From positions 544,001-608,000 of the forward strand of contig CAWCKY010000003.1 of NCBI GenBank assembly GCA_963796275.1: a DNA stretch of 64,000 nt, read 5' to 3'. The translations under genes were made by a program, and so were the position numbers. This document shows positions 1 through 64,000 of the stretch, piece after piece; position 1 is the first letter of the stretch, and each line of letters starts with the position of its first letter. The notes beneath the pieces are model-generated. The model did not search any database. It saw only the letters and a list, made by a program, of their open reading frames with translations, and was not told the DNA's origin. This DNA is from an uncultured Acidobacteriota bacterium. Lineage in GTDB: Bacteria > Acidobacteriota > Blastocatellia > RBC074.

Positions 1-2
1 CG

Positions 3-320
3 GTATTTATCGGAGTACTGGTCATCGTTCTCGCCATTACGCTGGCAGACCCTGTGATCAGATTGATCAGGCTTGAATTAAAGTTCCTCGGCAAACAGCA
101 GGAGACGATTCTGAATGCCAAGAGTGAAGGGCTCGAGAGCGAACGCGTTCACCAGGCTATGGCGCAACGAGCCGAGATAGAGTCCGAGCAACTGGCCGCG
201 AGGATACTCGGCAGTTCCAAATATCTGCAACCGCAAATGATCAAGGGGTTCTCGGATGGAGGGCAATCATCAAGTTATAGCTATTCGCCGGGAAGCAAAG
301 ATTATGACCCAAAAGCATAG
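3..320 (+). CDS. hypothetical membrane-anchored protein, 5' partial
   Basis: Frame is open from the window edge (VFIGVLVIVLAITLADP hydrophobic stretch) into ORF 54..320; no recognisable motif. Confidence 0.45.
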   Translation, partial: VFIGVLVIVLAITLADPVIRLIRLELKFLGKQQETILNAKSEGLESERVHQAMAQRAEIESEQLAARILGSSKYLQPQMIKGFSDGGQSSSYSYSPGSKDYDPKA

Positions 321-325
321 CGCCG

Positions 326-928
326 TTGAGTCACGAGGCGTTATTAGGGATAACGCAGACAGCAGCGCCAGATCGCTCGCAGGATTCAGCGGCGCAAGCA
401 CGAATCGCCATAGGCAATCCTGTGGCCAATCTGGATGGTCGCAGGCTTCGCCTGCTTTCCCGCGGGGAAGATGGTGCGAAGAGAGAGGGGACCGGGGAAA
501 AAGATAGCGAGACCTCACAGATCGAACTCAGAAAGGAAGGAACGAACGGCCAACCTGTTGTCACCATAGCCCCATACATTAAACCCGCAAAAAGTCCGAC
601 AAAGGGGCCGGCCAGGAGGGAGAAAACCGGGGAGGCAACCGGGGAGGCAAAGAAGACGAATCCCGGCATCAAAAAACGCCGGGGTGGAAAAAAGGGGGAG
701 GAGGATATGCCACCAACGCCCTGGGGATGTGAATGGCTCAGGACCGACGATGGCTGGAATCTCTGGCGATATTGGTCGGAGAAGGATCGCCTGACTGGCC
801 AGAGGATCAAGAAGAGCCGGTATACAGGTTATGTCAGTCATGATGCGTGGCAGGTTATGAAGGGGTACGACTATGAAACGTTCATCTCGATCATCGGCCA
901 GCGGTTTCGCCGATACGGCCAGCGGTAA
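326..928 (+). CDS. hypothetical protein (phage/mobile-element-like ORFan)
   Basis: 200 aa, basic low-complexity middle, Trp-rich C-terminal domain; tightly packed with neighbours. Confidence 0.5.
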   Translation: MSHEALLGITQTAAPDRSQDSAAQARIAIGNPVANLDGRRLRLLSRGEDGAKREGTGEKDSETSQIELRKEGTNGQPVVTIAPYIKPAKSPTKGPARREKTGEATGEAKKTNPGIKKRRGGKKGEEDMPPTPWGCEWLRTDDGWNLWRYWSEKDRLTGQRIKKSRYTGYVSHDAWQVMKGYDYETFISIIGQRFRRYGQR

Positions 929-1139
929 TCCGTTCGCCGTCTTTGAGATCATCGCCGATGCCAAAAAAATTCAGGAACAAGCTGGCAGCTCGGAGATAGG
1001 TGAGAGCGCCAGAAGAATCGAACAGCACGCAGACGGTATGGTGAAAACGATACTTGGGACTGCCGATATGTCTACTGCTGAACTGCCTGCCAGGGTCATA
1101 GAGCAGATAGTGGAGATGTTGCGCGCCTATCGACAGTGA
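873..1139 (+). CDS. hypothetical protein
   Basis: 88 aa ATG ORF, helical composition, co-oriented in the small-ORF cluster. Confidence 0.4.
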   Translation: MKRSSRSSASGFADTASGNPFAVFEIIADAKKIQEQAGSSEIGESARRIEQHADGMVKTILGTADMSTAELPARVIEQIVEMLRAYRQ

Positions 1140-1184
1140 AGACCGAAAGGATGGGGATTTGAGAAACTCTATGTCCCTGATTGC

Positions 1185-1526
1185 ATGCGGATTGTCGCCG
1201 GAGCGGCTCTGATCGCGCTTATTGGGATGATTTTACTGGAAGAACGCGTTGTAAAACGCATGATAGCTTTGCCACAACCGCCGAAGGCAGTCTGCGTGTT
1301 ATTAACGATTTCGCAAACGCACCCGGATGGATCAAAAGTGTGGAACGGATATCTGATGGCAACGGTCATGAGGTCTGGCAGGAAGAAGATCGACGAGGTA
1401 CGAGCTGGAAACAATCAAATCGATCGCTCCCCGACGGCTCGTCCTGCGCATCAAAGACGAAAATTTCATTCGGAGGTATTTGGAATACGATATTACTGTG
1501 ACAACCGGAGGGCGGCAGTCAAATGA
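1185..1526 (+). CDS. hypothetical protein with N-terminal TM/signal segment
   Basis: MRIVAGAALIALIGMILL hydrophobic N-terminus; ATGA overlap with the next ORF at 1523. Confidence 0.45.
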   Translation: MRIVAGAALIALIGMILLEERVVKRMIALPQPPKAVCVLLTISQTHPDGSKVWNGYLMATVMRSGRKKIDEVRAGNNQIDRSPTARPAHQRRKFHSEVFGIRYYCDNRRAAVK

Positions 1527-1717
1527 TCACCACGGATTGCGGAAAAATAAGAAATCCGATCTACCGATTTTTGTCGCGATTTATTTTCGGGTATGAGACG
1601 AGCCTCGATGATTACCTCAACGCACGCGCTGCCAGCTTCGGCGGAGGTTCTGCAATCACCGGTGAATCCGCCCTGGTTTTACGGTCGCTTCAACTAAGAA
1701 GGAGATTTCCCGCCCCG

Positions 1718-3055
1718 TCATCCGACATTCTCCATAATAACGCGCGCGAGCGCTTCCGCCTGACCGCGGATGATCGTTTCATCCTGGCCTTCTATCATTA
1801 CGCGAGCCTTGTTTTCGGTGCCGGAATAACGTACGAGCAATCGCCCCTTGCCATCTATATCCCGCTCGAGAGCGGCGATCGCATCGTTGATTGCCGGCAC
1901 GCTCTCGAAAGGCGGTTTGTGATTGACGTTCACATTTATTATGAATTGCGGATACCGTTTGAACCGACCGGCCAGATTGCTCAGCGACCGATTCGATTCG
2001 ACCATGACCCGAAGGACTTCGAGCGCCGTAATCATGCCATCCCCTGCCAGACTGATCTGGGGGAATATGATGTGACCGGATTGTTCGCCGCCTATGCTGC
2101 CCCCGGCTTTCAATAGTTCATCGAGAACGTTCTTATCGCCGACCGATGTGCGGGTGAGCCCGATGCCGAGCTGCGAGAGCGCTATTTCAAGGCCGAGGTT
2201 GCTCATAACGGTTGCAACTACCCGGTTGCCGGAGAGACGCCCTCTGGCAAAGAGATAATCGGCCATAACGAATAATATCTGATCGCCATCGATCAATTGT
2301 CCGACTTCGTCCACCATCAACAGGCGGTCGGCATCGCCATCGAATGCAATCCCCAGATGAGAACCGGTGCTCAACACGGCCTGCTGCAATTTTTCCGGAT
2401 GTAATGATCCGCAATCCAGGTTTATGTTTCGGCCGTTCGGTTCAGCGTTGATCACCGTCAATTGCGCTCCCAGCTGGGTGAAAAGACGTGGAGCGAGGCG
2501 ATACGATGCTCCGTTCGCGCAATCAATGACAATTTTCATCCGAGTCAGCTCAACGCCAATCTCATCGCACAAAAAAACCAGGTATCTGTCTTGAAGAGTC
2601 GGGTCGTTCTCCGCCGTCGTTTCAATGAACGGAGGCAGGCTTGATGGGTCATCCGTTAATGCGCGCTCGATCGACTGCTCTGTGGCGTCATCGAGTTTTT
2701 CTCCGGAAGGCGAGAATACTTTTATACCGTTATCCTGATACGGATTGTGTGATGCTGAGATTACGATGCCGGCGTCGGCACCGAGAGCGCGCGTCAGGTA
2801 AGCCACGCCCGGAGTTGTAATGATGCCTGCCGATCGCGCGCTGGAACGAGCCGCGTGTATGCCCCGAAGGATCGCCGCTTCGATCCATTCGCCCGATTCC
2901 CGGGTATCTCGTCCGATGATGATCGCGGGTGCGCGGTCGAGTTTCAGCGTCAATTCTTTAGCCAGCTCATATCCTATCCGTTCGATCGTCTGCGGATCGA
3001 GAGGATAACGTCCGGCCACACCTCTGATTCCATCTGTGCCGAATAATTCGCCCAT
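1718..3055 (-). CDS. glmM: phosphoglucosamine mutase
   Basis: LFGTDGIRG, ISASHNP, FDGDADR, GGEQSGH, RYSGTE motifs; follows cdaA-cdaR. Confidence 0.97.
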   Translation of the reverse strand: MGELFGTDGIRGVAGRYPLDPQTIERIGYELAKELTLKLDRAPAIIIGRDTRESGEWIEAAILRGIHAARSSARSAGIITTPGVAYLTRALGADAGIVISASHNPYQDNGIKVFSPSGEKLDDATEQSIERALTDDPSSLPPFIETTAENDPTLQDRYLVFLCDEIGVELTRMKIVIDCANGASYRLAPRLFTQLGAQLTVINAEPNGRNINLDCGSLHPEKLQQAVLSTGSHLGIAFDGDADRLLMVDEVGQLIDGDQILFVMADYLFARGRLSGNRVVATVMSNLGLEIALSQLGIGLTRTSVGDKNVLDELLKAGGSIGGEQSGHIIFPQISLAGDGMITALEVLRVMVESNRSLSNLAGRFKRYPQFIINVNVNHKPPFESVPAINDAIAALERDIDGKGRLLVRYSGTENKARVMIEGQDETIIRGQAEALARVIMENVG

Positions 3056-3154
3056 AATCTTGTTGACGATGCTCAATCTTCAGTTATCCGGTTTTGGTTC
3101 GTATTGACTCTTCGTCTCTGAAAAAATCTGGAAAACTGAAAACTTATCGTCGTT

Positions 3155-4087
3155 TCAACCCCTCTTCTTCGAAATGATTTTATTGATGATCTTATCCAGT
3201 TTATCCGGGAGGATAACCTGTGGCTGCCAATTTTCTACATCCGACTGCGATCCGGCTGTATCCAACTCTACTCGGATATCGCCGGCTTTTAAGTCTTTGA
3301 AAGCTGATTGTGGGCCATAAAGCTCAAGGTCGACTGACCTGTACGGCGGGCGAGTCCCGGGGCTTAGATTGAGCCATTGCACCGGAATTTTCATGAAGTG
3401 TCGCGTTACCCGGCGTTCGCCTATCTCGATAGTTAGCGTGATCGGACCTTGTGTGTTGACGCGAATAGAATTGTGGGGAGTTTCGACATCCAGCGAAATA
3501 CGGAAACTGTTGCTTTTACCTGTTAAATTGACCGTCTCGGTCATTATCTCATGCAGTTTTTCCACCTGTGATTTCGGGCCTTCGATCTCGATGAACGGCG
3601 GCTCGACGATCTTGCGATAGACCTCCATCTTATCCGCCAACTCGCCCTCGAACTGGGGCTCGACTGTGATGGAACGCTTCATCGTTTTTTCGAGCTTCAA
3701 TCTAATGCTAGGAGGGACTATTTGTATGACCTCAACATTATCCGGAGGGGAAACATCATCGGGTCGGAGTTGAACATTTCGCTCCCCCGAGTCTTTGTTG
3801 CTCAGATTGGCTATCACCAGGAGCTGATTGGGAGAAAGGCTTCTGACAACATCACGGGGACCGCGCAGCCGAACGCTGACGGTTTGTGCGACATCCCCGC
3901 TGATTTCAAGTCCCCGGCTAATTCCGCGGAATTCCAAGGGGACGCCGCTCATCCTTACCTCGGCGAGGGGCTGTCGCGATACCGCAAAAAGCAGGAGCGC
4001 CAGGAGGAAGGCGAGGACTTTGAGTCCCAAATTTTCAACCCGGCTATGGTGCAGCCGCTGGGATATTCGTGCGACTCGGCCTCTCAT
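3155..4087 (-). CDS. cdaR: YbbR-domain diadenylate cyclase regulator
   Basis: N-terminal TM (NLGLKVLAFLLALLLF), repeated YbbR-like units (V.L.GP); between cdaA and glmM. Confidence 0.88.
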   Translation of the reverse strand: MRGRVARISQRLHHSRVENLGLKVLAFLLALLLFAVSRQPLAEVRMSGVPLEFRGISRGLEISGDVAQTVSVRLRGPRDVVRSLSPNQLLVIANLSNKDSGERNVQLRPDDVSPPDNVEVIQIVPPSIRLKLEKTMKRSITVEPQFEGELADKMEVYRKIVEPPFIEIEGPKSQVEKLHEIMTETVNLTGKSNSFRISLDVETPHNSIRVNTQGPITLTIEIGERRVTRHFMKIPVQWLNLSPGTRPPYRSVDLELYGPQSAFKDLKAGDIRVELDTAGSQSDVENWQPQVILPDKLDKIINKIISKKRG

Positions 4088-5028
4088 ACCGACGTGCCCT
4101 CCTGAACGCCTTCGGTTTTCGAAGTCCGCGCAATTTGACTCTTGCTCGATGCGACCAGTTCATCGATCTCGCGCTCCCTCTCGCGCTCCTCCGCTTCAAG
4201 TTCCGCGCTCTCAGCGTCGCTGCGCCACGGCTCCATGGCTTGTTGGACCATCCGGCGCAGACCGGGGCCGTCAAGGTTACGCTTCAAACGCCCCTCGATG
4301 GAAAATGAGATTACTCCCGTCTCTTCCGAAACGATCACGGCGAATGCATCGGTGTCCTCGGTCACTCCGATCGCCGCGCGGTGGCGCGTCCCGAGCTCTC
4401 GCGAGATGAGCGGGTTCTGGGTCAGCGGAAGGAAGCAGCAGGCGGCTGTGACGCGATTGTTCCCGATAATCACTGCGCCGTCATGGAGCGGCGTGTGTGT
4501 ATTAAAAATTGTGACGAGCAAATCGTAGTTCACTCGCGCGTCGAGCCGGATTCCGCTTTCGGTGTAGGTCTTCAAACCGATATCGCGTTCGAATACCATG
4601 AGGGCCCCCGTCTTTTCGGAGGCCAGAGTCGTAGCGGCGAGGACGACTTCGTCATACCACTCCTGGCCGAACGGATTATCCTTCGGTGTGCTTGTCATCG
4701 GCAGGCGGATTTTCTTGCCCAGATGTGTTAATGCCTGGCGGATTTCGTGCTGAAAAAGAACGATCACGGCGAAACCGAGGTAGACCACGGCATTGCGCAT
4801 CACCCATTGGACTGTGGTCAGTCCGAAAATGCTCGAGACTTGATAGATGACGGCTACCAATACCAGCCCTACGGCCATCTGGACAGCACGAGTCCCTCGC
4901 ACAAGTCTGAGTACTTCATAGATCAGAAATGAGACGATGAGAATATCAATAACATGCCTGGGCTCTACAGATTGCAGGACCCAGAGTGCTCTTGGATAAA
5001 ACTCGTGCATAATTTCAGAAAGTTCCAC
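4084..5028 (-). CDS. cdaA: diadenylate cyclase CdaA/DacA
   Basis: Three TM helices then DAC domain with HDGA and GTRHRAA motifs. Confidence 0.95.
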   Translation of the reverse strand: MELSEIMHEFYPRALWVLQSVEPRHVIDILIVSFLIYEVLRLVRGTRAVQMAVGLVLVAVIYQVSSIFGLTTVQWVMRNAVVYLGFAVIVLFQHEIRQALTHLGKKIRLPMTSTPKDNPFGQEWYDEVVLAATTLASEKTGALMVFERDIGLKTYTESGIRLDARVNYDLLVTIFNTHTPLHDGAVIIGNNRVTAACCFLPLTQNPLISRELGTRHRAAIGVTEDTDAFAVIVSEETGVISFSIEGRLKRNLDGPGLRRMVQQAMEPWRSDAESAELEAEEREREREIDELVASSKSQIARTSKTEGVQEGTSV

Positions 5029-5400
5029 AATCGCTCTATGTTAGCGTTATGGATTTTGCCCCGCGATTAACCGGTGCCATTCTTTAATGATTATTCCGCA
5101 GCCCGCTCCTAGCATACCATATCCGCTATCTCCGGTATGAAGGAAATTAATGCGTTTGAATTGCTTAAGGGGATCGCAGTTCAGGGAGTTGTCGGGGGAA
5201 TAGAGTTTTGTTAGACTACGACCGTGCGCCAACCCCCCGGCATTGCACCCAACATTACGATGTAGAATGCAGTAATTATCGACTGTTATCGACTCCTGTC
5301 ATCGGTTGTCGTGCGCTAGCGCCGTTACTGCTAGTTGCCCCATCTCCCCGTGTTAGAAGTACTATGAATACCTTCTCCGCGGGCAAGGAAAGGGAATGAA

Positions 5401-6780
5401 ATGAGGAAGGTATCCAGCGTCCTCGCGACGCCCAAGGCTGGTTTGCTTTTTACCGTCATTTTTACAATTCTCGTGGGATTTTTCTTGACCGCCGGGGCAA
5501 ATGCCAAGGCGAGCTGGCAAACAGGCACCACGTCGGCAACGAAAAAAAAGGCAACCACCAGCAAATCTGCATCGAGCCGCAGGCGGACGGCAAAAGCGAG
5601 TTCAAAGCGTAAAAACCGCGTCGCCCGTAACAAAAGACGAAGCACATATTCTAAATCCAGAGCCACAGTCAGCGACAATGAGGCCAAATCGTTAGTGAAG
5701 AAGCGTGGCAAATTGACGCGCGCCGAACGCCAAAAGCTCTCATCATATCGGTCTGCGCGGCGACGTCGCGCCCGGGCTCGTTATCTCGCGCGTCTGCGCG
5801 CTCTGCGCGCGCGCGCCGATGCCCTTCTCAACATCACCGCAGCGAACATTCTCAAGGACAATACGAGCGGCGAGGACCCGGATATTCGACGTGCTGTGGT
5901 CGATGCATTGGAAGGCCGTTCCGGAACGGTAGTCGTCATGGACCCGAGTACTGGGCGCGTTTATACAGTAGTCAATCAACAAATGGCGCTCGGCTCTCCT
6001 GTCAAACCGTGTTCGACCGTTAAATTGATCGTAGGTCTGGCAGCGCTTCACGAAGAGGTCTTCGATCCCAATCAAGATGTTCAAACTTCCAGACGCGTGA
6101 GCTGGAATCTCACCGATGCGATGGCACGTTCGAATAACCCGTTTTTTCAGGTACTCGGACGAAGGCTCGGGTACGAGAGGGTGATCAAGTATGCTGGTGA
6201 CTTCGGATTTGGTGATCTGACCGGCATCAACTATCCCGGCGAGAAACCTGGCTTCTTGCCAGAGGAAGGCGAACAGGAGACCGGCTTAATGTCGAGCCAC
6301 GGCGAGAATTTCGGTGTGACGGCTATCCAACTCGCCGCCTTCACCGCCGCGATCGCCAATGGTGGGTATCTTTACACTCCCTATATTCCGCGCACGCCGC
6401 AGGATGAGGCCAGTTTCGAACCAATCCTGAAACGCAAGATAGTGATGTCATCGGAGGACAGGTTGAGGCTGATGGCAGGTATGAGCGGGGCAGTCAATTT
6501 CGGGACGGGTAAACTCGCTTACAATGCCCTCGGGCAGGTTGCTGGCAAGACCGGAACCTGTACGGGCAGCCGTGATAAGCTGGGACTCTTCACATCGTTC
6601 TCAAGCGTCGACAATCCCAGGCTGGTCGTTACGGTCATTACCACTGGTTTTACGGAGGCCGGCTCCCGAGCAGCCGCGATTGCAGGAAAAATTTATGCCG
6701 CGATCTCTCCCAGGTTTTTTAATGAAACGGAGGTCAAACCCGCATCTGCGGCCACTGATCCCAGTACCAGCTGGAAATAA
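5401..6780 (+). CDS. penicillin-binding transpeptidase-domain protein with highly basic N-terminal region
   Basis: SxxK (STVK), SxN (SNN) and KTG motifs; TM/signal followed by K/R/S-rich tract. Confidence 0.85.
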   Translation: MRKVSSVLATPKAGLLFTVIFTILVGFFLTAGANAKASWQTGTTSATKKKATTSKSASSRRRTAKASSKRKNRVARNKRRSTYSKSRATVSDNEAKSLVKKRGKLTRAERQKLSSYRSARRRRARARYLARLRALRARADALLNITAANILKDNTSGEDPDIRRAVVDALEGRSGTVVVMDPSTGRVYTVVNQQMALGSPVKPCSTVKLIVGLAALHEEVFDPNQDVQTSRRVSWNLTDAMARSNNPFFQVLGRRLGYERVIKYAGDFGFGDLTGINYPGEKPGFLPEEGEQETGLMSSHGENFGVTAIQLAAFTAAIANGGYLYTPYIPRTPQDEASFEPILKRKIVMSSEDRLRLMAGMSGAVNFGTGKLAYNALGQVAGKTGTCTGSRDKLGLFTSFSSVDNPRLVVTVITTGFTEAGSRAAAIAGKIYAAISPRFFNETEVKPASAATDPSTSWK

Positions 6781-7332
6781 TCACAGAAGCTCCGACTGCA
6801 AGCAAAATAATATCCAGGGGTGATCGGCGCGTAGCCCCTGGAATACTGCAACGAAACTAGTCGATAAGACGCCAAAGGAATGATAGTGACTGAGTCGCCC
6901 ATTTCAGGCTTGGCGACTCGCCTGCCGCTTACCGTGGCTTCGCTTCACCTAGTAGCCACAACTATGCGCGGACACCGAGATGGTGGACACCAGTGGGGAA
7001 TTTCGCAATTTCGCGTTAGCAAGCCACCACAACCGATTGTGGCCGTGTGCCTGCTGAAAACCAGCTCCCATCGATGTGCCAATTCGTTCACTGTTAAATC
7101 TCATCTAACGCCCCTTGCATAATTGTAGGTGCTTGGGCTTATCCGTTTCTACCCACGCTCATCCCAATTTTCTACTCTCACATCCTATCCCTATCCGGCG
7201 CTAATGGGGGAACTCAAAACCTAGTTCCGTCGTTCAATCAAAGGATTGGGGACAACAGGTTCACCAAACTTTTGATTGCGCCTGGACTCTGAAACCTGCC
7301 CGCTTTCAGCTTGGAAACTGAGTCGTTGACCA

Positions 7333-8010
7333 ATGACAAGGAGCGAAAAGTTCATTGCCCTGCATGTAATTATTGGAGCCGCATTATTGCTTGCGGGTCT
7401 CCTTGGGCTAGACAGGATTGTTGCCGAATACTTGCACAGCTCTGGGCATGAAGGATTGTGGATTTTCAACGAAGGCACCTCGTTTCTTGACACGGTAACT
7501 GGTAAGGAGATATCCAAGTTTCTGATAGGATTCCTTTTGTTGAGCTGCTCACTTGCTCTACTGGTACCCGCAAGAACAAGGACTATCAGCTGGAGCAACA
7601 TGTTCATTAGCCTTGTACAACTACTTGGCACACTGCTAGCCGGAGTTAGCAAAAACGCCTTCGGGCGGCTTCGCCCTTTCCAGTTATTGGAGAGTGGAGA
7701 TTGGAGCCAGGAATGGTTTGCCGGTGGGAGCGCATTTCCTTCTGGACATGCGGGGTTCTACTTTGGCTTATTTATGCCACTGGCGTATCTGTTCCCTCGG
7801 TGGCGGTGGTTGCTCATGCTCGTGCCTTGGTTCATTGCTATGGCGCGCGTCAATGCCAATGATCACTTCACCAGCGATGTCGCTGCATCGATTGTCTTGG
7901 TTGGGTTGCTTACGCTGATTTTTGCCAAGTTGACAAAGCAGCGGAAGGGGCCTAACAGTTCATTCAAGCCGAAGCCGCTTCGCGGATCGGCTTCGCACCT
8001 AGAATCGTAA
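7333..8010 (+). CDS. PAP2-family membrane phosphatase (integron-cassette-derived)
   Basis: KxxxxRxRP, FPSGH and RxxxxxHxxSD motifs; several TMs; C-terminus PNSSFKPKPLRGSA is translated attC. Confidence 0.88.
   Translation: MTRSEKFIALHVIIGAALLLAGLLGLDRIVAEYLHSSGHEGLWIFNEGTSFLDTVTGKEISKFLIGFLLLSCSLALLVPARTRTISWSNMFISLVQLLGTLLAGVSKNAFGRLRPFQLLESGDWSQEWFAGGSAFPSGHAGFYFGLFMPLAYLFPRWRWLLMLVPWFIAMARVNANDHFTSDVAASIVLVGLLTLIFAKLTKQRKGPNSSFKPKPLRGSASHLES
7950..7993 (+). mobile_element. truncated integron attC site (left half and loop)
   Basis: GCCTAAC (R'') agttc ATTCAAGC (L'') cgaagccgcttcgcggatcg GCTT; the expected AATTCAGGCGTTAGGC right end is absent. Confidence 0.7.
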
Positions 8011-8526
8011 GCCGCGCAGTTCGAGCACAATGTCCTTGACATCATCTTCGGTAACTTTTCCCGGCGCATCGACTTTGACGCTGAATTCAAGCGACTCGCC
8101 CGGTTTCAGCGGTTCTTTGCGAATGCGCGGTATCGGAACGCTCGTCGCCTGTGCGATCACTTTGTCTTGCAGATCGAGCATCTTCCCGACCACCTCGACG
8201 CCAGTTACAGGGCGCTCGCCGCGGTTGTGCAATCTTGCTCTCACCTGGAGCTGCCACAACCCGATCATATTCGGATAAACCATTTTATCGATCACTTCGA
8301 ATTGTATCTTATCCTTATAACCATCGAAATCGACCGAGCCGGAACGCGCGACATTCTCGAGCGTTGTTGGGCGATTTTCCGGGTTCAGATGAGTCAATAT
8401 CCATATGAGAGCTACGATTAGCAGCACTGCGACGCCGCCAACCCAGATAAATGGACGGATGGGATTTCGCTCGTTTTTTGGTTCAAGGTCAGGTTCAAAC
8501 ATATATGTACCTTTTCTATTCTCCAC
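7999..8526 (-). CDS. single-TM Ig-like (FxLYD/DUF2393-like) hypothetical protein
   Basis: TM then beta-rich domain with N.G and LKPGES.EFSV pattern; overlaps pmbA stop. Confidence 0.7.
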   Translation of the reverse strand: MENRKGTYMFEPDLEPKNERNPIRPFIWVGGVAVLLIVALIWILTHLNPENRPTTLENVARSGSVDFDGYKDKIQFEVIDKMVYPNMIGLWQLQVRARLHNRGERPVTGVEVVGKMLDLQDKVIAQATSVPIPRIRKEPLKPGESLEFSVKVDAPGKVTEDDVKDIVLELRGLRF

Positions 8527-9862
8527 TTACCATCATTCGATTAACTTTGATCGTCGGCGCAGCAAGTTTGCCGCGAAAACGCAGATCATTTCCGATCATC
8601 TCAATACCGAGAAGCATCTCGCGAAAATTGCCCGCGATCGTTACCTCTTCGACCGGGAAGGCTAGTTTACCGTTCTCAATCCACCACCCGGCTGCACCGC
8701 GCGAATAATCTCCGGTCACGGGATTGAACCCGAAGCCGATCATTTCCGTCACATAAAACCCGGTTTTGACTGAGCGGATAATTTCCTCGGGTGAATAGAC
8801 CCCGGGCGCGATGAAAAAGTTGCCGTTTCCGACGACCGGTGCCCCGGTGAGGCCGCGCGCGGCGTTGCCGGTCGAATTCAGGCCCAATTTGCGCGCCGTG
8901 TAAGTATTAAGCAGGTAGCTATTTAGAACACCATCCTTGACAACCGCCGTTTGCCTCGTCGCCAGCCCTTCACCGTCGAACGGCCGCGACCCGGTTCCCC
9001 CTGGCAGCTGGCCGTCATCGATAATGTTGAGCTCCTCTGCCGCGATCTTTTCGCCGAGTTTATCTACGAGAAAAGACGCTCTTTTGAAGATAGAAGTTCC
9101 TTCAATGGCATCGAAAAAGTCGCTCAGCAGATCTTCAGTCGCGGTCGACTCAAATACAATCGGGACTTCCTGCGTTTTCACTTTCGTTGCGCCGAGTTTT
9201 CTGAGCGCACGGCGTGCGGCTTCCTTTCCAATCTCTTCCGCCTTATCGAGTGCAGCCAGAGAACGGTTGCGGTCACCCCAGTAGCCCACCTGCATCTGGT
9301 CGCCGTCTTTCGCGATCGGCGCGACTATCAGTCCACATGTTGTGCTTCGATACTCACCGGCAAATCCCGAGCTTGTCACAAGAGTCACCTTGCCGATGCT
9401 CGTTGAGCAGGCAGCTCCTTCTGAGTTGGCAATCCGCTGATCGAAATTGCGCGCGGCCGTCTCACCGACGAGTGCGAGTTCGATTTTCTTCTCGGTTGGC
9501 AGATCAGGAATTGCGGGGTCGTAGATTTCCAGATCGACTATCTCTTTCGCCAGCTCGTCCCGTGACGGAAGTTGCGCGGCCTCATCTACGGATGTGCGCT
9601 TGGCCAGCCCGACGGCGCTGGCGATCAGTTCATCGATCGCTCGTGCATTGAGGTCGGAGGTAGAGCAAGATGCCTGACGCCCTCCGTAAAGAATCCGGAG
9701 TCCCACTCCGCGAGAAGCCGCTTCCTGCAGCTTCTCTACCTGACCGAGGCGGACTTCGACGTGAAAGTCGGTCGTTTCAATCCCTATTGCTTCGGCATCT
9801 GTCGCTCCCTGCTTGATGGACCGGCCGACGATTTCGAGGAGAAAATCTGTTGAAATATTCAT
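8516..9862 (-). CDS. pmbA: TldE/PmbA metalloprotease subunit
   Basis: PFDGEG, NPVTGDYSRGA, EEVTIAGN motifs; ATGA-coupled to tldD. Confidence 0.93.
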   Translation of the reverse strand: MNISTDFLLEIVGRSIKQGATDAEAIGIETTDFHVEVRLGQVEKLQEAASRGVGLRILYGGRQASCSTSDLNARAIDELIASAVGLAKRTSVDEAAQLPSRDELAKEIVDLEIYDPAIPDLPTEKKIELALVGETAARNFDQRIANSEGAACSTSIGKVTLVTSSGFAGEYRSTTCGLIVAPIAKDGDQMQVGYWGDRNRSLAALDKAEEIGKEAARRALRKLGATKVKTQEVPIVFESTATEDLLSDFFDAIEGTSIFKRASFLVDKLGEKIAAEELNIIDDGQLPGGTGSRPFDGEGLATRQTAVVKDGVLNSYLLNTYTARKLGLNSTGNAARGLTGAPVVGNGNFFIAPGVYSPEEIIRSVKTGFYVTEMIGFGFNPVTGDYSRGAAGWWIENGKLAFPVEEVTIAGNFREMLLGIEMIGNDLRFRGKLAAPTIKVNRMMVSGE

Positions 9863-11286
9863 TTCGTCCCTCCAACCGTCATTTCGGATATCTTGATCGT
9901 CGGGAGACCGACTCCGACAGGAACGGACTGACCATCTTTGCCGCAAGTTCCGACGCCTTCGTCGAGCTCAAGATCGTTGCCGACAGCTACGACCTTGGTC
10001 AACGCATTCGGTCCATTACCGATGAGCGTCGCACCTTTAACCGGAGCCGTCACTTTGCCGTCTTCGATCAAATATGCCTCGCTGGCGGAGAAGACGAACT
10101 TGCCGTTTGTGATGTCTACCTGTCCGCCGCCGAATTGAACGGCGTAGAGGCCGCGTTTGACCGAGCCGATTATATCGGCGGGAGCGCTCTCGCCTCCGAG
10201 CATATAGGTGTTGGTCATGCGCGGCATCGGCATGTGGCGATAACTTTCGCGGCGGCCGTTTCCGGTCAGACGCGCGCCGGTGAGGCGGGCGCTCAATTTA
10301 TCCTGCAGGTAACCGCGCAGAATACCTTTCTCAATCAATACCGTCTGAGAGGTCGGGTTGCCTTCGTCATCGATGTTTAGCGAGCCGCGGCGGTCCGGTA
10401 TCGTGCCTTCATCGATAACGGTACAAAGCTCGCTGGCGACCTTTTGTCCGAGGAGGCCTGCGAAGGCCGATGTGCCCTTACGGTTGAAATCTGCTTCGAG
10501 GCCGTGACCGACGGCTTCGTGGAGCAGGATGCCGGGCCATCCCGGACCGAGGACTACCTCCATGATTCCGGCGGGCGCGTCTGTCGCTTCGAACTGAACG
10601 ATGGCTTGCCGTGCCGCTTCGTTGGCATAATGCTCGACCAGCTTCTCGTTGAAGAAGTCGAACCCGATTCGCCCGCCGCCGCCGGAGACTCCCGATTGCA
10701 GATTGCCGTCATCATCTGCAATGCACATCACGCGTAAACGAGCCAGAGGTTGCACGTCACCGATCAGTAAGCCTTCGGAGGTGGCGATCAGGACGACCTT
10801 GTATTCATCGGCGAGGCTGCTCTGCACTTCGCGGACGCGGCGATCATATGCTCGCGATGTGCGGTCGATGCGAGAAAGCAATTCGATCTTGCGTTCGATC
10901 GGCTCATCGGATAGAGGTTGCGCGACAGGATAGAGATCATGCTCGGGCCTGCCCGCTGAAACATTGACCGGGCCGGATTCGATATGACTCTTAGCGATAT
11001 GGGCGGCAGTCAAGGCGGCTTTAGTGATGGCGTCGACCGCGATCTCATCACAAAAGGCATAGCCGGTACGCTCGCCCGAAATCACGCGTACTCCGACTCC
11101 CTGGCGGACGGAGCGATTGGCCGATTTGATGATCTGTTCTTCGAGATTGAGGCTGTTGACGACCGTATACTCGAGGTAAACATCCGCGTAATCTCCGCCT
11201 TTTGACATGCTGACACTCAACAGATTCTCGAGGTCGGAAATTGCGATGCTGAACTTTTCAGCGAAAAACTTTTGAGGTTCGATCAT
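9859..11286 (-). CDS. tldD: TldD metalloprotease
   Basis: LLHEAVGHGLEADF, GNGRRESY, PRMTNT, GTCGKDGQSVPVG. Confidence 0.97.
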   Translation of the reverse strand: MIEPQKFFAEKFSIAISDLENLLSVSMSKGGDYADVYLEYTVVNSLNLEEQIIKSANRSVRQGVGVRVISGERTGYAFCDEIAVDAITKAALTAAHIAKSHIESGPVNVSAGRPEHDLYPVAQPLSDEPIERKIELLSRIDRTSRAYDRRVREVQSSLADEYKVVLIATSEGLLIGDVQPLARLRVMCIADDDGNLQSGVSGGGGRIGFDFFNEKLVEHYANEAARQAIVQFEATDAPAGIMEVVLGPGWPGILLHEAVGHGLEADFNRKGTSAFAGLLGQKVASELCTVIDEGTIPDRRGSLNIDDEGNPTSQTVLIEKGILRGYLQDKLSARLTGARLTGNGRRESYRHMPMPRMTNTYMLGGESAPADIIGSVKRGLYAVQFGGGQVDITNGKFVFSASEAYLIEDGKVTAPVKGATLIGNGPNALTKVVAVGNDLELDEGVGTCGKDGQSVPVGVGLPTIKISEMTVGGTK

Positions 11287-12035
11287 AATTCACGTTCTCC
11301 CAGATAAACGGCCACAACGCCGCTCAGCAAGTTATGATAGCAGACCTTGGAGTAGCCTGCTTCTCGCATCATCGCGCATAGGCTTTTTTGATCGGGGAAA
11401 TTGCTGACCGATTTCGGCAGATATGTGTAAGCGCTTCTCGATCCGGAAATTATTCCGCCAATGCGTGGCAGTATCCTTTGAAAGTAGAATTCGAATAATT
11501 GGCGAAATATGGGAATGACCGGCCTGGAAAATTCCAGAATCGCGGCACGCCCGCCTGGCTTGAGCACGCGAAATATCTCGGAGAGGCCGCGTTGAACGTT
11601 CTCGACATTTCGCAGGCCGAAGCCGACCGTCACGGCATCGAAGCTCAAATCGGCGAACGGCAGGGTCAGGGCGTCTCCTTCAATCAGAAACGCATTGCTC
11701 GCACGTCTGGCGGCGACCTTTTGATTTCCGATGACCAGCATCGGATGGCAGAAATCGCAACCTATAACGCGCGCGTGCCGCTCGATGTCTAGGGTCAGGT
11801 CCCCGGTTCCGCAACACAAATCCAAAGCGAGCGCTCCGGGACGCGCGAGCACATCTTTCAGCTTATCGACCGTAAAGTTACGAAAGCGCGAATCGGTGTA
11901 GACAGATATAACGCGATTGACTCTGTCGTAAGTGGTCGCGATCTCAGCGAACATCTCACGCACGGCCTGCCCTTTTCCCGGGGCATTCAATTCCGGGTCG
12001 GGCATCCCGGCATTGTGATATTGTCGATACTGCAT
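11283..12035 (-). CDS. ubiE: ubiquinone/menaquinone C-methyltransferase UbiE/MenG
   Basis: MF..IA..YD..N, LDLCCGTGD, FGLRNV, YTYLP.S...FP. Confidence 0.92.
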   Translation of the reverse strand: MQYRQYHNAGMPDPELNAPGKGQAVREMFAEIATTYDRVNRVISVYTDSRFRNFTVDKLKDVLARPGALALDLCCGTGDLTLDIERHARVIGCDFCHPMLVIGNQKVAARRASNAFLIEGDALTLPFADLSFDAVTVGFGLRNVENVQRGLSEIFRVLKPGGRAAILEFSRPVIPIFRQLFEFYFQRILPRIGGIISGSRSAYTYLPKSVSNFPDQKSLCAMMREAGYSKVCYHNLLSGVVAVYLGEREL

Positions 12036-12101
12036 TAGTTGAAAAAGATAATTTACCGTTGATACGCATTAAGCGATTGGTGAACTTTGCGATCCGTCAC
12101 G

Positions 12102-13457
12102 TTACGGATTGGTTTTGAAACCCTCGTTGATTTTCCCAAACACAACAACTGTTAACGCATTCGATTCGAACAATTTTTTGGAGACACGCTCGATGTCGGT
12201 AAGGGAGATCGATTCGATCTTCTTAACAACCTCGAGCGGATAATTGCGCGGCAGCGAATAGACCTCGATCTCGCGCAAATAAGCTTCCGGAGGCAGCGCG
12301 GCATATTCGTTCGTCAGCGCCGTTTTTGCGGCGGCGAGCTCTTCCGGCGAAACGGGGGATGTCGTGAAGGTCCCAAAGATATCAGTAGCGCGTCGGGAGA
12401 ACGCAGTGGCCTGTTCCGCCGGCACGGAGGCTGAGAGGAAAAATGGGCCGGGTAAGACGCGCGGCACTGATTGGACCGTGAACTCTCCCGCGTCTTTCGG
12501 GAGTCTAGCGGACAGAATTTTCGCCAGGACCTGAGTCGTCAGATAGTCGCTATCGTTGTGTTTGACGCCGAGCACGCCACATCGTATTTCGACCTTGGAG
12601 GCATCGGGCGCTTCGATCTTCACGAGTTTCAATTGGGCGATCTGCTTGGGCGGGCGAAACGTTGATGGTACAACCTGACCTTTCGTCCATCCGCCGAAGT
12701 AGACCTTGAAGGGTCTTATCGCGCGCTCGTTTGTGATACTCCCGGTGACTACCGCAATTGCGTTATTCGAAATGTAGAAGCGCCGCACGAAATCATATAC
12801 ATCTCCACGCTTTATAGTGGGGACGCTTTCAACGCTCCCATCGATGTTATGGCCATAAGGGAAATCGCCGAAGAGTGCCTTCATGAAAGAATCGTCAGCC
12901 TTCTCAGCGTTTGATAAGGTTGTCGATTTTAGCCTATTGATATGGTCTTCCAATGCGCTGTTGAATGATTCGGCGCGAATGGTCTCAACGACGAGCAATC
13001 GTCCGACGATCTCGAGGACTGTGTCCATACTAGACAGCGGAGTTTCGATGTGAAACCACGTCGAATCCCAGTCCACGCCCCAATCGATCTTTGCCTGCAG
13101 CGATTCCAATTCTGCTTTCAAATTGGGATTGACGGCGAGCAGAGTCTCCTGGCTCAATTTGGCGAGCCCGGCCTTACCTGCCAGATCGAACTTTGCGCCG
13201 CCCTTGAGCACCAGATCGATTTTGATTGACGCATCGCCGGATCGTCCCAGCGTGATGATCTGCATGCCGTTGAGCAGAGACTCGCGCGTCACCTCGCGAT
13301 ACGGGTTGGCCGGCGTGAGTATAGGCCGTGAATCTTGATCATCGTCTTTTTTCTTATCCTGAGCCTCGACTCGCACTGCCCAAAATCCGTTGAGTAATAA
13401 CAACAGAGGGATAAAGAGAAACGTGAGGATGAAATAATGCTTAATTCGGAGGCTCAT
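12102..13457 (-). CDS. M16-family peptidase-like protein, probably non-catalytic subunit
   Basis: Signal/TM, M16 architecture (GLA.L, PYGH..G); no HxxEH motif. Confidence 0.75.
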   Translation of the reverse strand: MSLRIKHYFILTFLFIPLLLLLNGFWAVRVEAQDKKKDDDQDSRPILTPANPYREVTRESLLNGMQIITLGRSGDASIKIDLVLKGGAKFDLAGKAGLAKLSQETLLAVNPNLKAELESLQAKIDWGVDWDSTWFHIETPLSSMDTVLEIVGRLLVVETIRAESFNSALEDHINRLKSTTLSNAEKADDSFMKALFGDFPYGHNIDGSVESVPTIKRGDVYDFVRRFYISNNAIAVVTGSITNERAIRPFKVYFGGWTKGQVVPSTFRPPKQIAQLKLVKIEAPDASKVEIRCGVLGVKHNDSDYLTTQVLAKILSARLPKDAGEFTVQSVPRVLPGPFFLSASVPAEQATAFSRRATDIFGTFTTSPVSPEELAAAKTALTNEYAALPPEAYLREIEVYSLPRNYPLEVVKKIESISLTDIERVSKKLFESNALTVVVFGKINEGFKTNP

Positions 13458-13662
13458 CTTGCCTCGCAGTCGCTCTTTATGTTTTTTTTCCACGGCGCCC
13501 TGGTTTCGTATCAATCCATGCATGTGAACTCCGCTGTACTCAAAATTTGTTAGAGATTGAAGTTAGTTGAAAAGTTTAGCCGTCAGTCGGCCTAGCGTCA
13601 ATCAACCGAGTCGACAGATTTTGAACGTACATGATCCATTATATTGCACTCCCTGGTTATTG

Positions 13663-14493
13663 TTATTTCTCGCGCGCCTGCCTGGGATCGAGCCATTCGC
13701 GCAGCCCGTCGCCGACGAAGTTGAAAGCTAGCACGGTGAGCATTACCGCGAGGCCCGGGAAGACCAGCAGATGAGGCGCGAACCGCAGGTAGCTGCGGGC
13801 ATCGTTTAACATGACGCCCCAGCTGGGGGTCGGCGGTTGAACCCCGAGGCCCAAAAAACTAAGGCTCGCTTCCGCGAGCACGGCGCCTGCCATACCTAAG
13901 CTCGCTTGAACGATCAGCGGCTGTATCGCATTAGGCAGGATATGGCGGAAAAGTATCCGGGCATCTCCGGCGCCCAATGCGCGCGCGGCGGTCACGAAGT
14001 CGTATTCCCGAACCTTCAAAACCTGCCCGCGCATCAGTCGGGCGTATCCGACCCACCCGATCACCGAGAGCGCCAGTATCAGATTGTTGATGCTGGGGCC
14101 GAGAAACGCGACCATTGCAATAGCGAGTAAAATGCTGGGAAATGCGAGAAATACATTGAATAGGAACCCGGAGAAAATGCGATCGACCCATCCGCCGTAA
14201 TAACCTGAAAAAGCGCCGATGATCATTCCGATCGATGCCGAAATAAGCACAACCAGCACGCCAACCTGCATCGATACACGAGCGCCGTAGATGATGCGCG
14301 ATAGCACATCTCGTCCGAGATCATCGAGACCGAGGATGTGTCTGCGCGTCGGGGTTAAACGCTCTCCCGGCGCGGCATCGCTCGCGGATGGTTCCTGTAC
14401 CGTCGGATCATAGGGTGCAATCACGGGGGCGAAGATCGCCACAAAAAAGAAGACGGTGATGATTGCCAGACCGATTTTGCCTAAGCGGTTCAT
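13663..14493 (-). CDS. dppC: peptide/nickel ABC transporter permease DppC/OppC
   Basis: LG.D.LGRD..SR..YGAR, EAA-type loop (AARALGA), HILPN; start taken as MNRLGK below the repeat array. Confidence 0.88.
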   Translation of the reverse strand: MNRLGKIGLAIITVFFFVAIFAPVIAPYDPTVQEPSASDAAPGERLTPTRRHILGLDDLGRDVLSRIIYGARVSMQVGVLVVLISASIGMIIGAFSGYYGGWVDRIFSGFLFNVFLAFPSILLAIAMVAFLGPSINNLILALSVIGWVGYARLMRGQVLKVREYDFVTAARALGAGDARILFRHILPNAIQPLIVQASLGMAGAVLAEASLSFLGLGVQPPTPSWGVMLNDARSYLRFAPHLLVFPGLAVMLTVLAFNFVGDGLREWLDPRQAREK

Positions 14494-14500
14494 ATTTTTC

Positions 14501-14645
14501 GGTAATCGGTAGCCGGGTGTCGGTAGTCGGTAGTCGGTAGTCGGTTGCGTAAGAATTTGTCGAACTACCTCTTCTAAACCGCCAACCGCCAACCGCCAAC
14601 CGCACAACCGCACAACCGCACAACCGCCAACCGAAACCGACAACA
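14501..14645. repeat. inverted 7/8-mer tandem arrays (GTCGGTA)n ... (AACCGCC/AACCGCAC)n
   Basis: gtcggtagtcggtagtcggtagtcggttg facing caaccgccaaccgccaaccgcacaaccgcacaaccgcac between dppB and dppC. Confidence 0.9.
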
Positions 14646-15578
14646 CTATTCAACCTTTATTCGCGGATCGAGCAATCGATATGCGAAATCAGTGAGCAGG
14701 TTGGCTATGATGTATGTCAGGGCGATCATCAGGATGCAGCCCTGCACCATCGGGTAATCGCGTGAATTGATCGCGTCGATGGTTAAGCGACCGAGTCCGG
14801 GCCAACTGAAGATCACTTCGGTGATAATCGCTCCCGCCAGTAAAACGCCGAATTGCAACCCGATCACTGTGACAACAGGAATCAATCCATTTTTCAGCAC
14901 GTGTTTATATATCACCTGCAGTTCACTCAATCCTTTAGCGCGCGCGGTACGCACATAATCTTCATTCAACTCCTCGATCACGCTCGAGCGAACCATCCGT
15001 GTGAGAATCGCCGCCAGCGCGGCGCCGAGCGTTATCGCAGGTAAAATCAAATACTCCACCCTATATCGCCCCGAGACGGGGAGCAGATCGAGCTTGATTG
15101 CGAAGAGATATATCATCAACGGGCCGAGCACGAATCCCGGCGTGCTGATGCCGAGCAGGGCAACAACCGAAGCGATGTTGTCCATCGCTTTTCCTTGATT
15201 GGTTCCGGCGGTGACCCCCAGCGGAATCGCGATCAGAATGGCAACGGTGAGCCCGGCCAGCGCGAGTTCGATCGTCGCCGGATACCGCTTGAGTATACTC
15301 TCCAACACTCGGTCGGACGGATTGACCAGACTCTCGCCCAAATCTCCGCTCAAAACACCACGCCAGTAATTGAAATATTGTTGCGAAAGCGGCAGGTCAA
15401 GACCCAGCCTGCGTTTGAGTTCAATTACTTGAGCCTCCGTCGCATTGTCACCAAGCGCGTTGCGCACCGGGTCGCCAGGAACGATATGAATCAGTAGAAA
15501 TACAAGTGTCACGACTGCCCAAACCACCGGGAGCACAAGCAACAAACGCTTTGCCAGCACAAATATGATGGTTCGCAT
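14646..15578 (-). CDS. dppB: peptide/nickel ABC transporter permease DppB/OppB
   Basis: PGDPV, DYVRTARAKGL, E.IFSWPGLG, RDYP, DPRI. Confidence 0.92.
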   Translation of the reverse strand: MRTIIFVLAKRLLLVLPVVWAVVTLVFLLIHIVPGDPVRNALGDNATEAQVIELKRRLGLDLPLSQQYFNYWRGVLSGDLGESLVNPSDRVLESILKRYPATIELALAGLTVAILIAIPLGVTAGTNQGKAMDNIASVVALLGISTPGFVLGPLMIYLFAIKLDLLPVSGRYRVEYLILPAITLGAALAAILTRMVRSSVIEELNEDYVRTARAKGLSELQVIYKHVLKNGLIPVVTVIGLQFGVLLAGAIITEVIFSWPGLGRLTIDAINSRDYPMVQGCILMIALTYIIANLLTDFAYRLLDPRIKVE

Positions 15579-15978
15579 GCGCGGGATATTACCTTATGCC
15601 GCCCTGATTAGCCACCGGTTAACCTTCTATTAACCTTATAGTTTAAGAAGTGTCCGTTTTAAGTCACTTGTGATCCTGAAATGTATAATATTGATATACA
15701 CGCACATCCATAAATTCCATTTCAGATTTACCCTGGTCATTTATTTTCTTATATGTATGATGATTAGTATTTGCTTTTCAACAGGCTCTCAAGTATTTCT
15801 CTGAAGTGGAAACTAGGACTAGCAACTTTTGGCATCAAGATTGCCTCTAATAGCAGAATTAAACAGTGTCACAAAATTGGAAGTATGGAAGGGAGGACTA
15901 AAAGCACGATGGTCAAAAAAACAGGGGAAGTAACACTGGCGACCTCGACCAAAGAGCTCGTCGCAGTCAATCAGTCGG

Positions 15979-16242
15979 TTGAAGTGGATCATACAACTAG
16001 AAAATGAGACTGTTCCACTGACCCGGCCACAGATGCAACAGCAGGTCAATAATATTATCCACGAGTGGTTGACCGATATGTGGCTTCTCACCACGGGTGA
16101 GGAGATCGAGATTGATTTCAATGGTAGTAAAAAACACAATGGACGTCCGCTAGCTGTCGTTTGCGATGGCCAGCTGAAACTGATGGAATCAAAGATTACT
16201 ACACTAGACGCATTGCGATCGGTCGGCATAGAGATGTCATAG
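15979..16242 (+). CDS. hypothetical protein, start uncertain
   Basis: 87 aa TTG ORF after an AT-rich region, followed by a + strand terminator. Confidence 0.45.
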   Translation: MKWIIQLENETVPLTRPQMQQQVNNIIHEWLTDMWLLTTGEEIEIDFNGSKKHNGRPLAVVCDGQLKLMESKITTLDALRSVGIEMS

Positions 16243-16278
16243 ATACCTCTCCTTTAGCTGAGTTCTTCTGAAGACGTG

Positions 16279-16314
16279 GGGCTGGGTGCATTATCAAGCA
16301 CTCAGCCCTTTTTT
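16279..16314 (+). terminator. intrinsic terminator
   Basis: gggctgggtgc-attatcaa-gcactcagccc-tttttt. Confidence 0.75.
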
Positions 16315-16404
16315 ACACACCGTTCGATAAAAATTACGTTATCGATTTGCCAATTAAAATTACAGCATCGATGGATGGAAAATATAAGCCTATCTGTTCT
16401 GTAT

Positions 16405-16890
16405 TTATCTCTTCTGCCTTTCCGATTCGAATTGCTGGGTCGGTTCTTCAATAATGCTGTTATACGCGGTTGACGGCTCGTGGAGCACGCGATTAGTGCC
16501 TCTCGGTATTTCAGCGGGAGAATAATCGGTAGGCCTGGATGGCTTTTTCTCCTCGACCTTGCCGGCAATTTTGATCAATCCGAGCAGGTGGCGGCAAATA
16601 AGAATAAGAGCGCCGAATCCGCTCATCCCGAAAAGTATCGGGATCGGCGTTTTCCCCTCGTCGATCACCATAATTATTACAGTTCCTATCGTAATGAAGA
16701 GAAAGCCGAAGATACTGAGCCAGGCGACGATCTTTATTACCGACGATGGTTCAAATTGAGGGACATTCGCGCCTGTCGTCATCTCGCTCACGATTTCACG
16801 TGCGCGATCGATCGCGATCAGATTTGTCCCGCATCGTGTGCAGTACTTCTGACCTTTCGAATTTTCAGCCCCGCAATCCGGACAGAACAT
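16405..16890 (-). CDS. zinc-ribbon domain membrane protein
   Basis: MFCPDCG...YCTRCG followed by two TM helices. Confidence 0.82.
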   Translation of the reverse strand: MFCPDCGAENSKGQKYCTRCGTNLIAIDRAREIVSEMTTGANVPQFEPSSVIKIVAWLSIFGFLFITIGTVIIMVIDEGKTPIPILFGMSGFGALILICRHLLGLIKIAGKVEEKKPSRPTDYSPAEIPRGTNRVLHEPSTAYNSIIEEPTQQFESERQKR

Positions 16891-16991
16891 GCCGCATCTC
16901 CTCCTCGCCCAACATATTTTTCAAACTATACTCGGTAAGAAAAACATTTTCCATTTTTCATCTTATATTTTTCATGTTTATCTTCCCGGGC

Positions 16992-17021
16992 TTGACGGAC
17001 TTACCCGATGCGTTGTAAGGT
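16992..17021 (+). promoter_or_regulatory. putative sigma70 promoter for the riboswitch leader
   Basis: TTGACG-18 nt-TAAGGT, 20 nt upstream of the first aptamer. Confidence 0.5.
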
Positions 17022-17040
17022 TCAGCTTCTAAAATTTAAT

Positions 17041-17091
17041 CGTGGTGATTTATGGCGGCTTGCTCCACGTAAATAATGCGCTAAAAAGCCC
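17041..17091 (+). ncRNA. SAM-II-like riboswitch aptamer 1
   Basis: CGUGG-UGAUUU-auGGC-GGCUUGC-u-CCACG-uaaauaaugc-GCUAAAAA-GCC: P1 CGUGG/CCACG, conserved GAUUU, UUGC and GCUAAA, pseudoknot pair GGC/GCC. Confidence 0.78.
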
Positions 17092-17115
17092 GATGGCTCC
17101 TGCAGATAGGAATTG

Positions 17116-17153
17116 AAGCCTCGCGCTTTTGGGCGCGGGGCTTTTGAATTTTT
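17116..17153 (+). terminator. intrinsic terminator after aptamer 1
   Basis: aagcctcgcgc-ttttgg-gcgcggggctt followed by ttgaattttt. Confidence 0.75.
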
Positions 17154-17172
17154 GCCGAAAATATTTTTACAG

Positions 17173-17224
17173 AAGATTTTTTGTAAAGATTTTTTGTAAA
17201 GATTTTTTGTAAAGATATTTTCTA
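17173..17224. repeat. 13-bp tandem repeat (AAGATTTTTTGTA)x3 plus one degenerate copy
   Basis: Perfect units at 17173, 17186, 17199; degenerate at 17212. Confidence 0.92.
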
Positions 17225-17276
17225 GAAGCTATCTGGTTAAGCAGTCATCTGGTAATAAGCTGTTTTGAAAATATGA

Positions 17277-17325
17277 GGTGGCGATTTAGGCGACTTGCTC
17301 CACTGGAAAAACTGCTAAAGAGCTA
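17277..17325 (+). ncRNA. SAM-II-like riboswitch aptamer 2
   Basis: GGUGG-CGAUUU-aGGC-GACUUGC-u-CCACU-ggaaaaacu-GCUAAAGA-GCU: same core as aptamer 1 with compatible pair changes. Confidence 0.75.
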
Positions 17326-17332
17326 GGTGTTT

Positions 17333-17371
17333 TAGGCCCTACGCTGACTTTAGCGTAGGGCCTATTTTATT
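17333..17371 (+). terminator. intrinsic terminator after aptamer 2
   Basis: Perfect 13-bp stem taggccctacgct/agcgtagggccta then ttttatt. Confidence 0.85.
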
Positions 17372-17419
17372 GATCGCGGTCATCAATCAACAAAATGGAA
17401 ATACGGGGCGGAAATATCA

Positions 17420-18190
17420 ATGCTTAGTTTCAATGATCAGATCGTGCTGATTACAGGGGCTTCGCGCGGGATCGGCCGTGCGGCGGCCCTCAAATTCGCG
17501 GAGGCGGGCGCGGCGGGGGTTGTCATCAACTACCATCGTGATAGCGAAGCGGCATCGCGGGTAGCCGAAGAGGTGGAGCGTGCGGGAGCGCAAGCTCTGG
17601 TTTGGCGGGCGGACGTCTCACGCGCGGATGAAACAGCAGCAATGGTGGAGCAAGCCATGACGCGCTTCGGCAGGCTCGATGTGATGGTAGCAAATGCGGG
17701 CATCTGGCCTCCGCAAGACCGCGCGATCATCGATCTCGATGAAGCTCAGTGGGAACAAACGATTCGCATCAATGTCGATGGGATTTATCACGTATGCCGG
17801 GCAGCTGCGCGCGTCTTCGTTACGCAGCGCCGCGGAAACATCGTCACCATTAGTTCGACCGCGGGACAGCGAGGCGAGGCGGGGCACGCGGATTATGCCG
17901 CTTCGAAGGGAGCGGTTATCAGCTTCACCAAATCGCTGGCATCCGAACTCGGTCGCTTCAACGTGCGCGCTAACTGCGTCGCGCCGGGTTGGGTCGACAC
18001 CGATATGGCTGCTCCCGCCCTGCGCGATGATGAGGCGCAATTGCATAAAATCAGAAATACGATTCCGATCGGCCGCATTGCCACGGCCGAGGATGTCGCA
18101 GGCCCCATACTTTTTCTGGCTTCCGATCTCGCGCGTCACATTACCGGTGAAATTCTCAATGTGAATGGCGGATCGGTGTTGTGCGGATGA
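17420..18190 (+). CDS. SDR-family (FabG-like) NAD(P)-dependent oxidoreductase
   Basis: TGASRGIG, ANAG, YAASK, NCVAPG. Confidence 0.92.
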   Translation: MLSFNDQIVLITGASRGIGRAAALKFAEAGAAGVVINYHRDSEAASRVAEEVERAGAQALVWRADVSRADETAAMVEQAMTRFGRLDVMVANAGIWPPQDRAIIDLDEAQWEQTIRINVDGIYHVCRAAARVFVTQRRGNIVTISSTAGQRGEAGHADYAASKGAVISFTKSLASELGRFNVRANCVAPGWVDTDMAAPALRDDEAQLHKIRNTIPIGRIATAEDVAGPILFLASDLARHITGEILNVNGGSVLCG

Positions 18191-18195
18191 AAATC

Positions 18196-18278
18196 CAGTT
18201 TTTAGTTTTAAGTTTTCAGTTGGTTAGTCCCAAATAAATACTTAAAGCTGAAAACTTAAAACTGAAAACTGAAAACTG
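18196..18278. repeat. inverted heptamer arrays (CAGTTTT)n ... (AAAACTG)n
   Basis: cagtttttagttttaagttttcagtt ... ctgaaaacttaaaactgaaaactgaaaactg. Confidence 0.85.
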
Positions 18279-18295
18279 TTTTCCGAGGAGGAGCG

Positions 18296-19537
18296 ATGAG
18301 TTACGTCAAGCGACTGAAGTGTAAAATTTGCAATACGCCTTATCCGGTCGAGCCGCTTTCAATTTGTGAGGAGTGTTTCGGTCCGCTCGAAGTCGATTAT
18401 GACTATGATGCAATAAAAGAGAAGCTTACGCGCGAGGAGATTTCTTCGCGACCGAAAACCTTGTGGCGTTACCGCGAGCTTCTGCCCATCGACGGCGATC
18501 CGACCGTCGGTCTACAAAGCGGGGGCACCCCGCTCGTGCGGGCCCATCGTCTGGCCGAGGCTCTGGGTGTGCGCGAGCTTTACATCAAAAACGACGCGGT
18601 CTCGCATCCGACTTTGTCGTTTAAAGATCGGGTCGTCGCCGTCGCACTCTCGAAAGCCCGTGAGTTCAAATTTGAGGCGGTCGGCTGCGCTTCGACCGGA
18701 AATCTCGCCAACTCGGTCGCGGCCAATGCAGCAGCGGCCGGATTCCCCGCATTTATTCTCATCCCTGATAATCTGGAAAAGAGCAAAGTGATCGGCACAC
18801 AGATATTCGGAGCGAATGTCATCCCGGTCCGCGGCAATTACGATGACGCCAACCGTTTATGCAGCGAGATAGCAGGACGCCACCGCTTCGCCTTCGTTAA
18901 CGTCAATCTGCGTCCGTTTTACGGCGAGGGATCGAAAACATTCGGTTACGAAATTGCTGAGCAGTTGGGCTGGCAAACCCCGGATGCGATCGTCGTCCCG
19001 ATGGCCGGCGGATCGCTGATCACAAAAATCCATAAGGCATTCAATGAGCTGGGCCAATTAGGCCTCATTACACCCGCCGAAACCCGGTTTTATGGCGCTC
19101 AGGCCACGGGTTGCAATCCGATATCAGCCGCGGTCAAAGCCGGGACCCGCGAAATATCTCCCGTCAAACCCAATACGATCGCGAAGTCGCTCGCTATCGG
19201 CAACCCGGCCGATGGTTATTTTGCTACCGGCGTCATCGAGGAGACGGGCGGCTGGTCTGAGGATGCGAGCGATGCGGAGATCATAGAGTCGATTAAATTG
19301 CTGGCCGAAACAGAAGGCATTTTTACGGAGACGGCGGGGGGCACGACGCTCGCCGTGACCAAGAAGTTGCTGGCGCAGGGCCGACTTTCCCCCAAAGATC
19401 GCATAGTCGTCGCGATTACAGGGAATGGTTTGAAGACTCAGGAAGCATTATCGCTTTCGAACCTCGATTCAATTGAACCAAAGCTTTCGGCATTCGAGGA
19501 GCTTCTGGGCGCACGATTGGATGCGCTCGCGGCGTGA
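18296..19537 (+). CDS. threonine-synthase-like PLP enzyme (possible sulfur-carrier-dependent homocysteine synthase)
   Basis: N-terminal CxxC..CxxC, PTLSFKDR (PLP lysine), ASTGN, TGNGLK; adjacent to a MoaD/ThiS gene. Confidence 0.9.
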
Positions 19538-19595
19538 GCAGCCGAATTATCGGTATGATAGGTCTCCAACCTGTCCTACTCGCGGAGAAAAAACT

Positions 19596-19871
19596 ATGTC
19601 TCAAAGAGTGATAATTCCAACTCCATTGCGCCGCTTCACCAATGGTGCGGAAACAATTGAGGTGCAGGGTAAGACGATCGGCGAGATATTCGATCAATTG
19701 GAAGCCAGTTATCCGGGCATTCGCGCTCGCTTGTGCGAGGAGAACGGCGAATTGCGCCGCTTCATTAACGTTTATGTCGACGGCGAAGACATTCGCTTCC
19801 TCGATCGATTGCAGACCAGCGTTGGCGAGAAGGCCGAAGTATCGATTGTTCCGGCGATTGCCGGGGGGTAA
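19596..19871 (+). CDS. MoaD/ThiS/CysO-family sulfur carrier protein
   Basis: [18 protein letters not shown]-terminal PAIAGG. Confidence 0.92.
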
Positions 19872-19983
19872 TAATCACGATTTTAAAAGGTACATCTAGG
19901 TACATCGAGAGATAGGGGGAGAAAACTATTCGCCCTCTGCTTTTTGATGGCTTTTATTTTTGTATATTCTCGATGCGAACTTC

Positions 19984-20235
19984 TCAGTGCTTGTTCTTTT
20001 TAAACCGCACCGCGCCGAGCACCTCGCTGGTGTGTATCGGAGTCGCTTTATTTAGTACTGTATGATTGAGCATGATTAGCAATTGATCATCGCGGCCGCG
20101 GAAGCGACCGGTGAGAGGCTGATCACCGGTCTGCACTACCACTCCTTCTCTCACCATATTCCAGAATTGCTTCTGTGTGATCCAATACTCCTTTTTATCA
20201 TTGCAGATGATCAGGGCCGTCTTTTTTACTCTCAT
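19984..20235 (-). CDS. hypothetical protein
   Basis: 83 aa ATG ORF starting 2 nt after the aroF stop. Confidence 0.6.
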   Translation of the reverse strand: MRVKKTALIICNDKKEYWITQKQFWNMVREGVVVQTGDQPLTGRFRGRDDQLLIMLNHTVLNKATPIHTSEVLGAVRFKKNKH

Positions 20236-20237
20236 AT

Positions 20238-21278
20238 TTATCGATTTTGGCTGACCTCCTTAATATTTTCTTTTTGACGTAGATCAAAATACGGTTGCAG
20301 GTCATCCATCATTTTAGCGAATTCTTCCAGGCGCAGAGACTGAGGACCGTCGGACCATGCTGTTTCCGGCGTCGGATGAACTTCGATCATCAATCCATCG
20401 GCTCCGACTGCTACTGCAGCCTTGGCAAGCGGGTGGACCAGGCTGCGCTTGCCCGTCGCATGACTCGGATCGACGATCACCGGAAGATGCGTCAATTCAT
20501 TGAGCAATGGTACGGCGGCCAGATCGAGCGTGTTTCGTGTGGCCGTTTCGAACGTACGTATGCCACGTTCGCAGAGTATCACATTGGGATTGCCGTGTGT
20601 GACGATATATTCGGCGGAGAGCAAAAATTCCTTGATCGTCGCCGAGAGCCCACGTTTGAGCATGACGGGCCTCGATATTTCACCGAGTTTTTTCAGGAGG
20701 GCGAAATTTTGCATATTGCGCGCGCCGACCTGCAATATATCGGCATATTCGGCGACCAGCTCAACATCCTCAGTGTCGAGCACTTCAGTTATCACCTTCA
20801 ACCCCGTACGCCTGCTCGCCTCGGCTAATAGTTTCAGCCCTTCTTCGGCGAGACCTTGAAAGTCGTAAGGTGAGGTGCGCGGTTTGTACGCACCGCCGCG
20901 CAATATCTGCGCGCCCGCAGCCGCTACGGCATCCGCGGTTTTGATCAACTGGTCGTAGCCTTCGACCGAGCAGGGGCCGGCCATGACGACGAAACCGCCA
21001 TCGCCGATAATGACGTTATCAATGGGGACCGGCGATTTCTGTTTCTTCACCTCTCTGCTGACCAGCTTGAACGGCTGCAGGATGGGAAATGCATTCTCGA
21101 CGCCGTCCGCTGATTTTAGGCTTTCGATATGCTCCTTCTTGTCACCCGGGCCCACGGCGGCGATCACGGTTCGTTCTGTGCCACGAATGACGTGCGGGGC
21201 ATAGCCGTACTCACGTATGCGGTCGCAAATATGGTTGATCTGATCATCCGTCGCTTCTGCTTGCATTGCTACGATCAT
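20238..21278 (-). CDS. aroF: DAHP synthase type I-beta with N-terminal ACT-like domain
   Basis: [41 protein letters not shown]. Confidence 0.95.
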
Positions 21279-21368
21279 ATTCTGTCGTTCCTCCGTATGT
21301 TTTTTAAGTTTCAGATTTTTCAATCGCCGATCGAGACCTAAATGAAACCGAAAATTTTCATCTCTTCT

Positions 21369-22223
21369 CTACTCGTTCTCTGCGGTCATATTTGGCGCTC
21401 GCCGGTAGCATCCTAAGGTTTTGATGTTTGTCGCGAATTCGCCCAGGTGCGCCAGCGCATTGCGGACGCGTGGTTCATCTGTGTGGCCGATGAAGTCCAG
21501 ATAGAAACTGTATTGCCAGGGATAGCCCACCAGAGGCCTGGATTCGATTTTCGTCAGATCGATCTCGCGCAGTGCGAAGACTGCCATCGCGCGAAAGAGC
21601 GATCCTGTGCAGTTCGCCAGAGCGAAGACTATCGATGTTTTGTCGGCATCCGTGGAGACATCACGCCCCGCGCGCGCGAGCAGGAAGAAGCGCGTGTAGT
21701 TTTGCCTGTCGTCTTCTATTCCCGAGATCAGCACGTCTGCGCCGTAGATTCCGGCTGCTTCTGCGCCGGCAATCGCTGCCGATCCTTCCTCCCGCCGCTC
21801 GATGATCATCTTGACGCTTCCCGCCGTGTCATATGCCGCGATGGGCACCATTTCCGGATGTTTATTGAAAAATCGCCGGCACTGCCCCAGCGCAACCAGA
21901 TGTGAGTACACGCGCCGGATTTCATCAAGCTTGGTGCCGGGCGAGACGATCAGATTGTGGACGATCCGTAATTTCGTTTCGCCTACTATCTGCAGATTAT
22001 GTTCGAGCAGGAGGTCATAATTCTGATAGACAGATCCGAAAAGCGAGTTCTCGATCGGCGCTATGCATAAATCACACGACTCATTTTCGACCGCCGCAAA
22101 CATCTCTTCGAACGTCGCATACGGAATTAGATCGATGCTGTAGCCGAGCAGCCTGTGCGCCGCTTCGCCGCTGAATGCTCCGGCTTCTCCCTGAAATGCC
22201 ACTCTCTGTTTCATCGCAATCAT
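21369..22223 (-). CDS. pheA: prephenate dehydratase with ACT domain
   Basis: AFQG..GAFS, PIENS, N.TRF, LTKIESRP. Confidence 0.94.
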   Translation of the reverse strand: MIAMKQRVAFQGEAGAFSGEAAHRLLGYSIDLIPYATFEEMFAAVENESCDLCIAPIENSLFGSVYQNYDLLLEHNLQIVGETKLRIVHNLIVSPGTKLDEIRRVYSHLVALGQCRRFFNKHPEMVPIAAYDTAGSVKMIIERREEGSAAIAGAEAAGIYGADVLISGIEDDRQNYTRFFLLARAGRDVSTDADKTSIVFALANCTGSLFRAMAVFALREIDLTKIESRPLVGYPWQYSFYLDFIGHTDEPRVRNALAHLGEFATNIKTLGCYRRAPNMTAENE

Positions 22224-22229
22224 TACCTC

Positions 22230-22275
22230 AAAAAAAGCGAAAGGCCCCTCGTTCGTATCCAACGAGGGGCCTTTC
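22230..22275 (-). terminator. attenuator terminator upstream of pheA
   Basis: Perfect 15-bp stem gaaaggcccctcgtt/aacgaggggcctttc; on minus strand followed by gc-T7. Confidence 0.88.
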
Positions 22276-22303
22276 TGGCGTTCCGTTTGCGCTTGGCTCA
22301 GGC

Positions 22304-22420
22304 TCAGGAACCTCCCACCCCTCTGGAGCTGCTAAAGTAAAAGCCGTATCCAAAGGAGAAGCGCCAAGCAAAGATCCGACCTGTGCGCGAATTAGCGCTG
22401 TAAACGATTTTTTCTCTCAT
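22304..22420 (-). CDS. aromatic-amino-acid-rich leader peptide (pheL-like)
   Basis: MREKIVYSANSRTGRIFAWRFSFGYGFYFSSSRGVGGS (alternative ATG at 22438); 5 Phe, 2 Tyr, 1 Trp within 13 codons, just upstream of the terminator. Confidence 0.8.
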   Translation of the reverse strand: MREKIVYSANSRTGRIFAWRFSFGYGFYFSSSRGVGGS

Positions 22421-22569
22421 CACGAGCCGGATCTTCATAAATTTTCTATATAAGTCCTCTATATATCAAATACATCAAATATATCAAATATATTAAATAT
22501 ATAAATTATATATATTTATATATTTTTTGATCAGGACGTTTGTCTATTGGAATAACCAAATAGTGGAGC

Positions 22570-22598
22570 ATTATCCGAAATGCCAGCGGAGGAGTCAA
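22570..22598 (-). promoter_or_regulatory. sigma70 promoter of the leader-pheA-aroF operon
   Basis: TTGACT-17 nt-GATAAT on minus strand. Confidence 0.6.
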
Positions 22599-22681
22599 GA
22601 AAAATTGATAGTTGCCGATTATATTCGGTAGAACCGTCAATATTATTGTCAATCTATATATGAACTATCACCTATCACCCA

Positions 22682-23323
22682 TTATTTGATGGGCATTTTT
22701 TCTCCCAGTACGGTATCGGGCGAGACGAAATTCAAGTTGAAATAAGCCTTGAACTCAGCGGCCAGTTCGCGAAAGCTCTGGAAATCAATCTGTTGTTTCT
22801 GTCCTATATTCCCGGCCACTCCCACGGCGTCGAGTCCGAGTTCATTGGCGATATAAAGGGAGCGCGGCAGATGGTAACTCTGGGAGACGAGCACTACTCG
22901 ATTGAGCCCGAATACCTCTCTTGCTCTTAAACAAGTTTCGTAGGTCGACCGACCTCCGTAATCGATAATGACGTGTTGTGGCGCGACCGCGTGGGTGATC
23001 AGATATTCGTGCATTGCCTTCGGTTCATTGTAGCTCGGATGGCGATTGTCTCCTGAGACCAGTATCCGATCGACCTTCTCCGCGTGGTATAGTTGAATGG
23101 CCGTGTCGACGCGGTCTTTCAGCATCGGTGAGAGGTCGCCGTTGCTATAAACGCTAGCGCCAAAAACGATAGCGACGCGAGGGCGGGGCCATTGACTCGT
23201 ATCAAGATCGGTCATTTTTATTACGATACGTTCATCGTAACCATGCACTTTATAATGAACAAAGGAAAAGCCGAGGGCGAGGATGAAAAAAGGTAAGATG
23301 AGGAGTATGCGCCTGCGCTTCAT
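22682..23323 (-). CDS. SanA/YdcF (DUF218) family protein
   Basis: N-terminal TM, AIVFGA, LVSGDN...YNEP..M, D.GG..TY, Q.YHLPR. Confidence 0.88.
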   Translation of the reverse strand: MKRRRILLILPFFILALGFSFVHYKVHGYDERIVIKMTDLDTSQWPRPRVAIVFGASVYSNGDLSPMLKDRVDTAIQLYHAEKVDRILVSGDNRHPSYNEPKAMHEYLITHAVAPQHVIIDYGGRSTYETCLRAREVFGLNRVVLVSQSYHLPRSLYIANELGLDAVGVAGNIGQKQQIDFQSFRELAAEFKAYFNLNFVSPDTVLGEKMPIK

Positions 23324-23432
23324 TTATTTGTCACAATACTGTTGTTGAACAACTTCAATTATCAAACTATTTCCAGGTTATACTGTCAAGTTGGTCGACC
23401 GGGAAAGTTAGCGCGGCATCCGCATAATATGG

Positions 23433-23462
23433 TTGACACCTCCCGACAGTGCAACATATAAT
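23433..23462 (+). promoter_or_regulatory. sigma70 promoter of the rplU operon
   Basis: TTGACA-18 nt-TATAAT, both hexamers perfect consensus. Confidence 0.8.
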
Positions 23463-23505
23463 CTCCAACTTTCTATTCAATTGGATCACAGGAGGTACCA
23501 CAATA

Positions 23506-23820
23506 GTGGCGTATGCAATAATCCGCACAGGCGGAAAGCAATTTAGGGTAAGTCCCGGTGATGTGGTCCGGATTCCGACGTTGGCAGATAAGAGTGCCGG
23601 CGATTTGGTTCAGTTCACCGAGGTTCTCGCAGCTGGGGATGACAACGGAGTACGAATCGGTTCGCCAACATTGGTCGGAGTACTGGTCACTGGCAAGGTC
23701 ATCAAAAATGGCCGCGGGCCGAAGATAATCGTCTTCAAATTCAAACGACGCAAACAATACAAGCGTAAGCAGGGGCACCGGCAGGCCTATACGGCAGTTA
23801 AGATCGAAGGGATATCCTGA
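23506..23820 (+). CDS. rplU: 50S ribosomal protein L21
   Basis: [19 protein letters not shown]...GHRQ; GTG start after GGAGG. Confidence 0.97.
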
Positions 23821-23823
23821 AGT

Positions 23824-24081
23824 ATGGCACATAAAAAAGGGGTAGGCAGTTCACGCAACGGGCGCGATTCATCCGCACAGAGACTGGGCGTCAAGAGATT
23901 CGGCGGCCAATCGGTCACGGGTGGTTCTATCATCGTTCGCCAGCGCGGGACGCGCATAAAACCCGGGAATAATGTCGGTCTGGGAAGCGACGACACGCTT
24001 TATGCCAAGGTCACCGGTGTCGTGAAGTTCGAAGATCGGGGACGTAAAGGGCGTTTCGTCAGTGTTTATCCCCCGGAATAA
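23824..24081 (+). CDS. rpmA: 50S ribosomal protein L27
   Basis: [20 protein letters not shown]. Confidence 0.98.
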
Positions 24082-24156
24082 TTTTCAGTTTTTAGTTTTT
24101 CAGTTTTCGGTTGAGGTTTTCAAACGGCTTATACTTAAAACAGAAAACTAAAAACG
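24082..24156. repeat. inverted heptamer arrays (CAGTTTT)n ... (AAAACT/AG)n
   Basis: ttttcagtttttagttttttcagttttcgg ... taaaacagaaaactaaaaac. Confidence 0.75.
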
Positions 24157-24162
24157 ATGTAA

Positions 24163-25188
24163 ATGTTCATCGATCGAGCGAAAATTCACGTTAAAGGCGG
24201 AAACGGTGGTAATGGAGTGACGGCCTTTCGGCGTGAAAAGTTTGTGCCGCGTGGCGGCCCTTCGGGTGGCGACGGCGGTCGCGGCGGATCGGTTTACGTC
24301 GAATCAACTGAAGGTCTCAACACCCTGCTCCATTTCCGCTACAACCCCGAACACACCGCCGGACGCGGTAGGCACGGCGAGGGCTCTAAACGGCACGGGG
24401 CGGATGGTGAAAATGTTGTTCTGAAGGTTCCGGTTGGGACGGTGATAGTCGATGAGGAGACCGGCGAAATAGTCCACGATTTCATAACCGCCGGCGATCG
24501 GGTTATTGTCGCCGCGGGCGGTCGTGGAGGTCGCGGGAATGCTCAATTTGCGACTGCTACAAATCGAGCGCCGCGGTATCACGAAGAAGGACATCCCGGT
24601 CAGGACCGCCGGCTTGTCGTTGAGCTAAAGCTGATCGCCGATGTCGGGTTGGTTGGCTTGCCTAATGCGGGCAAATCGACGCTGATATCGCGAATTTCAG
24701 CCGCGCGCCCCAAGGTAGCCGATTATCCGTTTACGACTCTCGAGCCTCATCTAGGCGTTGTTGATCTGGGCGACTACAAAACTATCGTGGTCGCCGACAT
24801 TCCCGGGTTGATAGAAGGCGCGCACGCGGGAGCCGGTCTCGGCGACCGATTTCTGCGTCACATTGAGCGGACCAAGCTGCTCCTTCATCTGATTGACATA
24901 TCCGGGCTCGCTAGCGATCCGGTCGCCGACTACAAGACGATCGCGGTAGAGCTGGAGGCTTACAGTAACGATGTGGCAGGAAAACCGAAGATAGTGGTGG
25001 CGACCAAAGTGGACGCTCTGGATGACAAGGATAATCTGCAAGGACTGAAAGATTTTTGTGAGCGCGAAGGTTTGAGTTGTTATGCGATCTCCGCGGCCAC
25101 TGGCCAGGGCCTGAAAGAGATGCTCGGTGCGGTGGAGCAGCGACTGGAGAAGATAAATCAGGGAGAAGAGGTTCCATTATCAGCATAA
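24163..25188 (+). CDS. obgE: GTPase ObgE/CgtA
   Basis: Gly-rich Obg fold, [21 protein letters not shown]. Confidence 0.97.
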
Positions 25189-25197
25189 CTGAGCTAG

Positions 25198-25902
25198 ATG
25201 GAAGACCGTACAGATGACATAGTTGATAAACGTCAGCGGGTAGGTGTATTCGGCGGCACATTCGATCCGGTTCACAACGGCCATTATAAGGTGGCCGAAT
25301 CGGTCATGCGGGCATTCGCGATGGAACGCTTGATTTTCGTGCCTGCATATGTGCCACCTCATAAGCGCGGTCAGCCGCTCAGCTCGCCCTATCATCGACT
25401 GGCAATGTTGGTGCTTGCGACATTTGATTCGCCGCGAATGTTCGTTTCTACGGTCGAGCTCGATTCTCCCACGCGACCTTATACTATCGAGACGCTGCAG
25501 AGACTGCAGCTTGAGCGCCCGGAGTGGCGGCTGTTCTTTGTTATGGGAGCCGATTCGTTCAGAGATGTCTCTACCTGGTACGAATATGAGCGGATATTGA
25601 ACGAACATGATGTGATCGTCGCTACGCGGCCAGGATACAGCGATGACGAAAACATCGCCGCAGATATAGCTCGACTTGCTCCGGGATTACAGGCGAGAGT
25701 GATCGACTTGCGTTGCGGTCAGCTTCCATCGGAAGCGCAATTTACGATGCCCCACATCTACTTAACCGATTACGCAGAAGTTGATGTGTCGGCTACAACT
25801 TTGCGTGACATGGCGGCAAATGGAGGAAATATTGACGAGCTGATGCCCCCGGCCGTCGCAGGGTACATCAACAAATACGGCTTATATCTGAATTCGGAAT
25901 GA
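25198..25902 (+). CDS. nadD: nicotinate-nucleotide adenylyltransferase
   Basis: [23 protein letters not shown]. Confidence 0.95.
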
Positions 25903-26300
25903 CAAAAGTCTTAAAAGAAGAGTTGGAGCAGACCAACACCCAGGCACTTTCGCAGGTAGATCAGGAAATATTCGATCAGGTGAAAAGTGCGGTGGGAGCC
26001 GCAGATGAAAAGAAGGCTCAGAATATGCTTGTGCTTCGCCTGGCAGCGATCACGGAGTTTACTGATTATTTTTTCATCTGCACGGGTAATTCATCGCGAC
26101 AGACGCAAGCCATTGCGGATGAGATAGTCGAGCGTTTGAAAAAAAGCGGTGTGCGATCCTTGAATATTGAGGGGTACAAAACTGCCGAATGGATCCTGAT
26201 CGATTTCGGCGCGTTTGTCGTTCACATCTTCACCGAAGAGTCGCGTCGTTTTTACGATCTCGAAAGACTATGGCGCGACGCAGAAAGGGTTGAAATTTAA
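25899..26300 (+). CDS. rsfS: ribosome silencing factor
   Basis: [30 protein letters not shown]. Confidence 0.95.
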
Positions 26301-26437
26301 TTATGGAGTTCGATGGCGGATGAAGATTCACCGCGAGAACACGGATATCGCACAAGATAGCGGAAGCTTCGTACTTTGTGATAGCTGTCTATCTCGGGGT
26401 TTTTACCCGCAATCCACCCTCCGCATTCCGCGATCAA

Positions 26438-26905
26438 ATGCATCTGCACTTTGTCTGGATCGGAAAAACGAAAGACCCCAATTGCCGGGCGTTGATTGAA
26501 GATTATCTGGAACGGATCAAACGGTTCGTTCGTGTCGATGTGAGTCAATTGAAGGAACAGGCGAGCGGCGCGGATGAAGCGCGCGTTATCGCGGCGGAAG
26601 GTGCGAAGATCCTTGAGAATATCGAGCGTGACGATTTCGTCATACTGTTGGATGAGCTGGGCCGAGGGTTCGCATCGCAGGAATTTGCGGAACTACTCAT
26701 TACCAGGCAGAACGCGGGCACGAAGCGGCTGGTTATGGTGATCGGCGGCTTTGCCGGCGTCAGCGATGGAGTGAAACGACGCGCAAACCTGCAGATGGCG
26801 CTCTCGCGGATGACATTCACGCATGAGTTGGCGCGCGTAATTTTGACCGAGCAGGTTTATCGCGCCTTAACTTTGTCGGCAGGACTGCCATATCACAAGT
26901 TTTAA
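26438..26905 (+). CDS. rlmH: 23S rRNA pseudouridine-1915 methyltransferase
   Basis: LDE.G, IGG..G, LS.MTF.H, EQVYRA, PYHK. Confidence 0.93.
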
Positions 26906-27009
26906 TCCCCCCCGGGACGAGTGAAGCGTGGCAAGTGACTTGACCTACTTCAACATTCGTCCCGTAAATTTGTCACTTGTCGCTAAATTTTGCTTGAGGG
27001 GAAGATTGG

Positions 27010-27375
27010 ATGGACAAAAAGAAATTAAAAAACTATCGCGACCGTTTGGTAGAGGAGCGTTCGTCCCTGCTCGGCGTTGTCGGGCGTAACGAAGATTATG
27101 GGCGCGAGGCCGACATAGAGGCCACTCAAGACCCAGCAGATAAGGCATCGAATTCTTATACGAAGGAGCTGCTCTTCAGCCAATCTACCAATGACCGAAT
27201 TATCCTCAACCAGATTGAAGAAGCACTTCGGCGCATCGACGATGAAGAATTCGGTGTCTGCACCAATTGCGGCAATGATATCCTGCCCAAACGCCTGGAA
27301 GCTTTGCCATGGGTTCGCTATTGCATAAAGTGTCAGGACCTGCTTGAACGAGGCCTATTGAACGAAGAGGAATAG
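27010..27375 (+). CDS. dksA: DksA/TraR C4 zinc-finger transcription factor
   Basis: DPADKA, CxxC-17-CxxC, RLEALP. Confidence 0.88.
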
Positions 27376-27486
27376 TTCTCACTCCAATGAATTCAAGTTT
27401 ATCCAATTTGCAATTCGTTCATGATTCCCAATGAATAGCAAAATCGATGAGTGATTTGAAAATTGGATAAACTCGAATTTTTATTC

Positions 27487-28029
27487 TTATTTCTTCTGCA
27501 ACTCAGCCAGCGCCGCCAGCACCTCCTCGCTGTGCTTATCAACTTTGACTGATGGGAATACTCGCGCAACCTTTCCTTCCGGGTCGATAAGGAATGTATT
27601 CCGCGCTGAGAGTTTATTGCCATTGTATTCTCGCACCGAACCGTAATTGGACGAGACGCTGGCATCGGTATCTGCAAGCAGTTTGAAGGCGAGTCCTTCC
27701 TTAGCACAGAAGTTCTTGTGTGAGTCGACCGGGTCAACGCTCACTCCGAGAATTACCGCATTGGCCTTTTCATAGGACGACAGGTCACGCTGGAAGTTAC
27801 GAGCTTGAATTGTGCACCCGGAAGTGAAGTCTTTCGGATAAAAATACAAGACTACCCACTTACCGCGATAATCCTTCAAACTGACTTCCTTGCCTTCGTC
27901 GTTCTTGAGTTTGAATTCGGGCGCCGCCTTGCCTACCTCGGGCATCTCAACCAGGGCGAGACCAAAATTGGGAATCGCCGTCAGAACGGCCAAAGCAATT
28001 AGCGTTATTGTTAGACGAATTTTGACCAT
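27487..28029 (-). CDS. bcp: peroxiredoxin (BCP/PrxQ) with signal peptide
   Basis: LYFYPKDFTSGCT. Confidence 0.9.
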   Translation of the reverse strand: MVKIRLTITLIALAVLTAIPNFGLALVEMPEVGKAAPEFKLKNDEGKEVSLKDYRGKWVVLYFYPKDFTSGCTIQARNFQRDLSSYEKANAVILGVSVDPVDSHKNFCAKEGLAFKLLADTDASVSSNYGSVREYNGNKLSARNTFLIDPEGKVARVFPSVKVDKHSEEVLAALAELQKK

Positions 28030-28239
28030 ATGTTAAATTATCCTCTAATTTGAATTGGTTGATGGGGGAAAGCTGTCGAGTGACGTTATTTCGTCGCTGC
28101 TTCATACTATCACTTTTACTATTACGATGCAGGGCGGTTTATCGTTTCGCCAATAGTTCGCTCATTTTTGAGGGATTTCGGTGGGAATTGTCAGCGACGG
28201 TAGATTTTCGCTTTTTTTTCTTCGCGCCTTCGCATCGGT

Positions 28240-29340
28240 TCACCGTTCCACGCGCGCGCTACCGCCTTTCATAACTCGTTCAACCTCGGTCAGGGTCGCC
28301 ATAGACGTATCGCCGGGGGTTGTCATGGCAAGGGCCCCGTGTGCTGCGCCGTACTCTACGGCGCGCTGCGGTCCCTGATTGGTCAGAAAGCCGTAGATCA
28401 ACCCAGATGCAAATGAATCTCCGCCGCCGACACGGTCATATATCTCAAGGTCCTCGCGCGGCGCGGCCTGATAGAGCCGGCCATCGTAATAACAGACCGC
28501 GCCCCAATCGTTAATCGTCGCGGTCTTCGCGCTGCGCAAGGTCGTCGCTACGGCTGTGAGATTCGGATAATCGCCTATAACGCGCTCGATCATCTTCTGG
28601 AAATTGCTCACATCGAGGTTTGATATGTGTTCGTCCAATCCTTCGACAACAAAACCGAGTGCGGCTGTGAAATCCTCTTCGTTGCCGAGCATGACATCGA
28701 TCAACGGCGCGAGACTACGATTGACTCCTCTCGCTCGCTCCTGACCGCCGATCGATCTCCATAATGAATCACGGTAATTCAGATCGTAAGAGATGATCGT
28801 GTCGTGTCTTCTGGCCATCTCCATTGCTTCGCGGGCGACGAGCGGAGTCGACTCTGATAATGCACAGAATATTCCGCCGCAATGAAACCATCTCGCTCCC
28901 TCGCGTTTGAAGATTCTCTCCCAATCGATGTCACCGGGTTTGAGTTGCGAGATTGCAGTATTTCCACGATCCGAGCATCCAAGGGCGGCACGCACCCCGA
29001 AGCCGCGCTCGGTGAAATTCAATCCGTTACGCACCGTTCGTCCCACTCCGTCGTAATTCACCCATTTGACGTGCGATTGATCGACCCCTCCCTGGAAGAT
29101 CAAATCTTGAACCAGCCGTCCGATCGGATTGTCCGCGAAGGCAGTAACCACGGTGGTCTCCATCCCGAAGCAGCGCTTGAGTCCGCGCGCGACATTATAC
29201 TCACCGCCGCCTTCCCAGACATTAAACGAGCGCGCCGTATGGATGCGCCCATCGCCCGGATCGAGCCTCAGCATTACTTCGCCGAGAGCGACCATGTCCC
29301 ATCTGCACTGATCTTTCGGTTTGATCTTTAAAGTCGCCAT
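28240..29340 (-). CDS. kdgK: 2-keto-3-deoxygluconate kinase (PfkB family)
   Basis: GEVMLRL, GGGEYNVA, DRVGGGDSF; next to eda. Confidence 0.9.
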   Translation of the reverse strand: MATLKIKPKDQCRWDMVALGEVMLRLDPGDGRIHTARSFNVWEGGGEYNVARGLKRCFGMETTVVTAFADNPIGRLVQDLIFQGGVDQSHVKWVNYDGVGRTVRNGLNFTERGFGVRAALGCSDRGNTAISQLKPGDIDWERIFKREGARWFHCGGIFCALSESTPLVAREAMEMARRHDTIISYDLNYRDSLWRSIGGQERARGVNRSLAPLIDVMLGNEEDFTAALGFVVEGLDEHISNLDVSNFQKMIERVIGDYPNLTAVATTLRSAKTATINDWGAVCYYDGRLYQAAPREDLEIYDRVGGGDSFASGLIYGFLTNQGPQRAVEYGAAHGALAMTTPGDTSMATLTEVERVMKGGSARVER

Positions 29341-29345
29341 TGTTC

Positions 29346-29981
29346 TTATTTTTTCAGTTCATTGACAAGCGCTACCGCTTCTTTCACCAACTGCCTGACG
29401 CGGTCAAAATCACCGGCATTCAACAGTTCGGGCTTGACCATCCAGCTACCTCCGCAAGCGACGACCTCGCTCAGCGCGAGATACTGGCCGAGGTTATTCT
29501 GATCGATCCCGCCGGTAGGGATGAATCGCACCTGCCTGTAAGGGGCGCAGATAGCTTTGAGAAAACCGACTCCGCCCATGGCCTCCGCGGGAAAGAATTT
29601 CAATACATCGACGCCTCTCGCGAGCGCAATTTCAATCTCGGTCGGCGTGCATACGCCGGGAAAGATCGTTACGTCCTTGGACAGGCAATAATCGACCACT
29701 GCCGGATTCGTCCCCGGAGAGACGATGAACTGTGCGCCCGCATTGATCGCCGTCTCTGCCTGTTCGGTCGTCAAAACCGTTCCCGCGCCCAAAAAGATTT
29801 CAGGGAAACGAGCGCGAATCTCCATCATCGATTCAACTGCGGCAGCCGTGCGGAATGTCACTTCCGCACACGGCAATCCTCCTTCGAGCAGGCTTTCTGC
29901 AAGCGGTAATGCGTGTTCAAGTTTGGGGATGGTGACGACGGGAATAATACCCATTTGCCGCACGCGATCAATAATATCCAC
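29346..29981 (-). CDS. eda: KDPG/KHG aldolase
   Basis: EVTFRT, GAGTVL, LKFFPA, PTGGI. Confidence 0.94.
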   Translation of the reverse strand: MDIIDRVRQMGIIPVVTIPKLEHALPLAESLLEGGLPCAEVTFRTAAAVESMMEIRARFPEIFLGAGTVLTTEQAETAINAGAQFIVSPGTNPAVVDYCLSKDVTIFPGVCTPTEIEIALARGVDVLKFFPAEAMGGVGFLKAICAPYRQVRFIPTGGIDQNNLGQYLALSEVVACGGSWMVKPELLNAGDFDRVRQLVKEAVALVNELKK

Positions 29982-30003
29982 TTTCTGGGACTCCTTGAAA
30001 AAA

Positions 30004-30070
30004 AACAGGGTTTACAGGATTGTCGGGATTTTAAATATCGAATAATCTGGAAAATCCTATAAATCCTGTC
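30004..30070. repeat. inverted 9-mer arrays (ACAGGATTT)/(AAATCCTGT)
   Basis: acagggtttacaggattgtcgggattt ... aatctggaaaatcctataaatcctgt. Confidence 0.65.
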
Positions 30071-30195
30071 GGCATTTTTATTAATGTTTATGGCCTTATC
30101 AAAAAGAGGAGCATCATATGGGATGAGCCTACAGAGACGCAAGCAATCATATTTCATGAATCAGGCATTCAGCTATAATCATCCTGCTTCGTATT

Positions 30196-31149
30196 ATGAC
30201 TTCTATTCAACCATCGAAAATCATCAAACCTCGAGCCCTGCTGGAGGGCGATTCGGTAGCGATCATTGCGCCGGCGAGCAATCTACAAGCGCCCTACCTC
30301 GACCGTGGGACCGCCGAGCTGGCGAAACTGGGTCTTCGGGTTAAATATGACGCCGGCATTCTCTCAAAAGATCGCTACACCGCAGGTACCGATGAACGCA
30401 GGGCTGAGGAGCTGATGAGCGCCTTCGCCGATCCGGAAATTAAAGCCGTCTGGGTGGCGCGCGGCGGCTATGGTGCGATGCGCCTCTTCGACAAGCTCGA
30501 TGAAAAACGATTGAGCGTGACGCCCAAGATATTCATCGGCTACAGCGACATCACCGCGTTGCACCTCTATTTCTATAGCCGATTCAATTGGGTCAGTTTC
30601 CACGGACCGATGGCGGCGAAGGATTTGGCGGGAGGTGAGGAGCACTATGATCGCGAGTCATTGATCAAGATGCTCTGGCAAACATCGCCGCCCGGCGAGA
30701 TCAAAACATCCAGGACCGAGATGCTGCATCGTGGCCCGGGCGGCCGTGTCAGCGGCCGTTTGCTGGGGGGCTGTTTATCACTGATTGCCGCGTTGATGGG
30801 AACTCCCGACCAGCTCGATACGCGCGGCGCCATCCTGTTTCTCGAAGATACGGCGACCAAGCCCTTTGCGATCGACCGAATGTTGCAACAATTGAGGCTG
30901 GCCGGAAAATTCGATGAAGTCCGCGCCATTATTTTTGGCGAGATGATCGATTGCGTACAGCACGCGGATCAAGGCTATCGTATTCAGGATGTATTGGCTG
31001 ACCGCACCAAAGATTTGGGCGTGCCCGTAATGTTCGGGTTACCCAGCGGCCACAGTCCGGTTGGAAATCTCACGCTGCCTCTCGGCGTAATGGCAATTCT
31101 CGACGCCGACCGCGGCGTGTTGAGTATCGATGAAGCGGCGGTTTGTTGA
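30196..31149 (+). CDS. ldcA: LD-carboxypeptidase (S66)
   Basis: [24 protein letters not shown]. Confidence 0.9.
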
Positions 31150-31230
31150 TTACGGGAATTAGTCGCAAAAAACTTGGAATTGACGCCGTTTCCTTCTTTT
31201 TTGATTATCGTGGCTATTCGTCTTTCGCAA

Positions 31231-32310
31231 TCAGTACCTAATCGTCACACTGAATGATCCGGCATTATCGCGAAAATAATCATCGTTGATACCCAGGAAT
31301 AGGCGGCCATATTCGTTGGCTTCAGTATTCCCGCCTCCGCGTGACCCTACGAATATGTAGTTGGAATCACGGCCGTCGCGATAGCGAATCTTGCCAATCA
31401 GAGCGCCGGCGGCCGAGCCCTCGAGGGGAAGACTGGTGGTGGCCGCGTTGCGATTACCGTCCGCAGTGCTGGAATTACGGTTACCTATCTCGATCTGGCC
31501 TTCGGCGATAAACTCGAATTGCATGTTGGGTACGACGTCGATTCCCGTATCCGTCCAGGGCTGATTGGCGGATACCGTGACGATCTTCTCCCGTTGCCCC
31601 TGGCCTGAAGGCCGTCCCGCACCCGGCTGTCCCGTGTTGGCGACGGCATTACCGCTCGCGCTTCGATCGACCGCGACATTTACGCGGAAAGATCCGCGAG
31701 CATTACGAGTCTCCCAATGATTTATCGTGAAATAGAGCGCTCCATCGCGATCGGCGATGAATTCACGAGATCGGCCGACATAGATGGGCGGCGAGTTTTG
31801 ATCCTGACCGATAGAAGCGATCAGAGCGCCGTCATTTTCCGTAGGCATCGGGGCATTAGGGTCGCGGCTGTCTTTCAAACCATCGGGCCCCGTTGGTGTT
31901 CGACCTTCGAGAAAAATTGATCCGCTGGCACCGACTCGTATCCGGTTCCCGCGCGAGACCACAGCCTGTGAACGTAACCACTGCCCTTCGAGCCTGACCT
32001 CAATCGGCTGGAATAGCTCGGGCTTCCCATTTCCGGGGTCGCTGTCGCGCTGGCTGGTAGGCGCTTCGCGAACGGGGGCGCGCGACGATTCGCCGGCCAG
32101 ATCGCGGTCGCGGCCGATCTCCAGCCGTGTCACTTCGGCGGGGCGAAAGAGCACACGCTTGCCATCGTCCATTTCAAAAATGAATTGGCCGTTTTCGTAA
32201 CCGATGAAAGTGCCTTTGAGCACGCTACCGTTCTTCAAGAACAGAGTATCGGCAACCGCTGCGCTCGCCAGCAATGTAAGCAGAACAGTCGTAGCAATAA
32301 CTCTTCGCAT
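31231..32310 (-). CDS. secreted protein with two PA-IL/LecA-like beta-sandwich domains
   Basis: Signal peptide, [10 protein letters not shown] domain, two units with W.D/S, GALI, G.L...IN(D)....N.GSF.V. Confidence 0.6.
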
Positions 32311-32479
32311 AGCTTTCCAGCTCACCGGAAAATATCGATAAAAGCGGGGTGGAGTATAGCACAATGGTATTTGCATAGAAGAGATCGCACGATTCGCGTT
32401 TGAGTTTCGCATGCTAAAATCATAAACTCGCTATTCGCGATAAAAATCTCGAACTATTTTCAGTATTTTAAGTTTCACA

Positions 32480-33574
32480 ATGAACGAGAGCAAATTTCTC
32501 CAAGGTAAACGCATCGCTCCGGAGCCGATCACCAAAAATACTTCGATCGTCCAGCTCATCGAGAATAATTTCCAAGCGTATAATGCGGCGCGTTTGCGGG
32601 AAGGCGCGCAGCTTTTTGCCGAACGGATGCTGCAAGAGGACGTGACGGTAGGTTTGACGCTGACCGGCGCTTTGACCCCTGCCGGCCTCGGCATTTCGAC
32701 TATCAATCCCTTGATCGAAGCCGGGTTTATCGACTGGATCATAACGACCGGCGCGAACCTTTATCACGACACACATTTCGGCCTCGGGCTTTCTATGCAT
32801 CGCGGGAACCACCAGATGAGCGACGTGGTGTTGCGCGAAGAAGGCGTCGTGCGCATCTACGACATCTTCTTCGACTACGAGGTGCTGCTATCGACCGACG
32901 CATTCTTCCGCGAAATCATCGGCGCGCCGGAGTTTCAGCGCGAAATGTCGACGGCCGAGTTCCATTTCCTCTGCGGTAAATACGTCGCCGAACGTGAACG
33001 AGTGTTGGGACTGGTGAATCAATCACTGCTCGCCGCCGCCTACCGTTGGGGCGTGCCGATCTACACTTCCTCGCCGGGGGACAGTTCCATCGGCATGAAC
33101 GTCGCCGCTATGGAACTGCAGGGCAGTAGGTTGCGGATCAATCCGTCAGCCGACGTCAATGAGACTGCGGCGATCGTGCTGGCGGCCAAGCGGTCAGGGG
33201 GAAAATCGGCGATCTTCATTTGTGGCGGCGGGAGTCCGAAGAATTTCGCCCTGCAGACAGAACCTCAGATTCAGGAAGTGCTCGGCATTGAGGAGAAGGG
33301 GCACGATCTGTTCCTGCAGATTACCGACGCTCGCCCGGACACCGGCGGCCTGAGCGGAGCAACGCCGTCCGAAGCAGTGAGCTGGGGTAAAATCGACCCG
33401 GATCAATTACCGGGGACAGTTGTCTGCTATGTCGATACGACTATCGCGCTGCCGTTGATCGCGGCCTATGCATTTGCCAAGCGCGGACCACGTTCTTTGA
33501 AGCGATTGTACGATCGGCGAGGTGAAATGATGAGCTCGTTGAAGCGCGAATATGATCGTGCAAACCGCAAATAA
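32480..33574 (+). CDS. deoxyhypusine synthase-like protein (homospermidine biosynthesis, SpeY-like)
   Basis: [39 protein letters not shown]. Confidence 0.9.
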
Positions 33575-33668
33575 GCGGGAACGAAAACGGACAAAGAAGA
33601 GCAAAGGTGTTCTTAGTTGTTCTCTCTGCTATTTTTTCTTCGCTTTTGTCTCCGCTGCACCTTTAGCT

Positions 33669-34490
33669 ATGAGAAAAAACTCTTCACTCAACGATCTGGA
33701 TCTTAACCAGTGGCGGGAATATTCGGACATAATCACTGACTCGCTCTGGCTGATCCCGGAACGTGACCGAACCGGTGCTCACCTCGCCGATTATCACGGT
33801 AATTTCGTTCCCCAAATTCCCTATCAGGCCATGCGGCGTTATACCAGCCGCGGCGATGTTGTCCTGGATCCATTTCTGGGTTCCGGCACAACTCTCATCG
33901 AGTGTCGGCGTCTCGGACGCCACGGTATCGGCATAGAGCTTAAATCCGAACTTGCTCGACAAGCGGAAGAGCGTATTACGGCGCAAAACAATCCATACGA
34001 CATCACCACACGTGTGCTGACGGGGGACAGTTCTGACCCGGTTATTGCGAAGCCACTGGTCATTGAAGCCATGAACCGGATAGGTATAGAAAAGAGCCAG
34101 CTCCTGATCCTCCATCCGCCTTATCACTCGATTATCAAGTTCTCTGATCTTTCCGAGGACCTGTCCAATTGCGCGAGCGTCGAAATCTTCAGGCAAAAGC
34201 TCGGGCAGGTTCTGGATTTAACCACGCAATTTCTTGAAGATGGACGGTTCCTTGTGCTCGTCATCGGCGATATGTATGCGGAGAGCGAGTGGATACCCCT
34301 GAGTTTTTTCTGCATGCACGAAGCGATGGAACGCGGATATAAGCTGAAGAGCATCGTGGTCAAGGATATGCAGGGGAACCGGGCTAAACGCAACCTGGAG
34401 AACATCTGGCGATATCGCGCACTGGCAGGTGGTTTTTACATTTTCAAGCATGAATACGTGATGTTTTTTCAGAAGACGGGAAAAAAATAA
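33669..34490 (+). CDS. orphan amino-methyltransferase (N4/N6 DNA methylase-like)
   Basis: VLDPFLGSGTT (motif I) precedes HPPY (motif IV); no adjacent endonuclease. Confidence 0.82.
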   Translation: MRKNSSLNDLDLNQWREYSDIITDSLWLIPERDRTGAHLADYHGNFVPQIPYQAMRRYTSRGDVVLDPFLGSGTTLIECRRLGRHGIGIELKSELARQAEERITAQNNPYDITTRVLTGDSSDPVIAKPLVIEAMNRIGIEKSQLLILHPPYHSIIKFSDLSEDLSNCASVEIFRQKLGQVLDLTTQFLEDGRFLVLVIGDMYAESEWIPLSFFCMHEAMERGYKLKSIVVKDMQGNRAKRNLENIWRYRALAGGFYIFKHEYVMFFQKTGKK

Positions 34491-34496
34491 GCTCAG

Positions 34497-36125
34497 ATGG
34501 CTATCCAACCCCCACCCTATCGCGACATTACTCTCGGTGACCTGAGCGCGCAGCTCGCACGGGCGATTCCCGACAATGAGGCGCTCGTTTACCAAGATCG
34601 TAATCTGCGCTTGACTTTTGCCGAGCTGGAAGCTGAGGCGAGATCAGTCGCCCGCGGTTTGATGGCTTGTGGAGTAGAGCGCGGCGAACGTGTGGCGCTG
34701 TGGGCTACCAATGTGCCCGAGTGGGTCGTTCTTCAATTTGCGCTCGCCAAGATCGGGGCGATCCTGGTGACGGTCAACACATCCTTGCGTGCGAACGAGA
34801 TCGATTATCTGCTACGCCAGAGCGAGGCCGCCACGCTCATCACGATACGCGGATTCAGGGATATCGATTACATCGATGTGCTCCGAGAAATCGGAGCAAT
34901 TGGCGGGGCGAATAGCGTGAGGCGAGCGATCTTCGTCAGCCGCGGCGAAGATTGTCCGAGCGGCTTAATGCCTTATGATGAGCTGCATTATCGCGCCGGC
35001 AGCGTGAGCGATGGAGAACTGGCAGCGCGTGAGGCTCAGGTCGGCTTGGACGATTGCATAAATATGCAGTATACGTCCGGCACTACTGGATTTCCGAAGG
35101 GCGTTATGCTTTCGAGCCGCAACATCGTCAATAACGGTTTCTGGCTCGGAGGCGGACTGGGGTATATGCCGGAAGACCGTTTATGTCTATGCGTGCCGCT
35201 CTTTCATTGTTTCGGTTGTGTGATCGGGGTACTCGGCGCCTATACGCACGGCGCATGTCTCTGTCCAATTGAATCCTTCGATGCTCGCAAGGTCTTGGAG
35301 ACCATCGAACGTGAGCGCTGCAGCTCTCTCTACGGCGTGCCGACGATGTTTCTCGCTGAGATGGAAGCCCAGGATTGCACCCGCTTCGATCTCACTTCGC
35401 TGCGCACGGGCGTGATGGCGGGGGCCCTCTGTCCCGAGGCGCTGATGAGACGCGCAATCAATGAGATGAATCTGCGCGAGATCACGATCATCTACGGACT
35501 GACCGAAGCGTCGCCTGGCATCACACAGACGATGCGCGACGACACGATCGAGCATCGCACGCAAACGGTCGGCAAGGTCCTTCCCGAAATGGAAGTGAAG
35601 ATAGTCGATCCGGCCACGAACGAAATGGTCGGACCCGGCGAGCCGGGCGAATTATGCGTGCGCGGATACAACGTGATGCTGGGTTATTACAACAATCCGG
35701 AAGCGACGCGCTCGGCGATCGACGACGCGGGATGGTTGCGGACCGGAGATCAGGCCGCGATGGATGGAGAGGGATATGTGCGCATCACCGGGCGGATCAA
35801 GGACATCATCATTCGCGGAGGAGAGAACATCGCGCCCAAGGAGGTAGAAGACCTGCTCCGGCGGCACAGTGCGGTCTCTGACGCTTATGTTTATGCGGTA
35901 AGCAGCGAATTTTACGGCGAAGAGGTTGCCGCTTCAGTCAGACTGAAATCCGGGATGACTGCAACTGACACCGAGCTGCGCGACTTCTGTAAGGGCGAGC
36001 TCGCCCATTTCAAAATTCCACGGTATGTTCGATTCGTCGATGATTTCCCGATGACAGCCTCTGGCAAGATTCAGAAGTTCAAGTTGCGCGAGATGCACGA
36101 AGCAGAGAGAAACCGCGGACGGTAG
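34497..36125 (+). CDS. AMP-dependent acyl-CoA synthetase
   Basis: [25 protein letters not shown]. Confidence 0.93.
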
Positions 36126-36176
36126 CGAGCGAGTTGTGATCAATCAGATTGATGGAGGCTCGCTCGCTAACATAGC

Positions 36177-36420
36177 TGAAGACTGTTCAAATAAAGTTGG
36201 TTATTATCAACAGTTTCTGATTGCTCCGGAGGAGCCCGATGTATATAGCATTTGATTCCCCCAAGTCTCACAAGCTCCGCAGGAGCGACATGTGAATGTC
36301 TGTAGATCGCTCCTGCGGAGCTTGTGAGATGTGGGAGAACGAGTTCTATAAACATCCCGCGCCTCTGGCGCTCAGGACCGATATCGTTGATTCAATGATC
36401 TTTTAGTTGCACACTCTTCA
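36177..36420. mobile_element. MITE-like element with internal REP-type palindrome
   Basis: Imperfect TIRs tgaagactgttcaaataaa / tttagttgcacactcttca, flanked by direct repeat catagc (36171-36176, 36421-36426); internal perfect 23-bp inverted repeat 36266-36288 / 36307-36329. Confidence 0.7.
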
Positions 36421-36434
36421 CATAGCTGATTCAA

Positions 36435-37733
36435 TCAACCTTTCATCGTAACCGCGTGACCGCTTCCCAGGCCATCGAGCTTGAGTTTGAGGTCCCACTT
36501 CTCACCGGACTTGGACATCTTATCCCAGGTTACTTCCTTACCCGAATAAGCCGCCATACGGCCGAGAATGGCAGTCAGCGTGGTTTCGGCGCCCTGCTCG
36601 GTCTGATTTTCAAACTTGCCGCTCTTGATGCTTTCGACCAGGGCTTTCATCTTCGTTCCGACTGCCGCGTGCAGATTGACGGGGCCTTCGTAAAGTTTGA
36701 TGCCCTGTTCTTTGCTGAGCGTGACTTTCGCCGGGCCGCTCTGCAGGGTTTCACTCACGCCCAGGGTGCCGAAGAATCGCTCGCCCTGTTGCCGGTATCC
36801 TTTGTTACGAAACTGGTTCGAGTTGAAGCTGATGTGCACATCTCCCGGATAGACGTATGTGAGAATGAAATGGTCGTTGCACAGGAAGTCGGCTGGGATG
36901 CCTACCACTTCTTTTCGCACAGCCCGGCCACCGAGTCCCACCGCTTTCACCGGATGCGATTTCAATGCCCAGTTAATGATGTCGATGATGTGAATGTTCT
37001 GCTCGACCAGAATATCGCCGGAGAGAGCTTTATCGAATACCCAATTGCGGACGCGCGCTTCCAGCTCCGGCATCCCGTCCTTGTTACGGCGATCGAGATC
37101 GTTGGTGTAATAAAAAGTTTGACCCAGCGCTATCTCGCCGATATCGCCCGCGTGAATCTTTTCGATCACAGTCCGGTAGCCTTCGTCGTAACGTTTTTGG
37201 AAACCTACGTGAATGCTCACTTTGCCTTTGGCCTGGTTCCCCGCTTTGATTACCCGCAGGCAACCGCTGACATCGGTCGCGACAGGCTTTTCGAGATAAA
37301 CGTGTTTGCCGGCGGCTACTGCCGCTTCGAGGTGATCGGGATGGAAGTATGGAGGGCTGGTGATGAGAACCAAATCTACATCTTTCGATTGCAAGAGGTT
37401 CTCATAGCTGCGCCATCCTTTGAAGATGTTGCCCGAAGGTATCTTCGCATAACTTTTCTCTTCCGCGATTTTGTCGAAATGCGAACGCGTGGATTCCAGA
37501 CGATCATCGAACAAATCCATTAAAGCGGTAATACGCACATCTGTATTCTGGATGAACTGCCCGCCATCGTAATTCCCCCGTTCGCCGCAGCCGATGATGC
37601 CCAGCCCGAGTGATGAATTGGCAGAAGAGCCAAACGCCGTCGCTGACGGTACGATCAGCAATCCGGCGCCCGCCGCCACACCGGCCTTGACGAAGTCGCG
37701 TCGCGATCGAGGTTTTTCAAGTTTGTTTCTCAT
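36435..37733 (-). CDS. Tat-exported Gfo/Idh/MocA oxidoreductase
   Basis: SRRDFVK Tat motif, GIIGCGERG, EKP, EQNIH.ID. Confidence 0.92.
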   Translation of the reverse strand: MRNKLEKPRSRRDFVKAGVAAGAGLLIVPSATAFGSSANSSLGLGIIGCGERGNYDGGQFIQNTDVRITALMDLFDDRLESTRSHFDKIAEEKSYAKIPSGNIFKGWRSYENLLQSKDVDLVLITSPPYFHPDHLEAAVAAGKHVYLEKPVATDVSGCLRVIKAGNQAKGKVSIHVGFQKRYDEGYRTVIEKIHAGDIGEIALGQTFYYTNDLDRRNKDGMPELEARVRNWVFDKALSGDILVEQNIHIIDIINWALKSHPVKAVGLGGRAVRKEVVGIPADFLCNDHFILTYVYPGDVHISFNSNQFRNKGYRQQGERFFGTLGVSETLQSGPAKVTLSKEQGIKLYEGPVNLHAAVGTKMKALVESIKSGKFENQTEQGAETTLTAILGRMAAYSGKEVTWDKMSKSGEKWDLKLKLDGLGSGHAVTMKG

Positions 37734-37875
37734 TGCAGTCTCCTCCGGGTAATTTAGTTATAGCGGTTTTCAAATATGAAGAGATTCGCCGCCCAATAAA
37801 ATAGCACAAAAAACACGTAAGGAAGTTTGTGTCTTCGATGCGAATTTTTAGGATTTTAGTGGCGAATCCGATTTA

Positions 37876-39555
37876 TCACCAGCCAATCGCGCATCCGTCC
37901 TTCCGCGGATCCGAGCCGCCGAACAGCGCTCCTGTTTGGGGATCGATCATGATCCCCTGATAGCCGCCGAACATGCCAGGCGACGTGATAGTTTTATGTC
38001 CTTTTTGGGCGAGCGCGCTGCGAGCTTCTTCACTGATAGCCGTTTCGAGCGCCAGGCCGCTCTCGAAATGGCGGAAACGCGGTGCCTCGCCCGCGCGCTG
38101 CACATCCATCCCGAAATCGATGATATTGAGCAGAACCTGCACATGGCCCTGTGTCTGCATATCACCTCCCATGACGCCGAACGCCAACCATGGGTTACCG
38201 TTTTGAAAGACCATCGCCGGAACGAGCGTGTGGAATGGGCGCTTGTTGCCTTCCAGACGGTTCGGGTGATTCGGATCGAAAGAGAATCCCGCGCCGCGGT
38301 TATGCAGCACGATGCCCGTGTCGCCGGCAACCAGACCCGAGCCGAACGCGCTGAAGATGCTCTGGATGAGCGAGACCGCATTCCGGTCTTTGTCGACCAC
38401 CGTCAGAAAAACCGTATCCTCCCCGCCGCGCGGGCCCGAGGCAGTCTGCTCGGTGACGTGATTCTGGTCGATGCGCTTGCGTAATTCTGCGGCATAACCT
38501 TTCGAGAGTATCTTATCGATGGGGGCTTGATAGAAAGCCGGATCGGCTATATGACGCGCGCGGTCAATAAATGCGAGCTTTTTTGCTTCGGCTAGCAGAT
38601 GCAGATATTCGGGAGTGTTGTGGCCGAGCGAATGAAGATCGAAGCCTTCCAGAATATTGAGCCAGATGAGCGCAGTCAGCCCTTGAGTATTCGGCGGCAG
38701 TTCGTAGATCGTCTTTCCGCGATAAGTCGTGCTGATCGGATCGATCCAATTCGAGGTGTGATTGGCGAAATCCTTCCGCGTGTGAAGCCCGCCCTTTCCT
38801 TCGGCGAACTTGACGATCTTCTCGGCAATCTCGCCGTGATAGAAGACTTCGGTGCCTCCCGCTGCGATCTTTTTGAGCGTGCTCGCCAAATTCTTATTCG
38901 AGAATAGTTCGCCTGCGAGAAGGGCCTTGCCGCCGGGCAAGAACGTCTTGGCGAAGTCTGGCTCGCCTTTATGGTTCATTCCCTCCTGCCAGTCGTGCGC
39001 GATGACGTCGGTGACGGGATATCCGCGCTCTGCATATTCAATGGCGGGCTGGAGCACTTGTGCGAGCTTCATCGTGCCGTAACGTTCGAGCAGCTTCGCC
39101 CAACCGTCGACCGCGCCGGGTATGGTGACCGCATGAACGCCTGTTTGCGGCATGCTATCGAAGCCGCGTTTTTTCAGATCATCGATGCTTGCCGCGAGTG
39201 GTGCGCGGCCGCTGGCGTTGAGCGCTTTCAATTCTTTTTTCTTGGCATTCCAGACGAGAGCGAAGAGGTCGCCTCCGGGGCTGACCATCATGGGCTCGAC
39301 CACACATAGCACAGCGGCGGCCGTCACGGCGGCGTCAATCGCATTGCCGCCCTGTTGCAGAACCCGAAGTCCGGCCGCGGAGGCCAGCGGTTGGCTCGTC
39401 GCGATCATTCCATTCATGGCGCGAACGGCGGACCGCGTCCTGCCTCCGCTCGCGCTCGGTTTGTCGCCTACCGGTTGTTGGGATGCGACAGGTAGTATTG
39501 ATGAGAGGATCATTGATATCACGAAAATTGTAGCAGCATGTTTTTTGTGGATCAT
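37876..39555 (-). CDS. ggt: gamma-glutamyltransferase
   Basis: GGNAIDAA, GGDLF, catalytic Thr (DTVFL), FGSG, GVMGG, DPRKDG. Confidence 0.95.
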   Translation of the reverse strand: MIHKKHAATIFVISMILSSILPVASQQPVGDKPSASGGRTRSAVRAMNGMIATSQPLASAAGLRVLQQGGNAIDAAVTAAAVLCVVEPMMVSPGGDLFALVWNAKKKELKALNASGRAPLAASIDDLKKRGFDSMPQTGVHAVTIPGAVDGWAKLLERYGTMKLAQVLQPAIEYAERGYPVTDVIAHDWQEGMNHKGEPDFAKTFLPGGKALLAGELFSNKNLASTLKKIAAGGTEVFYHGEIAEKIVKFAEGKGGLHTRKDFANHTSNWIDPISTTYRGKTIYELPPNTQGLTALIWLNILEGFDLHSLGHNTPEYLHLLAEAKKLAFIDRARHIADPAFYQAPIDKILSKGYAAELRKRIDQNHVTEQTASGPRGGEDTVFLTVVDKDRNAVSLIQSIFSAFGSGLVAGDTGIVLHNRGAGFSFDPNHPNRLEGNKRPFHTLVPAMVFQNGNPWLAFGVMGGDMQTQGHVQVLLNIIDFGMDVQRAGEAPRFRHFESGLALETAISEEARSALAQKGHKTITSPGMFGGYQGIMIDPQTGALFGGSDPRKDGCAIGW

Positions 39556-40772
39556 AGAGGTTTCTTGTCGATTTTTGCGGGCGACGGCTTCGCGCCGCCG
39601 GCTTCTAGTCTATTGGCGACTTTTTCGACATCCGACATAGTTCGCAACAAGTTTTCTCCGAGTACTTTCTTCACGTCATTTTCCGAATAGCCGCGTTTGA
39701 GCAGCTCGAAGGTTATCGTAGGAAGCTTGGAAACGTCCTCCATCCCAGCCGGCAATAGGCCGTCTACACCGTCGAAATCCGACCCGATGCCGACGTGATC
39801 GATGCCGGCGACTTTTATAATATGTTCGAAATGCTGCATGAGCATGGCGAGCGTCGCGGTCTGTGCGACCTTGGTCGGCCCTGGCATCCCCGTTTTGGCA
39901 TATTCCGTGTTGATGAATCCGTTGTAAAAATTGACCATCACGACGCCGCCTTTTTTTGCCATCGCTTTCAGCATATCGTCGGTCAGGTTGCGCGAGACAT
40001 TGGTCAACGCCCGGGATGATGAATGTGACGCGATGAGAGGTGCCTGGCTGACCTCGATACAATCCCAGAATGTCTCGTCAGAAACGTGGGATATATCGAC
40101 CATCATCCCCAGTCGATTCATCTCGCGCACGACCTCTTTGCCGAAGCCGCTCAGCCCCCCGTGACGTTTTTCCGCCGGAGCCGATATACCGCCTGCAGAG
40201 TCTGCCCAGTTGTTCGTATTTGTATGTGTGAGCGTCATGTACCGCACGCCGAGCCCATAAAATTGGCGCAACGCCGGTAAGCTGTCTTCAATCGCGTGAC
40301 CGCCCTCGATGCCCATAAGCGCGGCGATCTTTCCCGATTTATGGATTCGTCGTATGTCGGCCACAGTATATGCCATCTCCAGGGACTCGGGGTAGCGCCG
40401 GACCTGCTCGTTGACACCATCGATCATTTTGCGTGCGCGCTGTGCCGACCCGCCGCCACGCGCGTATTTTGCCGCAACATAGATAGAGAAGAAGACCGCG
40501 TCAAGCCCGCCGTCCTTCATTCGCGGTATATCCGTTTGCGTTTTTCCGCTTTTATCGCGGGCCCCCATATCGAAACCATCATCGGCTATGGGCGAGGTGA
40601 TATCGTTATGCGTATCTACGACAATTGCAGCCCGGTGCAGCCGCGTCGAGACTTCGCGCAAGTTTTTATCATCATTCGAGAGCTGTGCGACGTTCGACTT
40701 ATTCAATAGTACCGAAAGCGAAATAATCCCGGCTGGAAGCAGGAGTAATGGCAATAGTTGCCGATAGAGCAT
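39552..40772 (-). CDS. membrane dipeptidase (M19)
   Basis: DTHND, EGGH, DISH, ASHS, GSDFDG. Confidence 0.93.
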   Translation of the reverse strand: MLYRQLLPLLLLPAGIISLSVLLNKSNVAQLSNDDKNLREVSTRLHRAAIVVDTHNDITSPIADDGFDMGARDKSGKTQTDIPRMKDGGLDAVFFSIYVAAKYARGGGSAQRARKMIDGVNEQVRRYPESLEMAYTVADIRRIHKSGKIAALMGIEGGHAIEDSLPALRQFYGLGVRYMTLTHTNTNNWADSAGGISAPAEKRHGGLSGFGKEVVREMNRLGMMVDISHVSDETFWDCIEVSQAPLIASHSSSRALTNVSRNLTDDMLKAMAKKGGVVMVNFYNGFINTEYAKTGMPGPTKVAQTATLAMLMQHFEHIIKVAGIDHVGIGSDFDGVDGLLPAGMEDVSKLPTITFELLKRGYSENDVKKVLGENLLRTMSDVEKVANRLEAGGAKPSPAKIDKKPL

Positions 40773-40937
40773 GAGCCGTCCTTTCCGAATGGTTCGGGGG
40801 ATTTAAGATTTGTAAAACTTTTCGAGATGCGAGGTTATTTTGTTACCCCGATCTGAATTAAGCAAGATGATTTGTGAGCCAATCATGCTAGAATTAAGCG
40901 AGCTGCCCGTTCCATCAAAAACGTCTAAAAGTAAAAT

Positions 40938-41363
40938 ATGATCAAAGAGGTCAGACATCTCTCGGGGAGAGACAAAAGAGCACTGGCGGTCTTTTTCGGC
41001 ATCGCCTTTCTCTGCTGGCTCTATTTTGCATCCGGGATTCTGGTGACAAAAGACCCGTTACAATATGACGAGATCGAGATGGCAAAAGATGGAACTGGTT
41101 ATACGGTGAGGGTGTTGGGATTGCGTGAAATCGGAATAGCCGAAGAATTGAGTAAGGCCATTCGAGACCAGCGCCGTGTTAACACAAGTATCGAGACGAT
41201 ACCAAAGGGTGGCGGTTATCTCATCAATATTGGTCCGCTAGTCAAACTTCAGGCGGCCGAGGCTCTCACCACCGAGTTGTATAACTCCGGCTTCAACATA
41301 GTTAAGATCGTAGAGAATTGCCAGCCGGGCGGGGATTGCGCACCTGCTCAAGTGAACAATTAG
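40938..41363 (+). CDS. single-TM SPOR-like domain protein
   Basis: TM, then Y.V.V..., Y...IGP....A..L...L...G pattern. Confidence 0.6.
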   Translation: MIKEVRHLSGRDKRALAVFFGIAFLCWLYFASGILVTKDPLQYDEIEMAKDGTGYTVRVLGLREIGIAEELSKAIRDQRRVNTSIETIPKGGGYLINIGPLVKLQAAEALTTELYNSGFNIVKIVENCQPGGDCAPAQVNN

Positions 41364-41504
41364 TGCAGCCGGGTAAGATTCACCACAAAAATCGCAAAAG
41401 AGTATAATCGCGCGCTGACGACGGTCGCGAGATCTCGATGTCCTTTGAGCAGCGAAGGCTCATTCGGGCCAAGCAAATCGAATTGCCCGGTTAACTGCAG
41501 GGGC

Positions 41505-43397
41505 TTACCTTGTGTTGGATCCGAGCCATCCGCGGTCCCATGGATGCGCCAGAGTCGGGCGATTGGCATATCTGGTCATCTTGAACTCGATCCGCGAGCC
41601 GGCTCCGGGTTCTAAACGTACCGTGACCAGTGGCCCGTCGATGTTGGTCGTTCGCCCTGCAATTGTGGTCATATCGAATTGATGTTCCCCATAAGCCCCC
41701 GCCTGAACGATCACGGTTCGCGGCTCGATGGGGTTGAGGTTGACCAGGGTCAAGGTCGCAGATTCAGCCCCGAGTTTCTCTACGAGCGCGCCGACATCGT
41801 CCGGTAGACCGGCCCGTCGCTTGACCGGATCGAAATAACGGAACCGGCTGTTGAGCATCCATATCCTGCCATTTGCAAAGTAACCACCGAGCATCAAGTT
41901 GACCAGCGAGTTGGTCGCGGCGGGATTGTATTCGAGCAGATAATCGGCCAGTCGCGTGTCGGCCGTGGTTCTATCCGCCCGGATCTGTTCCATCTTCTGT
42001 CGCACCGTGGCGAGATCTGTTCGCAGTGCCTGCTCGGGATAATCGGCATTTCTGCCTTCCAGAAAACCGACCCAGCCCTCGACGGGCACACGCTCGAGGT
42101 CCTTCCGATCCATCGACCACAGGTATATCTCAGTGAGCCGGTCGGTGAACAGATTGTTGGTGTAGTGATACCAGCCCGGATTCCCCTTGTGTTTATAGCC
42201 GCGTGAGTCACCATACATTTGCGGCAAAAGAATTTTTCCATCCTCGACTTTTTTCTGGGCATATATTTTATCCATCTGGCGGCGCAGGACATCGATGTAA
42301 GATTGATCGCCGGTGAGCAACATTGCGTTGCTGAAGCCTGGCCACGATCCGGCCGTAAAATAGTTGCGGTGAGCGATCCTCTCTAGCTCGCCGTCATAGA
42401 TCGTGAAATTCCAGCCATAGGTGCCCTTCCACCATTGGCCTTCATGCTCGCCGCCCAGCTTTCCATCCAGCCCAACGTTGCTCGGAATCATCCCGTCGTT
42501 CTGAATCGTGCGCATCTTCCAGGCATCGACGTATTCGAGCACCCAGTCGCGATATTTCTCCTCGTCGGTCAACATGAATGCGTTCAGACCCAGGATCGTC
42601 GCCGCGAGATTGAGGAAATTGTCGCCAGCGCTATCGAGATACTCGTCGCAATGGGCGAGCATCTTCGGGTAATAGGTTTTCATGTCGAGTAGCCTGCCGC
42701 GCCCGGCCGGGTTGTGGAGTAAGTGGAAACTGCCGGGAACGGGGTCGCCTACCCAATCGTAAACGGTCGCCTTGCGCAACATCGGCCCTTTGCTGCCATT
42801 CCATATGCTCTTGATGATTTTGTGCGTCTGATCGTAGTTGGCGGCCTCAGGGTCTTCGTTCATGTACATTCCGGCGAAGCGCTTCATGCGCTCGCGGTAT
42901 ACCACGTTGTCGGGGTCGGAGAGCCCCTGCAGAAGAAATGCGCGCATACCCTCGCCGGTATGGAACCAGTCGGATTGGGTGATGAATTCTTTATAGTAAG
43001 CTCCGTTAGCGGCCAGCTCCGTCAATTTCGTCCGTAATTCGTTATATTGTCTCCAGTGACCCTCCTGCGCTTTTTTAAAGAGCTGAAGAACCGAATCGGA
43101 GCCGCCGAGGGCGTGCAGCAGGGTCCAGTTGTAGAATGTCTCTATCGCGTCATCGGGGCCGTCAAGCGTGCCCCAGCGGATAGTGTGAAGGAGGTATCCC
43201 CGTTCATCGACGTACTTCTCGTAGAACCGCTCGCACGCAAGAGAATTGAATCGCAAGAGGTCGCGTTCGAGTAATGCCCAGGCCGGAGGCGCCATGGGAC
43301 TCTTGACGCTAAGCGTTGCTTCCGGTGGCGATGTTATGGTCAGGAGAAAAGCGGGAATGAGAAACAGACGCGAAAGCAGAGTCGATCGTGAAGTCAT
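41505..43397 (-). CDS. secreted conserved hypothetical protein, Trp/Tyr-rich (possible alpha/alpha-toroid enzyme)
   Basis: 630 aa, signal peptide, conserved-looking DGPDD..E and DWFHTGEG motifs. Confidence 0.7.
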   Translation of the reverse strand: MTSRSTLLSRLFLIPAFLLTITSPPEATLSVKSPMAPPAWALLERDLLRFNSLACERFYEKYVDERGYLLHTIRWGTLDGPDDAIETFYNWTLLHALGGSDSVLQLFKKAQEGHWRQYNELRTKLTELAANGAYYKEFITQSDWFHTGEGMRAFLLQGLSDPDNVVYRERMKRFAGMYMNEDPEAANYDQTHKIIKSIWNGSKGPMLRKATVYDWVGDPVPGSFHLLHNPAGRGRLLDMKTYYPKMLAHCDEYLDSAGDNFLNLAATILGLNAFMLTDEEKYRDWVLEYVDAWKMRTIQNDGMIPSNVGLDGKLGGEHEGQWWKGTYGWNFTIYDGELERIAHRNYFTAGSWPGFSNAMLLTGDQSYIDVLRRQMDKIYAQKKVEDGKILLPQMYGDSRGYKHKGNPGWYHYTNNLFTDRLTEIYLWSMDRKDLERVPVEGWVGFLEGRNADYPEQALRTDLATVRQKMEQIRADRTTADTRLADYLLEYNPAATNSLVNLMLGGYFANGRIWMLNSRFRYFDPVKRRAGLPDDVGALVEKLGAESATLTLVNLNPIEPRTVIVQAGAYGEHQFDMTTIAGRTTNIDGPLVTVRLEPGAGSRIEFKMTRYANRPTLAHPWDRGWLGSNTR

Positions 43398-43520
43398 AGC
43401 ATTTTACCTTTCAGTCTACTTCGAAGACTCAGATTCAAAATTTGACATCACAACATGTGTGGATTGGGAGCCTCGGGAGTGCGGTACATCGATCTGCCGC
43501 CGGCGAATTCCTGCTGGGCA

Positions 43521-43604
43521 GCGAATCAGTACCGCGAGCGGTAGACTTTCGGAGTAACCCCTTTGCGGTAGCATCGCTGGCTACCGCTTGCGGTACTGAT
43601 TCGC
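43521..43604. repeat. REP-like inverted doublet
   Basis: gcgaatcagtaccgcgagcggtag / ctaccgcttgcggtactgattcgc (23/24 complementary), each arm itself palindromic. Confidence 0.85.
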
Positions 43605-43728
43605 CAGCCGTGTTTCTAGGGCTGCCGCACCCCGAAGTCTCCGCTAATAACAGTATTCAACAGGCAATGTAATGGTTCAGCGGCTCTGGAGGCAATAGCA
43701 TCTATGATAATCTATCAGCACAATAATT

Positions 43729-45372
43729 ATGTTTTCTCTTCGAAATACAAACCTGAAATTTGCACATGATAGTCTTCTCCGGCAATCGCTGATGGCCCTG
43801 GCGAGCGGCCTGTTACTCGTTCTTTCGTTCCCCAATTTCGCCTTCGCTTTTCTGGCCTGGGTCTCGCTTGCGCCATTGCTGCTGGTGATCGCAAACGGCG
43901 TCACTATCAGGCGAGCGCTGTGGCTGGGATGGCTGACCGGAATAGTCTTTACATTTTTTTCCGAGAACTGGATCGCGAATTCGATGGTCTATTTCGGCGA
44001 GATGCTTACGGTGGTCGCTTATGCGGTTGCGCTGCTCTTTGCGGCCATCCTCGCCCTATTCCCCGCGATCTTTTGTGGAGCCATGTCGAGGCTTGTTCAC
44101 AAATTCGGCTGGTGGTCGATGGCATTGGCGCCGATCGTTTGGGTCGCGACGGAGTGGCTGCGGCCGGCTATCACTGGTGTCACCTGGAATGCGCTGGGCG
44201 TTTCTCAAGCGCTACATTTTCCGATCGCCAAGCTGGCCCGATTTGGCGGAGTATATCTGATAAGCGCCGAGATCCTGACGGCCAGCACTCTAATCGTCCT
44301 TATGCTCAAAATACGGGAGCGAAATGTGGCGAAAGCCGCCGGGCTTTTATTGACGGGTGCCGCGCTTTTTTTCACACTTCCCGGGACGGAGGGTGAGAAT
44401 CGATCGCCCGGTGTGAAGGTCAATGTTCTCGGCATACAACCGAATCTCATGCCCAACAGCTCCGACACGACTGAGGCGTTCAACCGTAATCTTGAGGCGA
44501 GTATAAGTCTCACGCGCGAGGGAATCGGACGAACTCCTGGAAAGACGGCCGGGATAGTCGTCTGGGCGGAATCGCCGATGGCGCTCTTCTACGAGAATGA
44601 TCCCGGTCTGCGCAGTCGGCTTGAAGCGCTGGCGCGGGAGACCGGCAGTTATCTCATCCTCAACACCGTCGCGCGTGAAGGCGAAACCTATTTCAATAGC
44701 ATCGATATCGTCAGTCCGGAATCAGGCGATCAAAACAAGAACCGGGCCGAGCAATTCATCCGCTATGACAAGATCGTGCTGGTGCCCTTCGGGGAGTTTG
44801 TCCCCTGGCGGTCAGTGCTCGGGCGTTTTGTTCCCGCAATCGTCGGGGACTTTATGCACGGCCGGGAAGCCGTCGTTAACACGCTCAAGCTGCAGACGAT
44901 GCGCCGCGGCATCATGCCGGATTCGGATAATGGAGCGAGTTTTCAGGAGGCTATCGAACGCACAACAAACTATGTTCGAGTCGGGGCGTTTATCTGCTAT
45001 GAAGCCGCGTACCCGGCCGTCATCAGACAGTTCGTTCGAAATGGCGCAACATTGCTGGTGAATGTTTCGAACGATGTGTGGTTCGGCGACACGGCCGGCG
45101 CCCGCCAACATCTGTTGCATGCAATGATGCGCGCCATTGAGAATGATCGTGATCTGGTGCGCGTCACGAATACCGGAATCAGCGCCTTGATAACCTCAGA
45201 TGGCCGCATCATCGACCAGATGCCGACCTTTAGCGCCGGAGCTCAATTATGGGAGGCGACGGCTCATCGCGGACAGACGTTTTATGTTCGGCATGGCGAC
45301 TGGTTTGCATACGCATGCCTTGCCTTAAGCTTGCTGGCTTTGGCGCTGACATTTGGCCGAGCCGCCCGTTGA
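43729..45372 (+). CDS. lnt: apolipoprotein N-acyltransferase
   Basis: Multiple TMs, IQPN, WAES, YDK..LVPFGE, ICYE, SND.WFG. Confidence 0.95.
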   Translation: MFSLRNTNLKFAHDSLLRQSLMALASGLLLVLSFPNFAFAFLAWVSLAPLLLVIANGVTIRRALWLGWLTGIVFTFFSENWIANSMVYFGEMLTVVAYAVALLFAAILALFPAIFCGAMSRLVHKFGWWSMALAPIVWVATEWLRPAITGVTWNALGVSQALHFPIAKLARFGGVYLISAEILTASTLIVLMLKIRERNVAKAAGLLLTGAALFFTLPGTEGENRSPGVKVNVLGIQPNLMPNSSDTTEAFNRNLEASISLTREGIGRTPGKTAGIVVWAESPMALFYENDPGLRSRLEALARETGSYLILNTVAREGETYFNSIDIVSPESGDQNKNRAEQFIRYDKIVLVPFGEFVPWRSVLGRFVPAIVGDFMHGREAVVNTLKLQTMRRGIMPDSDNGASFQEAIERTTNYVRVGAFICYEAAYPAVIRQFVRNGATLLVNVSNDVWFGDTAGARQHLLHAMMRAIENDRDLVRVTNTGISALITSDGRIIDQMPTFSAGAQLWEATAHRGQTFYVRHGDWFAYACLALSLLALALTFGRAAR

Positions 45373-45520
45373 CTTTTATACGGGGTTGAATTAATTTGCA
45401 AATAATCGGTTAATACAAGTTGGCATATAATTTTTCAGGCATTTCAAAAAATATTTCTGTTCCGCTCTTTTGAGAATTTGGACGCGATACACAACCATCA
45501 ACCTTAACGGAGGACAGACT

Positions 45521-45877
45521 ATGGAAAAGGGCCTGACTTTCGCCGACAACGATGCTTTTTATAAGGATCTTGTGGATCTAGAGTCTCGCAAAGAGGCGTA
45601 CCTGATCGACACCGGAATAATGGAGGCAAAGAACCTACCCTTGCGCCTGGTTCACCACATTGGCCTCACAAAGGACGAAATCGCACATGTTCAACACAAA
45701 GTTGTTGAAGAACCTGCCTGGATGCACGAGATAATCGAGCCGATGCTGATCAAATTCAATGAAATGATCGGAAAATATCAACCGGCGCGCGATTACGAGT
45801 TTACGGTCGAGGCTGAAGATTTTGATACCATCAAGATTCACGGCCGTCCCAAAGCTGCGATATCAGCCAGTGCGTAA
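45521..45877 (+). CDS. hypothetical protein
   Basis: ATG after GGAGG; 118 aa acidic globular protein. Confidence 0.7.
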   Translation: MEKGLTFADNDAFYKDLVDLESRKEAYLIDTGIMEAKNLPLRLVHHIGLTKDEIAHVQHKVVEEPAWMHEIIEPMLIKFNEMIGKYQPARDYEFTVEAEDFDTIKIHGRPKAAISASA

Positions 45878-45965
45878 AACATCGGTCTGGGAGGTGAGGA
45901 CTGGAGGCTGTGGCCTTCGAAAAGGACCGTGGCCTCCAGCCTCACTTTCCAGCCCCGATGTTTTA
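45875..45965. terminator. long imperfect hairpin between convergent genes
   Basis: taaaacatcgg..gtgagg.ctggaggc..cctt/cgaa/aagg..gcctccag cctcac..ccgatgtttta. Confidence 0.6.
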
Positions 45966-46307
45966 TTTGACTTTCCGGTCCGTCTCCTCCAACGCGCTGG
46001 CGAGGTTTCGTCCACCCCAGTTAATTCCCTGTATATATCTGCCCACTGCGCCGACGCGTGCACCTTTTGATGGCACTCCTCGTTGAGTGATCACCCATAT
46101 TTTCCCTGTCTCATCGCTCAACTCGTAAGCGCCCTGACCAAGTGCTCCAAAACTATTCGTCACATCACCGATAATTAAAATTTCTTTGCCCCGATAACGC
46201 GAGGGGTCTCCGTTCAGCTGGTTGATTGTGGTCTGCTGAGGACAGGCTGTTAAAAAGAGTGAAGACGCGAGTAACAGGATTGCGACGGAAAATTTTCGCT
46301 TCATCAT
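45963..46307 (-). CDS. OB-fold lipoprotein
   Basis: Lipobox LTAC; G.V....L.D.TG.IWV OB-fold pattern. Confidence 0.8.
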   Translation of the reverse strand: MMKRKFSVAILLLASSLFLTACPQQTTINQLNGDPSRYRGKEILIIGDVTNSFGALGQGAYELSDETGKIWVITQRGVPSKGARVGAVGRYIQGINWGGRNLASALEETDRKVK

Positions 46308-46493
46308 TCCTCCTTCAAAGTTTGATTTACAGTCGAAACTTTACGAAGGGGAATCGCTGTACGAGCCCGCTGCCGCAGAAGACGCCGCATGGGTCCTCTG
46401 TCTCGCATCGGCGATCGAGCTCTCAAATTTTCGACCGGCGCCATTATAGCCTATTCCTTTGCCGAGCGCACTGAATCGGTGGATAATCAAACT

Positions 46494-47144
46494 ATGCTCA
46501 AACTCCCTAAATTCTATGCGATCACTGATTGCCAGCTGTCGAACTGCTCGCACGAAGAGATAGTGCGGAAAATGCTCGCCGGACGCGCGCGCATGATTCA
46601 ACTGCGAGACAAGGAGGCGAGCAGCCGCGAACTGCTCGATGCTGCCCGCGCTTGTTTAAAAAGGACGCGGGCAGCGGGGGCCAAATTGATAGTCAATGAC
46701 CGCGTCGATGTCGTTATGACGGCCGAGGCCGACGGCGTGCATCTCGGCCAGGGCGATCTGCCGGTCGAAGAGGCCCGCGAAATATTGGGCAATGAAAAAA
46801 TCATCGGCCTCTCCACCCATTCGATCGAGCAGTTTCGAGCCGCTCTGGAGACATCTGCCGATTACATAGCAGTAGGCCCGATATATACCACCAAGACCAA
46901 AGAAAACGGCGACCCCGTCGTGGGGTTGGAACTCGTTATGGAGGCAAAGAAACTGACCGACCGCCCGATCGTCGCTATCGGCGGAATTAATCTGGAGCGC
47001 GCTCCGCAGGTTATTGCGGCCGGAGCCGACAGCGTAGCCGTGGTATCGGCGCTCTATCCCATAAGCGGACTCCGCGATATAGCTGCTAAACCGGACATCA
47101 CAGGGAGCGTCCGTTCGTTTCTCAAGACGTTGCGCAAAAAATGA
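46494..47144 (+). CDS. thiE: thiamine-phosphate synthase
   Basis: QLRDK, IVNDRVD, GVHLGQGD, GLSTH, TKTK, AIGGI. Confidence 0.93.
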   Translation: MLKLPKFYAITDCQLSNCSHEEIVRKMLAGRARMIQLRDKEASSRELLDAARACLKRTRAAGAKLIVNDRVDVVMTAEADGVHLGQGDLPVEEAREILGNEKIIGLSTHSIEQFRAALETSADYIAVGPIYTTKTKENGDPVVGLELVMEAKKLTDRPIVAIGGINLERAPQVIAAGADSVAVVSALYPISGLRDIAAKPDITGSVRSFLKTLRKK

Positions 47145-48571
47145 TCAAGATCGATATCATACAAAAACTCGAAGAAATCGCCGGCGCCCGGTATGTTACG
47201 ACCGCGCGGGAGATCATCGCCGAAAATTCACAGGATGCCCTGAAGCAGGTCTTTCCGGCGGATGCGGTAGTTTTTCCACGAACTGCCGAGGAGATCGCGT
47301 CGATTATGAGGCTCGCCAATGAACGGGGCTTTTTTGTAACGGCGCGCGGCGGCGGGGTCGGTTATACGGGCGGCGCTGTACCTGTCAGAGGCGGAGTCGT
47401 GCTTGCCACCAAACGGATGAATAACATTCTCGAGATCAACAGCGCGGACCTTGTCGCGGTCGTCGAACCGGGAGTGACCAATTATGAATTGCAGAAGACC
47501 GTCGAGGCCGAAGGGTTGTTTTATCCGCCTGATCCGTCGAGCTGGAAGGAGTCATTCATCGGCGGCAATATTGCGCTCAATGCGGGAGGGCCGCGCTGCG
47601 TCAAATATGGCAACACGAAACAGTTCGTTCTGGGCCTGGATTTCGTTACGCCGACCGGAGATATCATTCGGGCCGGAGGCCGGGTCCCGAAGAACGCCAC
47701 CGGATTTCATCTGGAAAGTCTGATGATCGGGAGTGAGGGAATGCTCGGCATCATTACGCGTTGTATCCTGCGCCTGATTCCGAAGCCGGAGGCGCGGCGC
47801 ACGGCACTCGCGATCTTTGAGACGGCGAGGGACGCGTGCAATTGCGTCGCAGATTTCACTACTTCCGGCATCCTACCCTCTGCGCTTGAGCTGCTCGACC
47901 GCACTTCAATTAACGCAATTGAAAATTATGAGCCGTCCGGGTGGCCTCGCAGCGCGGGCGCTTTGCTGATTATCGAGGTGGATGGGTTGCGCGAAGCGGT
48001 GGCGCGTGAATCTGAGATTGTACGCGAAATGTGCATAAAGCATGGCGCGATTCAGTTGCGCGAGGCTGCCGACGCCGCCGAAGCTGATGCCATTTGGGAG
48101 GTCCGGAGAAAGATGTCCCCTGCTGTCGCGCGAACCGGCCGGATCAAGCTCAATCACGACATTGTCGTTCCTCGATCGCGAATTCCCGCGATGCTCGAAT
48201 TCCTGGAAGAACTCGGCAGTACCTCCGGTTTTCTCATTCCGACCTTCGGGCACGCGGGCGACGGCAACCTGCACGTCAATGTGATGCTGCCAGATGACGA
48301 CCTGGATACGCGCAAACGGGGCGCTGATACGGTCCGGCAAATTTTTGAAAAAGCGATCGATCTCGGCGGGACAATCTCGGGCGAGCACGGCGTCGGATAT
48401 GCCAAAGCGCCGTACTTCGGTCTTGCAGCGACGCAGCCGACGATCGAATTAATGAAGAAGCTCAAAAATGCGCTCGATCCGAATGGCGTTCTCAATCCGG
48501 GCAAAGTACTGGAAGCCCCGATGGCCGCATACGAAGTGGGTTTTATCAATAGTGATCAGGAGTGCTGTTAA
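47141..48571 (+). CDS. FAD-linked oxidase, GlcD/D-lactate dehydrogenase family
   Basis: PPDPSS, IGGN, GSEG.LG, GHAGDGNLH, GEHGVG, LNPGK. Confidence 0.92.
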   Translation: MIKIDIIQKLEEIAGARYVTTAREIIAENSQDALKQVFPADAVVFPRTAEEIASIMRLANERGFFVTARGGGVGYTGGAVPVRGGVVLATKRMNNILEINSADLVAVVEPGVTNYELQKTVEAEGLFYPPDPSSWKESFIGGNIALNAGGPRCVKYGNTKQFVLGLDFVTPTGDIIRAGGRVPKNATGFHLESLMIGSEGMLGIITRCILRLIPKPEARRTALAIFETARDACNCVADFTTSGILPSALELLDRTSINAIENYEPSGWPRSAGALLIIEVDGLREAVARESEIVREMCIKHGAIQLREAADAAEADAIWEVRRKMSPAVARTGRIKLNHDIVVPRSRIPAMLEFLEELGSTSGFLIPTFGHAGDGNLHVNVMLPDDDLDTRKRGADTVRQIFEKAIDLGGTISGEHGVGYAKAPYFGLAATQPTIELMKKLKNALDPNGVLNPGKVLEAPMAAYEVGFINSDQECC

Positions 48572-48572
48572 G

Positions 48573-48698
48573 AGGCGGGATTACATTTTTCATTTTACAT
48601 TTGTCACTTTACATTTGTCATTGAAGAAGCTGCATATCTACATTTACAAATGTGAAATGTAAAATGACAAAAATAAAATGAAAAATGTAATCCCGCCT
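48573..48698. repeat. large inverted repeat with internal heptamer arrays, probable bidirectional terminator
   Basis: Perfect 25-bp arms aggcgggattacatttttcatttta / taaaatgaaaaatgtaatcccgcct with internal (ACATTTG/T) and (AAATGT/GA) units. Confidence 0.85.
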
Positions 48699-48701
48699 TT
48701 T

Positions 48702-49085
48702 TTAGCTAGTGGCAATCGCGCGCAGGATGTCCATCGTGGTGATTATTCCGACTATATTTTTCTCTTCGGCTACGACAACCCGGTGAATGCTGCGGTTATA
48801 CATCAACTCGCATATTCGTTGCAGAGTATCGTTCGGCGATACGGTCACTGCAGGTTTGGTCATGATCTGCCCGGCGGTGCTGGGAGACCAGGCACCGATA
48901 CTGTTGGTTTTGCGAATGATATCTGTTTCCGAGATTACCCCGACCAGATTGCCAGACTCGTTGACGACGGGAGCGCCCGTGATCTTTCGCTCAATTAGGA
49001 TTCTAGCCACTTCTTTGAGAGGCGTCGTCTCTTTGACGGTGAGTACATCTTTGATCATGACGTCGGAGGCATAGAGTGTCATCAT
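48702..49085 (-). CDS. CBS-domain pair protein
   Basis: Two CBS motifs (PVV...LVGVISETD, VGIITTMDI). Confidence 0.92.
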   Translation of the reverse strand: MMTLYASDVMIKDVLTVKETTPLKEVARILIERKITGAPVVNESGNLVGVISETDIIRKTNSIGAWSPSTAGQIMTKPAVTVSPNDTLQRICELMYNRSIHRVVVAEEKNIVGIITTMDILRAIATS

Positions 49086-49159
49086 ACTTATATTCTCCTT
49101 GATCGAATTGGGAGCGCGATCAGCCGCGAAGATGGCCCGCTAGCGCTATTATTCTCGCC

Positions 49160-50149
49160 TCAACTGAATGAAAATGGAACCGGTATGAATGAAAGAATAA
49201 AAACAAGTAAACCGATCACCGCAACGAGCTTGCGCGTAAATCCCAGGGGCTCGCTCTGATCGACGACCGGCGGATGTCCAATTCGGAGCATCAATGTCAG
49301 AATCACACCATAGACCATCCAGGTCCAGGGCATATTATTCCAGACCGTATAGATGGCCAGCCCGATGACGGCTAGATAAGATCCCAGGGCAACCGCGCGA
49401 TGGCCGCGCGGGCCGAAGATTGCAAATGTGATGTGACCTCCGTCCAGTTGGCCCACCGGCACCAGGTTTAAGCTGGTCATAAAGATGCCCACCCAAGCTG
49501 CCCACCAGACGGGGTTAATAATCACCGGAGGCAGATCGAATATGCGCTCAAAAAATTGGAAAAGCAGCGGGCTATTAATAATGAGGAACACGCCTTCACT
49601 ATCGGCTGCAATCGTGTCTCCCACCGCGAAATAATGGGCGACGTACGCGGCCGGCACCGCGAAGACGAATCCCGCGAGCGGGCCGGCGATGCCTATGTCG
49701 AAAAGCGCGCGTCGTGATGGTATCTGTGATTTGATTTTGATGAACGCGCCGAAGGTCCCGATAGGCGGTAGCGGCACGGGAATGAAGTACGGCAAGGTAG
49801 CGCGTACTCCATACCATCGGCAGGCGATATAGTGACCCATCTCGTGCGCCCCCAGAATCGTAAGGATAGTGAATGAGTAGATGATGCCATTGGCCAACCC
49901 CAGGCTCAATGTTTGAGAAGATTGTGTGCCGTAAAACCAGATCACTCCAACCCCTGTCGTCGTCAAAATCGTAAAACCCAATAGCAGAAGATGAAAGAAT
50001 AGTCTGCCACCAGTTATATCTCTCTCGGACTCCGGGGTTGAGGATGATGGCGGCAGCCGATGAACTATCGTTGGACGGTAGACTTCCAGTTCATGCGCGG
50101 CGGACGAAGTCCCTAAATTTGGATTAGGTAAAAAAGGCGATTGATCCAT
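49160..50149 (-). CDS. site-2 protease (M50)
   Basis: HEMGH, AGP, NLVPVGQLDGG. Confidence 0.92.
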   Translation of the reverse strand: MDQSPFLPNPNLGTSSAAHELEVYRPTIVHRLPPSSSTPESERDITGGRLFFHLLLLGFTILTTTGVGVIWFYGTQSSQTLSLGLANGIIYSFTILTILGAHEMGHYIACRWYGVRATLPYFIPVPLPPIGTFGAFIKIKSQIPSRRALFDIGIAGPLAGFVFAVPAAYVAHYFAVGDTIAADSEGVFLIINSPLLFQFFERIFDLPPVIINPVWWAAWVGIFMTSLNLVPVGQLDGGHITFAIFGPRGHRAVALGSYLAVIGLAIYTVWNNMPWTWMVYGVILTLMLRIGHPPVVDQSEPLGFTRKLVAVIGLLVFILSFIPVPFSFS

Positions 50150-50161
50150 AAGAAACCGAAG

Positions 50162-50461
50162 TCACTTTTTCTTGAAGAGGTTATCGAATTGCTTGCGAAC
50201 ATCATCGCGCTGAACGGTCTGTGCTCCCCCGCGGGAGGTTAGGGGGATGCGGTTATTCGGCTCAAAATAATCGCAGAAGTTGGCCTTCGCTTTGTCGCGT
50301 ACATATTCCGCCTGTACCTCGCTGCACTGTTTATTCTTACCCGGATCAAAAAATCGGCAATTCTTGCAGCAGTGCATATCCGCGTCGCAATGCGGACATT
50401 CATCGGCTCGCGCAACTTTACCTATCAACTTAATCTCACGTCCACAATTGTGACAGACCAT
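50162..50461 (-). CDS. small Cys-rich metal-binding hypothetical protein
   Basis: 99 aa with CxxC, CxxC, CCxxC and two more Cys; ends DNLFKKK. Confidence 0.78.
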   Translation of the reverse strand: MVCHNCGREIKLIGKVARADECPHCDADMHCCKNCRFFDPGKNKQCSEVQAEYVRDKAKANFCDYFEPNNRIPLTSRGGAQTVQRDDVRKQFDNLFKKK

Positions 50462-50602
50462 AACTCTTCCTCTGTTGGTAATTTGAACTGTGCCTTCTAG
50501 ACTAGTCCGGGCAATCTTTCCGCTCTGAGACCTCTGCAAGATAGATTGTTTAGATCGAGGACGGTAGAATGTCACTGTCTGATAACCTTGAAATGGTAGC
50601 AC

Positions 50603-52201
50603 ATGGTCCCGATTACTAACAATGAAGAGGCCATTAGAGCAAAATATGATCTCGACCGCGCGATGCTCGGGAGCGGTTCCCGACAGTTGTTAGCCGGAGA
50701 TGTCGTTCTAACAAATCTCACCTTCGAAAGATTGGAGTTTAGTGTTGAATGGGGAAAATTGATATTCGCATGGTGGGACGAATCGCATTCTCAGAACCTG
50801 CGGGTTTTGGCCTATGAGATTGACCCGACTGAACTACGGCTTAAGGTGACTCGCGGGACCGGTCGCGAAACGGCCATCTTAAGTCTGCGCGAAAGCGAAA
50901 AATGGCGTGAGACCAGGCAGAGTGAAAATCTGAGTCTCATGGGGCGCCGTCAATCTTATGCGCAAATGTTGACAGACCTCCTGACAGCGAGCTACCCGGA
51001 ATTACGTTTGCAGCGGGCAACGACTGGTGCTGACCGCGCTCGCTCGGTTCCCGGGCGATTCGCGCGTTTGTTGTTCCGGCTTCACGATGAGGTAATACTC
51101 GCTATCGGCGCAGGCGATGCCGAATTGCAAGCTGACGTCGATCGCATAGTCGCCGCGGGGTTTGTCTGGCTCGCTGGATACAAGGGCGGGCGCGCGCCGC
51201 TCAGTGGGGCCAAGCGATTATGGTTCTGTGCGCCGCGGGGAAGAGCGCAATCTGTGATCGAAAGGTTGGCGCTGATCGACCTCTCCCACCTCGGTGCCTC
51301 GGTCGAGTGCTTCGAGGTAGATGAAAGAGCCGAAGAGCTGATCGCCGTTCGTCCTTCGACTCAGGATGAGCTGCTGAATGCGCATCCGCGTGAGTTGAGA
51401 TGGCCTGGCGATGCGTATGAGCGCGATGGCTGGAGCGAGCGGATATTGAACTTCGCCCCTCATCTCATTGAGGTTCGGCGTCGACCCGCGCACGAGGGAC
51501 TGGTCTTCTCCATAAACGGCCTTGAATTTGCCCGCGTCACCGGTGAGGGACAAAGAGAAATAATGTTTGGCATCGCGGATTCGCAGCCCGGTGAGGCATC
51601 AAGTCAGGTTAGGCTCACCGAATCGAATTTCGCAGATCTCGGGAAGCTGGTGCGTGAGATCATCCGGTATCGTTCAGCCGATTCTCCTGATCGCCGACAC
51701 CGGTTCTACCGGCTGCGAGAAGAATCATGGCTCGAATCGGCGCTGCGGCGCGATATCTGTACGCTCGACCCATCATTGGACGATCGCTTCGTCTACTCGC
51801 AAATCCCGGCGTGGCGCGCCGATGAACGTTCGGTGATCGATCTGCTGACTATCAATCGCGCCGGACGTCTGGTGGTAGTTGAAATCAAAACCGCGGAAGA
51901 TCCGCAGCTGCCTCTCCAGGGGCTGGATTATTGGCTGCGCGTCGAGCAGTCGCGCCTGCGCGGCGAGTTTGATAAGCGCAGAATGTTCAATGGCATCGAG
52001 ATCGCAGATAAATCGGCCTTGCTCTATCTGGTTGCGCCGCGCCTCCGTTTTCATCGCACATTTGCGGTTGTCGCACGATGCCTCGCGCCGCAAATAAAAG
52101 CATATCAGATAGGCGTCAATGCAAACTGGCGCGCCGGCGTTCGCGTGCATTCAAGAGAACGAGTCAATATGAGCTCGGATGAGGCGGATGAGGTTCGCTG
52201 A
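50603..52201 (+). CDS. hypothetical protein with C-terminal PD-(D/E)XK (NucS-like) nuclease motif
   Basis: E..LE...IDLL....GRLVVVEIK...Q.LDY; 532 aa. Confidence 0.7.
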   Translation: MVPITNNEEAIRAKYDLDRAMLGSGSRQLLAGDVVLTNLTFERLEFSVEWGKLIFAWWDESHSQNLRVLAYEIDPTELRLKVTRGTGRETAILSLRESEKWRETRQSENLSLMGRRQSYAQMLTDLLTASYPELRLQRATTGADRARSVPGRFARLLFRLHDEVILAIGAGDAELQADVDRIVAAGFVWLAGYKGGRAPLSGAKRLWFCAPRGRAQSVIERLALIDLSHLGASVECFEVDERAEELIAVRPSTQDELLNAHPRELRWPGDAYERDGWSERILNFAPHLIEVRRRPAHEGLVFSINGLEFARVTGEGQREIMFGIADSQPGEASSQVRLTESNFADLGKLVREIIRYRSADSPDRRHRFYRLREESWLESALRRDICTLDPSLDDRFVYSQIPAWRADERSVIDLLTINRAGRLVVVEIKTAEDPQLPLQGLDYWLRVEQSRLRGEFDKRRMFNGIEIADKSALLYLVAPRLRFHRTFAVVARCLAPQIKAYQIGVNANWRAGVRVHSRERVNMSSDEADEVR

Positions 52202-52272
52202 TCTTGTCCCCCCCTTCCGCATCCCCGCGAATCTCTTTTATAAAATTGTGTTTAGGCTGGATATACAAAAAG

Positions 52273-53238
52273 ATGTCTGTGAAAAATAGGCAAGCCCCAA
52301 TCCGCAAACCGACAGCAACGCTTGATGGTATTCTCGTTATCGATAAGCCCGCAGGCTGGACGTCGCATGATGTTGTCGCTCGAACCCGGCGTATCCTCGG
52401 AACGCGCCGGATAGGTCACACCGGTACGCTCGATCCCTTTGCAACCGGCGTCCTGGTCTTATGCATCAATCGAGCAACCAGGCTAGTGCGATTTTTAATC
52501 GGTGATGAAAAGGAATATCGGGCGTCTATGCGGTTGGGATATGCGACCAATACCGGCGATTTGACCGGCAATATTATTTCGCCGGTTGCTGACGTGCGCC
52601 ATATTACGGCAGGGATCGTGAGTGATGCGCTGTCCCACTTTCGCGGTCGCATCAGACAAACTCCGCCAATGTATTCGGCCAAGAAGATTGGCGGGGAAAA
52701 ACTATATGAGTTGGCGAGGCGTGGGCTGGAGATCGAGCGTGAACCGGTTGATGTGGAAATAAAAGAGTTGGTGCTGAGCGATCTAAAAGAAAATTCTGCT
52801 CCAGCTGGCGGAAATATCACGAGAGATTGCTTAATACAGGTCGTCTGTTCTTCAGGCACTTACATCCGAACGCTGGCTGAAGATATCGGCAAGCTCCTGG
52901 GAGTCGGAGCGCACCTCGTCGAACTACATCGCACGCGAGCGGGAAACTTCGATATAGGCCGCTCGCTAACGCTGGAACAGCTTGAGCGAGTTGTAGATGC
53001 AGGACTGGCCGACCCTTTGTTTGTCCCAATGGCTGAAGCCCTGCCATTTGAAACCCTGCAGCTGGATGATGATGAACTTAGGGCGATCAGCCATGGGCGT
53101 TCGATCAGACGTCGTGGACCATGGTTAAGTGGGTCAAATGCATCGTTATGCGATCAACAGCGCCGGCTGGTGGCGATTGCGGCATTCGATGCGGAGAAAC
53201 AGAACTGGGAACCGCAAATTGTTCTATCTGCAGAGTAA
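52273..53238 (+). CDS. truB: tRNA pseudouridine-55 synthase
   Basis: DKP.G.TSHD, GHTGTLDP.ATG, PPMYSAKK, GTYIRTL. Confidence 0.97.
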   Translation: MSVKNRQAPIRKPTATLDGILVIDKPAGWTSHDVVARTRRILGTRRIGHTGTLDPFATGVLVLCINRATRLVRFLIGDEKEYRASMRLGYATNTGDLTGNIISPVADVRHITAGIVSDALSHFRGRIRQTPPMYSAKKIGGEKLYELARRGLEIEREPVDVEIKELVLSDLKENSAPAGGNITRDCLIQVVCSSGTYIRTLAEDIGKLLGVGAHLVELHRTRAGNFDIGRSLTLEQLERVVDAGLADPLFVPMAEALPFETLQLDDDELRAISHGRSIRRRGPWLSGSNASLCDQQRRLVAIAAFDAEKQNWEPQIVLSAE

Positions 53239-53550
53239 ATGCGGATTTGTCAAGCATCGATTGCTGATTTTTTATCGCTATTGACCGGGGCTTTGATTAC
53301 AAGGCGTATGGCTGTGATATACTTTTATAGAAATGGAGCAACCCGCCCAGGCCCGATGAGGAGACACCGGAGATATAAACGAAAATGGCCTGGACAATAA
53401 GCTAAATTAACATGAGCGAAGCGCAACGATAGCCGTTTAATCCCAAAGCGGCTTTCTTCATTCTCCCCGGTGACCGTGCTGTAGTGCAGCCGGGATATTG
53501 AGGTAACCCACAACAGGCCGTCAATTTTGCCATTATGGTAGAATAAGACG

Positions 53551-55500
<1,950 letters not shown>

Positions 55501-55547
55501 ACAAGTCGGTTCTCAATCGCACTTTCCAGGTCATATTACAGGTAAAT

Positions 55548-56707
55548 ATGACAGTCCAACGCAACGATTGGTCGCTCCAGCGAAAAGGCAGATCGATCAG
55601 GATCGGCACAAAGAGCGCATTAAGGATGCGATCAAGAAGAATCTGGGCTCGATTGTGTCAAACGAGTCGATCATCCTCTCGAACGGCCGCAAGACAGTCA
55701 AAGTACCGATGCGCGCGCTGGACGAATACAAGTTCCGCTTCGATTACCGCAAACGCAAACACGTAGGGCAGGGCGACGGCAACACGAAAGTCGGCGATGT
55801 CATCGCGCGCGAGAATCAGCAGGGACAAGGGCAGGGGCCGGGTGATGCGGGCAATAATCCGGGGCAGGATTACTACGAAGCCGAGGTCAACATCGATGAG
55901 ATCGCGGCATTGATCTTCGAAGACCTGCATCTGCCCTATCTCGAAGAGAAATCGAAGCAGGCGATTCAATCGAAAACGACGAAATTCACCGAGATCCGCC
56001 GCGTCGGCGCGCTGTCGAATCTGGACAAGCGACGCACGATCCTCGAAAACATCCGTCGCCAGGCGCGCGATAAAGGAAAGGCGAAACTCGGCCCGATCAA
56101 GAAGGAGGACCTGCGCTTCAAGAGTTGGGAAGAGGAGCTCAAATATGAATCGAATGCCGTCGTCATCGCGATGATGGACGTTAGCGGATCGATGGGCGAG
56201 TTCAAGAAATACATCGCGCGCAGCTTCTTCTTCTGGATGGTTCGGTTTCTACGAACGAAATACGATAACGTCAAGATCGTCTTCATCAGCCATCACACTG
56301 AGGCCAAAGAGGTCACTGAAGAGCAGTTCTTCACACAAGGCGAGTCGGGAGGGACGGTCGTCAGCTCGGCTTATAAGCTCGCGCTCGAAGTCATCGACGA
56401 GCGGTTTCCACCGCGCGATTGGAACGTCTATCCGTTTCACTTTTCCGACGGAGACAACTATTACTCGGACAACGAGGACGCGGTTAAACTGGCCGATAAA
56501 CTGATCGATGCTTGTAATCTTTTCGGGTATGGCGAAATCGGCGAAGAGGGGATGGCCAGTTACCGGCGCAGCTCCGGCGCGCTCCTTTCGATTTTCAATG
56601 ACAGGCTGAAGAATCAGGACCATTTTATTGGCGTCCGCATCGATGATAAAGAGGATGTATACCCGGCCTTGAAACAGTTCTTTGGCAAGCGCGGGATTGA
56701 GGCGTAG
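55548..56707 (+). CDS. yhbH: YhbH/YeaH (DUF444, VWA-like) protein with one frameshift near 55590
   Basis: MTVQRNDWSLQRKG then shifted IDQDRHKERIK; MDVSGSM, ESGGT..SS, FSDGDN. Confidence 0.88.
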
Positions 56708-56798
56708 ATACAAGACCGCAAGAATCATTAAAAGGGGCCGCATTAAACATCAAACGGCGTTTTTGCAGTCCTTTTTGTTGGTGAATATACCCTATAGG

Positions 56799-57077
56799 CT
56801 AGAAGCCCAGTGTGCGGCACATCCCACAATGATCGCAGGCTTTATCTTTCTCGATGGAACACCCTCGAGTTTCGACGAATTCCAGCAGACTGGCGATTGA
56901 GGTCGTCGCTTCGTCGATATTAAACTGCTGACGGCTGGGATGCGCTTCATACTCCGCGCCTGTCCAGGGCGCAGAATAAAAAGATGGCGCGGTTTCGACT
57001 GATCTTAATATTCCAGATTCAGACAATGTACGTCTGACCACATCTCGTACGATGTTTCTTATCGCTTCTTCGTTCAA
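56799..57077 (-). CDS. small BMC-associated protein: encapsulation-peptide-like helix plus C-terminal Cys4 motif
   Basis: N-terminal EEAIRNIVRDVVRRTL; C-terminal C-x7-CxxCxxC; TTGA-coupled to eutN. Confidence 0.72.
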   Translation of the reverse strand: MNEEAIRNIVRDVVRRTLSESGILRSVETAPSFYSAPWTGAEYEAHPSRQQFNIDEATTSIASLLEFVETRGCSIEKDKACDHCGMCRTLGF

Positions 57078-57352
57078 GCCTGATCCTCTTCAATTGAATC
57101 AACCACGCCGACGATCGCGCTATCAATAGCGGCACCCGGTTCTCCCGTCGATGACGTCGATGCGGACCAACCTTCCTGCACGACGATCACTATATCACCC
57201 TCTCCCGCATCGACCGAATCGAGGGCGAGGATGCTCGCGCCGCGCGCCGTGCCGTTGGGATTGATCGGCTGCACCAGCATAATGCGGGCATTCTCGTAGC
57301 GCGCATTTTTTTGCGTGGCAACGACGTTACCAAGCACTCGAGCCAGAATCAA
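57074..57352 (-). CDS. eutN: EutN/CcmL BMC vertex (BMC-P) protein
   Basis: LARVLGNVVATQK, ALDSVDAGEGD, IDSAIVGVVD; TTG start overlapping upstream stop. Confidence 0.92.
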   Translation of the reverse strand: MILARVLGNVVATQKNARYENARIMLVQPINPNGTARGASILALDSVDAGEGDIVIVVQEGWSASTSSTGEPGAAIDSAIVGVVDSIEEDQA

Positions 57353-57639
57353 TGTTTTGTCCTTCCTCTCGTATAAACGTGAGCTTCGGAATCGATGATC
57401 CCGACGATTGTGCAATCGGTCGGGATTTCACTTCCTTCAAAAGGAAAACTCGCCTCTTTGCCGCGGCACCAGAAAACCAGTTCACCGGCGCCCGCTCCCA
57501 CAGAATCAACGGCGACGAGCGGCTTACCAGTTGGGCGTAAGTTCTCGTCGAGAACCTGGATGACCAGTAGTTTACGCCCTGCCAGCGTAGCGTTCTTGAC
57601 TGTCGATACGATATTTCCGATTACGCGCGCAATCTGCAT
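57349..57639 (-). CDS. eutN: EutN/CcmL BMC vertex (BMC-P) protein
   Basis: MQIARVIGNIVSTVK, VAVDSVGAGAGE, PTDCTIVGIID. Confidence 0.93.
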   Translation of the reverse strand: MQIARVIGNIVSTVKNATLAGRKLLVIQVLDENLRPTGKPLVAVDSVGAGAGELVFWCRGKEASFPFEGSEIPTDCTIVGIIDSEAHVYTRGRTKH

Positions 57640-57648
57640 AGTTGTAGG

Positions 57649-57715
57649 TTTCAGTTTCAGTTTTCAGTTCGCTACACTGTTGTTACAGTTCAAACGAACT
57701 AAAACTGAAAACTGA
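57649..57715. repeat. inverted heptamer arrays (CAGTTTT)n ... (AAAACTG)n
   Basis: tttcagtttcagttttcagttc ... gaactaaaactgaaaactga. Confidence 0.8.
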
Positions 57716-59515
57716 TTATATGACCTTGATAACTATCAAAGTCAAATCATCGTGTTGATGTGCGCCGGTGGAGAACTCTCTAACCAGCGTGAGGGCCCCA
57801 TCGACTATCGCATGTGCGCGCAGATGGTGGTGCTGGAGCAAATATTCGAGTATGCGGTGTTCGCCGAACTCCACTCGATTCGGTTGAGGCGTATGAGCTT
57901 CAGCTAGTCCATCCGTATAGAAAAACAATACATCGCCTTTTTCGAGATGCAACGTTTCGCTCTTATATTGCTGTTTGTCGAATACTCCCAACAACAGACC
58001 GCCCGTCTTCAAGGCCCTCCACTTGCCCGATGATCGAACATGTAACGGCGCATTGTGGCCGGCATTGCAGTACTGAAACGTCTTTGTTTCAGCATCTAGA
58101 ATGCCATAGACGAGTGTGACCAGGAGCTGGCTGCCGAGATCGCGATGTAATCGCATGTTGGCATCGCGCAGAACCCGGGTCGGACCGCCGCCGCGACGGG
58201 CAACGCTGCGGAGTATGCTGCGTGCGGCCGCCATGCCCATCGCCGCCCTGATCCCTTTGCCGGAGACATCGCCGACCATCAAACCGAGACGTTTGCCGGA
58301 GAAGGGAATGTAGTCGTAGAAATCTCCGCTCAGATTGAGAGCAGGTTCCAGCCGAGCCGCGATCTCGAAACCTTTGATATGCGGCGCCGACTCCGGGATC
58401 ATCGCGCGCTGGACATCGCGCGCCATCAGGATTTCGCGTTCGAGACTGCGCTCGCGCTCAACGTGTTCAGCGTACAGACGCGCATTGATGATCGCGATGC
58501 TGAGATGGTTCGCAAGGTTCTCCACCAGCCGCCCCTGATATTCATTGAACGCGTTCGTCCGGTTGCTCTCGAGTGCGATGACTCCGATCACCCTCTCCTC
58601 ATAGACCAGCGGAATGGCAAGCATCGAGCGCTGGCCAGGGATGCTCTCTCCCTCCGCCAGATAATAATCGGGATCGAGCAGCACATCCTTAACGATCTGT
58701 ATGCGCCTTTCGCGGACGGCCCGCCCGACAATGCCATTATTGATGCCAGTCCGGTTGGCGCGCTCGTTTTTCTCAAAGTCATATCCGTCCTCGATGCGCC
58801 AGACAAATTCATCGCTTATTTCATCGATCAAGCCGACCAGCAGATAATCGTAATCGATAAGCCGGTCGAGCATCGGCCCGATATTATTGAGCAGGCTGTC
58901 GAGATCGAGGAGCGAGGTGATTTCGTGCCCGATTTCGATGAGGGTGCGCATCTCGCGTGCGCGTTGTCTCAGCTCATCGTAGATGCGGGCGTGTTCGAGC
59001 GCGATCGCGAGCTGGTTCCCCAGGACGTTGAGAACGCGTTCGTGGTCGCGCGTGAAGTAGTTCGGTTCCGAACTCTCAATCGTGATTACTCCGACGATCT
59101 TGTTTTCACGGACGAGAGTAAGCGGAACAGCTATCTCGGAAATCGGCAGGTTATCTCCCTCGGTAGCAATTGGCAGATAACGGGAGTCCGTGGTGACATC
59201 GCCGACATTGATCGTATGCCCTTCGCGCCAGGCGGCAGAGGCGATGCTGCGGTCGAACGGGACAATCTCATACACGGCAACATCCTCGACCTTGTACCCG
59301 ATCGATTTCTTCCAAATAAGGCCGCCGCGTTCCTCGTCCACCAGGAAGAGATTGAAGAATTTGTAATCGATCACTTCTCTCAGCCGCTGGGCGACACGCT
59401 CTATCAAGGCGTCCAAATCGAGGATTGAGATAAATTCAACACTCAATTCATTAATCAAACGCTGTAGCCTTTGCGCTGATTCGGAGGCAAGCGAAGTCGA
59501 TTGTGATGTGCTCAT
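57716..59515 (-). CDS. GAF-GAF-SpoIIE (RsbU-like) PP2C phosphatase
   Basis: Two GAF domains; GDFYD, GDVSGKG, NAGH, YTDGL, DDLT. Confidence 0.93.
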   Translation of the reverse strand: MSTSQSTSLASESAQRLQRLINELSVEFISILDLDALIERVAQRLREVIDYKFFNLFLVDEERGGLIWKKSIGYKVEDVAVYEIVPFDRSIASAAWREGHTINVGDVTTDSRYLPIATEGDNLPISEIAVPLTLVRENKIVGVITIESSEPNYFTRDHERVLNVLGNQLAIALEHARIYDELRQRAREMRTLIEIGHEITSLLDLDSLLNNIGPMLDRLIDYDYLLVGLIDEISDEFVWRIEDGYDFEKNERANRTGINNGIVGRAVRERRIQIVKDVLLDPDYYLAEGESIPGQRSMLAIPLVYEERVIGVIALESNRTNAFNEYQGRLVENLANHLSIAIINARLYAEHVERERSLEREILMARDVQRAMIPESAPHIKGFEIAARLEPALNLSGDFYDYIPFSGKRLGLMVGDVSGKGIRAAMGMAAARSILRSVARRGGGPTRVLRDANMRLHRDLGSQLLVTLVYGILDAETKTFQYCNAGHNAPLHVRSSGKWRALKTGGLLLGVFDKQQYKSETLHLEKGDVLFFYTDGLAEAHTPQPNRVEFGEHRILEYLLQHHHLRAHAIVDGALTLVREFSTGAHQHDDLTLIVIKVI

Positions 59516-59970
59516 ATCACTCTTCTGATCGCGGCGATTACTTCATCATCGCTGGGTCGAAAGACCGGAAAGACTACTTTTCGATAGCGAATATAGCCTT
59601 CCTTATCTATCACCACCACGCCGCGTTTAATCCATAAAGGGCTTTTCATGTCATAGGCGCGCACGACGCGGCCGTCGGTATCGGAGAGCAGTCGCAGGGG
59701 AAGTTTGTGATTAGCTGCAAACCCCGCATGTTTTTCAACCGAATCGATGTTGATGCCGATAACCTCCGCTCCGGTCTCTCGATAACGCCCCCAATTGTCG
59801 CGCACGCTGCAGAGCTGTTTGGTGCAAACAGGTGTTTCGTCGCCGGGGTAAAAGAAGAGAACGACTGCCCTCCCGCGCGCGTCACTCAGTTTCCACCTTT
59901 TTCCATTGCCGTCTGGCAGGTCGATTTCGGGGGCGAGTTGGCCGATCTTTGGTCCGATAGGTCGTGTCAT
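59512..59970 (-). CDS. bcp: peroxiredoxin (BCP/PrxQ, CxxxxC type)
   Basis: FFYPGDETPVCTKQLC. Confidence 0.9.
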   Translation of the reverse strand: MTRPIGPKIGQLAPEIDLPDGNGKRWKLSDARGRAVVLFFYPGDETPVCTKQLCSVRDNWGRYRETGAEVIGINIDSVEKHAGFAANHKLPLRLLSDTDGRVVRAYDMKSPLWIKRGVVVIDKEGYIRYRKVVFPVFRPSDDEVIAAIRRVI

Positions 59971-60031
59971 AGTTTCTTATCTCGTACTTTCCATTAAACT
60001 CGGGATGAAATTGTAAAAATCGTTTTTTCAA

Positions 60032-60104
60032 TGAAAAGCAGAAGGCAAAAAAACAAAAGGGCAAAGTTCAGGTTTTTTTGCCCGCATTTTGCCTTTTCTG
60101 TTTC
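60032..60104. repeat. degenerate inverted heptamer arrays (AAAAGGC)/(TTTTGCC)
   Basis: gaaaagcagaaggcaaaaaacaaaagggcaaa ... ttttgcccgcattttgccttttctgtttcc. Confidence 0.65.
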
Positions 60105-60206
60105 CATCCTGCTTTTCCCGCGATAGCGCGGTTAAATCAATCATTCATTGTGCAACAGCAGGGGAAAATTTGCCAGTTTGAGGAGCGTGTTATAATTATC
60201 CCGCTT

Positions 60207-61340
60207 ATGAGTTCTCTCTTGACATTTGTTCTGCTCGCGGCGCTCGTTGCGATACCACAAGGCCGATTGCAACGATCGGCCGTAACCTCGCAAGTGGACC
60301 AAAACTCGGTCCCGGCGCAGAGGCAAATGCTGGATAAACAGATCGCTGCGCAATTCGCCCCGATCGTATATCAGGGGCTAGGCCACACGCCCCGCGCCGA
60401 TTACATCACCAATTTCGATTTTGACGGCGATTGGAAAGGCGATAACAACTGGAAGAACCTCGACGACCTCTCATACCCCCTGCGCGCCTTCATTTATTAT
60501 GCGGTCTCAGAAACTCCCACCCATTACTTCGTTCACTACGCATTTTTTCACCCGCGCGATTACAAAGGTGATCTGGTGCAATCGCAACTACTGGATCTGA
60601 TTATCTCCGAGGGTTTGAAGCAGGCCGGAAAAGACCCGACCGGAGGTCTTGCCGAAGATGTCGCGCTGTCACACGAAAACGATCTTGAAGGTTGTCTCGT
60701 CGTTGCCCAGAAGTACGGACAGGATCTGGCCAGAGCCGAAGTACGCTATGTCGAGACGATGGCACACAATAATTACTTTAAATATTGTGCGGGCGATGCT
60801 CGAGCCGGTATCTGCGAAAAGATTGAAATGAGAGGTCAACGCCCGCTGATATTCATAGAACCGAGAGGGCACGGCCCATCGAGTTATACCGGCAGCCGCC
60901 ATCAGCTTAAAAACTCGATCAACGGCGTGAAAATATTTTCATTCGCCGGCCGCGCCGACGACCCTGATCGAGTTAAAGAAAAATCGATCGGGTACGATTT
61001 GATTTCGATTTACGATACGCTATGGGTGCACGCAAGGCAGGGCAAGAACGAAACCTATGGCGAGGCTTTCAACTACCAGACTCGCGCATTTTTGAAATAT
61101 CAACTCAACGGATCAGCGAAAAAGTTTGAAAAGAATTTCGGCTCGCTGGGTTCCGCATTTCGGGGAGATGTCGGATTTAAAAATAAAGCGCGCGCGCCCT
61201 GGGCCTGGTATGACGATACGGAGAGGGAGCGCCCGCGCGGCGAATGGTTCTTCGACCCGGCTTCGGTCATAGCCCGGCATTTTGTTATGGAGCAAGCTGG
61301 CTTTTCGAAGGCTTATCTTTACAACCCGTTTTTTGATTGA
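60207..61340 (+). CDS. secreted hypothetical protein with NPP1-like motifs
   Basis: Signal peptide; YAFFHPRD and HENDLEG resemble the NLP/NPP1 Y.WYFPKD and GHRHDWE motifs. Confidence 0.6.
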   Translation: MSSLLTFVLLAALVAIPQGRLQRSAVTSQVDQNSVPAQRQMLDKQIAAQFAPIVYQGLGHTPRADYITNFDFDGDWKGDNNWKNLDDLSYPLRAFIYYAVSETPTHYFVHYAFFHPRDYKGDLVQSQLLDLIISEGLKQAGKDPTGGLAEDVALSHENDLEGCLVVAQKYGQDLARAEVRYVETMAHNNYFKYCAGDARAGICEKIEMRGQRPLIFIEPRGHGPSSYTGSRHQLKNSINGVKIFSFAGRADDPDRVKEKSIGYDLISIYDTLWVHARQGKNETYGEAFNYQTRAFLKYQLNGSAKKFEKNFGSLGSAFRGDVGFKNKARAPWAWYDDTERERPRGEWFFDPASVIARHFVMEQAGFSKAYLYNPFFD

Positions 61341-61451
61341 TGCGGGGAAAACAATATTCGTCTACAGTGAGGCTCTGTCGAACACTTAAATTCACAGCCC
61401 GAGGACTCGGGTTGAGCATATACTGCAAATTGTGCGGGAATTTAGAAGAAG

Positions 61452-61525
61452 TGGAGCTAAGGGGGCTCGAACCCCTGACCTCTTGACTGCCAGTCAAGCG
61501 CTCTTCCAAACTGAGCTATAGCCCC
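61452..61525 (-). tRNA. tRNA-Ala (GGC), CCA not encoded
   Basis: GGGGCTATAGCTCAGTTTGGAAGAGCG-CTTGA-CT-GGC-AG-TCAAG-AGGTCAGGGGTTCGAGCCCCCTTAGCTCCA; G3:U70 pair. Confidence 0.97.
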
Positions 61526-61625
61526 ACATTTACCAGACTTTAACCTACAGGTTTATCTTATCGGTTTAGGTTAAAGTCTTATCCTAATGGTTGAGAACGT
61601 TCGCCTCTTTTCAGAGGCACGACCC

Positions 61626-61654
61626 ATATTAGCCAATTGACTTTTGCCCGTCAA
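61626..61654 (-). promoter_or_regulatory. putative sigma70 promoter for tRNA-Ala
   Basis: TTGACG-17 nt-TAATAT on minus strand. Confidence 0.55.
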
Positions 61655-61681
61655 GTTTTGCGATTCGGGTTATGTATGATC

Positions 61682-62863
61682 TCAGGCGGCATGTTTCAGA
61701 TCGTTTTTGTTCAGATACCCGATAAGCAGACCGTCCGAATCGACTACCGCGAGGTAACCGAGGTTGTTTATTTTCAATTTCTGTTCCGCATGCTCGATCG
61801 ATGCGCGCGCAGTGACGAAGAGATCATCCGCGATCGGTTCCATTACTTCGCCTACTCTTACTTGTTCCCATTTATCCTTCGGCACTTCCCGTAGACGTCC
61901 TAGTGATAGAATGCCGTGCAGGCGACCGTCGCGCGCTACCGGGAAATTGGCCAGTCGATTGGACGAGAGCACCTGATCGATAAATTCGCTTATTCTCAGC
62001 TCTGGTGCCACGCTTACTGCAGGCGTGGTCATAACGGCTCCCACCGTCCCGGTGATGTTCCATTCCGATCGGGTTGCTTGGCTCGCATTTTCACGCGCGC
62101 GCATTTGCTCGCGATGACGATAATCGCTATTGGCCGCGGTTTTGAGAAACATTCCGATGATGAACAACCATACGGCTGCCAGGAAATCCCTCCAGATAGT
62201 GCCGCGAAAAACTCCATAAATAACCAGAAAAACGCTGTACGACATCAGTATGTAGGCGATTCCCACGCCCATCTTCTTGGCGGTGCGGGTGGCAGCTAGA
62301 ATGTCTTTGCTGCGGTGCCATAGGATAGCGCGCAGCGCACGTCCGCCATCGAGTGGCAGTCCGGGTAGGAGATTGAATATCGCGAGGAACATATTGGCAT
62401 AGGCCAGGTAATAACAAGCCTCGGTTGCACCTTCGATCAACCAGGCATCGGAATCGGCCCATTTCAATCCAAACAAAAAAACTAAAAACATGAAACCCAA
62501 CAAGAACGAGCTGACCGGTCCGGCAATCGCCACCCGGAATTCTGCCATTGCCGTGTGAGGCTCACCGATCATACGCGCCCAGCCGCCGAAAATGTGAAGC
62601 TGGATATCCTGGATGCGGATGCCTTCAAGCCGCGCGATGATCGAGTGTGCCAGTTCGTGAACCAGCACCGAACCGAAAAATAGAGCTGTGATTACGGTAC
62701 CGAGCAGAAAGTTCTGCCAGGATGGCAACGGCGGATTGATCGAGGTCGGAAGCCAGTAGCGCGCCATCAGCCAGATGTGTAAGAAGGCGATGGGTGGCCA
62801 ACTATAATCGATAATCAGAGGTATCCCGAGAACGCGAGCCAGTTGGAATTGTCGGAAACGCAT
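61682..62863 (-). CDS. site-2 protease (M50) with CBS pair
   Basis: HELAH, NLLPGLPLDGG, two C-terminal CBS motifs. Confidence 0.92.
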   Translation of the reverse strand: MRFRQFQLARVLGIPLIIDYSWPPIAFLHIWLMARYWLPTSINPPLPSWQNFLLGTVITALFFGSVLVHELAHSIIARLEGIRIQDIQLHIFGGWARMIGEPHTAMAEFRVAIAGPVSSFLLGFMFLVFLFGLKWADSDAWLIEGATEACYYLAYANMFLAIFNLLPGLPLDGGRALRAILWHRSKDILAATRTAKKMGVGIAYILMSYSVFLVIYGVFRGTIWRDFLAAVWLFIIGMFLKTAANSDYRHREQMRARENASQATRSEWNITGTVGAVMTTPAVSVAPELRISEFIDQVLSSNRLANFPVARDGRLHGILSLGRLREVPKDKWEQVRVGEVMEPIADDLFVTARASIEHAEQKLKINNLGYLAVVDSDGLLIGYLNKNDLKHAA

Positions 62864-62905
62864 AGCCGAATGATAGCAGAGGAATAGGAAATTTGTATTC
62901 AATCT

Positions 62906-63538
62906 TCAGTCAGAGACGAAGCCTCTGATGGCCTGCGCCAATTCATGCGCGTGATCGTCGAAAAAATGGCCCGCGCCCTCGATCCGAACGAGGCGGTATT
63001 TGCTGGAGGAGGGCAGCGCGTTCAAAAACTCGGTCAGCGGTCCAAGCGGCGCCAGTTCGTCTTCAGCGCCGTGAATGAATAGCTTCGGTTTTTCACAGTC
63101 GCTCAAGAAATCGAGGTTGCCCATACGAGCCGGAACGCCGATAGCGATCAACCGTTGGACGCGCACATCCGAACAACCGAGACGCAAGCCAATGATCGAA
63201 CCGAATGAGAAACCGGCGACGATCACCTCTCGTGCGCGCGGCTGATCATTGATCAGATAGTCGAGCGCAATCACAGCATCCTCATATTCCCCCTGGCCAT
63301 CGGCGTATTCCCCCGTGCTCGCGCCAACGCCGCGGAAGTTGAAACGCAAAGTTTCAAAGCCGGATTCCTGCAGCGCTTTGGCAGCCCGGAAGACGACTTT
63401 GTTGTGCATCGTGCCTCCAAACTTGGGGTGCGGATGCAGGACAAGCGCTACGCGTTCGGCCGGCTCGCCAGTCGGGCGATAAATCGCTTCGAGCCTCCCG
63501 TGCGGCGCAGGTATGAATAGATTTCCGGCAGGATACAT
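62906..63538 (-). CDS. alpha/beta hydrolase
   Basis: HPHP..GGTM.NKVV, RFNFRGVG.S.G, GFSFG, GHFF. Confidence 0.92.
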   Translation of the reverse strand: MYPAGNLFIPAPHGRLEAIYRPTGEPAERVALVLHPHPKFGGTMHNKVVFRAAKALQESGFETLRFNFRGVGASTGEYADGQGEYEDAVIALDYLINDQPRAREVIVAGFSFGSIIGLRLGCSDVRVQRLIAIGVPARMGNLDFLSDCEKPKLFIHGAEDELAPLGPLTEFLNALPSSSKYRLVRIEGAGHFFDDHAHELAQAIRGFVSD

Positions 63539-63622
63539 AAAGAATTGATAATTGATAACCGATAGTTGATAGTAAATAAATAGTTGCCAGTGTATATGAA
63601 CTATCGATATCTCGATTGATTC

Positions 63623-64000
63623 CTAATTTCGCAGTAACACCTTTAACATACCGGGTTGTTGAGCTTCAGCCATGGCCGCAACCCCATGAGCGAGATCGAA
63701 TTCGCGAGCGATCAGCGGCTCTACATCGACGGCGCCGGACTCGAGGAGCTCCAGAGCACTTTCAAATCGCCCGCACCTCGACCCTACGATGGTGATTTCA
63801 TCGACGACCACGCGGGAGGTATCGAGTTGCACCCCTCCATGAAAAGTCGATTTCAGCACTATTGTCCCGCGCGGTCGAGTCAGATCGAGTGCGAGATTCA
63901 ATCCGCTCGATGCTCCGCTCGCTTCGATGACCACATCGAATCGGTTCGCCGTATCGATCGTCATTCGGTCCGATGCGATTGTGCTAATCCCCGCATCTGA
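63623..64000 (-). CDS. zinc-dependent alcohol dehydrogenase (MDR), C-terminal part, 5' partial
   Basis: FDVVIEASG, RPRGTIVLKST, GSRCG, KVLL. Confidence 0.85.
   Translation of the reverse strand, partial: SDAGISTIASDRMTIDTANRFDVVIEASGASSGLNLALDLTRPRGTIVLKSTFHGGVQLDTSRVVVDEITIVGSRCGRFESALELLESGAVDVEPLIAREFDLAHGVAAMAEAQQPGMLKVLLRN

Follow-up and report, generated by a model that had tools for sequence, protein, structure and literature searches.

In the genome of a soil acidobacterium, the 64-kb window (the whole stretch of DNA that was analysed; all features lie on its + strand and all coordinates refer to it) contains a leader in which a promoter-like motif, an aptamer, a terminator, a spacer, a second aptamer and a second terminator follow one another ahead of an SDR gene, a threonine-synthase-like gene and a gene for a small sulfur-carrier protein. 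The initial annotation had listed a promoter, two aptamers and two terminators, and all five were recovered to within 1–2 nt. The promoter-like motif (16992–17021) comprises a −35 element (TTGACG, 16992–16997), an 18-nt spacer and a −10 element (TAAGGT, 17016–17021), with transcription predicted to start at ∼17028–17030; a strict sigma-70 scan returned no + strand site and hence did not call it.

Both aptamers belong to the SAM-II class (Rfam RF00521, SAM_alpha), which was reportedly described by Corbino et al in 2005 and for which a metX crystal structure is said to exist. Aptamer 1 (17041–17090) has a P1 stem (17041–17045 with 17065–17069), a GAUUU element (17047–17051), a P2a helix (GGC 17054–17056 with GCC 17088–17090) and a P2b helix (UUGC 17060–17063 with GC(U)AA 17080–17084), in the P2a/P2b layout of the SAM-II pseudoknot. 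The same elements make up aptamer 2 (17277–17324), where P1 (17277–17281 with 17300–17304) is closed by a G-U pair, GAUUU lies at 17283–17287, P2a (GGC 17289–17291 with GCU 17322–17324) includes one G-U pair, and P2b joins UUGC (17295–17298) to GC(U)AA (17314–17318). Of the Rfam models to which the initial annotation had pointed, SAM_alpha recognized aptamer 1 at 37.5 bits (E = 7.4e-5 across the 64-kb window), over its gathering score of 36, but not aptamer 2, which reached 18.7 bits (E = 0.089 with 601 nt searched); the SAM-II long-loop model (RF01726) gave aptamer 2 17.6 bits, below its gathering score of 44, and no SAM-V match was among the 16 Rfam rows obtained at E ≤ 10 in the 601-nt search. 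The other rows at this relaxed threshold (miRNA, leader and sRNA families) were far under their gathering scores and were put down to chance resemblance with the AT-rich repeats and the terminators.

The low RF00521 score of aptamer 2 reflects divergence of the lineage from the alpha-proteobacterial seed, because many second-position aptamers of relatives, which are homologous to aptamer 2 and reach up to 33.3 bits, are also below the cut-off, as are units that stand singly before genes of methionine metabolism. A UUGAAAA motif (17265–17271) lies 6 nt upstream of P1 of aptamer 2, and TTGA[AC]AA-like words stand 5′ of most second-position aptamers and of several single aptamers in relatives.

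Conservation, covariation and the two aptamer types

Both aptamer types, and the order aptamer-terminator-aptamer-terminator, were found again in relatives within the Blastocatellia (Acidobacteriota). With same-strand tandem pairs in 26 of 40 genomes, the doublet is the common form in the family, not the unusual arrangement that the initial annotation had seen in it, and the second-position type extends to two further families within the class (genomes G027, G031, G029 and G033). RF00521 matched 38/41 related genomes at E ≤ 0.1 and 13/41 above the gathering score. A lineage model (R1) found a match in 142 of the 151 genomes from the class and, in a sample of the phylum, in 3 of 112 genomes outside it. 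In the organism's own 9.46-Mb genome, this model matched aptamer 1 (69.0 bits), aptamer 2 (67.1 bits) and only one other sequence, scores that are partly given by construction because all three sequences were in the training set. Two weak RF00521 matches elsewhere in this genome (L003 and L005) were not matched by the lineage model and were set aside; by eye, L003 looks like coding sequence, while a start codon comes shortly after L005.

The units were first collected with a regular expression in which GTGG, TTGC, CCAC and CTAAA were fixed. When 100 loci were searched with the model instead, the same 77 units and no additional one came up. Among 72 distinct aptamers, 98.4% of cells were paired, compared with 93.0% in shuffles and 27–53% with slid partners, a comparison whose significance, like that of the shuffles and permutations reported below, is overstated because relatives are not independent of one another. 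P1 was paired in 99.4%, and its closing pair had changed in a compensatory manner (CG 45, AU 18, UG 3, UA 2, GC 1, GU 1, other 2). P2a was paired in 94.4%, and two of its three pairs had changed on both sides (pair 20–60: GC 34, AU 15, GU 11, UA 1, UG 1, other 10; pair 21–59: GC 66, AU 5, GU 1). P1 and the pseudoknot helix P2a thus covary. P2b was complementary in 72/72 sequences but invariant, and most core positions are uninformative on pairing because they never vary. Together with the Rfam score of aptamer 1 and the core elements, this covariation upholds the assignment of both elements to the SAM-II class of H-type pseudoknot aptamers.

Across genera, the same features set first-position aptamers apart from second-position ones: U versus C follows P1, the closing pair is CG versus AU, GCG versus CUG precedes CUAAA, and the loops differ in length. 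These differences, and the fact that both types persist side by side, would fit a pair whose members have come to differ in the ligand they recognize or in their affinity for it (SAM versus SAH or another SAM-related compound, for instance) and that acts as a two-input gate or a two-threshold device. However, the differences are all located outside the invariant GAUUU/UUGC/GCUAAA core (SAM-contacting bases as in the crystal-structure literature), the single units that precede classic methionine genes combine traits of the two types, and the target genes make sense with SAM alone, so that we consider such a divergence very unlikely.

Promoter and inter-aptamer spacer

A TTGACN-N17-19-TANNNT motif is present 45–56 nt upstream of aptamer 1 in all 31 distinct tandem loci, whereas a TTGACN-N16-19-TANNNT motif, the one promoter type searched for, is present in the spacer between the aptamers in none of the 31. 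This conservation supports the placement of both units behind one promoter and before the SDR gene, as had initially been proposed. The distance between the P1 starts is 236 nt here and 114–179 nt in the 30 other tandem loci; part of the extra length is a 13-nt tandem repeat, AAGATTTTTTGTA (17173–17221, ×3.8), which has no second site in the genome, is missing from a locus of the same genus (L016) and is probably a lineage-specific expansion. The spacer fold has a z-score of −3.3 because the A/U repeats pair with one another, and no function is drawn from it.

A long, AT-rich and repeat-bearing spacer could also separate two transcription units, of which the first (aptamer 1 and terminator 1) would yield a stand-alone SAM-responsive small RNA and the second would start from a promoter of its own within the spacer; according to passages in PMC9373788, terminated SAM-II leaders do persist as sRNAs in S. 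meliloti. Against such a division stand the distribution of the one promoter type covered, the lack of a + strand site in the sigma-70 scan, and the spacing in relatives, where a distance of down to 114 nt leaves almost no room after terminator 1. Two separate units therefore appear highly improbable here, and a single promoter for both riboswitches remains the preferred reading.

Terminators and predicted antiterminators

Each aptamer is followed by an intrinsic terminator of its own, as the initial annotation had it. Terminator 1 (17115–17153) has a stem of 13 pairs, eight of them G-C (17115–17144; hairpin −22.4 kcal/mol), followed by a T-rich tract; terminator 2 (17333–17372) has a stem of 14 pairs, again with eight G-C (17333–17364; hairpin −25.6 kcal/mol), followed by TTTTATTG. 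The number of terminator-like sites, two versus 1.1 ± 1.4 in shuffled sequence, is by itself not significant. In the collected set, all 77 aptamer units (73 of them distinct) are followed within 140 nt by a hairpin of ≤−8 kcal/mol and a T-run.

Complementarity, folds and covariation suggest how the terminators might be prevented from forming. In predicted antiterminator 1 (17077–17139), the 3′ tail of aptamer 1 (17077–17093) would pair with the top of terminator 1 (17120–17139; RNAduplex −19.1 kcal/mol), and in predicted antiterminator 2 (17311–17358), the tail of aptamer 2 (17311–17327) would pair with the top of terminator 2 (17339–17358; −13.5 kcal/mol). When the 3′ arm of terminator 1 was blocked, truncated and constrained folds paired the tail of aptamer 1 with the 5′ arm and the loop; constrained folds were also computed in support of antiterminator 2. 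Across the units, the duplex between tail and upper half of the terminator had a mean of −13.9 kcal/mol, compared with −7.8 for shuffled tails, and reached p ≤ 0.05 in 51/73 and p ≤ 0.01 in 31/73 units. This test replaced a narrower formulation (tail versus loop and 3′ arm only), which was dropped since the enrichment was weak (mean z −0.94; p ≤ 0.05 in 11/73 units) and terminators had been mis-picked at five loci (L002, L007, L013, L016 and L043).

Tails also match their own terminators better than those of the neighboring unit: pairing with the cognate terminator was favored over the swapped one at 27 of 31 tandem loci, and the swapped one at the remaining 4. At the level of single bases, the nucleotide after CUAAA is complementary to the one 5′ of UUU[AG]G (CUAAAN/N′UUUAG) in 37 of the 43 units bearing the motif, with a permutation mean of 19.6 and none of 5,000 permutations reaching 37; the second flanking position is paired in only 18 of the 43. 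The antiterminators (−13 to −19 kcal/mol) are less stable than the full terminators (−22 to −26 kcal/mol), and the model therefore needs kinetic control.

The terminator data bear, finally, on the status of aptamer 2. That only aptamer 1 works, and that aptamer 2 is a decaying duplicate whose hairpin is a constitutive attenuator or irrelevant, might be read from its score of 18.7 bits, where the gathering score is 36, and from the G-U pairs closing P1 and within P2a, but is extremely unlikely given that its type is retained in 26/40 family genomes and two further families with compensatory changes in P1 and P2a, that the loop of terminator 2 matches the tail of the same unit (CUUUAGC with GCUAAAG), and that comparable units in relatives often fall below the Rfam cut-off as well. 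The intact core, in which every conserved SAM-II element is present (GAUUU, UUGC, GCUAAA, P1 and P2a), and the preservation of the second-position type in relatives indicate that aptamer 2 is not a decayed copy.

Target operon, proposed mechanism and precedents

The first regulated gene (17420–18190) encodes a short-chain dehydrogenase/reductase (SDR) of 256 aa (Pfam adh_short_C2, 1.4e-66). It passes only NCBIfam subfamily models (glucose 1-dehydrogenase, 251.1 with a cut-off of 215; FabG-type 3-oxoacyl-ACP reductase, 233.5 with a cut-off of 222) and, for the 25 best-scoring families, stays under all equivalog cut-offs. The second gene (18296–19537) encodes a threonine-synthase-like PLP enzyme of 413 aa with an N-terminal zinc ribbon (TIGR00260, 282.6 bits) and is a candidate for a homocysteine synthase of the MetM type. 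The genome encodes three thrC-type paralogues in all, and one other than the operon copy adjoins aspartate kinase and shares 33% identity with it. The third gene (19596–19871) encodes a ThiS/MoaD-family sulfur-carrier protein of 91 aa (Pfam ThiS, 7.4e-14) ending in ...AIAGG, a candidate MetO-type carrier. Among 76 related loci, 19 likewise have a comparable ORF ending in GG behind the thrC-like gene, a 20th match (L077) being spurious.

A threonine-synthase homologue thus lies beside a GG-terminated carrier under predicted SAM control, and from this context the operon most likely makes homocysteine from O-phosphohomoserine via a MetM/MetO-type route. In the passages concerned, PMC12172450 places a SAM riboswitch upstream of metM in S. 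albulus, and Table 2 of PMC13759103 lists MetM as a homocysteine synthase dependent on MetO thiocarboxylate. Orthologues of the thrC-like gene in other phyla have a SAM-I riboswitch upstream in 12 of 20 loci. The remaining units are likewise associated with genes of methionine/SAM metabolism: as read from translations, the third unit in the genome lies 5′ of a homocysteine S-methyltransferase/MTHFR-like ORF, and single units in relatives lie 5′ of metH-like, metY-like and cystathionine-synthase-like genes.

Taken together, the locus very probably consists of one promoter and a leader with two complete SAM-II-class riboswitches in series, each an aptamer with its own terminator, before a likely homocysteine operon. 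We infer that both aptamers bind SAM and that both hairpins terminate transcription. When SAM is scarce, the 3′ tail of an aptamer (the GCUAAA-N-GCC/GCU strand of P2b/P2a) would be free to pair with the upper region of the terminator that follows, namely the top of its 5′ arm, the loop and the top of its 3′ arm, and this antiterminator would let RNA polymerase read through; when SAM is bound, the tail would be held in the pseudoknot and triplex, the terminator would fold and transcription would stop. As transcription of the operon would require clearance at both checkpoints, read-through would be the product of two independent decisions, which would reduce leak and make the dose response somewhat steeper. 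For two identical, independent and fully efficient switches, a simple calculation puts the 90%-to-10% range at about 40-fold, compared with 81-fold for a single one. The sharper SAM response suggested in the initial annotation would agree with the pseudo-cooperative behavior proposed in the literature for such pairs.

In its P1 hairpin, GAUUU loop, UUGC...GCUAAA pseudoknot strand and distal GGC/GCC helix, each unit resembles known SAM-II riboswitches (RF00521), as it does in its position upstream of methionine genes and in the terminator that commonly follows the aptamer (PMC2258182). According to the same source, SAM-II aptamers are mostly terminator-linked, which contradicts their initial portrayal as single and mostly translation-controlling. 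Unlike known SAM-II riboswitches, the present ones belong to a host from the Acidobacteriota (Blastocatellia) and not from the Proteobacteria or Bacteroidetes, their central loop is shorter, and most copies are under the Rfam gathering score. A full-text literature search returned no paper connecting SAM-II with Acidobacteriota, the titles retrieved concerning other riboswitches. A published spermidine-related variant belongs to SAM-I and not to SAM-II (PMC10853860) and is irrelevant here.

Nor is doubling rare in the literature: the main-text passages of Sherlock et al (2022, RNA Biol; PMC9481103) count 44 tandem SAM-II doublets, two riboswitches in series as here, of which "some instances" have a terminator stem each and are read as pseudo-cooperative. 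These passages give neither taxa nor genes for the 44 examples, some of which may be Blastocatellia loci, and they do not include the antiterminator logic or the target operon of the present locus. In the marine-bacterial SAM-II/SAM-V bi-mechanism tandems (Poiata et al, 2009, as cited in passages of PMC9481103), the leader likewise begins with a terminator-linked SAM-II aptamer and has another SAM sensor behind it, but that sensor is SAM-V and translational, whereas here both are SAM-II with terminators. The operon, in turn, resembles Streptomyces metM/MetO (Hasebe et al, 2024, as presented in parts of PMC12172450 and PMC13759103) in combining a SAM-riboswitch-controlled PLP enzyme of thrC-like type with a small sulfur carrier, a likeness in gene context; riboswitch class and number differ, and an SDR gene leads the operon here. 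The doubled, terminator-bearing SAM-II switch has thus already been described as a kind, of which the present locus is a real, conserved and ordinary example.

Tentatively, and with rather less than even confidence, the doublet may be read as an old, class-wide two-stage attenuator and, at the same time, as a marker of a MetM/MetO-type route that is widespread outside Actinobacteria. The two aptamers would then be paralogues that have stayed distinct across several families of Blastocatellia, each co-evolved with the top of its own terminator, and may differ in the SAM threshold or the kinetics to which they are tuned; the O-phosphohomoserine-dependent route would be controlled by SAM-II here and by SAM-I in Planctomycetota, Acidimicrobiia, Omnitrophota and others, and one subgroup would have recruited an SDR into it.

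The importance of the locus is modest, and the current understanding of riboswitch architecture is unchanged by it. For the host range of SAM-II riboswitches, it clearly documents their presence in Acidobacteriota, and the doublets are a naturally replicated set with a readable predicted antiterminator logic, useful for studying how a pseudoknot aptamer is coupled to a terminator. The switches also mark the thrC-like/ThiS-like pair as methionine-pathway genes across several phyla, which could aid the annotation of this pathway.

Two SAM-II units and two terminators ahead of the SDR gene

The region at 16992–17420 contained a promoter motif, two aptamers and two terminators, all as described in the initial annotation and now supported by sequence reading and scans. 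The promoter-like motif, read from the sequence on the + strand, consists of TTGACG (16992–16997) and TAAGGT (17016–17021), separated by 18 nt. In aptamer 1 (+ strand), the hairpin stem P1 (CGUGG, 17041–17045; CCACG, 17065–17069) encloses UGAUUUAUGGCGGCUUGCU and is followed on its 3′ side by an A-rich stretch and then GCGCUAAAAAGCC; in aptamer 2 (+ strand), P1 (GGUGG, 17277–17281; CCACU, 17300–17304) encloses CGAUUUAGGCGACUUGCU, with GGAAAAACUGCUAAAGAGCU next on its 3′ side, all by sequence reading. The terminator stems, each preceding a T-run, lie at 17115–17144 and 17333–17364. They were exactly the two + strand sites returned by a consensus terminator scan, a number that alone is not significant (1.1 ± 1.4 in shuffles).

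A search with covariance models, as the initial annotation had suggested, distinguished the two aptamers. Only two matches in the whole window reached the Rfam gathering score, one to tRNA and one to SAM_alpha (RF00521, the SAM-II model); the latter was aptamer 1 (17032–17105; 37.5 bits, cut-off 36). A permissive Rfam scan of 16900–17500 recovered aptamer 2 as a SAM_alpha match below that cut-off (17268–17339; 18.7 bits, E 0.089), as well as a SAM-II long-loop match of 17.6 bits (cut-off 44); none of its 16 rows was a match to SAM-V.

The spacer between the switches carries a 13-nt tandem repeat, AAGATTTTTTGTA, in 3.8 copies (17173–17221), because of which it is the longest among the 31 tandem loci (236 nt versus 114–179 nt). 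The repeat was found neither elsewhere in the own genome (9.46 Mb, 7 contigs) nor in a locus from the same genus (L016). A motif of the type TTGACN-N17–19-TANNNT was present 45–56 nt upstream of the P1 of aptamer 1 in 31/31 distinct tandem loci, and this single promoter type, when searched in the spacer between the aptamers, was found in none of the 31. Most second-position aptamers and several single ones have a UUGA(A/C)AA word ∼5–8 nt 5′ of P1 (17265–17271 in the window; also in the flanks of loci L010–L045); it lies too near P1 to act as a −35 box for the aptamer. On the − strand, a divergent ORF of 161 aa (16405–16890) ends ∼100 nt upstream of the riboswitch promoter; its only family match is a zinc-ribbon domain at the N-terminus.

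Covariation and distribution of the aptamers

Aptamers were gathered with a regular expression that held several core words fixed, and 73 were aligned to build a lineage covariance model (R1); searching 100 stored loci with a model returned the same 77 units and no additional one. Pairs were counted in 72 distinct aptamers. The inner four pairs of P1 are invariant; its closing pair varies (CG 45, AU 18, UG 3, UA 2, GC 1, GU 1, other 2), being mostly C-G in first-position and A-U in second-position aptamers, and G-U in aptamer 2 of the window. In the pseudoknot helix P2a, the pairs were GC 34, AU 15, GU 11, UA 1, UG 1 and other 10 at 20–60, GC 66, AU 5 and GU 1 at 21–59, and CG 65, UG 5 and other 2 at 22–58. 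P2b (UUGC with GC-U-AA) is complementary in all 72, yet invariant. Overall, 98.4% of the paired cells were complementary, versus 93.0% in shuffles (observed value reached by 0/500) and 27–53% when partners were slid by 1–3 columns, controls that overstate significance because the aptamer sequences are related; the core words fixed by the regular expression are a further caveat.

RF00521 was matched in 38/41 related genomes at E ≤ 0.1 and in 13/41 above the gathering score, many matches being same-strand pairs 113–179 nt apart. R1, whose training set included all three of its own-genome matches, recovered aptamers 1 and 2 (69.0 and 67.1 bits) and a third site (67.7 bits) in the own genome. This third SAM-II-class unit, also with a terminator, lies at G000:C4:1380618–1380679 (− strand; locus L002), and the translation of the ORF behind it reads, by eye, as a homocysteine S-methyltransferase joined to a portion resembling methylenetetrahydrofolate reductase. 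R1 matches were found in 39/40 genomes of the family, in 142/151 genomes sampled from the class, and in 12/121 of a phylum sample (own class, 9/9; outside it, 3/112). Outside the class, weak R1 matches (30–37 bits) came from a single further family of the phylum (G200, G215 and G237).

Tandem pairs, counted as two R1 matches sharing a strand and no more than 300 nt apart, were present in 26/40 family genomes. Among the RF00521 matches, pairs were also seen in a further two families of the class (G027, G031, G029 and G033); four genomes of yet another family (f3) among the 41 relatives had single units and no tandem pair. The 41- and 40-genome tallies include one unpublished genome (G004) and the 151-genome tally another (G141); conclusions are unchanged without them. 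Among the loci listed, relatives share the order promoter motif, aptamer, terminator, aptamer, terminator, gene. Sequence, conservation and covariation together give good support to the tandem terminator-coupled SAM-II riboswitch proposed initially, with ligand binding and termination as predicted properties.

Pairing between aptamer tails and terminators

Within 140 nt downstream, all 77 units (73 distinct) have a hairpin of ≤−8 kcal/mol with a T-run after it. The sequence UUU[AG]G, complement of the CUAAA in the aptamer tail (its 3′ strand), occurs within the linker or terminator of 43/73 units. The base 5′ of it pairs with the base after CUAAA in 37 of these 43 (permutation mean 19.6; 37 reached in 0/5000), and the next flanking position is paired in only 18. 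When 17-nt tails were paired with the upper half of their own terminators (the loop plus the adjoining 8 nt of each arm), the mean was −13.9 kcal/mol, versus −7.8 kcal/mol for shuffled tails, with p ≤ 0.05 in 51/73 units and p ≤ 0.01 in 31/73; an earlier, narrower antiterminator test had been weak. Cognate tail–terminator pairs were more stable than swapped ones in 27 of the 31 tandem loci (exceptions: L015, L017, L022 and L025). The terminator tops are non-arbitrary in sequence.

In the window (+ strand), the predicted antiterminators join tail 17077–17093 to 17120–17139 (duplex of −19.1 kcal/mol) and tail 17311–17327 to 17339–17358 (−13.5 kcal/mol), and constrained and truncated folds of the leader agree with these partners. 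The predicted terminators are more stable than the predicted antiterminators, so that a tail–terminator switch would need kinetic control.

The target operon and published SAM-II systems

The first of the three genes downstream, an SDR-family gene (17420–18190), passes NCBIfam subfamily models only (glucose 1-dehydrogenase, FabG-type), no equivalog cut-off being reached among the best 25 families. Next come the gene for a PLP enzyme that resembles threonine synthase and carries a zinc ribbon (18296–19537; TIGR00260, 282.6 bits) and that for a ThiS-family protein of 91 aa with a GG end (19596–19871). Two further thrC-type genes of the own genome exceed the TIGR00260 cut-off (G000:C6:667890–668891, L115; G000:C1:822471–823448, L117). 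One, 33% identical to the thrC-like gene of the window, adjoins aspartate kinase and is the likelier housekeeping threonine synthase; the other adjoins a gene related to the cysteine-synthase family that is itself below the curated cut-offs of those models.

Among the loci listed, the gene directly behind the doublet in relatives is either the SDR gene (in part of the family) or the thrC-like gene. A small GG-ending ORF lies 3′ of the thrC-like gene in 19 of the 76 related loci with sufficient downstream DNA (spurious L077 excluded). Among named records, the nearest thrC-like loci (79–85% protein identity) are labeled Blastocatellia or Acidobacteriota, except for two “uncultured Heliomicrobium sp.” These two MAG contigs (L035 and L045) carry a Blastocatellia-type tandem SAM-II leader and a thrC-like gene 83% identical to that of the window; the Heliomicrobium label of the bins looks doubtful.

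Twenty of the 80 thrC-like loci, all outside the tandem SAM-II group and including one labeled Acidobacteriota (L044), were scanned with Rfam. In 12 of them (L039, L041, L042, L044, L048, L053, L059, L060, L065, L075, L100 and L101), a SAM-I riboswitch (46–101 bits) directly precedes the orthologous gene, which is 59–67% identical and belongs to Gemmataceae, Acidimicrobiia, Omnitrophica, Mariprofundaceae, Sumerlaeota, Planctomycetota and others. The thrC-like gene is thus under predicted SAM control in several phyla. By analogy with the threonine-synthase homologue and sulfur carrier of Streptomyces, it fits a candidate homocysteine synthase of the MetM/MetO type. MetM appears as “MetO-thiocarboxylate-dependent homocysteine synthase” in Table 2 of GapMind 2026 (PMC13759103), and a SAM riboswitch lies upstream of S. 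albulus metM (PMC12172450).

The initial view that the doubled arrangement is unusual is not supported: SAM-II aptamers usually have a terminator behind them (PMC2258182; PMC9373788), and 44 tandem doublets, in some of which each aptamer has its own terminator, have been published and interpreted as pseudo-cooperative (PMC9481103). The window doublet resembles these in having two SAM-II units in series, each with a terminator; the passages describing the published doublets do not name their taxa. A full-text search found no paper linking SAM-II to Acidobacteria or Acidobacteriota, its matches, judged by title, concerning other riboswitches; Acidobacteria are also absent from a survey of contiguous riboswitches published in 2025, whose thrC entry refers to T-boxes in Bacillota. 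The doublet is a further example of an already published arrangement, one in which a predicted antiterminator design can be read from the sequence and the target operon is informative.

Follow-up and report, generated by a model that had tools for sequence, protein, structure and literature searches.

A tandem SAM-II-controlled operon of an uncultured Blastocatellia bacterium as a probable MetM/MetO route to homocysteine, with an SDR gene as a lineage-specific companion

Introduction

In Mycobacterium tuberculosis, the CysO/CysM/Mec/MoeZ system lets a protein thiocarboxylate donate its sulfur to a PLP enzyme that works on an O-phospho amino acid. Krishnamoorthy and Begley reportedly described in 2011 a Wolinella succinogenes system, HcyS/HcyD/HcyF together with MetY, in which the sulfur of homocysteine comes from a protein thiocarboxylate.

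The closest described system is MetM/MetO of Streptomyces albulus, which leads from O-phospho-L-homoserine to homocysteine and is attributed to Hasebe, Adachi, Maruyama and Hamano 2024 (Appl Environ Microbiol 90:e01247-24) as cited in passages of a preprint (bioRxiv 10.1101/2024.10.14.618325) and of a further article (PMC12172450). The passages of the preprint describe the steps of MetM, MetO, MoeZ and Mec and state that threonine synthase is a frequent but wrong annotation of MetM. According to the passages of PMC12172450, S. albulus metM has an upstream SAM riboswitch, a Microcystis homologue is 51.6% identical to S. albulus MetM, and the neighbour of this homologue is 47% identical to MetO. 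Two in vitro activities are reported there for the Microcystis 'ThrC', formation of threonine from O-phosphohomoserine and deamination of threonine; methionine did not rise in cells. Tandem SAM-II riboswitches have also been catalogued, with 44 doublets listed and a 'pseudo-cooperative' type distinguished in passages of Sherlock et al. 2022 (RNA Biol 19:1059, PMC9481103); these passages mention neither Acidobacteria nor threonine synthase.

Here we describe a locus from an uncultured Acidobacteriota bacterium of the class Blastocatellia. It lies in a window of 64,000 nucleotides, the whole stretch of DNA that was analysed (contig C3, 544001-608000), and all positions given below are those of the window. 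The locus is very probably a mis-annotated member of the known MetM/MetO system, and novelty is confined to the variant of the operon with the SDR (plus aspartate kinase).

Results and Discussion

The locus spans positions 17028-19871 on the plus strand and consists of a tandem leader, with two pairs of SAM-II aptamer and terminator, and of three genes for an SDR oxidoreductase, a ThrC-family PLP enzyme and a ThiS/MoaD-family carrier. A possible promoter (TTGACG, an 18-nt spacer and TAAGGT; 16992..17021, plus strand), tentatively read from the sequence, ends approximately 7-10 nt 5' of the first aptamer; a consensus scan of 16850-20300 listed no plus-strand promoter, the interior of the operon included. 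The first aptamer (17028..17110, plus strand) reaches 37.5 bits on the SAM-II model RF00521 over 17032-17105, the gathering score being 36. It was also scored on R1, a model that we built from the alignment of aptamer 2 with six relatives, and obtained 87.2 bits there as one of the training rows. It is followed by an intrinsic-terminator-like hairpin of 13 pairs, eight of them G-C, with a T-rich tail (17115..17154, plus strand).

The second aptamer (17264..17344, plus strand) is a diverged copy that misses the gathering score of RF00521 by far, with just 18.7 bits and an E-value of 0.47 over 17268-17339. Aligned with the SAM-II aptamers of six relatives, it retains the SAM-II core. Its 73.5 bits on R1 are partly circular, as it is itself a training row; independent support comes from a second aptamer at the matching place in relatives that were left out of the R1 training set. 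The 5' arm of the second intrinsic-terminator-like hairpin (17333..17374, plus strand; 14 pairs, eight of them G-C, then TTTTATT) overlaps the 3' end of this aptamer. The SAM-type aptamers to which the earlier note had pointed upstream of the genes can thus be specified as two SAM-II aptamers. They resemble the tandem SAM-II riboswitches in the passages of Sherlock et al. (PMC9481103) in that two aptamers stand in series, each with a terminator stem of its own, as in the 'pseudo-cooperative' type.

The spacer between the SDR and PLP enzyme genes contains a 25-bp AU-rich palindrome with (CTGAAAA)n heptamer repeats (18197..18274, plus strand), with a fold of -38.2 kcal/mol and a z of -5.84. Dozens of similar heptamer arrays were found on six of seven contigs, indicating a genome-dispersed repeat. 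Since it is dispersed, has no U-run and is missing from most of the corresponding spacers of relatives, the palindrome is ruled out as a specific regulator or terminator. Weak matches of miRNA families to it are chance hairpin matches.

The second gene (18296..19537, plus strand) encodes a MetM-like, ThrC-family PLP enzyme of 413 aa (PF00291, 235.5 bits), a putative homocysteine synthase dependent on O-phosphohomoserine. The protein passes the threonine synthase equivalog TIGR00260 (282.6 bits, cut-off 167.1), stays slightly under the cut-off of NF006050 (297.6 bits, cut-off 303) and matches the cysteate synthase model TIGR03844 weakly (54.9 bits). Its Schiff-base lysine K110 lies in an SFKDR motif and is invariant across the MetM-like and ThrC clades. 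The threonine-synthase fold with an N-terminal Zn-ribbon, as first noticed from the sequence, agrees with these matches and with a CxxC...CxxC ribbon, in which 17 diverse homologues all conserve C9, C24 and C27. Such a Cys ribbon is not peculiar to the MetM-like protein: the other ThrC of the genome begins likewise.

A phylogeny against ThrC had been proposed as a check. In a tree of 46 rows, in which Nonomuraea and Micromonosporaceae homologues represented the actinomycetes in place of S. albulus MetM, the window protein fell into a separate clade of 37 rows (SH-aLRT 100, stem of 1.58 changes per column), together with the two actinomycete proteins and five cyanobacterial ones. The ThrC of this genome lies outside this clade, in a ThrC clade of six rows (support 98) that also holds second ThrC copies of four other genomes carrying a MetM-like gene. 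The phmmer scores were bimodal, with 420-808 bits for members of the MetM-like clade and 155-209 bits for paralogues. The two clades are separated by 24 alignment columns, and the window protein has the MetM-clade residue in all 24. Among them are V113 (G in ThrC), L137 (T in ThrC) and R206/Y209 (N/R in ThrC), and several adjoin the PLP lysine motif. The best solved-structure match reached 179.4 bits (ThrC structures 2zsj, 1uim, 6cgq and 2d1f).

The window protein is 58% identical to a Microcystis homologue (locus L095) and 51-55% identical to the nearest actinomycete homologues, and its link to a characterised MetM runs via the identities quoted for Microcystis and via an actinomycete look-alike locus. 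In databases, all of its close homologues are named threonine synthase. Its best 120 homologues are all Acidobacteriota-type, and the best 120 of the actinomycete representative are all Micromonosporaceae-type.

The third gene (19596..19871, plus strand) starts 58 nt 3' of the MetM-like gene and encodes a MetO-like sulfur carrier of the ThiS/MoaD family with 91 aa (PF02597, 54.1 bits; NF041918, 61.6 bits against a cut-off of 60). The ubiquitin-like protein ending in GG that had been recognised directly after the PLP enzyme is this carrier; it terminates as ...PAIAGG-stop, exactly at the GG, so that no C-terminal trimming is needed. A GGAG lies ten bases before the start codon ATG at 19596, and 91 aa is the length in most homologues; the longest ORF, from TTG 19473, probably does not mark the real start. 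The carrier is 40% identical to the CysO-like domain of this genome. To assess the linkage, 80 homologous loci from genomes of many phyla, with no actinomycete among them, were inspected. A MetO-like ORF followed within 650 nt after the MetM-like gene in 68 loci; in 4 it lay at a greater distance, and the remaining 8 yielded none. In seven loci (L028, L029, L041, L043, L044, L051 and L058), the MetO-like ORF is longer, with 171-190 aa.

The operon is preceded by SAM riboswitches of two classes. Outside Blastocatellia, SAM-I (RF00162, 67.6-96 bits) was found directly upstream of the MetM-like gene in 13 of 21 loci, with none in the five cyanobacterial loci, while in Blastocatellia a tandem SAM-II stands upstream of the operon. 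An 11.85-Mb Nonomuraea replicon, obtained by tblastn of a plasmid collection, served as the actinomycete stand-in and shows the order SAM-I, MetM-like gene and 91-aa MetO-like gene. Within the genome under study, R1 revealed one more SAM-II aptamer, the third, ahead of a gene for a YitJ-like fusion. Rfam misses this leader, indicating that it is insensitive to such variants. With Rfam, no SAM-I was found in this genome among the 150 of 609 candidates that were scored, and nothing at E <= 0.01 around metYX, thrC, thrB, the CysM cluster and the other two Cys/Met PLP genes.

The remaining methionine, threonine and cysteine genes place the operon in context. The ThrC of the genome (283.5 bits) adjoins an aspartate kinase, ThrB scores 229.1 bits (cut-off 168.25), and both MetX and MetY are present, MetY with 744.6 bits as homocysteine synthase (cut-off 726). 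The earlier note had suggested looking for a separate thrC and for missing metX and metY; the separate gene exists, but the expected absence does not hold. MetX and MetY leave no pathway gap that would demand a MetM route, and from its gene content the genome appears to run the MetM/MetO route in parallel to MetX/MetY and not as a replacement.

No gene of the ThiF/MoeB family and no JAB gene was found within the 64-kb window, in line with the initial remark that a MoeB/MoeZ activator and a carrier-releasing peptidase are not encoded there. Both are encoded elsewhere in the genome, with matches on contig C6 and on C3 at 1.32 Mb. On C6, a fused ThiS+ThiF+rhodanese protein adjoins a JAB peptidase and a CysM-like enzyme. 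A second JAB peptidase adjoins metY, and a second ThiF-family gene is also present. The operon shares its logic with the CysO/CysM system of M. tuberculosis, to which the C6 cluster corresponds in this genome, except that the C6 carrier is fused to the MoeZ-like enzyme; the window enzyme, in contrast, belongs to the ThrC and not to the CysM/CysK subfamily and would have another product. The JAB gene beside metY recalls the Hcy route of W. succinogenes, which differs in relying on MetY and O-acetylhomoserine instead of a ThrC-fold enzyme and O-phosphohomoserine.

The separate clade, the linkage to the carrier, the two classes of SAM riboswitch and the published MetM/MetO route support a reading as homocysteine rather than threonine synthesis. 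We conclude that the locus is very probably an operon that is repressed by SAM and serves homocysteine synthesis by the MetM/MetO thiocarboxylate route, which strengthens its original designation as a candidate phosphohomoserine-to-homocysteine operon. At high SAM, each SAM-II aptamer would bind SAM, its own terminator would form, and transcription would stop before the genes; two switches in series would sharpen the response. At low SAM, read-through would produce the SDR, the MetM-like enzyme and the MetO-like carrier. The C-terminal Gly-Gly of the carrier would be adenylated and turned into a thiocarboxylate by a MoeZ-type (ThiF plus rhodanese) enzyme encoded elsewhere, and the MetM-like enzyme would take O-phosphohomoserine from ThrB and swap its phosphate for the carrier sulfur at the gamma position. 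A true ThrC adds water where MetM would add sulfur. A JAB/Mec-type peptidase would free homocysteine from the carrier, and the YitJ-like fused homocysteine methyltransferase/MTHFR, under its own SAM-II switch, would methylate it to methionine.

These enzymatic steps and the co-transcription of the three genes are predictions from the sequence. The operon is favoured by an SDR-MetM spacer of 23-58 nt in 8 of the 11 relatives with the SDR 5' of MetM, as well as by the fact that no plus-strand promoter was listed inside; the 25-bp palindrome between the SDR and MetM-like genes speaks against co-transcription. As far as the passages on S. albulus describe its MetM/MetO system, the two have in common a ThrC-fold enzyme and a GG-ended carrier behind a SAM riboswitch, MoeZ and JAB genes in the genome, and the database label of threonine synthase. 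The window differs in its tandem SAM-II pair, where the Nonomuraea locus has SAM-I, in the SDR gene with which the operon opens, in the carrier that stops exactly at its GG, and in the coexistence of the route with MetX/MetY.

This first gene (17420..18190, plus strand) encodes a classical SDR oxidoreductase of 256 aa (PF13561, 224.9 bits; PF00106, 202.5 bits). It is FabG-like but stays under the FabG equivalog cut-offs (TIGR01830, 245.6 against 297.75 bits; NF004198, 227.2 against 296 bits) and passes only the broad subfamily models NF005559 and NF009466. The SDR had been described from the start as an unexplained extra component, and this still applies: part of Blastocatellia conserves it together with the operon, it is not universal in the class, and in the other phyla examined no SDR was found with a MetM/MetO operon. 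It is a lineage-specific operon companion within Blastocatellia. Three gene orders occur in this class, namely SDR-MetM-MetO, MetM-MetO-SDR(-aspartate kinase) and MetM-MetO-SDR-CysM, and elsewhere the SDR is unlinked. It lies 5' of MetM in 11 relatives and 3' of MetO in loci L031, L032, L158, L162, L212, L125, L159, L160 and L163, the first five of which have the order SAM-II, MetM, MetO, SDR, aspartate kinase. In L124, the SDR comes after MetO and is followed by a CysM-like gene. Across the 80 MetM/MetO loci, the SDR was present in two, both from Blastocatellia.

The SDR could be a passenger with a general role that became co-expressed through local rearrangement and has no direct part in homocysteine synthesis, a reading to which we give slightly less than an even chance. 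It would explain why the SDR keeps its place between the Zn-ribbon/PEGA genes and the DAHP synthase gene, both with and without the riboswitches and MetM/MetO beside it. In three genomes (G013, G019 and G029), SDR orthologues stand alone at the matching chromosomal place and the riboswitches directly precede MetM, and in two others (G009 and G022) an orthologue is present where MetM was not found at E <= 1e-100. A FastTree phylogeny, whose support values carry less weight, mixes the operon-linked SDRs of the family with the unlinked ones in a single clade (support 0.99), and in all other phyla examined the MetM/MetO operons do without the SDR. On the other hand, several families of Blastocatellia show the linkage, with more than one gene order, and in five loci the SDR is wedged among pathway genes with short spacers.

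The SDR could also be a dehydrogenase of the methionine branch, most simply a feedback-insensitive, SAM-repressed homoserine dehydrogenase. Besides the recurrent order with aspartate kinase and the three gene orders, such a function would fit the distribution among 80 metagenome SDR loci, where 7 of the 9 with at least 55% identity are operon-linked and none of the other 71. In E. coli, MetL is a fusion that covers the aspartate kinase and homoserine dehydrogenase steps, and an SDR of this function together with the operon aspartate kinase of sister lineages would mimic its split halves. However, a canonical homoserine dehydrogenase (Hom) is encoded in the window's genome and in 35 of 36 other same-family genomes searched; this rules out the SDR as the sole homoserine dehydrogenase and leaves no gap for it to fill. 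In addition, many relatives have the SDR apart from the operon or in another setting, with related SDRs also in MFS-SDR-NamZ clusters, and there are essentially no residues specific to operon-linked SDRs, a single column (T143) being partly specific. The window's own operon lacks an aspartate kinase, and the hits listed in a literature search included no SDR-type homoserine dehydrogenase. We regard a methionine-branch dehydrogenase as unlikely, and assign what probability remains beside it and the passenger to some other accessory role of the SDR. It is doubtful, and rather improbable in our view, that the Blastocatellia MetM/MetO route gained a dedicated SAM-repressed supply line with the SDR as a homoserine dehydrogenase (aspartate semialdehyde reductase) that is feedback-insensitive and not homologous to the canonical enzyme; by analogy, that the SDR and the aspartate kinase of sister lineages would in this way recreate MetL as two separate genes seems just as doubtful.

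As to the enzyme itself, a genuine second threonine synthase (or threonine synthase/deaminase), with the ThiS-like gene serving something else, would account for the TIGR00260 score, for the name given to every close homologue in databases and for the in vitro activities reported for the Microcystis member of the clade in passages of PMC12172450. The window protein does share with ThrC the fold, the SFKDR motif and presumably the substrate O-phosphohomoserine. It differs in its separate clade, the 24 discriminating columns, the carrier linked in 68 of 80 loci and the SAM control by two classes of riboswitch, and a separate ThrC is present here, as are second ThrC copies in all four other genomes searched; we consider a second threonine synthase very improbable. 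There is equally little chance that the enzyme and carrier make another sulfur compound (e.g., cysteine or a cysteate-like product) with SAM control as general sulfur economy: cysteate synthase is a ThrC homologue with a weak TIGR03844 match here, the L124 operon runs on into a CysM-like gene and the carrier resembles the CysO-like domain, but such chemistry has a CysM-like/JAB/carrier-MoeZ cluster of its own in this genome, its other SAM-II-controlled gene is the homocysteine methyltransferase fusion, and the activity published for the family, in passages of 10.1101/2024.10.14.618325, is homocysteine synthesis.

Conclusions

Thousands of database entries of the MetM-like clade are called threonine synthase, and most of them are probably homocysteine synthases. 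Their re-annotation would change the reconstruction of methionine and threonine pathways in Acidobacteriota, Planctomycetota, Nitrospirota, Verrucomicrobiota, actinomycetes and cyanobacteria. The occurrence of one operon under SAM-I in some phyla and under tandem SAM-II in Blastocatellia is a natural label of its function. If the SDR has no part in the pathway, the locus is an ordinary member of the MetM/MetO route. If it does act there, it would be a new enzyme or accessory step for a route described in 2024, and should it prove to be a homoserine dehydrogenase, the aspartate pathway would have its first SDR-type enzyme at this step.

Operon layout and the tandem SAM-II leader

The earlier note had described an SDR, a ThrC-like PLP enzyme and a GG-ended carrier behind SAM-type aptamers. 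All of these are present in the window, and the aptamers are of the SAM-II class. Three genes on the + strand encode a 256-aa SDR oxidoreductase (17420-18190), a 413-aa ThrC-family PLP enzyme (18296-19537) and a 91-aa ThiS/MoaD-family protein (19596-19871), which ends in PAIAGG directly before the stop codon. The 530-nt leader lies between these genes and a divergent Zn-ribbon membrane-protein gene (16405-16890, - strand), and the operon end is convergent with a DAHP synthase gene (20238-21323, - strand), on whose side a prephenate dehydratase gene is also found. The window is C3:544001-608000 of the source genome (9.46 Mb, 7 contigs), and the nearest homologues belong by name to the class Blastocatellia of the Acidobacteriota.

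Aptamer 1 (17032-17105, + strand) reached 37.5 bits in Rfam against a threshold of 36, and aptamer 2 (17268-17339, + strand) remained below threshold with 18.7 bits and an E-value of 0.47. When aligned with five above-threshold SAM-II aptamers of relatives, aptamer 2 was seen to retain the conserved SAM-II core. Our covariance model R1 was made from an alignment including aptamer 2, and its scores for aptamers 1 and 2 (87.2 and 73.5 bits) are both those of training rows. Independent evidence that the second aptamer is real comes from paired copies at the same place in relatives outside the training set, as loci L109, L110, L111, L112, L115 and L116 gave two R1 matches each. The loci that contributed one training row each likewise carry two aptamers, as do L154, L155, L156, L157, L158 and L159; in L027, L031 and L032 two aptamers lie 5' of the MetM-like gene, and L162 and L212 have one each.

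Behind each aptamer on the + strand come a G+C-rich hairpin and a run of T (17115-17144 and 17333-17364), and both switches therefore resemble transcription terminators that act one after the other. Tandem SAM-II pairs of precisely this kind are catalogued in PMC9481103, with 44 doublets, some having a terminator per aptamer. Between terminator 1 and aptamer 2, positions 17173-17215 hold about three copies of a 13-nt direct repeat of the GATTTTTTGTAAA type, within which promoter-like hexamers occur on the - strand.

A genome search with R1, in which 150 of 633 candidates were scored, yielded three SAM-II aptamers: the two in the window leader and one elsewhere (L139:1501-1582, genome C4:1380605-1380686, - strand), behind which a fused homocysteine S-methyltransferase/MTHFR (YitJ-like) is encoded. 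Rfam at E <= 0.01 did not detect this third aptamer, and no riboswitch near metYX was found by either Rfam or R1.

The SDR-MetM spacer of the window is 105 nt long and contains a 25-bp AU-rich palindrome (-38.2 kcal/mol, z -5.84) with no U-run after it. The palindrome (18197-18274) is made of CTGAAAA heptamers. Tandem (CTGAAAA)n repeats, often long palindromes, are scattered by the dozen over six of the seven contigs, and in a sister genome (locus L108) a different, ATGCTAG-type heptamer palindrome occupies the same intergenic spot; these repeats resemble REP or STRR-like elements. The remaining relatives all have a ribosome-binding site in this spacer, whose length is 23-58 nt except for one of 110 nt. 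No separate switch for the MetM-like or MetO-like gene was found in the window, and the promoter scan listed no + strand promoter-like site within the operon. A single predicted transcript for the three genes is the simplest reading.

Carrier linkage and SAM riboswitches across phyla

We examined 80 loci from one-genome-per-species contigs, with enzymes 56-83% identical to the window protein. A MetO-like ORF was located at most 650 nt downstream in 68 of them and farther away in four; none was found in the other eight, three of which are truncated by contig ends. The carriers of six phyla align over their full length and all end in GG. Outside Blastocatellia, Rfam placed SAM-I directly 5' of the enzyme gene in 13 of 21 loci (67.6-96 bits) and did not report it in eight, including all five cyanobacterial ones. 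In the actinomycete Nonomuraea gerenzanensis, a SAM-I riboswitch is followed by genes for the enzyme (51% identical) and a 91-aa carrier. Thus, the same operon has recruited two unrelated SAM-sensing RNA classes in different lineages, which points to a role in methionine/SAM metabolism rather than in threonine synthesis.

Phylogeny of the ThrC-like enzyme

The source genome has four ThrC-like genes, namely the window gene, one encoding a 446-aa paralogue directly 3' of an aspartate kinase gene, one behind a CysK-like gene and one with NF006050 as best fit. A tree of 46 hand-chosen rows was built by IQ-TREE quick search with SH-aLRT support only. The rows came from 43 loci (L034 giving two), the window protein and one Micromonosporaceae protein. 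Of these loci, three were own-genome paralogues, 29 belonged to the set of 80 genome loci, five were Blastocatellia relatives, five held further ThrC-family copies from four other genomes, and one was the Nonomuraea locus. The window protein fell within a 37-row clade (support 100, stem 1.58) of Acidobacteriota, Planctomycetota, Nitrospirota, Verrucomicrobiota, Aquificota, other phyla, five cyanobacteria and two actinomycete rows. Distinct from it, a six-row clade (support 98) comprised the genome's own aspartate-kinase-linked ThrC, four more ThrC copies (one for each of four other genomes with a MetM-like gene) and, from L034, a ThrC-like ORF lying 3' of MetM-MetO; the other three rows are long branches whose placement is uncertain. 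The window enzyme stands apart from the ThrC clade, in line with the earlier note's reading of a homocysteine pathway rather than threonine synthesis. Scores of phmmer against the window protein were bimodal (420-808 bits against 155-209), and at all 24 columns that distinguish the two clades the window has the MetM-clade residue. No solved structure was found inside the MetM-like clade, the top structure matches being true ThrCs at about 180 bits.

Two loci deserve separate mention. In a Nitrospirae MAG (L034:5853 onward) the ThrC-clade gene directly follows MetM-MetO, so that both O-phosphohomoserine users are in one cluster. In L027 (contig CAZRXE010000361.1), from a MAG labelled Heliomicrobium, the MetM-like gene shares 83% identity with that of the window and is accompanied by tandem Blastocatellia-type SAM-II aptamers; because this gene falls within the Blastocatellia clade, the contig is probably mis-binned.

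Relation to the published pathway

According to bioRxiv 10.1101/2024.10.14.618325, Hasebe et al. 2024 reported the pathway in Streptomyces albulus: MetM, a ThrC homologue "often misannotated" as threonine synthase, makes homocysteine from O-phosphohomoserine and the MetO thiocarboxylate, with MoeZ and Mec as helpers. PMC12172450 places a SAM riboswitch upstream of metM and homologues also in cyanobacteria, with a Microcystis protein sharing 51.6% identity with MetM and the neighbouring protein 47% with MetO. For this clade member the same paper reports threonine synthase and threonine deaminase activity in vitro and no increase of methionine in cells, and this is the main published point against a uniform MetM function of the clade. 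The window locus would be assigned to the pathway through an indirect chain, formed by the quoted Microcystis identities and the look-alike actinomycete locus. On this assignment, it belongs, under a wrong annotation, to a pathway that was published in 2024, and its type of riboswitch arrangement was catalogued in 2022.

Linkage and possible role of the SDR

The SDR is a classical one that scores under the FabG equivalog cut-offs and has FabG-type reductases as best solved relatives. It was compared with 60 relatives, and 29 loci were examined; this 60-relative tally and the homoserine dehydrogenase (Hom) tally include one unpublished genome, G004, on which none of the specific claims depends. 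The order SDR-MetM(-MetO) was present in 11 of the 29 loci, all 11 with two SAM-II matches 5' of the SDR, and MetM-MetO-SDR in two. No MetM was seen within the 1.5-kb SDR flanks in 16; of these, two have the SDR where the contig begins and one is truncated by the end of its contig. Three genomes from the source genome's own family (G013, G019 and G029) have the tandem switches directly before MetM-MetO, and their SDR orthologue lies elsewhere, switchless, beside PEGA and Zn-ribbon genes. Genomes G009 and G022, of the same family, have the SDR, and MetM was not found in them at E <= 1e-100; in L119, from this pair, the SDR and DAHP synthase genes converge, just as the operon and its DAHP synthase neighbour do in the window. 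Remoter SDRs lie in MFS-SDR-NamZ clusters. Other Blastocatellia lineages and metagenome contigs (L031, L032, L158, L162 and L212) show the order SAM-II, MetM, MetO, SDR and aspartate kinase, and L124, a single case, has MetM, MetO, SDR and a CysM-like gene. Seven of 80 metagenome SDR loci were linked to MetM/MetO, all among the nine that are at least 55% identical, and in the cross-phylum set of 80 MetM-like loci only two, both from Blastocatellia, had the SDR. By FastTree, the family's SDRs fell into one clade (support 0.99) whether linked or not, with a single alignment column even partly specific to the operon-linked ones. The linkage is real, recurrent and lineage-specific, and it is not obligatory. 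In the incomplete relatives L120 and L122 (completeness 74% and 78%), three overlapping frames stand in place of a single MetM-like frame downstream of the SDR, reflecting either assembly frameshift errors or decaying genes.

We consider it somewhat more likely that the SDR is a passenger of the operon, because canonical Hom is present in most genomes (54 of 61 searched, 35 of 36 of the family). The same counts speak against a place in the aspartate-to-homoserine supply line, which the position between carrier and aspartate kinase in the sister lineages suggests; E. coli MetL includes a homoserine dehydrogenase half, of which the SDR might be an analogue. Six Blastocatellia genomes of 97-100% completeness (G038, G042, G044, G048, G052 and G054) gave no PF00742 homoserine dehydrogenase match and may be auxotrophs or users of an unrecognised enzyme. 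Within the full texts covered, a literature search found no SDR-type homoserine dehydrogenase, and the main text of the GapMind preprint has 0 occurrences of both "SDR" and "short-chain dehydrogenase". We found no description of the SDR, or of the added aspartate kinase of the sister lineages, inside a MetM/MetO operon.

Candidate helper genes and a probable parallel methionine route

The earlier note had placed the activator and the carrier-releasing peptidase outside the window, and ThiF-family and JAB genes do lie elsewhere in the genome. One cluster on contig C6 holds a pair of genes (L026:1456-1875 and L026:1879-2814), one CysM-like and one for a JAB peptidase, and a 490-aa MoeZ-like fusion (L018:1078-2550, genome C6:389480-390952, - strand) of a ThiS-like carrier domain, ending in IAGG followed by A, with ThiF and rhodanese. 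It looks like a CysO/CysM/Mec/MoeZ-type cluster, in which the carrier domain would need to be released from the activator fused to it, with the JAB peptidase as the presumed agent. A second ThiF-family gene, for a 342-aa MoeB/ThiF-family adenylyltransferase with no rhodanese domain (L019:1183-2211, genome C3:1322724-1323752, - strand), is directly upstream of the homoserine kinase gene thrB (C3:1321669-1322613), after which his genes come; an E1-like enzyme thus adjoins the gene making O-phosphohomoserine. A second JAB peptidase gene (L025:1483-1884, genome C6:1111168-1111569) is divergent from metY-metX, which recalls the Wolinella HcyD/MetY arrangement.

The genome also encodes a canonical homoserine dehydrogenase. 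The earlier note had proposed to check for a separate thrC and for a lack of the usual methionine route; the former is present beside aspartate kinase, and the latter is not seen, as MetX, MetY and two more Cys/Met-family PLP enzymes are encoded. Therefore, MetM/MetO in this organism would be a second route to homocysteine and no substitute for a missing one.
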